Source of the DNA: Chthoniobacteraceae bacterium
Lineage (GTDB): Bacteria > Verrucomicrobiota > Verrucomicrobiia > Chthoniobacterales > Chthoniobacteraceae
Reading direction: 5' to 3'
Length of the DNA stretch: 30,185 nt
NCBI GenBank assembly: GCA_031409335.1
Contig: JANNWY010000254.1
Coordinates: 1-30,185 of the forward strand
Shown: positions 1 through 30,185 of the stretch, piece by piece
How the letters are laid out: every line of letters begins with the position of its first letter
Position numbering within the stretch: position 1 is the first letter of the stretch
Translations under genes and position numbers: made by a program
The notes under the pieces: model-generated
Databases searched by the model: none
Seen by the model: the letters and a program-made list of their open reading frames with translations, nothing else
What the model was told of the DNA's origin: nothing

Positions 1-51
1 CCCGAGCAGGCCCCGCCCCGGATCACCGCCGCCGGCCAACTCGACCAATGA
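1..51 (+). CDS. 3' end (last 16 aa) of a probable IS1634-family transposase
   Basis: ccc gag cag gcc ccg ccc cgg atc acc gcc gcc ggc caa ctc gac caa tga; partial at the window edge. Confidence 0.65.
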   Translation, partial: PEQAPPRITAAGQLDQ

Positions 52-136
52 AAGCCCTGTAGTGCAGACTTTTCAGACACCTTCCTTGAAAATCAACGAC
101 TTACGCCTCAAAGATGCGCGAATCCGCCAAGTCGGG
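1..136 (+). mobile_element. Right end of a probable IS1634-family insertion sequence (rest lies outside the window)
   Basis: Frame 1 encodes PEQAPPRITAAGQLDQ* (1-51), resembling the 'LPxQPPPKITAA' C-terminus I recall for IS1634 transposases. It is followed by tgtagtgcagacttt...aatcaacgacttacg...aatccgccaagtcggg|ctaa, resembling ends of this family. Unrelated host coding sequence resumes abruptly at 141. Confidence 0.7.
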
Positions 137-140
137 CTAA

Positions 141-308
141 ACCGCAGAGTTTGCCAGTTCGCCGGTTGGGGCCAGCTTTCAGCCGGCGGTCAACGCACCG
201 ACCGTCACGCCCATCGACGCCACTTGGGAACCGGTGATCGTGGAGGACAGCGTGACGACTGGCGATCAGGCGATCCGCTTCGGGCGGGTGCGGGTGACAG
301 CGCCGTAG
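141..308 (+). pseudogene. Orphan 3' end (55 aa) of a surface-protein gene, paralogous to 2249-2416 and cut off by the IS
   Basis: Translates TAEFASSPVGASFQPAVNAPTVTPIDATWEPVIVEDSVTTGDQAIRFGRVRVTAP*. By manual count 43/55 aa and about 135/168 nt are identical to 2249-2416. Confidence 0.85.
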
Positions 309-368
309 GGAGAAGGTTGAGATTCGAGGTCGCGATGGCTTGGGTCTTTTCACCTCGAACACTGACTG

Positions 369-1541
369 TCACAACGTCGCGAGGATTTGCGCCAGTTCGC
401 GCACTCCGATCGCTTCGATATCCGGCCCGAGGGGATAGCGTTCCTCGCCGGAATACACGACGAAGGATTTCGCCGGGGCGAGGTCGGCGCGGGCGTGGTA
501 AAATCCTTTTTCCGTGCGCGCGGTCAGGCCGCGCTTGATCTCGATGGCCCAAAGTCCGTGCGGGCCCGGCAATTCCAAAAGGAGATCGATCTCCGCACCG
601 GCGGCGGTGCGATAAAAGCTGGCGCGGGTTTGCGGAGGCGCGGCGGAGAGGAGGTTCTCGATGACGAAGCCTTCCCAACTCGTCCCGACGACCGGGTGCC
701 CGGCAAGCGCGTTTTCATCGGCGATGCCGAGCAGGGCGTGGACGAGGCCGCTGTCACGCACATAGACTTTGGGGGATTTGACGAGCCGCTTTTTCGTGTT
801 GGCGTGAAAAGGCGGCAGCCTGCGCACGAGGAGCAGATCGACGAGAAGGTCGATGTAGTTTGTCACCGTCTGCGAACGAACGGAAAGGCTGGCGGTGAGC
901 TTCGAGGCGTTGAGCAAGGTGCCCTGGCTGTGCGCGAGCATGGTCCAGAGGTGCTCCAGCGTTTCCGCGGGGATGCGCGGTCCAAACTGCGGGACATCCC
1001 GCTCCAGATAGGTGCGGATGAAGCTCAGGCGAAAGGCGAGACTGTTGGCTTCCGATGCGGCGAGGAAACTGTCGGGGAAACCGCCGCGGACCCAAAGCCG
1101 GGACAGGGACTTCAAATCGGGCGCGGCCTCCAAAACGTCGAGGGGATTGAGTTCCACGTATTCGATGCGGCCCGCGAGGGTCTCGCCGGATTGCTTGAGC
1201 AAATCAATGCTGGCCGAGCCGAGGATCAGGAATCGCCGGGTCCGTCGTCCTTGCCGGCGGCCTTGGTCGATGATGCCGCGGAGGGCTTGAAAAATCTCCG
1301 GCAGCCAGTGGATTTCGTCGAGGATGACGAGGCGATCTTCATAATTTTTCAGGTAAAGTTCAGGGTCCGTCAGTTTGTCCCGATCTGAACGTTACTCCAG
1401 ATCGAGGTAAATGGCATCGCCGGAATCCGCGATCGCATGCGCCAGAGTCGTCTTTCCGACTTGGCGCGGCCCGAGAAGGACCACGCCTGCCTGGCGGGCG
1501 AGTGCGGTTTCGACTGTGTGGTAGGCACGTCTGGCGATCAT
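369..1541 (-). pseudogene. AAA_14/DUF4143-type ATP-binding protein with an internal in-frame stop
   Basis: ATG at 1541; Walker A GPRQVGKT; IYLDLE then TAA at 1392-1394. The same frame continues through Walker B VILDEIH, FLILGSAS, ETLAGR, RGGFP, KSPKVYVRDSG and C-terminal EIDL..AIEIK. Confidence 0.9.
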
Positions 1542-1543
1542 CG

Positions 1544-1576
1544 TTGCAATTTTCAAACTCACTTTGAAATATGCAA
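1544..1576. promoter_or_regulatory. AT-rich imperfect palindrome (putative operator/promoter) directly upstream of the ATPase
   Basis: ttgcaattttcaaa-ctcac-tttgaaatatgcaa; 14-bp arms match 12/14. It lies 2 bp from the ATPase ATG. The minus strand has TTGCAT-17 bp-AAAATT. Confidence 0.6.
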
Positions 1577-2416
1577 GGATCATTGCCGTGGGGCTTTCCT
1601 GAGCGCAGCGCGACCAGCGGCGGGACGATCGGCGTGCTGCCGGGCCTCGACTTCTATTCCGGCACGGTGATGACGAGCATCCCGGCCAGCAGCTCCGTGG
1701 TGTATCAAATTTCTGTGCCACCCGAGGCGACGCGCTTCAAGTATTCCTCGACCCACGCGAGCAGCGTGACCGTGCGCATGGAGCAGGGCACGCTGCCCGG
1801 CACGACGGGGACGCAGCACCTCGTTTCCACCGTCGCGAACAGCTCGCTGAATCAGGGGCTCGCGACAACCGTGTGGCCGTGGCAGCCGAATCAGACCTAC
1901 TACGTGCGCTTCGTGAACATCGCCGCCACGACGCAAGCCATCACCTTCACCCTCAACGGCAAAAACGCGCTGACGGAGGACGAGGACAACGACCGCCTGC
2001 CCGATGCGTGGGAGTTGCAGTATTACCCGAATATCAACAGCTACAACGCAACGCACGACATCGACAAGGACGGCGCCAACAATCTGGCGGAATGGGCCTT
2101 CAACCTGAATCCCACGCGGCCCGACATCGCGGCGCTGACGCCGGGCACCGGCACCGCGGGCCTGCCGGTGGCGAGGCTGACCGGGAGCGCCGGGAGTCAA
2201 CGCCTGACGATCGAGTTCGTCCGCCGCAAGAACGTCGCGCTGACCTACACCGTGCAGTTCGCGAACTCGCCCGCCGGGGCCAGCTTTCTGTCCGCAGTGA
2301 ACGCACCGACGGTCACACCCATCGACGCGAATTGGGAGCGCGTGATCGTGGAGGACAACGTGACCACCGGTGATCAAGCGCTCCGCTTCGGGCGGGTGCG
2401 CGTGTCGAAGCCGTAG
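1571..2416 (+). pseudogene. Probably 5'-truncated C-terminal part of a large extracellular protein (DxDxD Ca-binding/TSP3-like motifs, Verrucomicrobia-type C-terminal domain)
   Basis: Ser/Thr-rich beta-type sequence; DEDNDRLPDAWE and DIDKDGANNLAEWAFNLNP motifs; ends FGRVRVSKP. No signal peptide, and the ORF-finder ATG lies inside the neighbouring operator palindrome. Confidence 0.65.
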
Positions 2417-2498
2417 AGCGGGCGGAAATATCCGCTTGAATGAGCGCACGCCCTGCGGACATTGGGCGCTTATTTAACCCCGAACACAGCTTTTCATC

Positions 2499-3494
2499 AT
2501 GAGTAGAATTCTCGTTTGCGGCGCCGGTGGATTCATCGGCGGACACCTCATCGCCGACCTCCGCCGCCAGGGTCACACGCAGCTCCGCGCGGTCGATCGG
2601 AAGCCGCTCGCCGAGTGGTATCAGCGGTTCGACGATGTGGAAAATCTCCACCTCAATCTCGAGCGCCCGGAGAATTGCGACAAGGCCGTGGAAGGTTACG
2701 ACGTCGTCTATAATCTCGCGGCGGACATGGGCGGCATGGGTTTCATCGAGCTGAATAAGGCGCTGTGCATGATCACGGTGCTCATCAATACGCACCTGCT
2801 GCTTTCCGCGAAAAAGTTCGGCGCGAAACGTTTCTTTTACGCCTCCAGCGCGTGCGTCTATAATGGCGACAAACAGAAGGATCCGAACCACACAGCGCTG
2901 AAGGAAGAGGACGCGTATCCCGCGCTGCCCGAGGATGGCTACGGCTGGGAGAAACTTTTCAGCGAACGCATGTGCCGGCATTTCCGCGAGGACTTTGGCA
3001 TCCAGACGCGCATCGCCCGCTACCACAATGTCTATGGTCCAAACGGCACCTACGACGGAGGCCGCGAAAAAGCGCCCGCCGCTGTCTGCCGCAAAGTCAT
3101 CGCCGCCAAACTCAGCGGCAAACATGAAATCGAAATATGGGGCTCAGGCGATCAGACGCGCAGCTTCATGTATATCGACGACTGCCTGCACGGCACGCAG
3201 ATGCTGACGAACAGCGATTTCATCGAGCCGATCAACATCGGCAGCAGCGAGATGGTCTCGATCAATCAGCTCGTCGATATCGTCGAGCACATCGCGGGGA
3301 TCAAACTGAAGCGGAACTACAAACTCGACGCGCCGAAAGGCGTGAACGGCCGCAACTCAGACAACACGCTGATTCAAAAAGTCTTCGGCTGGCAGCCGGG
3401 AACGAAGCTGCGCGACGGCATGGAAAAAACGTATCGCTGGATTCACGACGAAATGGTGAGCCACGGCAGCGGCTCGGTCGTGAATCGCTCGTAG
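2499..3494 (+). CDS. NAD-dependent epimerase/dehydratase, GDP-mannose 3',5'-epimerase-like
   Basis: GAGGFIG, LAADMGGMGFI, YASSACVY, YGWEK and GREKAPAA motifs. Confidence 0.9.
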   Translation: MSRILVCGAGGFIGGHLIADLRRQGHTQLRAVDRKPLAEWYQRFDDVENLHLNLERPENCDKAVEGYDVVYNLAADMGGMGFIELNKALCMITVLINTHLLLSAKKFGAKRFFYASSACVYNGDKQKDPNHTALKEEDAYPALPEDGYGWEKLFSERMCRHFREDFGIQTRIARYHNVYGPNGTYDGGREKAPAAVCRKVIAAKLSGKHEIEIWGSGDQTRSFMYIDDCLHGTQMLTNSDFIEPINIGSSEMVSINQLVDIVEHIAGIKLKRNYKLDAPKGVNGRNSDNTLIQKVFGWQPGTKLRDGMEKTYRWIHDEMVSHGSGSVVNRS

Positions 3495-3499
3495 TCGGA

Positions 3500-4744
3500 C
3501 TACCGGATCAGCATACTCGCAAGGCCGAGGAATGTCCCCATGCTTGCCACGTCCGTCGCGGTCGTGAGGAAGATGCTTGATGCCGTCGCCGGATCGGCGC
3601 CGAGGCGTTTCAGCGCGAGCGGCACGAGTGCGCCGGCGATGCCGCTGAGCAGGCAGCTCGCCGTCATCGCCAGCAGCACGCAAATCGCGAGCATCAGCGC
3701 GGACGGATTGTTCTGCATCGTGGCGTAAACGTACATCCCGATGCCCGCCGTGACGCCGACGAGCGCGCCGTTGCACACGCCGAGCAGTGCCTCTTTTGCG
3801 ACGAGCGTTTTTGCTTTTCCGGTTTTCAATTCCCCGAGCGTCAGCCCGCGCAGCGCGACCGCGAGCGCCTGGCAGCCAGTGTTTCCCGACTGCCCAGCGA
3901 GCACCGGCAGGAAAACGGCGAGCACCACGAGCCGGTCGATCGTATCCTGGAAAACGCCGACCACCGCCGCGGCGACGAATGCGGTGAGCAGATTGAGCTG
4001 CAACCACGGATGCCGAAATTTCAAACTGCGCGTCCACGGCGTGCTCAGGCGCTCTTCTTTTTCGACACCGACCATCGAGCCCGGCTGCGCGCTGAGTTCG
4101 ACGGCCTGGGCTTCAAAAAGCATCTGCCCACGCACCAGCCCGACCAGCCGCCCGCTCGCATCGCAGACCGGATACACAGGAAAATGCCGCACCACGGATT
4201 CCTTCATCGCGTCATTCAGCGACATCTCGGGCGTGAATGCGAACGGCTGGCGGATCATGATTTCGCCGAGCGTTTGCCCGGGATTTTCACTCAGCAGCAT
4301 TTCGCGCATCACGACGACGCCGACGAGCCGCTCGTCTTCATCGACCACGAATAGATACGTGATGAAGGCGCGTTTCGCCAACTGGCGCAGCTCCGCCGTC
4401 GCTTCGGTGATCGTCGTCTCCGGTCGATAAACCGCGAGCGGTGGCTCCATCATGTGGCCGATCGTATCCGGCGCGTGCGCTTCGTTGCGCATCCACTGGC
4501 GACGCGTTTCCACCGACGCCGCGGCCATGATTTTCTGGCGGCGCGCGCCGGGAAAACGCTCGACCACATCCTGCGCCGCTGCCGGGTTGAGCAGTTCCAG
4601 CATTTGCACCACAAACTCGTCGGGATACGGATCGAGCATTTTCACCGCCTCGGTCGGCGCGGTTTCCACGAGGGTCTGGATGAGCGTTTTGACTCCTGTT
4701 GCGTCGTCTTCGGCCGGGGATGTTGGGGAATTTGTCGGGTTCAT
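3500..4744 (-). CDS. mgtE: MgtE-family magnesium transporter (N-domain, CBS pair, TM domain)
   Basis: CBS-type segment (YLFVVDEDERLVGVV), PWLQLNL, GQSGNTGCQ and DPATASSIFLTTATD. Start placed at ATG 4744. Confidence 0.9.
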   Translation of the reverse strand: MNPTNSPTSPAEDDATGVKTLIQTLVETAPTEAVKMLDPYPDEFVVQMLELLNPAAAQDVVERFPGARRQKIMAAASVETRRQWMRNEAHAPDTIGHMMEPPLAVYRPETTITEATAELRQLAKRAFITYLFVVDEDERLVGVVVMREMLLSENPGQTLGEIMIRQPFAFTPEMSLNDAMKESVVRHFPVYPVCDASGRLVGLVRGQMLFEAQAVELSAQPGSMVGVEKEERLSTPWTRSLKFRHPWLQLNLLTAFVAAAVVGVFQDTIDRLVVLAVFLPVLAGQSGNTGCQALAVALRGLTLGELKTGKAKTLVAKEALLGVCNGALVGVTAGIGMYVYATMQNNPSALMLAICVLLAMTASCLLSGIAGALVPLALKRLGADPATASSIFLTTATDVASMGTFLGLASMLIR

Positions 4745-4902
4745 TGATTCGAGAAAGTGTCGCGCGAGCGCGCGGTGAATTCGCGCGAAACGGAAAGAAT
4801 GCACGCGAAAAAGCGCGGTTCGCACACCGCGGATTGCGCATCCGCAAATCGCAGGGTTGAATTTCCTGCCAGAACGGTGGCACGGTCACGTCCCGCATTT
4901 TC

Positions 4903-5994
4903 ATGGCCGAAAGAACAAACGTATTCATCGCCTACTGCTTCCCCGAGAAGAGATGGCTCGATCGCGTCCAGGCGGCGCTGGAACCCTTTGCCGGGGCCGA
5001 CCGCTGCGTCGTCTGGGACGAAAGAAAAGTGCGCACCAGTGGCACATGGAAAGCGGAACTGCCCGAGGTGCTCGCCACGACAAAGGTTGCGATGATGATC
5101 GTGAGCGATCTTTTCCTCGAGTCGGATTTCATCACGCGCGCGAAACTTCCCGCGATGCTCGAGCGCGAACGCGAAGATGGCCTCGAAATCTGCTGGGTGC
5201 TCGCGGGCCAGTGCCTGTTCGAGATGGCGGGCTTGAAGGAAGCCGATCTCGGAAACCGCGCGGGCTTGGCATTCGACGGGCTCGGGCTCGCCCAACGCGA
5301 CACGGAGGTCGCGGCTATCGCGCGAAAAGTGGCGGGGCTGCTCGGCGACGAATCACCCCGGCCCACCGACGCGCCGCCGCCGAAAAAGCCATTGCTTCCC
5401 TCGGCGATTCCGCTCGTCGTCGCGCCGAAACCGGTGCCAAAGAAGCGGCGGAATTTTGGCGTGAAAAAAGGCGAAGGCGAGCTGGTGCCACAGCCCAGCT
5501 TGTTGCCGACCGATCCGCCAGCCATTGCGCCTCGGCAGGAACTCGCGCCAGAGCTAGGAGCAAAAACCGCCGCCCCGTCAGCGTCCGCGGCGGCACCGCA
5601 CGAGGCAGCACGGCCAGCGGAGGCTGTGCCGGTGGAAATCACGCCGCCTGCGTCCGCGCGCGAACTTTCACTCACGACCATGATCGAGGCACGGCAGACC
5701 ACCGTGCTGAAACTCAGCCGCCTCGGGCGGAGGATGCTTTTCTTTTCCTACGCGATCGCACTCGCGGCGGTCGGCGTCCTCTTCACGTTCAGCATCGAGC
5801 ACTTCATTTTCGTCGCCGGATTTGCCCTGCTCGTCGCGAGCCTCGCGATGTGGCTGAACGCGCGTTCGCGTTCTCTCGGCCAGGGACTCGTGGCCATGCG
5901 CTACACCAGCAGCGGGCTCGCGGATGAAGCGCTGCCGACCCGCCAGCGGGACGCCCTCGTGCGCAAGGCCGACGACTACCTCGCGCAAAACTAA
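4903..5994 (+). CDS. TIR-domain protein with a Pro/Ala-rich linker and two C-terminal TM helices; catalytic Glu appears to be Lys
   Basis: N-terminal VFIAY...VWDER...W..EL.EVL..TKVAMMIVSDLFLESDFITRAKLP.ML fits the bacterial TIR_2 pattern; two hydrophobic segments near the C-terminus. Confidence 0.8.
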   Translation: MAERTNVFIAYCFPEKRWLDRVQAALEPFAGADRCVVWDERKVRTSGTWKAELPEVLATTKVAMMIVSDLFLESDFITRAKLPAMLEREREDGLEICWVLAGQCLFEMAGLKEADLGNRAGLAFDGLGLAQRDTEVAAIARKVAGLLGDESPRPTDAPPPKKPLLPSAIPLVVAPKPVPKKRRNFGVKKGEGELVPQPSLLPTDPPAIAPRQELAPELGAKTAAPSASAAAPHEAARPAEAVPVEITPPASARELSLTTMIEARQTTVLKLSRLGRRMLFFSYAIALAAVGVLFTFSIEHFIFVAGFALLVASLAMWLNARSRSLGQGLVAMRYTSSGLADEALPTRQRDALVRKADDYLAQN

Positions 5995-6003
5995 CCACCA
6001 ATC

Positions 6004-6855
6004 ATGGCCGTACCAAACACACCCAACGCCGATCTCGAACAGGCGCTCTTCAAGGCGAATCTGAAGGAAAAAAAACTCCGCCGCCGCGCCACGTTCGCCG
6101 CGCTCCTGCCGCTCATCGCCGGCCTCGCGTGGCTTGGCTACTCGTTCATCGAACTCACCACCTGGCAATCGCGCGCCGATGAAATCGCCGCGCAGGAAAC
6201 CGAAACGCAGCACCGCGAAAAGGCCGCCCAGGAGCGCGTCTCCGCCGCCGAAGCGAAGCTCGCCACCACGGAGGCGAGCGTGCAGACCTTCCAGCAGCAG
6301 GAAAAAGCGGCATCGGAACGCGCGACCGATATTCGCCAGCGGCTGGTGAAAGTGCGCGAGGAAATCGGCGGGCTCGGCACGCTGCTCACCGACCTGAATT
6401 CGGCGAAAGCCAAGGCCTCGAAACTCATGGCCAGCGAAGCCGTGGAATCGCAGATCACCGAAATCCGCACCGCGCTCAGCCGCAGCCTCGCGCGCGCCGA
6501 GCAGGAGATCGATCAGGCGCTTCCCGCCGAGGAGCAAAAGGCGCGGATTTACATTTTTGTCCCGGACGATGCGCAGGCCGCGGCGGCGAAGGAACTCGTG
6601 CCAGTTTTGGAAAGCGCCGGCTTTGACGTCGCGGGCATTTCAAAAAACTCCACGCGCAAAATCGACGAATCCGAAGTCCGCTATTTCCGCGATCCGCAGG
6701 ACAAGGCGGACGCGACGCGCATTCAGGATTTGTTTGTGAAACAGACTGGCCAGAGCGACTGCAAAATCATCCGCACCAGCGACCCGGAAAACGCGGCGGG
6801 CAGTCGGAAATTCCAGGTCTGGTTCGCGAAACCCGCGCCCGTGGGAGAACGCTGA
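6004..6855 (+). CDS. Single-TM coiled-coil protein with a C-terminal LytR_C-like alpha/beta domain
   Basis: TM ATFAALLPLIAGLAWLGYSFI; long E/Q/A/K-rich helical stretch; C-terminal RIYIFV...LESAGFDVAGI...SEVRYF..D...A..I...FQVWF. Confidence 0.65.
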   Translation: MAVPNTPNADLEQALFKANLKEKKLRRRATFAALLPLIAGLAWLGYSFIELTTWQSRADEIAAQETETQHREKAAQERVSAAEAKLATTEASVQTFQQQEKAASERATDIRQRLVKVREEIGGLGTLLTDLNSAKAKASKLMASEAVESQITEIRTALSRSLARAEQEIDQALPAEEQKARIYIFVPDDAQAAAAKELVPVLESAGFDVAGISKNSTRKIDESEVRYFRDPQDKADATRIQDLFVKQTGQSDCKIIRTSDPENAAGSRKFQVWFAKPAPVGER

Positions 6856-6863
6856 ATTTCGCG

Positions 6864-7217
6864 ATGACCGTCCGCGCGCTCGAAAGCCAAACGCCTTTCA
6901 CCACCAAGGACGGCTCGACCATCCGCAGCATCCTCGACCGGACCAATGCGCCGGTGCAAAACCAAAGCCTCGCCGAAGCGCGCGTCGCCGCCGGCGGTGC
7001 GACGCAGCGGCATTACCACCGGATCGCGGAGGAGTTTTATTTCATCCTCGAAGGCCGCGGCACGATCGAGATCGACGGTGAAACGCGCGCGGTCAGTCCG
7101 GGCGATGCGATCCTTATTCCGCCCGGTGCGTGGCACACGATCGGGGCGGAGGAAGCACTGCGTTTTCTCTGCTGCTGCGCGCCGCCCTACTCGCACGACG
7201 ACACGTATTTCGAGTAG
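6864..7217 (+). CDS. Cupin domain protein
   Basis: HYH...EEFYFILEGRG and GDAILIPPGAWH cupin motifs. Confidence 0.9.
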   Translation: MTVRALESQTPFTTKDGSTIRSILDRTNAPVQNQSLAEARVAAGGATQRHYHRIAEEFYFILEGRGTIEIDGETRAVSPGDAILIPPGAWHTIGAEEALRFLCCCAPPYSHDDTYFE

Positions 7218-7232
7218 GGCTGGAGGAGCTTA

Positions 7233-7307
7233 AACACAAAGACACGGAGGACACAGAGATTCACAGAGGCGGAAAGACCGGCTTCTTCTCTGTGTCACTC
7301 TGTGTCT
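7233..7307. repeat. Palindromic element of 9-bp-period ACACAGAG(G)-type units
   Basis: acacaaag acacggagg acacagaga ttcacagag ... ctctgtgtcactctgtgtct; the right arm is shorter. Confidence 0.7.
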
Positions 7308-7374
7308 AAGAAATGGCAGCGCATTATCGAGTTGCCAATGCGGGATGCATCGCGAGTCTCTTCCGCTCTTTCCC

Positions 7375-8247
7375 ATGGCCTCGGATACTTCCACCCTCGG
7401 CGTCAGCATCCTCATTCCCGCTTTTAACGAAGAGGGCGCGATCGAGGAGACGGTGAAAAAAATTGCGGAGCAGCGCCGTTTTTTCCGCGAGCTGGAAATC
7501 GTCGTCATCAACGATGGCTCGGAAGATCGCACTGGTGAAATCGCGCGCGGACTTCCCGTGACGCTGCTCGAGCACGAATCGAATCGCGGCTACGGCGCGG
7601 CGTTGAAAACCGGGCTGCAAAAGGCCAAGCACGAGATCGTGATGATCGCCGACGCGGACGGGACTTATCCGCTGGAAGATATCCCGAAGCTCGCAGCGGA
7701 CATCGGCGAATTCGACATGGTCGTGGGCGCGCGCACCGGCGCGGTCGTGCAGGTGCCGTGGATGCGGCGTCCGGGAAAATGGATCATCACGCGCCTCGCC
7801 GTGTATCTCAGCGGCCAGCAAATTCCCGACCTGAATTCCGGCCTGCGCATCTTCCGCCGCGATGTCGCGCTGCGTTTTCTCACGCTTTACCCGGACGGCT
7901 TCTCATTCACCACCACGATCACACTCGCGATGCTCACGAATCACTACCGCGTGAAATTCGTGCCGATCAACTACATGCGCCGCATCGGCAAATCGTCGAT
8001 CAAACCGATCCGCGATTTTACCAACTTCACGATCCTGATCATCCGCATCTGCGCTTATTTCAAACCGCTGAACGTCTTCGTCCCGCCCGCGCTCGTCCTC
8101 ATCATTGCCGGCCTCGTGAAAGGCACGATCGACTACCGCGGCGACGGCCACCTCGGCCTGCTCGCCATCGCCCTCGCGCTGACGGGAATCCAAATGCTGT
8201 TCATCGGCTTGCTCGCGGATTTGATCGATCAGCGGATGAAGCTCTAG
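7375..8247 (+). CDS. Glycosyltransferase family 2, polyprenol-phosphate sugar synthase (DPM1/GtrB-like)
   Basis: SILIPAFNEE, VVINDGSED, NRGYGAA, DADGTY and DLNSGLR motifs; two C-terminal TM helices. Confidence 0.9.
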   Translation: MASDTSTLGVSILIPAFNEEGAIEETVKKIAEQRRFFRELEIVVINDGSEDRTGEIARGLPVTLLEHESNRGYGAALKTGLQKAKHEIVMIADADGTYPLEDIPKLAADIGEFDMVVGARTGAVVQVPWMRRPGKWIITRLAVYLSGQQIPDLNSGLRIFRRDVALRFLTLYPDGFSFTTTITLAMLTNHYRVKFVPINYMRRIGKSSIKPIRDFTNFTILIIRICAYFKPLNVFVPPALVLIIAGLVKGTIDYRGDGHLGLLAIALALTGIQMLFIGLLADLIDQRMKL

Positions 8248-8276
8248 CAAACCAGATGACGCACGCGCGCCGAGTC

Positions 8277-8388
8277 GTAGCTGCGACGCCCTCGTCGCAG
8301 AGGGTGTCCGCGGCGCCCTCGCCGCCCGTCGCCAGCCACGCGGCGGGGGCACCGCGGACACCTTCTGCGACGGGGGCGTCGCAGCTAC
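8277..8388. repeat. REPIN-like inverted doublet of GTAG-type REP sequences
   Basis: 49-bp arms (8277-8325 and 8340-8388) with 4 mismatches and a 14-nt loop. Each arm starts GTAG followed by the hairpin CTGCGACG-N4-CGTCGCAG. Confidence 0.85.
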
Positions 8389-8398
8389 CAGCCCCCGC

Positions 8399-9886
8399 GT
8401 GAACGCCACTGTTTCACGCACGCTGCTCGTCGTCTGGTCGCTCGCGCTCTTCGCCGCCACGCTCGCGCTGAATCTGCGGCACCGCGATTTCGCGTGGTAT
8501 TACCACTCAGACGAAGGCAGCAAGATCGAGCAGGTGCTCGACGGGAAATGGAATTTCAACCATCCGATGCTGCTCCTGCGCGCGTCGAAAATCGCGCTCG
8601 ATCTCAGCGGCACACCCCGCGATCCGCAGGCCGTGGTGGAAATCGGGCGCGCGGTTTCCGCGACGTTCACCGCACTCGCCGTCGTCGCGCTTTCGCTCTT
8701 CGCATTTCAATGGCGCGGCTGGCTCGCCGCGCTTTCCGCGGGCGGTGCGCTGATGCTGCACCACCAGCTTTTCGAGCTATCGCATTACATGAAGGAGGAC
8801 ACCGCGCTGCTCTTCGGCCTCTCGCTCGCGCTGCTGGCGCTCGGATTTTTTGAAGCGCGCCCATCGCTCGCCACCGCGCTCGCGCTGGGTGCCGCGACCG
8901 CGCTCGCCATTTCGGGAAAATACATCGGTGCCATCGTGCTCGCCGCGACTGCACCGACGCTCGCTCGAGTGCGCGGGAAATATCGCAGCGCCGCATTTTT
9001 CGCCGGACTCGCTGCCGTGCTGCTCGCGGTGAACTGGCCGCTCATCGCCGACTTCGACACGTTCCAAAAAAGCCTCGCGCGGGAAACGGAATACGTCATC
9101 GAAGGTCAGAAAGGCAGCACGCGCAGCGTCCCGCACGCGGTCTATTGGAATGTCTTCATCGACAACACCACGCCCGCGATCTGGCTGCTGCTCATCCTCT
9201 TCATCGCCGCGCGCTGGGGCGGCTGGAGCGCCATCACGCTCACGCGCTGGCACGCCGTCGCGTTCCCATTTTACTACGCACTGATGCTCTCGTTTTCGCC
9301 GAAGGAAAACGACCGCTACTTCCTCCCCGCCACGGCGATGTTCACCGTCCTCGCCGCGCTCGCCGTCCCGGATGTCGCGCGTCTTTTTCATCGAAAATGG
9401 GCCGCGCCCCTAGCCGCCGTCGCGCTCATCGCCTGCCAGTTGCCATCGTGGCTGCGCTATGAGCACGCCTTTCAGACCGACGACTCACGCGACTTGCAGG
9501 CGTGGTGCCGCGAGCAGTTGCCCGCCGACGCCGTGATCGCCAAAGACAGCCGCATCTGGCTGCCCGATCCGAAGAAGCCCGACCGCGTTCCGGCGGGCGC
9601 GATCCCGCAGCGAGTGGTCGCGGAGAAATTTGCGGCGGACCTTGGTTCGCTGGATGAAATGCGAAGCAAAGGCATCACGCACGTCGCCGTATCCGAAAGC
9701 GACTACGGCCGCTTTTTTCGGGAATCGCTGCGGCCAAAAGCCGGCGAAGAGGAGGATTTTTCCCGGCGGCGCGCGGTTTACCGGACGCTGTTTGAAAAGG
9801 GCGAACTCGTCTTCGAGCGCAAGCGCGGCACGATGCTTTACCTCCATCCCGGCATCCGCGTGTATCGGATCAAACTGGGCGCTTGA
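8399..9886 (+). CDS. Multi-TM GT-C superfamily glycosyltransferase (PMT_2/ArnT-like)
   Basis: First-loop HSDE, NFNHP, MKED, KY and RYFLP motifs; many TM helices; soluble C-terminal domain; follows the GT2 gene. Confidence 0.8.
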   Translation: MNATVSRTLLVVWSLALFAATLALNLRHRDFAWYYHSDEGSKIEQVLDGKWNFNHPMLLLRASKIALDLSGTPRDPQAVVEIGRAVSATFTALAVVALSLFAFQWRGWLAALSAGGALMLHHQLFELSHYMKEDTALLFGLSLALLALGFFEARPSLATALALGAATALAISGKYIGAIVLAATAPTLARVRGKYRSAAFFAGLAAVLLAVNWPLIADFDTFQKSLARETEYVIEGQKGSTRSVPHAVYWNVFIDNTTPAIWLLLILFIAARWGGWSAITLTRWHAVAFPFYYALMLSFSPKENDRYFLPATAMFTVLAALAVPDVARLFHRKWAAPLAAVALIACQLPSWLRYEHAFQTDDSRDLQAWCREQLPADAVIAKDSRIWLPDPKKPDRVPAGAIPQRVVAEKFAADLGSLDEMRSKGITHVAVSESDYGRFFRESLRPKAGEEEDFSRRRAVYRTLFEKGELVFERKRGTMLYLHPGIRVYRIKLGA

Positions 9887-9921
9887 TGGCTTGCTCGGGA
9901 TTCCACACGCTTTCATCATCA

Positions 9922-10944
9922 ATGTCCCCGACGGTCCCTAATCGCGAAGATTGGTTCGAGCACGATGGCGCGTTTCCCCGCCCTTGCTGGGGAGCGATTC
10001 ACGGATGGATGCGCGTCTATGCACTAGAGCCCGATTGGGATGATGTGTGGAAACAGTGGGCTCGTCATTGGATCGAGCGCCTTCGCGCGGCGTTGGGTGG
10101 ACGATACGCAACGGATGAATCGGAGCATTTCCACTTTCTCTCCGAACAATCCCCAGACGCCCGCGCCAAGTCGCTCGCTTTTCTGGAAAATGCCCGGCAC
10201 AAAATTCTTCGGATTCTTGGGAAGGTCGGGGAGGCGAAAATATACGGAAAACACTTGGTCATTCGCTTCACCGACACGGACGATTATTATGCCTACGTCG
10301 CCCATTTTTATCCCGATGGCTCATTCGCCGGATCGGCAGGGATGTTCATCAATGAGGAATATCCGCACATCGCGATTCCGGAATCCCATCTGCCAGGCAT
10401 CGAACGCGGGACGCTGGCGCACGAATTGTCGCACAACGTTCTCGCTCATTTGCCGCTTCCATGCTGGCTGAATGAGGCGCTCGCGATGGCCTTCGAGTTG
10501 GATATCGGCGGAATGGCGGCTGATCCGCTCACCCAAGAACTTGCCGCGCAGCATCGCGACTATTGGGACGCTGAAATCATCCAGGAGTTTTGGTCAGGAA
10601 AGGCCTTCGGCGATGTGAAAGGTCAGGAATTTGCATACGGTCTCGCACGCATTTTACTCCATCTGATCCGGACAGAAATTCAGCCGACTGAAGAGGATTT
10701 CAGAGATTTTGTTCTGCGGGCAGAGTGGAGCGACGGCGGCGCGGTCGCATCTCGTGAGCACCTTGGCAACGAATTGGAGAATCTCGCGGCCACATTTCTC
10801 GGCGAAGGTGATTGGGCTCCGCGACCGAAGGAATGGAAAAACCAAAAAATCAATCCGCCCGATTTCACCGGCTCGTCCGCGCTCGACGAATGTGCGCAAC
10901 CACCGGACGCAGAACTGCGGAAGAAACACAGCCCTATCCGATAG
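9922..10944 (+). CDS. Hypothetical zinc metallopeptidase-like protein (HExxH...E, gluzincin/peptidase MA-like)
   Basis: LAHELSH...LPCWLNEALA; no signal peptide; visibly more AT-rich than its flanks. Start uncertain (9883 or 9922). Confidence 0.65.
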   Translation: MSPTVPNREDWFEHDGAFPRPCWGAIHGWMRVYALEPDWDDVWKQWARHWIERLRAALGGRYATDESEHFHFLSEQSPDARAKSLAFLENARHKILRILGKVGEAKIYGKHLVIRFTDTDDYYAYVAHFYPDGSFAGSAGMFINEEYPHIAIPESHLPGIERGTLAHELSHNVLAHLPLPCWLNEALAMAFELDIGGMAADPLTQELAAQHRDYWDAEIIQEFWSGKAFGDVKGQEFAYGLARILLHLIRTEIQPTEEDFRDFVLRAEWSDGGAVASREHLGNELENLAATFLGEGDWAPRPKEWKNQKINPPDFTGSSALDECAQPPDAELRKKHSPIR

Positions 10945-10946
10945 TC

Positions 10947-11252
10947 TCAGGGGTGCCCGACTTGCGGAGTTCCTCGTGCGCCGTGCCAGAATCGCGCGAT
11001 GTCCACACGGCAATCGCCGTGATCGACGCGATGGATGATTCGGTAGGAACGGACGATGATCTCCCGAATGGCTGGATCATCGAATTCCGGGACGACGCGA
11101 CCCAACTCGGGAAACTCACCAAGCCGTTTGGCGTTGCTTACGAGAAACTGACCGAAACTGACCGCCCGTTCTGGCGAATCCAGTGAGATGTAGCGAACAA
11201 TGTCGCGGAGGTCGCGGCGCGCCGAGGGTGACAGGGCTACTTGATAACCCAT
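10947..11252 (-). CDS. Type II toxin, RelE/ParE family
   Basis: YQVALSPSARRDLRDIVRYIS.DSP.RA...FPELGRVVPE...IREII..SYRII.R...HGAR. Confidence 0.9.
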   Translation of the reverse strand: MGYQVALSPSARRDLRDIVRYISLDSPERAVSFGQFLVSNAKRLGEFPELGRVVPEFDDPAIREIIVRSYRIIHRVDHGDCRVDIARFWHGARGTPQVGHP

Positions 11253-11422
11253 GATGGCAACTCGCGTTCGATCTCCTCGATCGAAATTCGCTCGCCGCCT
11301 TCTATCTCCGCAAGCCCCTGCCTGACTGCGGCGACGAATTCGATCTCCTGAGCGACCTGATGCAACGTCACGTTTTCGGGCAGCTTGTGAAGGAGGTCTT
11401 CAACGATTTGCTTGGTGCTCAT
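11237..11422 (-). CDS. Putative antitoxin of the RelE/ParE pair
   Basis: 61-aa acidic protein (LPENVT...VRQGLAEIEGGERISIEEI) upstream of and overlapping the toxin. Confidence 0.85.
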   Translation of the reverse strand: MSTKQIVEDLLHKLPENVTLHQVAQEIEFVAAVRQGLAEIEGGERISIEEIERELPSWVIK

Positions 11423-12927
11423 ATGTCCAGCTTGCGCGCGGAATTCGGATATTCAAGGACCGGCTTTGACGCGCCGCCTACGCCCAGCACCCCGGGAATC
11501 ACTTCCGCCCCGCCCGCGATTCCCGTGAGCCGTTCGGGGCGTCCGCTGTGTTCGTATTTTAGGTCGTCGTGGTTCAGGCCGAGGGCGGTAAGGATCGTGG
11601 CGTGGAGGTCTTTGAAGTCGTGCGGCTGCTCGGTGGCCATGAGGCCGATTTCGTCGGTCGCGCCGATCCGCGTGCCGGGTTTCACGCCGCCTCCAGCCAT
11701 CCAGATGGTGAATCCGGCGGCGTTGTGCTGGCGGCCGTTTTCGCCCTGCATCATCGGGGTGCGGCCAAATTCGCTGGCGCAGATGACGAGCGTTTCATCG
11801 AGCAGACCGCGCTGTTTCAAATCGTCGATGAGCGCGGCGATGGGCTGGTCGGTTTGGAGCGCGAGCGGCGGGTGGTTTTTGGTGATGTGCGAATGCGCGT
11901 CCCAGCCGTCTTTGTCGAACATGTTGTAAATCTGCACGAAGCGGACGCCGCGCTCGACGAGCCGACGCGAGAGCAGACATTTGCGGCCAAATTTCGCGAG
12001 CTGTTTGTCGCCGTGATCGAGCCCGTAGCTTGCGCGGAGGCTGGCGCTTTCCTTTTCCAAATCGCCGACATCGAGCGCGGCGGATTGCATCCGGTAGGCG
12101 AGTTCGTAGCTGGCGATGCGGGCGTCGAGTTCGGGGGCGTTTGGGCGCGTGGCGCGGTGCTTCAGATTGAGTTCGCGGATGAGATCGAGCGTCGCGCGCT
12201 GGCCTTCGGCGAAGGCGGCGGGTGGCAGGAGATCGAGCACCGGCGTGCCTTCGTCGCGCAGGCGGGTGCCTTGGAATGCGGCGGGCAGATAGCCGTTGGC
12301 GTAGTTTCCCGCGCCACCGAGCGGGCCGGCCTCGAAGAGCAGGACGTAGCCGGGCAGATTCTGATTTTCGGTGCCGAGTCCGTAGGTGATCCATGAGCCG
12401 AGGCTGGCTTTGCCGGCGAGCGATTCGCCGGTGTGAAGCTGAAAACTGGCGGGCGCGTGATTGTTGCTCTCGGCCTGCATGGAGTGGATGAAGCAGAGGT
12501 CGTCCACGCGTTTCGCCAGATGCGGATACAACTCGGAAACCCACATGCCGCTCCGGCCATGCTGAGCAAAAGTGAACGGGCTCGCCAACAGCTCGTCCTT
12601 GCAACCCTCGAAGACATTCGCGTGCCGCGATTTTTTCAGCGCCTCGCGAATCGAGGCGGGCACGGGTTTGCCGCCCAGTTTTTGCAGCTCAGGTTTGTAG
12701 TCGAAAGTGTCGATGCTCGACGGGCCGCCGACCATGAAAAGGAAGATGGCGCTTTTCGCCTTCGGCGCGAAATGCGGCGGGCGCGGGAGAAAAGGATTGA
12801 TCGGATCGATCCGCACATCCGCGCGCGATGGCGTGCGCAGCAATGCGCCAAGTGCGAGCGCGCCGAATCCGCCGGTGGTGCGCGTCAGGAATTCGCGCCG
12901 GGAGCAGCCTGTGCAGTGGAGATACAT
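11419..12927 (-). CDS. DUF1501 domain protein with Tat-like signal
   Basis: SRREFL; AKSAIFLFMVGGPS.IDTFDYKP; RRLVERGVRFVQ; WDAH; SEFGRTP; DLHATIL. Start placed at ATG 12927. Confidence 0.92.
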   Translation of the reverse strand: MYLHCTGCSRREFLTRTTGGFGALALGALLRTPSRADVRIDPINPFLPRPPHFAPKAKSAIFLFMVGGPSSIDTFDYKPELQKLGGKPVPASIREALKKSRHANVFEGCKDELLASPFTFAQHGRSGMWVSELYPHLAKRVDDLCFIHSMQAESNNHAPASFQLHTGESLAGKASLGSWITYGLGTENQNLPGYVLLFEAGPLGGAGNYANGYLPAAFQGTRLRDEGTPVLDLLPPAAFAEGQRATLDLIRELNLKHRATRPNAPELDARIASYELAYRMQSAALDVGDLEKESASLRASYGLDHGDKQLAKFGRKCLLSRRLVERGVRFVQIYNMFDKDGWDAHSHITKNHPPLALQTDQPIAALIDDLKQRGLLDETLVICASEFGRTPMMQGENGRQHNAAGFTIWMAGGGVKPGTRIGATDEIGLMATEQPHDFKDLHATILTALGLNHDDLKYEHSGRPERLTGIAGGAEVIPGVLGVGGASKPVLEYPNSARKLDI

Positions 12928-13012
12928 GGGAAGAATCGGGGACTTGGCGGCAAAAGTATTTCGGGCGAACGGATTTATCGAGTAATCCTCCGTCACAAAT
13001 TTTCTTCGGATC

Positions 13013-15400
13013 ATGCGTCGTTCCAATCCCGTCCTCGCTGCGTTTGCGTGTGTGTTTTCGACACACGCGGCGGAGCTGTTGGCGGATGAGAGGTTCCACG
13101 CGGAAGTGTGGCCGCTGCTGGAGCGGACTTGTCTGCGTTGCCACGGCCCGGAAAAGCAGAAGAGCGGGCTGCGGCTGGATTCGCGTGAGGCGGCGTTGAA
13201 AGGCGGTGAGGATGGCGCGGCGCTGGTGCCGGGGAAGCCGGAGGAAAGTTTGCTTTTGAAACTGGTGCGTCACACGGACGCGGATCGCGAGATGCCGCCG
13301 AAGGAAAAGCTGCAAGACGCCGAGATCGCGAGCCTGGAGCGCTGGATCGCGGATGGCGCTCCGTGGCCCGCGCCGCCTTCCGGCGAGGAGGCTGCGGTGG
13401 TGGAAAATCTTGGCAATGCGTGGAGCGATCCGCGGAATCCGATCACGAAAATTTTCTTCGGAAAGCGGCTCGATCTCTGGTCGCTGAAACCGATCGCGAA
13501 TCCGCTGCCGCCGAAAGCGGGAAACCCGATCGACGCTTTTGCGCGCGCGCCGCTGGCACCCGAGGCGGATGCGCGCACGCTTTGCCGGCGGCTGTATTTC
13601 GGGCTCACCGGGCTGCCGCCGACGCCGGAGGAGATGGCGGCATTTCTGGATGGGTCCCATGGGTCGAATGATTCCTACGAGACCCATATCGATCGCCTGC
13701 TCGCCGCGCCGCGCTACGGCGAGCACTGGGCGCGGATGTGGCTCGATGTGGTGCGCTACAGCGACAGCAATGGCTTTGACTGGGATGAGTTTCGCCCGCA
13801 GGCGTGGCGCTTCCGCGATTACGTGATCCGCTCGTTGAATGCGGACAAACCGTTCGACCGTTTCGTGCGCGAACAACTCGCCGGCGACGAACTTCTCTCC
13901 GGTCCACCGCGCGATGCCGCAGAGCAGGATTGCCTCATCGCCACCGGCTACCTGCGGCTTGGTCCGCACGACAACAGCGCGGCGCAATTCGGCGAAGGCC
14001 CGCGCGTCCGCGCCGCGCTGATGAACGATCTCGTCGAGACGACCGGCGCCGCGTTCCTCGGCCTCACGCTCTCGTGCAGCCGCTGCCACCATCACAAATT
14101 CGATCCGATTTCCCAGGCCGACTACTACCGGCTGCGCGCGTTTTTCGAGGGTGTGAAATTTGCCGACGATCTGCCGATCGACCTCGCTCCGAGGCAGGAC
14201 GAGGTGAATCGCGCGAACGAAGCGATCGAGGCGCGGATGAAGGAAGCGCGCAAAATTCGCGATGAGATCGCCGCGACTGCGAAGGAGCGAATCAAGTCGC
14301 CGAAAATAAAGGACAAGCCTTCCGACGAGGAAGTGCAGGCCGTTTTAAGCGAAGACGAAAAGCGCCGCCACGCCGAGGCGGATGCGGCGCTGAAGGAGTT
14401 GAAAAAGAAGATTCAGCCATTCACCACCGGCCTGCTCGCCGTCGATGAAAACGCGAAGCCGCCCGCGACGCGCGTGCTTTTCCAAGGCGATCTCACAAAG
14501 CCACGCGAACCGGTGCCGCCGGGATTTCTCTCCGCGCTCGATCCGAATCCCGCCACCGTGCCGAAGCCCGCGCGTGAGAATTCCTCCGGCCGCCGCAGCG
14601 CGTTCGCGGAGTGGATCGTGTCGGAGAAAAATCCGCTGACCGCGCGAGTCATCGTGAATCGGGTGTGGCAGGCGCACTTCGGCGAAGGACTCGTCGCGAC
14701 CGCGAACGATTTCGGTTTCGCGGGCGCGCGTCCGACGAATCCTGAACTGCTCGACTGGCTCGCGCGCGAATTCATGCGCGACGGCTGGTCTTTGAAAAAA
14801 CTGAACCGCCTCATCGTCACCAGCGCCACGTATCGCCAAAGCACGACGGTGCGGCGGCTGAGCGCGGAGGCGATGCGCGACACGATGCTCGCGGTCGCGG
14901 GAAAGCTGCTGCCGTTTGAAGGCGGCGCGCCGGTGTGGCCGGAACTGCCCGATGAAGTGCTGCGCGCAAACCCCGCCGTGCTCGATGACAACGCGGAGAA
15001 AACCAAAGGCTGGTATCCCACGCCGCGCGAAAAGGCCGGCGTCGCCAGCATCTTCCTCGTGCAAAAACGCGGGCTGCACGTGCCGATGATGGACACCTTC
15101 GATCTGCCCGACAACTCGCTCTCCTGCGCGCGCCGCGATGTCTCCACCGTCGCCCCGCAGGCGCTCACGCTGCTCAACAGCCCGTTCGCCACGGAGATGG
15201 CGGACGCCTTTTCCAAACGAGTCCAGCGCGAGGCCGGCGACGACCCCGCCGCGCAGATCGAGCGCGCCTTCGCCCTCGCCTTTCAGCGTCCGCCCGACGA
15301 CGCCGAGCGCGCATCCTGCGCGCAATTCCGCCAGCAGCGCACCCTCGCGGAACTCTGCCGCGCGCTGCTGAATGTGAACGAACTCGTGTACGTCGATTGA
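13013..15400 (+). CDS. Planctomycete cytochrome c (PSCyt1)/DUF1549/DUF1553 (PSD1) protein
   Basis: Signal peptide; CLRCH and CSRCH heme-binding motifs; YGEHWARMWLDVVRY, NPLTARVIVNRVWQAHFG, PELLDWLA and QALTLLN. Confidence 0.92.
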   Translation: MRRSNPVLAAFACVFSTHAAELLADERFHAEVWPLLERTCLRCHGPEKQKSGLRLDSREAALKGGEDGAALVPGKPEESLLLKLVRHTDADREMPPKEKLQDAEIASLERWIADGAPWPAPPSGEEAAVVENLGNAWSDPRNPITKIFFGKRLDLWSLKPIANPLPPKAGNPIDAFARAPLAPEADARTLCRRLYFGLTGLPPTPEEMAAFLDGSHGSNDSYETHIDRLLAAPRYGEHWARMWLDVVRYSDSNGFDWDEFRPQAWRFRDYVIRSLNADKPFDRFVREQLAGDELLSGPPRDAAEQDCLIATGYLRLGPHDNSAAQFGEGPRVRAALMNDLVETTGAAFLGLTLSCSRCHHHKFDPISQADYYRLRAFFEGVKFADDLPIDLAPRQDEVNRANEAIEARMKEARKIRDEIAATAKERIKSPKIKDKPSDEEVQAVLSEDEKRRHAEADAALKELKKKIQPFTTGLLAVDENAKPPATRVLFQGDLTKPREPVPPGFLSALDPNPATVPKPARENSSGRRSAFAEWIVSEKNPLTARVIVNRVWQAHFGEGLVATANDFGFAGARPTNPELLDWLAREFMRDGWSLKKLNRLIVTSATYRQSTTVRRLSAEAMRDTMLAVAGKLLPFEGGAPVWPELPDEVLRANPAVLDDNAEKTKGWYPTPREKAGVASIFLVQKRGLHVPMMDTFDLPDNSLSCARRDVSTVAPQALTLLNSPFATEMADAFSKRVQREAGDDPAAQIERAFALAFQRPPDDAERASCAQFRQQRTLAELCRALLNVNELVYVD

Positions 15401-15458
15401 GCGCCCGCCCGTCTCCGCTCTTGCGCTCGGCACGGTGAATGCGGACCCTTACCCAAGG

Positions 15459-16937
15459 ATGAACACGCCGGAATATCCCACCGTTTCACAGCGGAAAACG
15501 ATTTGGACTGCGCTCACCGCGCTCAGTACGGTGTGCATCGGCGCGATCGCCGTCGGGCTGATCTGGCTGACTTCCATGGTGCTCGGTTTTCTCCAGCCGC
15601 TGCTCATCCCGTTCGCGGTCGCCGGCGTCATCGCGTATCTGCTCGATCCGATCGTATCGCGGATCGTGTCGTGGGGAACATCGCGGCATCGCGCGGTGCT
15701 CGGCGTGTTCGCGGTCGTCACGCTCGGGCTCATCGGCGTGCTCGTGTGGATCATCCCGGCGCTGTGGACACAGGTCGGAAATGTCGGCGAGAAAGTGCCC
15801 GCTTACCGGACGCGGATCGTGAAGAACGTGAACCAATTCAACGAATGGGCGCACGGCCTCGACACGAAGTACGGCGTCCGGATTTTCCCGCAGATCCCAC
15901 AAAAGATCGAACTTCCGCTCGAGGCGAACTCCGCGGCGGCGAAGGCGGCGAAGGACAAGGACGAGCAGGAAAAAGCTCCCGCGAATCCCGCCGCGTTGAA
16001 GGAAATCGCCCCGGATACCGCGCCGACTCCGACTCCAGTCATCGGCGATCCGCCCACGTCACCGAATTCATCGGCGGATGCGGCCAATTCAAAACCGGAA
16101 TCCGCGGAAACGATTTTTGATCTTCAAAAAATGTTTTCCCCCGACTGGGCGCGCACCGCGACGGTCGCGATCGTCCGCAACACGTGGAATTTCCTGCGTT
16201 CAAGCGTCGGCGGCTTTCTCGGCGTGTTCGGCTTCCTGCTCTCGATGGTGATCGTGCCGATCTATCTCTACTACTTTCTCATCGAATCGAAGACGATCTC
16301 CGAGTCGTGGGGCGACTACGTGCCGCTGCGCGCGTCCGCTTTGAAAGACGAAGTGGTGAGCACGTTGAAAGAGATCAACGGCTACCTCATCGCGTTCTTC
16401 CGCGGGCAGCTCCTCGTCAGCCTCATCAATGGCACGGCGACCGGCCTCGGGCTGATTTTTGTCGGGCTCGATTTCGGTCTGCTCATCGGCCTCACACTTT
16501 GCGTCATGGGGCTCATCCCGTATCTCGGCATCGCCCTGTGCTGGATCCCCGCCGTGCTCATCGCGTCGATCCAAGGCGGGAGCTGGCTCGTGCCAGGAAG
16601 CGCGGCGTGGTGGGTTTTCCCAGTCGTCGTCACGGGGATCTTCGCGACGGTACAGCAGGTCGATGGACTTTTCATCACGCCGAAGATCGTCGGTGAAAGC
16701 GTCGGGCTGCATCCGATGACGGTCATCGTGTCCGTGTTCGGCTGGAGCCTGCTGATGGGCGGTCTGCTCGGCGCGATCCTCGCCGTGCCGATGACGGCGA
16801 CGGTGAAAGTGCTGCTGCGCCGCTACGTCTGGGAGCGGCGCTTCATGGCGGATACGACCGCAGTGACCGAGGAGCAATTTTCCGAAATGCAGGCGCGCAG
16901 CCCCGACGCCGAGCTGCAAGCCGCCACCCGCGAATGA
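15459..16937 (+). CDS. AI-2E family transporter (PerM-like) with a low-complexity insert
   Basis: IAYLLDP, FFRGQL, IPYLG, PKIVGESVGLHP and GLLGAILAVP. Confidence 0.9.
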   Translation: MNTPEYPTVSQRKTIWTALTALSTVCIGAIAVGLIWLTSMVLGFLQPLLIPFAVAGVIAYLLDPIVSRIVSWGTSRHRAVLGVFAVVTLGLIGVLVWIIPALWTQVGNVGEKVPAYRTRIVKNVNQFNEWAHGLDTKYGVRIFPQIPQKIELPLEANSAAAKAAKDKDEQEKAPANPAALKEIAPDTAPTPTPVIGDPPTSPNSSADAANSKPESAETIFDLQKMFSPDWARTATVAIVRNTWNFLRSSVGGFLGVFGFLLSMVIVPIYLYYFLIESKTISESWGDYVPLRASALKDEVVSTLKEINGYLIAFFRGQLLVSLINGTATGLGLIFVGLDFGLLIGLTLCVMGLIPYLGIALCWIPAVLIASIQGGSWLVPGSAAWWVFPVVVTGIFATVQQVDGLFITPKIVGESVGLHPMTVIVSVFGWSLLMGGLLGAILAVPMTATVKVLLRRYVWERRFMADTTAVTEEQFSEMQARSPDAELQAATRE

Positions 16938-17314
16938 ACCCGCCGCTGCCGCCGCCGCGGGTCGTCATCAAGACGAACTCAGCGCGCGACATGGCGATCA
17001 CGATCGTCGCCGTCGTGCTGCTCGTCGCGGCGCTCGTGTTCGGCGTCATGCAGCTCCGCGACAAGCCGGAGGGCAATTCGCTGAAAGGCAAGATCGTCGA
17101 GAAAGTGTTCACGCCGATGAAGGAGGAGATCGTGGAATTCAGCGGACGGCGGCTGAAAGCGACGCGGGAATCGGAGGGCGAGTTCGTGCTGAAAGTGCGC
17201 GTGGACTCGGAAGGCGGACGCGTTTTTGAAGTGCCGGTGACCAAGGCGATCTACGTCTCGAAGGACAAGGGCGACTCGCTCACCTTCATCCGCCCAAAGA
17301 GCGAGCAGAAGTGA
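16934..17314 (+). CDS. Hypothetical single-TM protein
   Basis: N-terminal TM helix, beta-rich C-terminus; ATGA overlap with the AI-2E stop. Confidence 0.75.
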   Translation: MNPPLPPPRVVIKTNSARDMAITIVAVVLLVAALVFGVMQLRDKPEGNSLKGKIVEKVFTPMKEEIVEFSGRRLKATRESEGEFVLKVRVDSEGGRVFEVPVTKAIYVSKDKGDSLTFIRPKSEQK

Positions 17315-17329
17315 ACGGCAAAGACGGAA

Positions 17330-17364
17330 ACCGCGGACGACGCGGAAGACACGGAGAACGCGGA
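17330..17364 (+). repeat. Half-element of the 9-bp-period (AC)GCGGAGG-type repeat
   Basis: acc gcggacgac gcggaagac acggagaac gcgga; similar to the arms at 20559-20723. Confidence 0.6.
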
Positions 17365-17366
17365 TA

Positions 17367-17394
17367 TTGACTGCGCGCGAGGGCGAAATACGCT
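17367..17394 (+). promoter_or_regulatory. Putative sigma70 promoter for pntAB
   Basis: TTGACT-16 bp-TACGCT about 100 bp upstream of the pntA GTG. Confidence 0.45.
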
Positions 17395-17496
17395 CGCGTG
17401 GATGTTACTTGGTTACGCTACTTCCGTTCCGATTTCGACCACGTTGGAGATGAGGTTTTCGTTTGGCCCGGCGACGGGCGGTGAACTCCGCCGCCA

Positions 17497-19032
17497 GTGA
17501 AGGTCGGAATTGCCAGGGAAATACGGCCTGGGGAACGCCGCGTCGCGGCCACTCCGGACACGGCGCGTCGTTTGGTGAAACTCGGCTTCGAGGTACGCAT
17601 CGAGGCGGATGCCGGGGGCGGCGCTTCGTTTCCCGACGCGGATTACCAGGCGGCTGGCGCGATCGTCGTGGACAAGGTGGAGCTGTGGACCGGGAGCGGG
17701 ATCGTGCTGAAGGTGCAGCCGCCGGAAATGGATGTAGCCGTGCAGAAACACGAGGCGGACTTGCTGAAGGAAGGGGCGGTCCTGGTCGCGTTCATCTGGC
17801 CGGCGAAGAATCAGGAACTGGTGGCGCGTTTGCGCGCGCGGAAGATCTCCGTGTTTGCGATGGATCAGATCCCGCGGCTCTCGCGGGCGCAGAAGATGGA
17901 CGCGCTGAGTTCGATGTCGAATATCGCGGGCTATCGCGCGGTGATCGAGGCGGCCAGTTTTTACGGGCGTTTTTTCACCGGCCAGATCACGGCGGCTGGC
18001 CGGGTTCCGCCGGCGAAGGTGCTCGTGATCGGCGCGGGCGTGGCGGGGCTTTCGGCGATTGGCGCGGCGCGCAGCCTGGGTGCGATCGTGCGCGCGTTCG
18101 ATACGCGGGCGGAAGTGCGCGAACAGGTCCACAGCATGGGCGCCGAGTTTTTGACGGTGGAAGTGGAGGAGGAAGGCGGTGGCGGCGGCGGTTATGGGAA
18201 GCAGATGAGCGCGGCGTTCATTGCCGCCGAGATGGCGCTATTCGCGCAGCAATGCCTGGAAGTGGACATCGTCATCACCACCGCGTTGATTCCCGATCAA
18301 CCGGCGCCGCAACTGATCACGGTGCAGATGGTCAACGCCATGCGGCCCGGTTCGGTAATCGTGGATTTGGCGGCGGAAGCCGGCGGCAATTGCGCCGTGA
18401 CCAAGCCGGGCGAGGTCGTGGTGCATCGCGGCGTGACGGTGATTGGTTTTGTCGATTTGCCCAGCCGCCTCGCGCCGACGGCCAGCCAGCTTTACGGCAC
18501 GAATTTGTTGCACCTCCTGGCGGAAATGGGCGGCGGGAGCAGCTTTCGCATCGACCTGGAAAATCCGATCGTGCGCGGTGCGATCGTGGCGCACGACGGC
18601 GCGCTGCTGTGGCCGCCGCCGCGCCTCGCGCGCCCAGCGAAACCAGCGGCCACTCCGCCTCGACCAGCGGCGGTCGCGGCGGTCCCGAAAAGAAAATCGG
18701 GCATCGGAGTCATGATCAGTGCGTTGCTGATCCTCGCCATCATCGGCGCGGTCGCGCCGAGGGAATTGGTTTCGCATCTCACCGTGTTCGTGCTCGCGTG
18801 CTTCGTCGGTTGGCAGGTCGTGTGGAATGTGACGCCGGCCCTGCACACGCCGCTGATGAGTGTGACCAACGCGATCAGCGGAATCATTCTGGTAGGCGGC
18901 ATGTTGCAAATTTCGGGACCGCTTTCCTCGCCGGTCACCATCTTGTCGGCGGTGGCGGTGTTGCTGGCCACGATCAATATCACCGGCGGGTTCATGGTCA
19001 CCCAGCGCATGCTGCGCATGTTTTACAAATGA
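17497..19032 (+). CDS. pntA: Membrane-bound NAD(P) transhydrogenase subunit alpha
   Basis: [26 protein letters not shown] and [18 protein letters not shown]; dI and dII in one chain. Confidence 0.96.
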
Positions 19033-19039
19033 GGCGCTG

Positions 19040-20461
19040 ATGTCCCCGGGTCTCGTCTCTGCTTTCTACCTCGCCGCCGGGGTGCTGTTTATTCTGAGCC
19101 TCGGCGGCCTGAGTGCGCAGACCTCGGCGCGGCGCGGCAATGCCTGCGGTTTCGCCGGCATGCTGATCGCCCTTGGCATCACGACCATCGGCGCGGTCGA
19201 GTCCTACGGATTGCTGATCATCGCTGTCGGCGCGGGCGGTTCGATCGGCGCGGTGCTGGCGAAGCGCGTGCAGATGACCGCGATGCCGGAGCTGGTCGCG
19301 ATGTTGCATAGTTTCGTCGGGGCGGCGGCGGTGCTGGTCGCGATTGCGAGTTATCTCGACGGGAAAACTTTCCCAACTCGTGCCGAAGCGATCATCCACG
19401 AGATCGAGGTTTTCCTCGGCGTGTTCGTGGGTGCGATCACCTTCGCCGGTTCCATCGTGGCATTCGGGAAATTGCGCGGGCTGTTGTCGGGCAAGCCGCT
19501 GCTCCTTCCAGGGCGGCATTGGCTGAATCTCGCGCTGCTCACAGCGTGCGTGGTGATGGGCGGAAAATTCATCGGTAGCGGCAGCGGTGCCGGCCTCGGG
19601 CCGCTGCTCGCGATGACGGCGATCGCCGGCGTACTTGGCGTGCATCTGGTCGTGGCGATCGGCGGCGCGGACATGCCGGTGGTGGTCTCGATGCTGAACA
19701 GTTACTCGGGATGGGCGGCCGCCGCCGCGGGCTTCATGCTTGATAACGACCTGCTGATCATCACCGGCGCGCTGGTCGGATCCAGTGGCGCGATTCTCAG
19801 CTACATCATGTGCAGTGCGATGAACCGCTCGTTCCTGAGTGTCATCCTCGGCGGCTTCGGCGCGGAGGAAGGAGCCGCTCCAGCGAAACGCGCGACCGGT
19901 GAACCGGAGGCGGAAGTCACGCCGATTTCCCCGGGCGACACCGCCAGCTTGCTCGAAGACGCGGGGAGCGTGGTCATCATTCCCGGCTACGGCATGGCGG
20001 TGGCCCAGGCGCAGCATCCGCTCTACGAAATCGCCCGGCTTCTCAAGAGCCGCGGGGTGAAAGTGCGCTTTGCCATTCATCCCGTCGCCGGCCGCCTGCC
20101 GGGCCACATGAACGTGCTCCTCGCGGAAGCCAAAGTCCCCTACGACATCGTGCTCGAAATGGAGGAGATCAACGACGACTTCCCGACCACGGACGTGGCG
20201 CTCGTGATCGGTGCCAACGACATCGTCAATCCCGGCGCGCTCGATGACACGTCCAGTCCGATCTACGGCATGCCCGTCCTGGAAGTGTGGAAAGCGGCCA
20301 CCGCCATCGTGATGAAGCGGAGCATGGCGAGCGGTTACGCCGGCGTGGAGAACCCGCTCTTTTTCAAAGAGAACACGCGGATGCTCTTTGGTGACGCCAG
20401 GAAGAATGTCGATGCCATCCTGGCGGAACTGCGCGCGAACCCCGCGCCGACCGCGGCGTGA
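19040..20461 (+). CDS. pntB: NAD(P) transhydrogenase subunit beta
   Basis: [61 protein letters not shown] and GANDIVNP. Confidence 0.97.
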
Positions 20462-20558
20462 ATTTTCCCATCACCGCGACTCATGGGACCGCGAAAGCGG
20501 ATGAAGTTCCTGTGCGAATGGAGTGATGCTGGCTGGCCTAAAATCGGCGATTGGAGTT

Positions 20559-20723
20559 ACCGCGGAAAATGCGGAGGACGCGAAAGACGCGGAGGAGAAG
20601 TGGTGTGGATGCCAGACCCGGAACAAACCACCACTCTCCCAACGGGTGAGGCGATCGACCACGCCACCAGCCATCGAACTTCCTCCTCATCCGCGTTTTC
20701 CGCGTCCTCCGCTTCCTTCGCGG
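20559..20723. repeat. Inverted repeat with 9-bp-period GCGGAGGAC-type arms between convergent genes
   Basis: Left arm 20559-20600 accgcggaaaatgcggaggacgcgaaagacgcggaggagaag; right arm 20679-20723 cttcctcctcatccgcgttttccgcgtcctccgcttccttcgcgg. Confidence 0.8.
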
Positions 20724-20747
20724 AAATCTCCATGGCGGTTTTTTGGT

Positions 20748-21521
20748 TTAGCGAATCGTCAGCGTCCCGCCATCGACGGGATACGCGGCGCCGGTGATGA
20801 AGCTGGCTTCGTCGCTGCATAGGAAAAGCGCGACGCTCGCGACTTCCTCGGGCGTGCCCATGCGGCCGATGGGTTGGGTTTTCGAGAGCTTCTCGAACAT
20901 CTCCGCTTCGCGCCCCGGATAATTTTTCGCGATGAAGCCATCGACGAATGGCGTGTGAATGCGGCCGGGCATGATCGCGTTGCAGCGAACGCCGGCGTCG
21001 AGGAAATCCTTCGCGACGGAGTAGGTCATCGCGAGCACGGCGCCTTTGCTGGTGGCGTAGGCAAAGCGATCGTGGATCGCCATCTGTCCGACGACGGAGG
21101 CGAGGTTGAGAATGACGCCGCCGCCCATCGTCGTCATGTGTCGCAAGGCCGCCTGCGTGCAGTGGGCGACGCCGTTGACGTTCACACGCTGGATGCGCGC
21201 GAAGTCTTCGGGCGTGGTGGTCAGGGCGTTACCGACGTGGGCGATGCCGGCGTTGTTCACGAGGATGTGGAACCGCTCGCGGCGCGTCAGGATTCGCGCG
21301 AATGCGGCATCCACGGCGGCGGGGTCGCTGACATCGCAAATCTCGCCGTTGGCGTCGCGCAAATCCGTCAGGGCTGTGTCGAGCGCCGCTTGACTGAGAT
21401 CGAGGATTTCGATGGCAGCGCCGTGCGCGGCGAAGCGTTTGGCGATGGCGAGTCCGATGCCGGATGCGCCGCCGGTGATCACCGCGGTTTTTCCTGAAAG
21501 ATCGAAGGCGGATGGATTCAT
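20748..21521 (-). CDS. Short-chain dehydrogenase/reductase (2-keto-3-deoxy-L-fuconate dehydrogenase-like)
   Basis: TGGASGIG, NNAG, catalytic YATSK, PGRIHTPFV and QPIGRMG. Confidence 0.9.
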   Translation of the reverse strand: MNPSAFDLSGKTAVITGGASGIGLAIAKRFAAHGAAIEILDLSQAALDTALTDLRDANGEICDVSDPAAVDAAFARILTRRERFHILVNNAGIAHVGNALTTTPEDFARIQRVNVNGVAHCTQAALRHMTTMGGGVILNLASVVGQMAIHDRFAYATSKGAVLAMTYSVAKDFLDAGVRCNAIMPGRIHTPFVDGFIAKNYPGREAEMFEKLSKTQPIGRMGTPEEVASVALFLCSDEASFITGAAYPVDGGTLTIR

Positions 21522-21545
21522 GCGGTGTGGAAAGTGTGCGCGGTT

Positions 21546-22049
21546 TTACAATCCCGCGGGATGGCGGAGCACGGCACCACTCGACGGGCGGCTTCGCGTG
21601 GTCCACTGCGGCCCGCGCGGACCGTCGGCCCAGCCGGTGTCGAAGCGCAATCCGGCGACGGTGAGGAAAACGTGATCGCGTCGCGCGTAGATGCTGATCC
21701 ATTTGCCGGGGCCGGATTCGCCGTAGCGGCGAAATGCCTTCGATGGCATCGCGCTGCCGAGCCGGCCCGCGGCTTGGAGCAAATACGATGCGGCGCCGGA
21801 GCAGTCGTAGCCGGAATCGATTGAATGCCGGTGTCCGCCGCCCCACGCGTAGGGCATTCCGGCGATGCGATTGCCCGCGGCGACTGCGGCCTGCACTGCC
21901 TCGGGCGCTCCCGGCGGTGCGATCGCGAAGCCATCGCGAAGCACCGCGGTTTTTCCCGGCACGTGCCGATAGACATACGGCGGCGCGCCCGCGCATCCGG
22001 CGAGCAGCAGTGCGGCGGCTGGGAGGAGGATTAAAAGCGGGCGGTTCAT
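21546..22049 (-). CDS. NlpC/P60-family peptidoglycan endopeptidase lipoprotein
   Basis: Lipobox LLAGC; PYAWGGGH, GYDCSG (catalytic Cys) and DHVF (His). Confidence 0.85.
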   Translation of the reverse strand: MNRPLLILLPAAALLLAGCAGAPPYVYRHVPGKTAVLRDGFAIAPPGAPEAVQAAVAAGNRIAGMPYAWGGGHRHSIDSGYDCSGAASYLLQAAGRLGSAMPSKAFRRYGESGPGKWISIYARRDHVFLTVAGLRFDTGWADGPRGPQWTTRSRPSSGAVLRHPAGL

Positions 22050-23218
22050 TTGAAAATCACGCGCGCGAGTTTTTGGCGTTCATCCTGCGCGAGCGCGGCC
22101 TCGGTCGAAAGTTTTGTCGCGAGCGCGGTGGCATCTTTTTGCGTACGTGGCGGCTCCTTGTGAAATGTGCGCGCGGCTTCGCCGTAGGCGACGAGATGCG
22201 CCACGAGTCCACGCGCTTTTGGGTCCACGCGATCCGCGTACTTCGCCAGCGCGGCAAGATTGGCTTCGATTCGTTCGAGCGGAAGATTGCGGACTTGACT
22301 GGCACTGCCGGAGTTCACCCCGGCGAACAGCGTGGCAGCGGCGAGGTCGATCACCTGCGCCGATCCCGCTGGGCTCAGGGTTTTGTAGCGACCGATGGAA
22401 TTGCCGAGCAGCAGCCGCGCGGAGATGTGGTTCGGCCATTTTTCCAACACCGTGCGCAGCGATTCCTGGGTGTCCGTTTCCCTGAGTAAAACCGCCGCAT
22501 CTTTTCCCGCGGCGGCGAGTGCGACTTGCGTTTCCTTGAAGGCGGCGATCGCTTCCACCACCAGCGGGTCCATCTTCGCGCCCGCCATCATTGGGATTTC
22601 GTCGAAGTCTTTCACCGCAAACATCTGCACGCGCCCGAAGCCGTCGATGCCTTCATTCACCATCACGTCGGTGGCCGCCTCGCCGACGTTTTTTTCCGGC
22701 AGGAGAATGCGCGATGCGCCGCCGCGGATCGCGGTGAGCAGCCGCGACAACGCACTGCCGACGCTCACGATTTTTCCGTCGGCTTGAAGATGGCCGACCA
22801 CCGCGCAAGTGGCGTCGCATTCCCAATCTCCAAACATCGAATCGAGCACCGTCGCCGTCGCGAGCCCGGCGGCAGCGGTGTCATCCGGCGCGATCGGGAC
22901 GCTGAACGAAAGCTCGATGCGATGCCCCGCGGGCCAGCCGCGATGCTGCTCGACGAGATATTTTGAGACGGAATCGAGCACCGCTTTTCCCGCCGGGCCA
23001 AGCGGCGGGACGAACGCGACGATGCCAGGCGCGGCGGGCTTCGTCGGGATCGCTTTCGCGTGGAGCGTGACTTGCGACATCGCATTCACGCCGACAGCTT
23101 TCTGGATGAAAAGCGGGGTCGTGATCGCGGCCTTCGTGCGTTTGATCACGGGCGGCGCAGCGTGAACGGCTGCGGTGAAAAATCCGGCGCACGTGAGCGC
23201 GAGGAGCGGCGATTTCAT
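22046..23218 (-). CDS. Secreted Lon-protease (S16) C-terminal-like domain protein, apparently catalytically inactive
   Basis: Signal peptide; PDDTAAAGLA aligns to Lon PKDGPSAGIA; GKIVSVGSALSRLLTAIRGG..ILLPEKN aligns to GQVLPIGGLKEKLLAAHRGG..VLIPFEN. Confidence 0.75.
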   Translation of the reverse strand: MKSPLLALTCAGFFTAAVHAAPPVIKRTKAAITTPLFIQKAVGVNAMSQVTLHAKAIPTKPAAPGIVAFVPPLGPAGKAVLDSVSKYLVEQHRGWPAGHRIELSFSVPIAPDDTAAAGLATATVLDSMFGDWECDATCAVVGHLQADGKIVSVGSALSRLLTAIRGGASRILLPEKNVGEAATDVMVNEGIDGFGRVQMFAVKDFDEIPMMAGAKMDPLVVEAIAAFKETQVALAAAGKDAAVLLRETDTQESLRTVLEKWPNHISARLLLGNSIGRYKTLSPAGSAQVIDLAAATLFAGVNSGSASQVRNLPLERIEANLAALAKYADRVDPKARGLVAHLVAYGEAARTFHKEPPRTQKDATALATKLSTEAALAQDERQKLARVIFK

Positions 23219-25002
23219 GGTGAAGGGAGGGCTGCGGGACGCGTGTACACTTCAAATTCATCGACGTCCGTTTTGAAAGTCCCGCGAAACTGATAGTTCG
23301 CCTGAATCCATTTTTTCGTCGGCGCGGCCCACACGCTGAATCGCGAACCGTCGTGCCCATTCATCGCCCAGTCGCTCAATACGATGACGGCTGGCCGGAA
23401 TCTTTCGAACCGCTTGATCGCCTCTTCGTCCCACAGGCGCGTGCGCTCGGCGTTGTCGATATACACGTTCTTTTCGTAGGTCGGGCGGTTCGTCATCACG
23501 TTGATCGTCGGGTGATACGGGTAGGCGACGAGGTATTCGCCGGGTTTGGAATTCTCCGCCACGACTTTGCAGAGCGCCTGCAAAGAGCGCGCGGAATTTT
23601 CCGAAACGTAAACGTCCACGCCATTCGCGGCGGTGAAGCGCGTGTCGTGCTCCTCGCGCGCGGCGATCGTGCCAGTCCAGCGGTTCGGCATCGTGCAGGA
23701 GAGATAAAGCGCGGCGTGCGCGGCGAAAACGGCGAAAAAAATACGCCCCGGCAGTCCCGTGTTTTTCCACGAGCCGCCGAACGCGCCGAGCAGCAGCGCG
23801 GCACCGGTGACGCCGACCCAGTAGCCGGGCGAGAATTCGGAGAGATGCGGCGCGTCGGGCCGGAAAAAGAAGAACTGCGGAAACGCGGTGAGCGCGCCGC
23901 CGAGCAGGACGAGCGCGGCCAGCGGCCGACGCCATGCTTCCGGCTCGTCCGAAAACAAACCGCGCGCGAGCAGGACGAGCGTCCATGCAAGCATGCCGAC
24001 GATCGTCAGGATCGGCAGATAAGTGAGCGGGACCAGCGCGCGGGTGCTCCAGTCCTCCCCGTTCACGAAATCCTGCCACGCATTGCGTTTCAGAATGTCG
24101 CGATTCCAGAAGATCGGCGCGTCCGCCGTCCGCTCGGGGCGCGCCTGTTGCGCGGTGTATTTCCGCGTCGGCAGACCGACCTTTGCGCGCAGCCCGTTTT
24201 CGATCATGCGCGACCAGCCGCGATATTGCGCGGTGAATTGCGCGTCGAATCCGCGCGCCTGCGCATCGGCCAGGACCGGCAAATGGACGAGCCACGCGAG
24301 CCCGGCCGTGAGGGCGATCCCGGCGAGCACTGCGACGGATTTTTTCCAAAAATGGACGCCGCGATCGAGCAGCCGCAGCACATGGAGGCCGAGCCAGAGC
24401 GCGGAGAAAAAGATCCCGAGATCGATGCGGACGAGGAACGTGACGCCGACCAGCAGCCCGCCGGCGATCACATTTCCGTAACTGCGGAGCGAGCCCGGCG
24501 CGGCGAGGGCAGCGCGCAGGAGCAGGGCGCTGTTCGCGATGACGAGCAGCGGGATGTAGTTCTTGAAAATCATGCCCGGCACGAGCACGCAAAGGATCGC
24601 GACGGCGAGCGCGAACCACGGCTGGCGGCCCGCGCGGTTCACAGTGAAATACGCGAGGAGCGCAGCGATGGCCGATAGCGCGAAAAAGTACGCGCGCATC
24701 AGCACGAAATCGACGCCGAAGATTTTGAACAAACCGACGACGGGATAGAACCAGAGGACGTTGTAATTCAGCGTGACATCGACGAGCGGGCGCTCGCCAT
24801 TCAGCAGCCGCTGCGCACCGAGCGCGATCGTGCCGCCTTCGTCGCGGAAGCGCAGATCGTGGCTGAAATAGCTGCCGTAATAGAGCAGCGCGAAGCCGAG
24901 GATCAGCAGCGTGAAAAACAGCCGCGCCCGCCATTCGCTGCGCAGCCACTTCTGGAGGCGCGCGAATTTTTCCAGCAGAGCTTTGAGGAATTTTTCGTCC
25001 AC
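23215..25002 (-). CDS. Multi-TM GT-C superfamily glycosyltransferase-like protein
   Basis: First-loop RDEG, GERP..D...Y motif, many TM helices, C-terminal soluble domain (RPAVIVL); GTG start. Confidence 0.75.
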   Translation of the reverse strand: MDEKFLKALLEKFARLQKWLRSEWRARLFFTLLILGFALLYYGSYFSHDLRFRDEGGTIALGAQRLLNGERPLVDVTLNYNVLWFYPVVGLFKIFGVDFVLMRAYFFALSAIAALLAYFTVNRAGRQPWFALAVAILCVLVPGMIFKNYIPLLVIANSALLLRAALAAPGSLRSYGNVIAGGLLVGVTFLVRIDLGIFFSALWLGLHVLRLLDRGVHFWKKSVAVLAGIALTAGLAWLVHLPVLADAQARGFDAQFTAQYRGWSRMIENGLRAKVGLPTRKYTAQQARPERTADAPIFWNRDILKRNAWQDFVNGEDWSTRALVPLTYLPILTIVGMLAWTLVLLARGLFSDEPEAWRRPLAALVLLGGALTAFPQFFFFRPDAPHLSEFSPGYWVGVTGAALLLGAFGGSWKNTGLPGRIFFAVFAAHAALYLSCTMPNRWTGTIAAREEHDTRFTAANGVDVYVSENSARSLQALCKVVAENSKPGEYLVAYPYHPTINVMTNRPTYEKNVYIDNAERTRLWDEEAIKRFERFRPAVIVLSDWAMNGHDGSRFSVWAAPTKKWIQANYQFRGTFKTDVDEFEVYTRPAALPSP

Positions 25003-25010
25003 AATTTTTT

Positions 25011-25108
25011 AGCCGAAGGGCCTGGACTGCTGTGATTCTTTCACCGCTCTGGGATGCCGCGCCGCAGGGAAAGCTGTGAAGGATCACAGCAGTCCAGGGC
25101 CTTCGGCT
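25011..25108. repeat. Intergenic inverted repeat (REP-like doublet, GGACTGC...GCAGTCC type)
   Basis: agccgaagggcctggactgctgtgattctttcaccgct (25011-25048) pairs with agctgtgaaggatcacagcagtccagggccttcggct (25072-25108). Confidence 0.8.
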
Positions 25109-25129
25109 TCATGGGCGGGAATCGCACGT

Positions 25130-26005
25130 TCATCCGGGCATCTGCCCTTCGTTCAAGACGAGTTCGAGGTATGCGCGGTAGTCGCTCCTTGGCAGCACGT
25201 CGATGTTGGCCTGCAAGCCGGCGCGGTCGATGAAGCCTTGATTGAACGCGATCTCTTCGAGGCACGCGACCTTCAGCCCCTGCCGGTTTTCGATCGCGGC
25301 GATGTAGTTGCTCGCGTCGAGCAGACTGCCCTGCGTGCCCGTGTCGAGCCACGCCATGCCGCGTCCGAGGATCTTCACGTGGAGCTGGCCGCGGCGCAGG
25401 TATTCGAGATTCACGTCGGTGATTTCGTACTCGCCGCGCGCGCTCGGTTTCAGGTCGCGACTGATCTTCACCACGTCGTTGTCATAGACGTAGAGGCCGG
25501 GAACCGCGAACGGGCTTTTCGGCTTCGCGGGTTTTTCCTCGAGGCTCAGCACTTTCCCCGCCGAGTCGAATTCGACGACGCCGTACCGCTCGGGATCGCG
25601 CACTTGATACCCGAAGACGCACGCGCCTTTCTCCATGCGCAGCGCGTCGCGGAAGAAGTCGAGTTTCCCGTAAAAAATATTGTCGCCGAGAACGAGCGTG
25701 ACCGGCGAGTTGCCGATGAATTTTTCCCCGACGACGAAAGCCTGCGCGATACCGTTCGGGCGCGGCTGTTCCTGATAGGAAAATTTCATCCCGAGTCGCG
25801 CGCCGTCGCCGAGCAGGTCGCGAAACATCGGCAGATCCTTCGGCGTGGAAATGATGAGCACCTCGCGAATCCCGCCGAGCATCAGCGTGGCGAGCGGGTA
25901 GTAAATCATCGGCTTGTCGTACACCGGCAGCAGTTGTTTGCAGGCGATGCGCGTGAGCGGGTAGAGGCGTGTTCCGGCACCGCCGGCGAGGATGATTGCT
26001 TTCAT
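25130..26005 (-). CDS. rfbA: Glucose-1-phosphate thymidylyltransferase
   Basis: MKAIILAGGAGTRLYP, KQLLPVYDKPMIYYP, LGDNIF, EEKP, SARGEYEITD and WLDTGT. Confidence 0.96.
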   Translation of the reverse strand: MKAIILAGGAGTRLYPLTRIACKQLLPVYDKPMIYYPLATLMLGGIREVLIISTPKDLPMFRDLLGDGARLGMKFSYQEQPRPNGIAQAFVVGEKFIGNSPVTLVLGDNIFYGKLDFFRDALRMEKGACVFGYQVRDPERYGVVEFDSAGKVLSLEEKPAKPKSPFAVPGLYVYDNDVVKISRDLKPSARGEYEITDVNLEYLRRGQLHVKILGRGMAWLDTGTQGSLLDASNYIAAIENRQGLKVACLEEIAFNQGFIDRAGLQANIDVLPRSDYRAYLELVLNEGQMPG

Positions 26006-27873
26006 GATTTGACGAGATTTCGCTTCAGGCCGCCGGCGTTCGCAAGAAACTCCAGCCACTCATCTTCGAGCGGACATTTCGGGCGGTGGATGAGCAGGAA
26101 AAATATCTCCGCGCTGCTGTATGTGCTGGATGCCGCGGAAAGATGATGCGCCTTGGAAAAGCGTACGCCCTTGCACGAGGCGATGAGTTCGAACACCGCG
26201 GATTTCGGCAGCAGCCGGTCGCGATCCTCGATGCTGAAACTCAGCGAGACGCCGGTGAGTTTGTGCAGCATCCAGCCCCAGATCAGCTCGGAGGTGGACA
26301 TAGCGTGGAGATGTTTCACGCCGTCGCGCTCGATCCAGCCGCGCATATGCAACGCGTAGCGCGCCTGCTGCAAAAACCACTCCGACGGCAGATCCGGCGT
26401 CAGTTCGATCCGCGCGGTTTCGAGCCGGTGCGCGATGTCGCTCTCCTGCCGCCACTCGCCTTCCAGCACCATTCCATCGGGGAGGAATTCCAGATGCGGC
26501 ACGATCGATTGGGACGATTCGGTGATTGCTTTGAACGAGGGCAGCGCGGTGTAGATGCGGAGTTCGGGGTTCAGTCGGCAGAGTTGCAGCAGATGCGTTT
26601 CGCTCTGCTCGTCGCCCGGCCATTTGTGCGCCAGCACCGCAAAGCCGGACGGCGGACGCGCCGGTAGCTTCGATGGTTTCACGATATTCTCGAACGCCGT
26701 TTTGATTTCGAGCACCGTCTTGTCCACCGTGAATTCCGTCTCCAGCCGGCGCCTCGCGGCCTCGCCAAACTGCCGTCGCAGCTCGCGCGACCGCAGCAAT
26801 TTTTCCAGCGCATCCGCGAGTCCGCCCTCGTCACCGGGCTCGCAGATAAAGCCCGTCGCACCATCGACGATCTGCTCGGGAACCCCGGCGATGCGGGTCG
26901 AGACGACTGGTTTTCCCGAAGCCATGGATTCCAAAATCACCGTCGGGAAAACGTCGCTCGCGCCATTGCGATCGACGATGCAGGCGAGGGCGAAGATGTC
27001 GCTTTCGCGCAGGGCGCGGAAAACTTCCTCCTGCGGCAGCGCGCCCGTCAGCCGCACGAAACCGTCGAGTTTCAACGCGTCGATCTGCGTCTGCAATTGC
27101 GGTCGCCACGGCCCCTCGCCGACGATGTCGCACTGAAACGCCACGCCGCGATCGCGCAGCGCGGCGCACGCGGCGATGAGGTGGTGAAAACCTTTGAACT
27201 CGATGAGCCGCCCGGTGCTGACGATGCGCGGCACCGCATTTTCCGGCTGCGGCACCGGCGGAAAATTCGCCAGGTCCATGCCATTGAAAACACGGATCAT
27301 TTTCCCCGCGGAATCCGGGCAGAGTTTTTGCAGCACGCCTTTGCTCCACTCGGTTTCGTTCGCGACGAACTCCGCCTCTTTCGCAAACTCGCGCAGCAAA
27401 TCGTCGCTCCCGAGATCGACCATGAAATCCTGCCCGTGCGTGGACATGCTGAAGGGAATGCCGGTCAAATGCTTGACGAAGATCGCGGTGTGCGTCGCCG
27501 TATTTGCGAAATGCACATGGCAGTGCGTGATCCCGCGCTTCTTGAAAACATCCGCGAGAAAGAGCGCATTGCGGGCGCGGAGCGAGGACTTGTGTTTGGT
27601 GCCAAAACGCTGGTCGTGATCCGCCACGAGATCGACCGGCCACCGCCCATTTCGACGCGCCTCGCTTTCCGCGAGCTTCGTCAGCGACTGCGGCGGCGCG
27701 TAGAAAATCGGCGCATTCATCCGGGCGTGATGCCCGTGCCGGAAGCTCGTCGGCGGCGCGTAAATCGAGTAAATCTCGATCTCCACGCCCATGCGTTCGA
27801 GCGCGAGAATTTCCGTGTCGATGAAGGTCTGCGACAGGACGGGATACCGGGCAAAAAGGTAGGCGATTCTCAC
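26002..27873 (-). CDS. Glycosyltransferase family 4 (WcaL-like) with an extra degenerate C-terminal domain
   Basis: RIAYLFARYPVLSQTFI, HVHFA, GRLIEFKG and DVFPTVILESMA; start placed at GTG 27873; ATGA overlap with rfbA. Confidence 0.88.
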   Translation of the reverse strand: MRIAYLFARYPVLSQTFIDTEILALERMGVEIEIYSIYAPPTSFRHGHHARMNAPIFYAPPQSLTKLAESEARRNGRWPVDLVADHDQRFGTKHKSSLRARNALFLADVFKKRGITHCHVHFANTATHTAIFVKHLTGIPFSMSTHGQDFMVDLGSDDLLREFAKEAEFVANETEWSKGVLQKLCPDSAGKMIRVFNGMDLANFPPVPQPENAVPRIVSTGRLIEFKGFHHLIAACAALRDRGVAFQCDIVGEGPWRPQLQTQIDALKLDGFVRLTGALPQEEVFRALRESDIFALACIVDRNGASDVFPTVILESMASGKPVVSTRIAGVPEQIVDGATGFICEPGDEGGLADALEKLLRSRELRRQFGEAARRRLETEFTVDKTVLEIKTAFENIVKPSKLPARPPSGFAVLAHKWPGDEQSETHLLQLCRLNPELRIYTALPSFKAITESSQSIVPHLEFLPDGMVLEGEWRQESDIAHRLETARIELTPDLPSEWFLQQARYALHMRGWIERDGVKHLHAMSTSELIWGWMLHKLTGVSLSFSIEDRDRLLPKSAVFELIASCKGVRFSKAHHLSAASSTYSSAEIFFLLIHRPKCPLEDEWLEFLANAGGLKRNLVKS

Positions 27874-27980
27874 GGGGCGCAAAAGTCTCCGACGATCGCG
27901 CACGTTGGAAAGGAAAAACAAGAAAGTCGCCGCGCCTCGTGCGTTTGCGGTATGAACCGCGCTCCGTTCGGTCCCAATCC

Positions 27981-28751
27981 ATGTCCCAACTCTACTCGTT
28001 TTTATTCTGGCTCGATGGCGGGACTGGCTGGTTGAGCGGCCTGCTGGGATTCGCGACGTTCGCCTTTTCGATCTGGATGGCCGTCGATTGCTGGCGGCGC
28101 GGAGCCGAGTGGTATTGGTTCTGGATCATCCTCGTTTTCCAACCGCTCGGCGGGATCGTGTACTTTTTTGTCAACTACTGGAAAGGCTCGCAACTGGAAC
28201 GCGGACTCTGGCGGCGGCTCACGGCTGGCAGCCGGATTCGGGACGCAAAAGCACGCGCGCATCACCTCGACACCTCGGCGACATTCGAGGAACTCGGCGA
28301 TCTTTACTCTGGTGCGGAAAAGTGGCCCGAAGCGGACGAGGCATACCGCCAGGCGCTCCAGCGCGACGCGGGAAATCTCCACGCCCAAGTCCGCCGCGGC
28401 TACGCGCTGCTGGCGCTGAATCGCGCGGAAGACGCGTGGCCACTGCTCGGCCCGGCGTACCAAAAAAATCCGTCTTTCGACGACGACAAGCTGATCCGCC
28501 AACTCGCCCGCTGCCAGGCGATGCGGGGAAATTTCGTCGATGCCTGCAACCTCTACGAATATTTCCTGCGCAAACACAGCTACACCGAAGTGCAGTTCGA
28601 ATACGCACAAGTGCTGCTGAAATCCGGAAAGGCGGAGCAAGGCCGCAAGGCGCTGGAGGAATTGATCCACGACGCCGAGTTCGCGCCAAAATTCCAGCGC
28701 CGCCGCGACAGCCGCTGGGTGCGCGAAGCGAAGCGGCTGCTGAAGGGGTAG
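27981..28751 (+). CDS. Membrane-anchored TPR protein (PLDc_N-like N-terminus)
   Basis: WMAVDC...WFWIIL..PLGGIVYF hairpin followed by TPR-like helices (ELGDLY...EA..AYRQAL). Confidence 0.8.
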   Translation: MSQLYSFLFWLDGGTGWLSGLLGFATFAFSIWMAVDCWRRGAEWYWFWIILVFQPLGGIVYFFVNYWKGSQLERGLWRRLTAGSRIRDAKARAHHLDTSATFEELGDLYSGAEKWPEADEAYRQALQRDAGNLHAQVRRGYALLALNRAEDAWPLLGPAYQKNPSFDDDKLIRQLARCQAMRGNFVDACNLYEYFLRKHSYTEVQFEYAQVLLKSGKAEQGRKALEELIHDAEFAPKFQRRRDSRWVREAKRLLKG

Positions 28752-28882
28752 CGCTATCGCACGCCAAACAGGCGTGTTTGAAATCGGGGCCGCAGGGCCA
28801 AAGGTTTGGCTTCATCCCGGGCCAGAGCGGAGCGACGCCATCCACCGGACTCCAGCGAGCACGCTGCTCAACTCCGTTGGAT

Positions 28883-30185
28883 TCAATGGTGAGGCCAGAC
28901 CCAGTCGGGTTGCTTTGTTCCAGAAAGTTTTGGATCAACTACACCGCCGTCATCCCGCTGGTCGGTGCCTACAGAGTAGAGGTGAAACTTGCCGTCGTTT
29001 TCCCGCCGATAGATCATCGGTTTTCCCGTGTAAATATCGTAGGGCTGGACGGCGAGAAAGTCAGGCTTCAGTTCGGCAAGCTCCTCGGGGATTGAGCCCC
29101 TGGCGGTGCGGAAAAGCTCGATCGCGATGGTTAACTGGATTTGATCAAGTCGGGCACCGAGAAACGCATATCGTCGGACCAACCCCGGATACATCGGCGC
29201 GGATAAGTTAAACATGAAGAAGTAAGCCGGCTCGAAGCCGCTCATGTGTGCGGAGTCCGATGGCGTCGAGAGGTCTGGATTAAATCCCCAACGATCCGCC
29301 TTGGCCCGCGCGAGCAGTTCCTCGATGTAGCGGTCGTCCCGCAACTGGTTGTCGCGAATCAATCTGTTTGGCAGTGCGGCCCCGATCCAAGATTTTGTCT
29401 CCTTCGGAAGAAGCGGCAGCCCCAGTGGGTTGTTCCAATACGTGCTGACTTTCCGCGCGCGTTCCAGAGCGGGGATTGCCAGCAATTCCTCATACCCGCA
29501 ATTTCCCAAGATTCGCGCGCTGTGGAACGCCAGTCTGAAGTCATCCCAGACATGAACCGACTGCAAATCCTTGCTGATCTCCAGCAGAGAAGTCGTTGCC
29601 CAAGCGTGTTCCGCAATACCGTCCTCGACCACCGAGTTGAGCGTAAATAGCACGCTGATTCTCACCATCCCACTGAGCATAGTTGGTTCGGAACTCAGCG
29701 CGCGATAGGCTTGGAATCCGTCACGAAAATCCGCGTATGCCGCGACTGAATCGCCCAGCGCAAGATGAGCGCGCATACGCAGGGCAAAGAGCTTTGCCGC
29801 GTCGAGGAAAATGCCCAGATGGGGCATGGCCATCTCAGACCCGGCTTTCAAATCCAGGTTGAAACGGCAATGCGGTCGGGTCTTCCACTCGCTCCACTCC
29901 TGAAATTGAGGTGCATAGCGTTCGAGCGCCCGCAGTACGTCGCGCGGAGGCAAGTCTGTCGTTTCTGAAACAAAGCCGACAGCAAGGAAATAATACCACT
30001 TCGTTATAGACACTGGAAGAATGAAGTCTAAGGTCGAGCGATGCCAAGACCGCGCCAGCCGATCGACGTCCACCACCAAGCCGAGCAAGTCCTTGAACAA
30101 GAGCGGATAGAACGCACTCCGTGGAAGCTGCAGCGGCTCCAGGCGGTTCGCCTGGCGATGGAAGGCCAGGAGACTTACCAGGGCA
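28883..30185 (-). CDS. Hypothetical protein with a GspG/pilin-like C-terminal motif; probably extends beyond the window
   Basis: C-terminal AIELFR...G.IPEELAEL.P.FL...P.D.YTGKP..YR......LYSVG.D..DDGG. The frame stays open to the window edge. Visibly more AT-rich than its flanks. Confidence 0.65.
   Translation of the reverse strand, partial: ALVSLLAFHRQANRLEPLQLPRSAFYPLLFKDLLGLVVDVDRLARSWHRSTLDFILPVSITKWYYFLAVGFVSETTDLPPRDVLRALERYAPQFQEWSEWKTRPHCRFNLDLKAGSEMAMPHLGIFLDAAKLFALRMRAHLALGDSVAAYADFRDGFQAYRALSSEPTMLSGMVRISVLFTLNSVVEDGIAEHAWATTSLLEISKDLQSVHVWDDFRLAFHSARILGNCGYEELLAIPALERARKVSTYWNNPLGLPLLPKETKSWIGAALPNRLIRDNQLRDDRYIEELLARAKADRWGFNPDLSTPSDSAHMSGFEPAYFFMFNLSAPMYPGLVRRYAFLGARLDQIQLTIAIELFRTARGSIPEELAELKPDFLAVQPYDIYTGKPMIYRRENDGKFHLYSVGTDQRDDGGVVDPKLSGTKQPDWVWPHH

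Follow-up and report, generated by a model that had tools for sequence, protein, structure and literature searches.

Two adjacent genes in the window, the 30,185-nucleotide stretch of DNA analysed here, almost certainly form a two-gene module: the first encodes a TIR domain that is likely a pseudo-enzyme and is tethered to a two-transmembrane (2TM) hairpin, and the second encodes a single-pass membrane protein with a predicted LytR_C-like head on a helical stalk. The linkage of the two genes is far beyond chance, some of the loci being kin or duplicates. The initial annotation had reported three co-directional genes separated by 9 bp (gene 1/gene 2) and 8 bp (gene 2/cupin), and these coordinates were confirmed (Table 1); the three-gene operon that it proposed held for genes 1 and 2, but not for the third gene, which encodes a cupin. 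Genes 1 and 2 are each single-copy in their own 7.9 Mb genome, and no sigma-70-like promoter was found.

Table 1. Coordinates of the genes and of the predicted features of their products, numbered as in the window
Feature	Position	Strand	Evidence
Gene 1 (P0001), 363 aa: likely pseudo-TIR, variable linker and 2TM hairpin domain	4903..5994	+	Upstream of gene 2 in 25/25 other genomes
TIR_2-type domain, residues 1-148, predicted cytoplasmic	4903..5346	+	Pfam E 3e-5; weak profile matches to TcpB, MyD88 and AbTir
Ala10 codon; Ser in other TIRs	4930..4932	+	A in 67/71 orthologues
Lys81 codon, column of the TIR catalytic Glu	5143..5145	+	K 62, R 8, N 1 (n = 71)
Pro/Ala-rich linker, length very variable	5347..5667	+	Whole orthologues 270-424 aa; relaxed dN/dS in several pairs
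2TM helical hairpin domain	5668..5991	+	Hydropathy; AlphaFold model
Transmembrane segments of the hairpin, approximate	5731-5790 and 5803-5862	+	Hydropathy
Conserved cytoplasmic tail of gene 1, approximate	5899-5961	+	Column conservation 0.81
Gene 2 (P0002), 283 aa: cytoplasmic helix, one TM, helical stalk and LytR_C-like head	6004..6855	+	Found in 26/151 genomes of the family
Cytoplasmic helix (residues 8-28) running on into the TM signal-anchor (29-49)	6025..6150	+	Column conservation 0.82; model
Stalk, predicted periplasmic: first helix ending at residue 140, another at 145-172	6151..6519	+	Model; coiled-coil cross-matches
LytR_C-like alpha/beta head	6535..6831	+	Pfam LytR_C; Foldseek 2m5y
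Cupin_2 gene, 117 aa, outside the two-gene module	6864..7217	+	Found in 100/151 genomes; in 0/26 pair loci

Results

Linkage and distribution of the gene pair

Orthologues of gene 2 were found in 26 of the 151 genomes of the family, belonging to 7 of its 29 genera, with 15 of 29 within one genus. In all 25 other carrier genomes the TIR-2TM gene lies directly upstream of gene 2; two of these loci run into contig ends (G094, G132), and one pair copy is frameshifted with a truncated partner (locus L044; genome G016). Across the intact loci the gap between the two genes ranges from -4 to 42 bp. Conversely, these 26 genomes are also the ones with strong orthologues of gene 1; the TIR matches in 10 further genomes are weaker. 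The gene order is repeated in 16 of 16 metagenome loci, several of which are kin or duplicates, and the association of the first two genes is thus borne out by their linkage in other genomes. Trees of the two proteins, calculated from 21 loci, have 13 of 18 splits in common, with a patristic r of 0.93; since kin share history, this congruence shows that the genes travel together, not that their products bind. A search of 400 other genomes of the phylum gave no full-length match to gene 2; seven partial matches, confined to the N-terminal TM/coiled-coil region of the profile, were discarded.

The position of the pair changes between genomes, and its flanks differ, consisting mostly of housekeeping genes among the neighbours scanned (40 of the 209 called); defence-like neighbours were seen only in L029 (MazEF) and L035 (HsdR_N). 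No conserved third gene was found in 25 loci. A divergent DHDPS-like gene, absent here, lies upstream in 9 of the 25 and was taken as synteny, not membership, and the mgtE and glycosyltransferase genes were rejected as members with no match in 26 loci.

The third open reading frame encodes a Cupin_2 protein and is a near-core gene (100/151 genomes). It was beside the pair in none of 26 loci, 22 of which have at least 500 bp of downstream sequence, nor at any of the 16 metagenome loci. The gene does exist in 20 of the 25 other carriers, on another contig or about 380 kb off, never beside the pair. It was therefore rejected as a member of the module. The possibility that the cupin belongs functionally to a three-gene operon, for which the 8-bp gap and a plausible co-transcription in this genome would speak, is contradicted by these neighbourhood data and retains next to no probability. 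The order cupin, GT2 and next gene, as present here, recurs in two genomes of the same genus (L176, L177). Since the cupin is unlinked to the pair elsewhere and heads the glycosyltransferase genes in these two genomes, the pair was probably inserted between mgtE and a cupin-GT2 unit.

A likely pseudo-enzyme TIR domain in gene 1

That gene 1 combines a TIR domain with a 2TM anchor was upheld by profile and hydropathy evidence. Residues 7-102 match TIR_2 (PF13676) with an E-value of 3e-5 and 24.9 bits, just below the cut-off of 28, which several orthologues pass with 29.8-39.3 bits. The domain aligns closely with LRR-Roc-COR-type TIRs; its profile matches the solved chains of TcpB, MyD88 and AbTir weakly, and the match of gene 1 to the ThsB model is likewise weak (E 4.9e-4). 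The column of the catalytic Glu holds Lys in 62, Arg in 8 and Asn in 1 of 71 orthologues and Glu in 14 of 14 other TIRs, an assignment that rests on the outgroup Glu, the alignments to solved TIRs ending at profile position 77, before the column. We take this column to be catalytic partly from the TIR motif, in which the Glu lies in helix C. Position 10 is Ala in 67 of the 71 orthologues and Ser in 13 of the 14 other TIRs. Neither change had been noticed in the initial annotation. The accessible part of one study states that TIR activity requires this catalytic Glu (PMC10022894). Judged from its sequence, the TIR domain of gene 1 is likely a pseudo-enzyme, and it is quite probably devoid of NADase activity. 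With the Glu absent, depletion of NAD+ by clustering is unlikely in the Chthoniobacteraceae clade, and the initial reading, in which the stalked protein clusters its TIR partner in the membrane, is changed in so far as no NAD+ depletion would be expected from it.

The domain is not decaying, as its dN/dS of 0.09-0.49 over 12 pairs is like that of the other folded parts (mostly 0.1-0.3 across all folded parts of genes 1 and 2); the linker is relaxed. All 23 sequences compared have the same seven residues near the pocket (D39, S68, S74, P83, C104, D125 and R132). A more distantly related pair of the same family, at locus L052 in genome G022, retains the Glu, and its partner is longer. This pair aligns with two orthologues of gene 1 over the TIR and 2TM parts and is placed as sister to the clade with modest support (93/81) and on a long branch. 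With a Glu-bearing pair as sister, the catalytic Glu was probably lost after the pair had formed, and the comparisons indicate that the gene 1 TIR descends from a Glu-bearing bacterial subfamily.

The hairpin domain of gene 1

The Pro/Ala linker is followed by a hydrophobic hairpin at residues 277-320. The AlphaFold model of the hairpin domain (pLDDT 96.5) contains helices at 2-40, 43-85 and 91-106, the charges favour an N-in, C-in orientation by positive-inside counts, and the cytoplasmic tail is the most conserved part of the domain (column conservation 0.81). As to a match with SLATT or another named 2TM effector, no Pfam family was consistent across 24 members, and a fold search returned only generic helical-hairpin matches (Z up to 10.8, tied) and no specific fold. 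Atlas searches led to unnamed clusters, with 0.91 for the gene 2 head and 0.84 or less for the hairpin. When 2TM domains were compared across lineages, that of L052 ranked first of 199, marginally, and the other 11 fell among the decoys. A possible likeness of the hairpin to TRADD-N-associated 2TM domains was set aside, being without Pfam support; the word LytR is absent from the main text of PMC8195603 in its accessible part.

Predicted topology and outer domain of gene 2

The initial annotation had described gene 2 as a basic tail, one TM, a coiled-coil stalk and a distal alpha/beta domain. The basic N-terminus (7 K/R in residues 16-30), the single TM at about 29-49 and a helical stalk (residues 50-172) were recovered, but the heptad signal of the stalk is weak, and its coiled-coil character comes from cross-matches to SMC/Jet models and from the predicted structure. 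The model (pLDDT 84) consists of one membrane-crossing helix at residues 8-140, a second helix at 145-172 and the alpha/beta head. The whole protein gave no Pfam match and no NTPase match, and a catalytic LCP domain was found neither by Pfam nor in the model, which comprises helices and a small head. The counts of K/R are 5.7 before the TM and 2.4 after it, favouring N-in, C-out. Together with the counts for the hairpin, this makes it very probable that the TIR lies inside and the LytR_C-like head outside, an arrangement compatible with the receptor first suggested.

The LytR_C-like nature of the distal domain, also part of the initial annotation, was corroborated in two ways. Pfam LytR_C (PF13399) was matched by 20 of 20 members at E<=1 (best 9e-5); gene 2 itself scores 19.5 bits against a cut-off of 22.2, and wider relatives pass, for example P0181 with 34.9 bits. 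The top Foldseek match of the head is 2m5y, the LytR_C domain of Rv0431/VirR (E 4.1e-4, 97 columns, prob 1.00, TM-score 0.53 on the target), which is the only Foldseek match at E<=0.001; a search of the head sequence against solved structures gave nothing significant. By profile and predicted structure, the head is thus of a LytR_C-like fold. The 91 helical residues outside the membrane would make a stalk of at most about 13 nm; folding back of the second helix would bring the head closer to the membrane.

The cytoplasmic helix of gene 2 has a column conservation of 0.82, the highest in the protein. As the most conserved parts, this helix and the tail of gene 1 (0.81) are candidate contact surfaces, through which we infer a contact. 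A complex prediction with residues 250-363 of gene 1 and residues 1-110 of gene 2 gave a score of 0.01, the gene 1 part having been folded without an alignment, and was counted neither for nor against a complex. A physical complex of the two products is considered probable.

Relatives with other partners

A profile of the head retrieved 440 representatives at E<=0.001. Among the best 150, 115 were scanned; 10 contain nSTAND1, two caspase, and one each TIR, kinase, pYEATS, TPR and WD40 domains. Most of the scanned carriers have no Pfam domain and are short TM-stalk-head proteins. P0278 is a natural fused TIR-TM-LytR_C-like protein that has kept the Glu, and the existence of such a fusion fits the idea of a split receptor put forward in the initial annotation.

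A set of 79 loci from many phyla, restricted to one motif subtype, contained 77 with a host open reading frame (two were dropped), of which 58 are stand-alone and 19 long. The long hosts are nSTAND1-TM-head proteins in 16 of 19 cases, and 12 of those 16 have TIR or SIR2 upstream. An effector-2TM gene precedes 8 of the 58 stand-alone hosts, five with TIR (all Blastocatellia) and three with CHAT (L067, L069 and L074, from two lineages), and in three or four cases the upstream gene encodes a small membrane protein lacking an enzyme domain. No effector adjoins most of the stand-alone hosts, and several (L101, L105, L127) are adjoined by peptidoglycan hydrolase-like genes. 2-TM ends occur in 9 of 25 close upstream genes of stand-alone hosts versus 0 of 16 downstream genes. 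One locus, L144, resembles a receptor-like TIR-ParA system.

Among 251 sampled genomes of a Pyrinomonadaceae-type family, 7 of 7 full-length TIR-2TM genes, one of them frameshifted, are followed by a stalk-plus-head gene; four of these seven loci are already among the 79-locus set, and two TIR-only matches in the sample lack such a following gene. The Glu is present in those TIR-2TM genes that were inspected. Gene 2 aligns end to end with the Pyrinomonadaceae protein of locus L081 (prob 98.6), the upstream partner of which has no enzyme domain.

Discussion

Comparison with known systems

The closest systems in print are the predicted receptor-like TIR-ParA systems, in which an upstream TIR or 2TM/caspase effector is joined by ParA-TM-LytR-C or SPOR, LytR-C being classed as peptidoglycan-binding (bioRxiv 10.64898/2026.10.19.760177, in its accessible portion). 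According to that portion, the receptor-like subtype shares with the pair an upstream TIR and a type-II single-TM protein, the outer sensor of which can be LytR-C; inactive TIRs occur there, and sensing of a peptidoglycan breach is proposed. However, the pair contains no ParA or other NTPase, the cytoplasmic segment of gene 2 is only 28 residues long, the only TIR of the pair is inactive by prediction and itself anchored by a 2TM hairpin, and the stalk is long and helical. With no ParA and an inactive TIR, the pair falls outside the TIR-ParA systems as far as that text defines them, despite the similar layout on paper. The PCTM systems of the same source (10.64898/2026.10.19.760177) are alike in that an upstream, interchangeable effector (SLATT, 2TM, caspase) accompanies a TM protein with a periplasmic peptidoglycan-type domain, but in the accessible sections they are defined by a cytoplasmic ParA with a C-terminal TM, and the pair has no ParA.

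For the outer domain, the nearest counterparts are VirR (Rv0431) and Cei (Rv2700) of Mycobacterium, membrane LytR_C proteins without an LCP domain, the former matched by fold (2m5y). The available part of one report describes that mycobacterial solo LytR_C proteins self-associate and affect peptidoglycan, and that LytR_C mediates protein interactions (10.1101/2023.11.19.567727). Gene 2 differs from both in occurring in diderm Verrucomicrobiota, in its 120-residue stalk, in an identity of 18% and in its obligate TIR-2TM neighbour.

Animal Toll-like receptors have an outside sensor, a membrane crossing and a non-enzymatic TIR inside; in contrast, the pair consists of two proteins and has no leucine-rich repeats, so the analogy is one of layout only. 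ZorB, a component of Zorya, requires an acidic residue in its TM. As far as the accessible text of PMC11946911 goes, ZorAB is similar in consisting of two inner-membrane proteins, one of them single-pass with a wall-binding domain, which pass an envelope signal to the cytoplasm, but the pair has no PADLOC Zorya match, no acidic TM residue and no linked soluble effectors, and its head is LytR_C-like. Thoeris ThsB and other bacterial TIR NADases (PMC10022894, accessible part) share the TIR_2 fold, with the weak ThsB model match mentioned above, but the pair lacks the catalytic Glu and is membrane-anchored, and no ThsA-type effector was found among the 40 neighbour genes scanned, nor a conserved third gene in the 25 loci.

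The PADLOC scan, one of the checks suggested at the outset, contained no model for the pair. The initial statement that no system of this composition is known must be narrowed, because TIR/TM-LytR-C systems have been predicted in print (10.64898/2026.10.19.760177, accessible part), but it stands in that those carry ParA, which is absent here. Beyond that preprint, no description pairing a TIR domain with LytR_C was found in the full texts covered by the search, most subscription papers lying outside it. A ParA-less two-gene module with a clade-wide pseudo-TIR, and with exchangeable partners elsewhere, is thus apparently undescribed.

Proposed function and alternatives

It is tentatively proposed that the pair is an inner-membrane sensor complex of defence or cell-death origin, with a wall sensor, clustering in the membrane and a non-enzymatic output; a defence or death role taken by itself is evenly balanced, and the whole chain falls a little short of that. 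The stalked gene 2 protein would be the sensor and the 2TM gene 1 protein the effector or transducer. The LytR_C-like head on its stalk would reach the peptidoglycan and register a disturbance of the cell wall, and strain would be transmitted along a single unbroken helix to the cytoplasmic helix of gene 2, which would contact the conserved tail of the 2TM partner and cluster it. In the Glu-bearing relatives clustering would switch the enzyme on; in the Chthoniobacteraceae clade, TIR-TIR assembly would gather the 2TM hairpins into a membrane-permeabilising oligomer, resulting in growth arrest or death. Judged from established families, the way in which TIR, SIR2, CHAT and STAND loads replace one another around a single outer domain points to the pattern of sensor-effector conflict systems, and seven transpeptidase matches in the own genome were counted for wall sensing. 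Against this proposal, the flanks are mostly housekeeping genes and not defence islands, the single-copy, conserved state of the pair sets it apart from defence genes with a fast turnover, stand-alone relatives mostly lack an adjacent effector (effector-2TM in 8/58 only), several adjoin genes resembling peptidoglycan hydrolases, the fold search found nothing specific for the hairpin, and the comparison of 2TM domains gave no firm homology across lineages.

Some of these observations would suit a domesticated envelope-maintenance pair, in which a solo LytR_C protein of the VirR/Cei type acts with a membrane partner, the dead TIR offers only a surface for binding proteins and neither death nor defence results. 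The single-copy state, purifying selection, co-inheritance, housekeeping flanks, the lost catalytic residue and the many stand-alone relatives without an effector gene all agree with such a role, as do the wall defects of solo LytR_C mutants described in the accessible part of 10.1101/2023.11.19.567727. It is nevertheless regarded as unlikely, given a patchy distribution (26/151 genomes, 7/29 genera, 15/29 within one genus) with no full-length find in 400 other genomes of the phylum, a changing position, a frameshifted and truncated copy in L044, and relatives that exchange TIR, SIR2 and CHAT loads. The dead TIR could instead be a Toll-like adaptor that nucleates an active TIR encoded elsewhere, with NAD+ cleavage or production of a signal as the result. 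Of the 10 carrier genomes tested, 9 contain further TIR_2 matches, three Glu-bearing TIR proteins are encoded in the genome from which the window comes, and for TIR-ParA systems it has been proposed that inactive TIRs help multimerisation (bioRxiv 10.64898/2026.10.19.760177, in the part available). However, no one TIR family is common to all carriers, a dedicated active TIR partner was not found among them, one genome that is 95% complete (G104) yielded no TIR_2 match in a scan that also missed its own orthologue, and there is no TIR gene among the flanking genes scanned (40 of 209 called), all of which makes an adaptor improbable.

Even less probability is assigned to a nucleotide-gated 2TM hairpin, in which Lys/Arg81 of the altered pocket would bind NAD+, ADP-ribose or a cyclic product and which gene 2 would anchor or restrain. 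The replacement is basic in 70 of 71 orthologues and thus not random, and the seven invariant residues near the pocket (23/23) would be consistent with a bound ligand, but no signal-making gene is linked to the pair, the pocket Ser is lost as well, and the Lys/Arg could serve as a structural salt bridge.

Beyond the sensor complex proposed here, the pair might, more speculatively, represent a widespread switch-less class of two-protein trans-envelope receptors, composed of a stalked LytR_C-like wall sensor and a 2TM partner with an exchangeable load (an active TIR, a CHAT protease or none), in which the Chthoniobacteraceae TIR would be a non-enzymatic assembly module and a bacterial parallel to Toll-like signalling; this extension is possible, on the doubtful side. 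To our knowledge, detection of envelope damage during phage entry is known for few bacterial systems, and the pair, with its two small genes, is a minimal candidate for an envelope-damage sensor. Natural versions of the pair with an enzyme (Glu-bearing TIR, CHAT), with a probably inactive one (this clade) and without one lend themselves to parallel comparison in a laboratory strain. TIR, SIR2, caspase and STAND proteins repeatedly appear to draw their outer domain from the large and mostly Pfam-negative LytR_C-like family. A TIR domain kept under purifying selection in seven genera without its catalytic residue would show that a bacterial membrane TIR can have a non-enzymatic role.

Conserved cysteines and genomic context

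In alignments of the gene 1 TIR clade, Cys12 is kept in 58 of 71 sequences, whereas other TIRs mostly carry Ser at this position, and Cys104 is invariant (23/23). The two residues might form a redox or metal site. As a separate observation, a near-identical TIR family is present as many short or truncated copies across Chthoniobacteraceae genomes.

Upstream of the pair, a DHDPS-like gene is divergently transcribed in 9 of the 25 loci from other carrier genomes. The run of cupin, GT2 glycosyltransferase and membrane protein genes is conserved in two genomes of the same genus, and the ParE-type toxin gene showed no linkage to the pair in other pair loci.

Features of the pair, its flanks and its relatives
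Feature	Location	Strand	Remark
Cys12 codon	window 4936-4938
Cys104 codon	window 5212-5214
Cupin, GT2, membrane protein run	window 6864-9886
ParE-type toxin gene	window 10947-11252	-	3.7 kb downstream
Glu-bearing TIR-2TM, then longer TM-stalk-LytR_C-like protein	L052:2146-4520 (G022)
TIR-2TM in two frames, partner truncated	L044:5179-6781 (G016)
Divergent DHDPS-like gene	L028, L029, L031, L032, L035, L039, L045, L011, L014
nSTAND1-TM-LytR_C-like with upstream TIR/SIR2	L073, L091, L093, L097, L113, L114, L118, L128, L137, L139, L140, L144
Near-identical TIR family	L188, L189, L193, L197, L201, L207, L209, L210, L211, L214, L215
Hydrolase-like neighbours	L101, L104, L105, L127, L103		GH25-like/SH3/CHAP, DUF2272, CHAP, DUF5675, Amidase_3

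Related and variant loci

The nSTAND1-TM-LytR_C-like proteins of the twelve tabulated loci are preceded, in several phyla, by a TIR or SIR2 gene (once CHAT-SIR2). Two of these loci have an additional gene: trypsin-TIR in L091 and, downstream, TPR-S/patatin in L118. Other LytR_C-like genes adjoin peptidoglycan hydrolase-like genes (five loci), and in two Acidobacteriota loci (L082, L103) TM-LytR_C-like genes are directly preceded by large lipase-like plus CHAT proteins.

Two loci depart from the usual pair. The broken TIR-2TM gene and truncated partner in G016 represent either decay or an assembly error. The LytR_C-like protein of G022 has an additional C-terminal domain, to which no Pfam family matched, and this locus is likely an ancestral-type pair.

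Follow-up and report, generated by a model that had tools for sequence, protein, structure and literature searches.

Organisation of the locus

The window, meaning the whole 30,185-nucleotide stretch of DNA that was analysed (Chthoniobacteraceae bacterium, contig JANNWY010000254.1), contains two adjacent forward-strand genes. One encodes a protein in which a TIR domain is joined through a linker to a pair of transmembrane (TM) helices, and the other a smaller partner. Their features are as follows, with the basis of each assignment in brackets:

4903..5994, forward strand: gene for the TIR-linker-2TM protein (ORF list; ATG start, intact, 363 aa plus stop)
4903..5352, forward strand: TIR-fold domain, residues 1-150 (Pfam TIR_2, AlphaFold2 model, VIA fold match)
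4930..4950, forward strand: altered box 1 / AA loop AYCFPEK, residues 10-16 (column counts; relatives read SYSHKD)
5143..5145, forward strand: codon AAA of K81, within SDFITRAKLP (sequence, profile alignment)
5353..5652, forward strand: predicted disordered Pro/Ala/Lys-rich linker, residues ~151-250 (low pLDDT, alignment gaps)
5731..5862, forward strand: predicted two-helix membrane hairpin with a short SIEH turn, residues 277-320 (Kyte-Doolittle windows)
5863..5991, forward strand: conserved, predicted cytosolic tail, residues 321-363, ARxR..GQGLV.MRYT.SGLADE.LP.RQR..L.RKA (nearly invariant columns)
6004..6855, forward strand: partner gene, 283 aa (adjacency, co-occurrence); predicted domains are a conserved N-terminal peptide (1-28), a single TM helix (31-51), a long coiled coil to ~172 and a LytR_C-like alpha/beta domain (181-273)

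The 363-aa protein has 47 homologues besides itself, and its gene is present as a single copy in its own genome. An earlier note on this DNA had described the reading frame as intact, and it indeed begins with ATG and is intact; in all genomes carrying the gene the frame is likewise uninterrupted, with no internal stops. The G+C content is 0.65 in 5001-6000, and values over the whole window span 0.56-0.67. A scan for sigma-70-like sites in 4600-7400 returned none, the scan being uninformative for this phylum.

The N-terminal domain has a TIR fold

Residues 1-150 were modelled by AlphaFold2 with pLDDT values of ~81-94. The best VIA match of this domain was the RPS4 TIR (4c6t_B; Z 14.0, rmsd 2.4 Å, 135 residues), and rows 1-22 were all TIR chains, with flavodoxin-like proteins appearing from Z 11.3. 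Plant, SPARTA, SARM1, MyD88 and AbTir TIRs were among the VIA matches, and the best Foldseek match was the L6 TIR (E 7.3e-4). In Pfam, TIR_2 (PF13676) matched residues 7-102 with 24.9 bits and E 3e-5, under the 28-bit gathering cut-off. This match was found in 48/48 family members at E values up to 5 (best 1.8e-7), and a precomputed PF13676 label is attached to 19 of the 48. Searching PDB sequences with the full family profile gave only a low-complexity match at E 7.5; PDB matches required a domain-only profile that took in Glu-bearing relatives. In combination, the predicted structure and its matches show the N-terminal domain to have the TIR fold. The TIR-like N-terminus proposed earlier is thereby upheld, and the possibility entertained with it, that the domain is not a TIR fold, is contradicted.

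The closest comparison is with bacterial TIR_2 NADases (AbTir, PdTIR, TIR-STAND, TIR-WD40, TIR-CHAT), with which fold and sequence subfamily are held in common; identity to bacterial TIR_2 domains is 28-38% over 145 residues, with E values down to ~1e-30. Shared motifs are W38-D39, W49, E52, VS68, FL, S74-DF and LP83. Conversely, the present protein differs from these NADases in having K/R for Glu81, AYCFPE for SYSHKD, R for T41 and D/E for P69. The fusion partners also differ, being a 2TM hairpin and tail here and STAND, repeat or protease modules in the TIR_2 conflict proteins.

Replacement of the catalytic glutamate

To our knowledge, every bacterial TIR domain that has been characterised works as an NAD+-consuming enzyme. 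The alpha-C Glu that is the hallmark of AbTir, SARM1, ThsB and plant TIRs is not present in the window's protein: in the profile alignment, the column of K81 (AAA, 5143-5145) coincides with the Glu of the ...YEL or ...DEL segments of the AbTir, PdTIR and AtTIR chains, as had been proposed from the window's sequence. In AbTir, W204 and E208 form the WxxxE motif and the E208A variant is inactive, according to the accessible text of PMC10641520, in line with the earlier statement that this Glu is required for TIR NADase activity.

Among the 58 proteins that combine a TIR domain with the C-terminal membrane module, position 81 is occupied by K (48) or R (10) in every case and by Glu in none. Of the 151 related TIR domain matches that are without the membrane module, 137 have E at the same position; the others have K/R (7), D (4), Q (1) or a gap (2), and six of the seven K/R domains are short fragments of the K81-type family. 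The reading SDFIxxxELP that had been ascribed to related bacterial TIRs thus describes most of them, and the suspicion that close orthologs might all keep the Glu does not hold. Going by these alignments, the loss of the Glu is family-wide and fixed in the membrane-anchored TIR family. A Glu codon lies one base from the AAA of K81.

The substitution does not stand by itself. Relatives without the membrane module have the consensus FISYSHkD...FLaSdFIa..ELPpLL, and the changes that accompany E81K/R relative to them are S10A, S12C, H13F, K14P, D15E, T41R and P69D/E. The alteration of box 1 noticed previously (VFIAYCF in the window's protein) is therefore one of several; in SARM1-type TIRs, we take the S, H and K of box 1 to form the lining of the site for the NAD+ diphosphate. 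Position 69 is acidic (D/E) in 57/58 family members and P or A in the relatives, the exception being one distant member with Pro, and position 73 is Glu in 43/58; both positions are candidates for a substitute carboxylate at the active site. W38, D39, W49, E52, S68, S74 and F76 are unchanged relative to the Glu-bearing relatives. Within the family, column entropy is 0.73 bits in the AA loop and 0.80 bits in the beta-C/alpha-C segment, compared with 1.30 bits in the remaining domain, so that the motif segments are the most conserved parts of the TIR domain in the K/R81 family. Over the 48 sequences (44-84% identity), 24 columns of the domain are invariant and many more nearly so.

The linker and the C-terminal membrane module

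The Pro/Ala-rich linker that had been described was recovered as a Pro/Ala/Lys-rich segment from about residue 150 to 250, predicted to be disordered: AlphaFold2 pLDDT falls below 50 at 156-166, 168-170, 184-223, 227-238 and 243-247. Alignment gaps show that its length varies among homologues, with 270-aa forms having no linker. The two TM helices of the earlier description likewise correspond to predicted features. In Kyte-Doolittle windows the hydrophobic stretch 277-320 is long enough for two membrane segments and has basic residues at both flanks, and AlphaFold2 places helices at 252-295, 298-340 and 346-362. The tail keeps G, D, P and RQR without change in 8/8 rows of an alignment made up of seven distant members (28-42% identity to the first row) and the window's protein.

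A relationship of the 2TM module to SLATT was considered and found to be unsupported. SLATT_3 matched 3/48 members (E ≥0.15) and SLATT_1 2/48 (E 2.8), and hhalign of 59 C-terminal modules against five SLATT_3 sequences, a thin template from one SLATT family, returned a probability of 0.4%. The ESM Atlas search with the C-terminal membrane module gave scores of at most 0.83 and no usable lead.

The partner protein

The gene at 6004-6855 was missing from the earlier note. Its product was modelled with a pLDDT of 85.4 and matches only coiled-coil models and LytR_C, with no known signal-binding or killing domain among the matches. LytR_C (PF13399) scores 16 bits (E 0.024) on the window's partner, under the 22.2-bit cut-off, and is matched by 29/34 partner members, the best at E 1.1e-4 and also below the Pfam cut-off. 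Structural comparison of the C-terminal domain gave a middling fold match to LytR_C, so that the assignment is a tentative one. The best Foldseek match was 2m5y (E 3.6e-3, prob 1.00, rmsd 3.8 Å, 99 columns), which VIA placed at rank 47 (Z 7.8, rmsd 3.4 Å, 87 residues), and 6q10 was matched at rank 32. In a wide VIA search with the whole partner model, helical bundles at Z 8-9 took up the list; these were taken to reflect a common arrangement. An ESM Atlas search with the C-terminal domain reached a top score of 0.92, to unnamed clusters only, with no usable lead. LytR_C proteins act in cell-wall remodelling, as described in the accessible text of PMC11832169.

A two-gene cassette seen in one family

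The partner gene adjoins the TIR gene in 12/13 loci, with intergenic gaps of -4 to +42 nt. The TIR profile matches 17/101 family genomes and the partner profile 16/101, the genomes being the same apart from one weak TIR-only match, and the cassette occurs in 8 of the family's 29 genera. It was seen in this one bacterial family only: 300 further genomes from the phylum gave no match to the partner, and in a search of 400 phylum genomes those outside the family gave matches to the TIR part only. For five distant TIR(K/R)-2TM members (P0062, P0066, P0072, P0133, P0155), two metagenome scans for genomic context gave no match. By gene content, the pair is a lineage-specific, conserved two-gene cassette in which the partner is obligate.

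No conserved third gene, nor any other shared neighbour, was found among the 13 loci. The genes around the cassette are mostly housekeeping genes; those beside it in the window (MgtE, epimerase, cupin, GT2) are not conserved neighbours at other loci. PADLOC detected defence-type neighbours at 3/12 other cassette loci scanned and none in the window. The cassette loci have no consistent defence-island setting.

Predicted complex and proposed function

Prediction of the complex between the TIR protein and its partner gave an ipSAE of 0.63, compared with 0.00 for the best control; the ipSAE mark is reached by 116/157 solved complexes and by 2/215 mismatched pairs. Contacts agreed by at least 85% between runs, with a partner pLDDT of at least 78. 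The predicted interface joins residues 299-355 of the TIR protein to residues 8-50 of the partner, in agreement with the predicted membrane topology, and the prediction supports binding of the partner to the TM2-tail region of the TIR protein.

The reading that we favour, tentatively and at a little less than an even chance, is that the membrane-anchored TIR protein without catalytic Glu and the 6004-6855 product form an inner-membrane complex, in which the TIR domain would be a module for binding or assembly that has no enzymatic role and does not act as an NADase. Both ends of the hairpin are predicted to face the cytoplasm. The partner N-terminus would also be cytoplasmic, and its coiled coil and LytR_C-like domain would lie in the periplasm, the placement of this C-terminal part being read from the charge distribution only. 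The N-terminal peptide and TM helix of the partner are predicted to pack on TM2 and the tail of the TIR protein and to contact TIR residues 102-103 and 123-128. The periplasmic LytR_C-like domain may then read or bind something in the cell envelope, and the complex could relay such a cue to the tethered TIR domain, whose response would be ligand or protein binding, or self-association, with no cleavage of NAD+.

Alternative explanations

The cassette might instead be an unrecognised anti-phage or abortive-infection system, which we consider unlikely but a serious contender. In that case a nucleotide signal or phage cue would be received by the Glu-less TIR, whose assembly would make the 2TM hairpins disrupt the membrane; the role of the partner would be to restrain the system or to sense injection at the envelope. 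The ancestry of the domain points to immunity, since the Glu-bearing relatives occur in STAND, WD40, CHAT, EAD8 and CAP12-PCTIR architectures and the closest of them serve as the effector TIRs in multidomain proteins of the conflict type. Likewise, the patchy distribution of the pair at varied chromosomal positions is a pattern commoner for accessory or defence genes than for core envelope functions. There is also a weak PADLOC match to ThsB1 (E 4.9e-4), and six further TIR_2 matches in the window's own genome are possible suppliers of a signal. Precedents exist in the TIR plus TM systems that defend E. coli (accessible text of PMC11350192) and in the TIR plus SLATT operons termed Thoeris type VII (accessible text of bioRxiv 10.64898/2025.12.03.692087). 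However, the known TIR defence systems need the TIR active site that is missing in the K/R81 family, and the cassette is restricted to one bacterial family in our searches. The sparse PADLOC neighbours described above, the absence of a conserved signal-making third gene at the 13 loci and the non-significant SLATT similarity (3/48 at E ≥0.15; hhalign 0.4%) argue in the same direction.

Two further readings concern the TIR domain itself. An enzyme of altered chemistry, in which a carboxylate at a new place (D/E69 or E73), or else the Lys, acts on NAD+ or on another nucleotide or substrate, is distinctly improbable. The acidic residue at 69 arises in step with E81K/R (57/58), the old active-site segments are still the most conserved, and the seven residues from W38 to F76 listed above are retained; set against this, box-1 S, H and K are swapped for C, F and P, and position 69 is Pro in one distant member. 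No TIR enzyme is known to us to function in the absence of the alpha-C Glu. It is extremely improbable that the TIR domain has no function of its own, as a decaying remnant or decoy, and that the membrane part alone is of importance. The lost catalytic residue, the Pfam score under the cut-off and the variable, dispensable linker would fit decay, but the 24 invariant TIR columns across 48 sequences, the K/R fixed in 58/58, the intact ORF in all genomes and the conservation of the motif segments above the rest of the domain do not. The decoy suggested in the earlier note is thus disfavoured by the strict conservation and the obligate partner.

Relation to known systems

Signalling through scaffold-type TIRs is seen as a speciality of animals: the TIRs of Toll-like receptors (TLRs) and of the corresponding adaptors (MyD88, MAL, TLR1/2/6/10) signal by assembly, without catalysis. 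The present domain matches animal TIRs in fold (VIA; MyD88 Z 10.7-10.9, MAL TIR filament Z 10.7, IL-1RAcPb Z 11.6). As in TLRs, the predicted arrangement holds a cytoplasmic TIR at the membrane with an outward-facing domain opposite and makes no use of a catalytic Glu. Unlike in TLRs, a second polypeptide carries the outward part (coiled coil and LytR_C-like domain), anchoring is by a hairpin instead of a single pass, and the sequence has its ancestry in bacterial TIR_2 enzymes, not in TLRs. We regard as quite unlikely the more specific proposal that the pair is a two-chain bacterial counterpart of a Toll-like receptor, in which the coiled coil and LytR_C-like domain make up a periplasmic sensing module linked via the membrane complex to the TIR, whose non-catalytic TIR signals by binding or assembly and in which K/R81 and D69 form a new site for a ligand or partner in the old NAD+ pocket. 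If it were true, the pair would provide the first case in bacteria of a TIR pseudoenzyme that takes part in sensing across the membrane.

An entire family that derives from enzyme-type TIRs here has K/R fixed at the catalytic position and constrained pocket segments, and is tied into a predicted membrane complex with a partner predicted to face the envelope. Should the TIR be non-enzymatic, the switch from enzyme to adaptor would have happened in bacteria too, and the pair would offer a simple two-gene system for asking what a Glu-less TIR pocket binds. Should it be a defence system, it would be of a type absent from PADLOC-DB 2.0.0 (2023), the catalogue scanned. In both cases, expression, pull-down and structure work would have a clean target in the pair.

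Two-gene operons with one TIR protein and membrane helices are also found in the Thoeris-type TIR plus SLATT (type VII) systems and the E. coli TIR plus TM systems, as described in the accessible texts of bioRxiv 10.64898/2025.12.03.692087 and PMC11350192, respectively. The TIRs of those systems act as enzymes, producing a signal meant for a separate effector, whereas here a Glu-less TIR is itself fused to the hairpin. In further contrast to those operons, no known signal-binding domain is present in the second gene, no SLATT similarity was found and the cassette loci do not form defence islands. On the partner side, the resemblance is to M. tuberculosis VirR/Rv0431 and Cei/Rv2700, which are likewise membrane-anchored with a solo LytR_C-like domain; VirR works in cell-wall remodelling via LytR_C contacts, according to the accessible text of PMC11832169. 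Unlike VirR and Cei, the partner has a LytR_C sequence that scores under the Pfam cut-off, comes from a diderm verrucomicrobium, carries a coiled coil of 120 residues and forms a pair with a TIR protein.

Sequence, fold and topology of the TIR protein

The earlier note had described an uninterrupted gene for a TIR-like protein with altered catalytic and box 1 motifs, and these readings were reproduced from the sequence: the AAA codon at 5143-5145 is codon 81 (K81), within SDFITRAKLP, and box 1 reads VFIAYCF. The gene and its downstream neighbour, whose product is referred to as the partner and which together with it makes up the cassette, are as follows:

4903..5994, + strand: TIR gene, intact ORF with ATG start, 363 residues
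6004..6855, + strand: partner gene, 283 aa, start 9 nt past the TIR stop

The G+C content of the TIR gene is similar to that of the remainder of the window. For the TIR protein, the Pfam scan returned TIR_2 only (residues 7-102, 24.9 bits, below the 28-bit cut-off, E 3e-5), PADLOC gave a weak ThsB1 match (E 4.9e-4), and the NCBIfam scan gave no useful match. In an AlphaFold2 model with 48 family sequences as input (mean pLDDT 76.6), residues 1-150 form a confident alpha/beta domain, residues 156-247 are disordered, mostly with pLDDT < 50, and three long helices span 252-295, 298-340 and 346-362. The top Foldseek match of the model was the L6 TIR (E 7.3e-4), and VIA comparison matched it to the RPS4 TIR (Z 14.0, rmsd 2.4 A, 135 residues); VIA rows 1-22 were all TIR chains (plants, SPARTA, IL-1RAcPb), with flavodoxin-like proteins from Z 11.3 down. 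As modelled, the N-terminal domain is a TIR fold, in agreement with the TIR-like N-terminus claimed earlier. The two TM helices claimed with it are likewise accommodated, since the hydropathy of the stretch 277-320 leaves room for two membrane segments with SIEH between them. Because this stretch is preceded by the basic run KLSRLGRR and followed by the basic run NARSRS, both ends of the hairpin are predicted to be cytoplasmic. A linker motif, KKPLLPSAIP..PKPVRKKKR (window 5353-5500, residues about 151-200), is common to closer homologues; 270-aa forms of the TIR family, that is, of proteins joining a TIR domain to the C-terminal module (2TM hairpin plus conserved cytosolic tail), lack the entire disordered linker.

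K81 and the catalytic Glu position

A complete scan covering 1.84 billion representatives yielded 7563 proteins at E <= 0.001 and 2455 at E <= 1e-10, and most matches cover residues 1-145 only, in many architectures. Column 81 was counted over aligned domain matches among 192 proteins; of the 151 matches without the C-terminal module, 137 have Glu there, 7 Lys or Arg, 4 Asp and 1 Gln, while 2 have a gap. The consensus of the 137 matches with Glu (FISYSHkD...vWdDtkI..G..W..EI...LLVS.nFLaSdFIa..ELPpLL) bears out the motif SDFIxxxELP previously attributed to related bacterial TIRs. A profile of the window's domain and 23 short relatives matched, among solved TIRs, AtTIR 3jrn (E 1.7e-5), 7uxr, PdTIR 3h16 and AbTir 7uwg/8g83, and in the profile alignments the K81 column coincides with the Glu in CLDEL of AtTIR and in W-TNYEL of AbTir. 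The F76-K81 spacing differs by one residue from WxxxE; given this difference, the support for a probable equivalence of K81 to the catalytic Glu of TIR NADases comes from the profile alignment, together with the fact that Glu is conserved at 85-90%. In AbTir, W204 and E208 constitute the WxxxE motif and turn inward to bind a substrate analogue, and E208A is inactive (PMC10641520).

All 58 proteins with both the module and a TIR match over column 81 carry Lys (48) or Arg (10) there and none carries Glu, although GAA is one base away from AAA. This holds in 48 close homologues (44-84% identity) and in distant members (about 28-42% identity to one another); the orthologs thus lack the Glu too. 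Among the seven K/R cases that lack the module, six are fragments, 105-220 residues long and in other respects similar to the TIR family; the seventh belongs to a protein with four TIR domains. The protein P0085 (637 aa), from the full scan, has four tandem TIR_2 domains, one with Lys at the Glu position, and no membrane module. Further substitutions set the family apart from its relatives, the related TIR domains without the module.

Residues differing between relatives and TIR family (position: relatives; TIR family; members)
10: S; A; 49/58
12: S; C; 45/58
13: H; F; 45/58
14: K; P; 47/58
15: D; E; 48/58
41: T; R; 52/58
69: P/A; D/E; 57/58
79: various; R/K; 52/58
89: A; E; 46/58

Mean entropy in the TIR family is 0.73 bits at 10-16 and 0.80 at 66-86, compared with 1.30 elsewhere in the domain. 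We take these two segments to be those lining the NAD+ pocket in enzyme TIRs (SARM1, AbTir), and their low entropy speaks for a surface that has been remodelled and still functions, rather than for decay.

A domain scan covered 59 multidomain relatives, nearly all Glu-bearing (in three of them, one domain has Lys, Gln or Asp at column 81). In these, TIR_2 is joined with WD40, with STAND NTPases such as NACHT, with AAA_35, TPR, HEAT and CHAT, and further with FGE-sulfatase, LRR, EAD8, CAP12-PCTIR TIR, DUF4062, SEFIR, NUDIX and kinase domains. Such architectures are typical of conflict systems, which makes the TIR family an offshoot of effector-type TIRs.

The partner and its predicted complex with the TIR protein

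The partner gene lies directly after the TIR gene in 12 of 13 loci from other genomes of the bacterial family, the exception being a weak TIR-only match, with a spacing between a 4-nt overlap and 42 nt; no third gene common to the 13 loci was found. The TIR profile matches 17/101 genomes of the bacterial family (8/29 genera) and the partner profile 16/101 (7/29 genera), the same set minus the weak TIR-only match. A search of 300 further genomes from the phylum found no partner, and a one-genome-per-species scan gave 16 loci, all Chthoniobacter, Chthoniobacteraceae, Chthoniobacterales or Verrucomicrobiota MAGs by title. The homologues of the partner, about 100, are of nearly constant length and have no functional name, the named ones being nearly all hypothetical protein. 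At L031:6979-7817 (G013:C4), a TIR part (174-aa ORF) and a 2TM-tail part (105-aa ORF) abut ahead of the partner gene, in one genome; the split may be natural or due to a frameshift.

In the partner alignment the N-terminal peptide is almost invariant (PNTPNADLEQALFKANLKEKKLR); after it come a TM segment (31-51) and a long helical region, and the C-terminal domain is alpha/beta. Because KEKKLRRR precedes the TM segment and acidic residues follow it, the partner is predicted to be N-in, with the remainder in the periplasm. Pfam LytR_C matches the C-terminal domain in 29 of 34 members, below cut-off (best E 1.1e-4). The best Foldseek match of this domain is the Rv0431 C-terminal domain (2m5y, E 3.6e-3), while the Rv2700 orthologue ranks 32nd, and VIA matched the partner to the same solved LytR_C domain, 2m5y, with Z 7.8. 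The domain is LytR_C-like, its membership short of proven. LytR_C solo proteins such as VirR have a role in cell-wall remodelling, with contacts through the LytR_C domain (PMC11832169).

Prediction of the complex between the full-length TIR protein and residues 1-75 of the partner, with alignments for both, gave an ipSAE of 0.63 (runs 0.66, 0.63, 0.57), against 0.00 for the best control; the ipSAE mark is reached by 116/157 solved complexes and 2/215 mismatched pairs. At least 85% of contacts agree between runs, and partner pLDDT is at least 78. In the predicted interface, TM2 and the conserved tail (299-355) meet the N-peptide and TM segment of the partner (8-50), which also touch TIR residues 102-103 and 123-128. 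This arrangement is consistent with the topologies predicted above and coincides with the most strongly conserved parts of the two proteins. The prediction supports binding of the partner by the TIR protein; we know of no solved look-alike complex.

Genomic setting and interpretation

In the window the cassette's neighbours are ordinary chromosomal genes: NAD-dependent epimerase, MgtE (other strand), cupin, GT2 glycosyltransferase, a DUF1501/PSCyt pair and PntB. Around the cassette elsewhere, genes of housekeeping or envelope function predominate (GT9 and GT4 glycosyltransferases, ribosomal protein L21, release factor, PurK, squalene-hopene cyclase, IlvD), and the cassette is loosely associated with envelope sugar genes, the epimerase and GT2 genes of the window included. 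In three genomes (L029, L030 and L031; genera g20 and g13) it is flanked by genes for a GT9 heptosyltransferase and a GT4 glycosyltransferase and by the L21 gene.

Both the observation of the earlier note and the core of its interpretation, a TIR that is not a Glu-dependent NADase, hold. The most economical mechanism, which we favour tentatively and at somewhat less than even confidence, is a two-protein inner-membrane complex of TIR protein and partner, in which the partner's coiled-coil/LytR_C-like module would face the envelope and be coupled to the tethered cytoplasmic TIR domain, the latter working by binding or assembly. A defence system, in which the TIR would sense and the hairpin would act as effector, is rather unlikely. 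It would fit the ancestry from effector-type TIRs and the patchy distribution of the cassette, but the loci show no consistent defence-island setting, and neither a signal-making gene nor significant SLATT similarity was found. PADLOC found defence-type genes at 3 of 12 other cassette loci (PDC-S03 close to MazEF, a type I restriction enzyme, an SNF2/DpdE-like helicase) and none in the window. Altered catalysis via D/E69, a residue nearly constant in the family, is improbable, and decay or a decoy role is unlikely for a domain with such conserved pocket segments. No literature joining 'TIR domain' with Chthoniobacter or LytR_C was found, nor was a bacterial Glu-less membrane TIR seen among the papers listed by broader searches, at the level of listings and abstracts, though the supplements of a TIR-systems survey (bioRxiv 10.64898/2025.12.03.692087) might list the cluster.

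The cupin gene (6864-7217) begins 8 nt past the partner stop and may be co-transcribed with the cassette in the window; no cupin lies beside the cassette in 13 other loci. The window's own genome has six more TIR_2 matches outside this locus: two (L035 and L036; 82.7 and 80.2 bits) lie ~700 bp apart at G000:C176:27776-29030, the first with an in-frame TGA, and the other four are on contigs C117, C302 and C182. At 11419-15400 of the window, a DUF1501 protein (-) and a PSCyt1/PSCyt2/PSD1 protein (+) are encoded divergently, a pairing typical of Planctomycetes and Verrucomicrobia.
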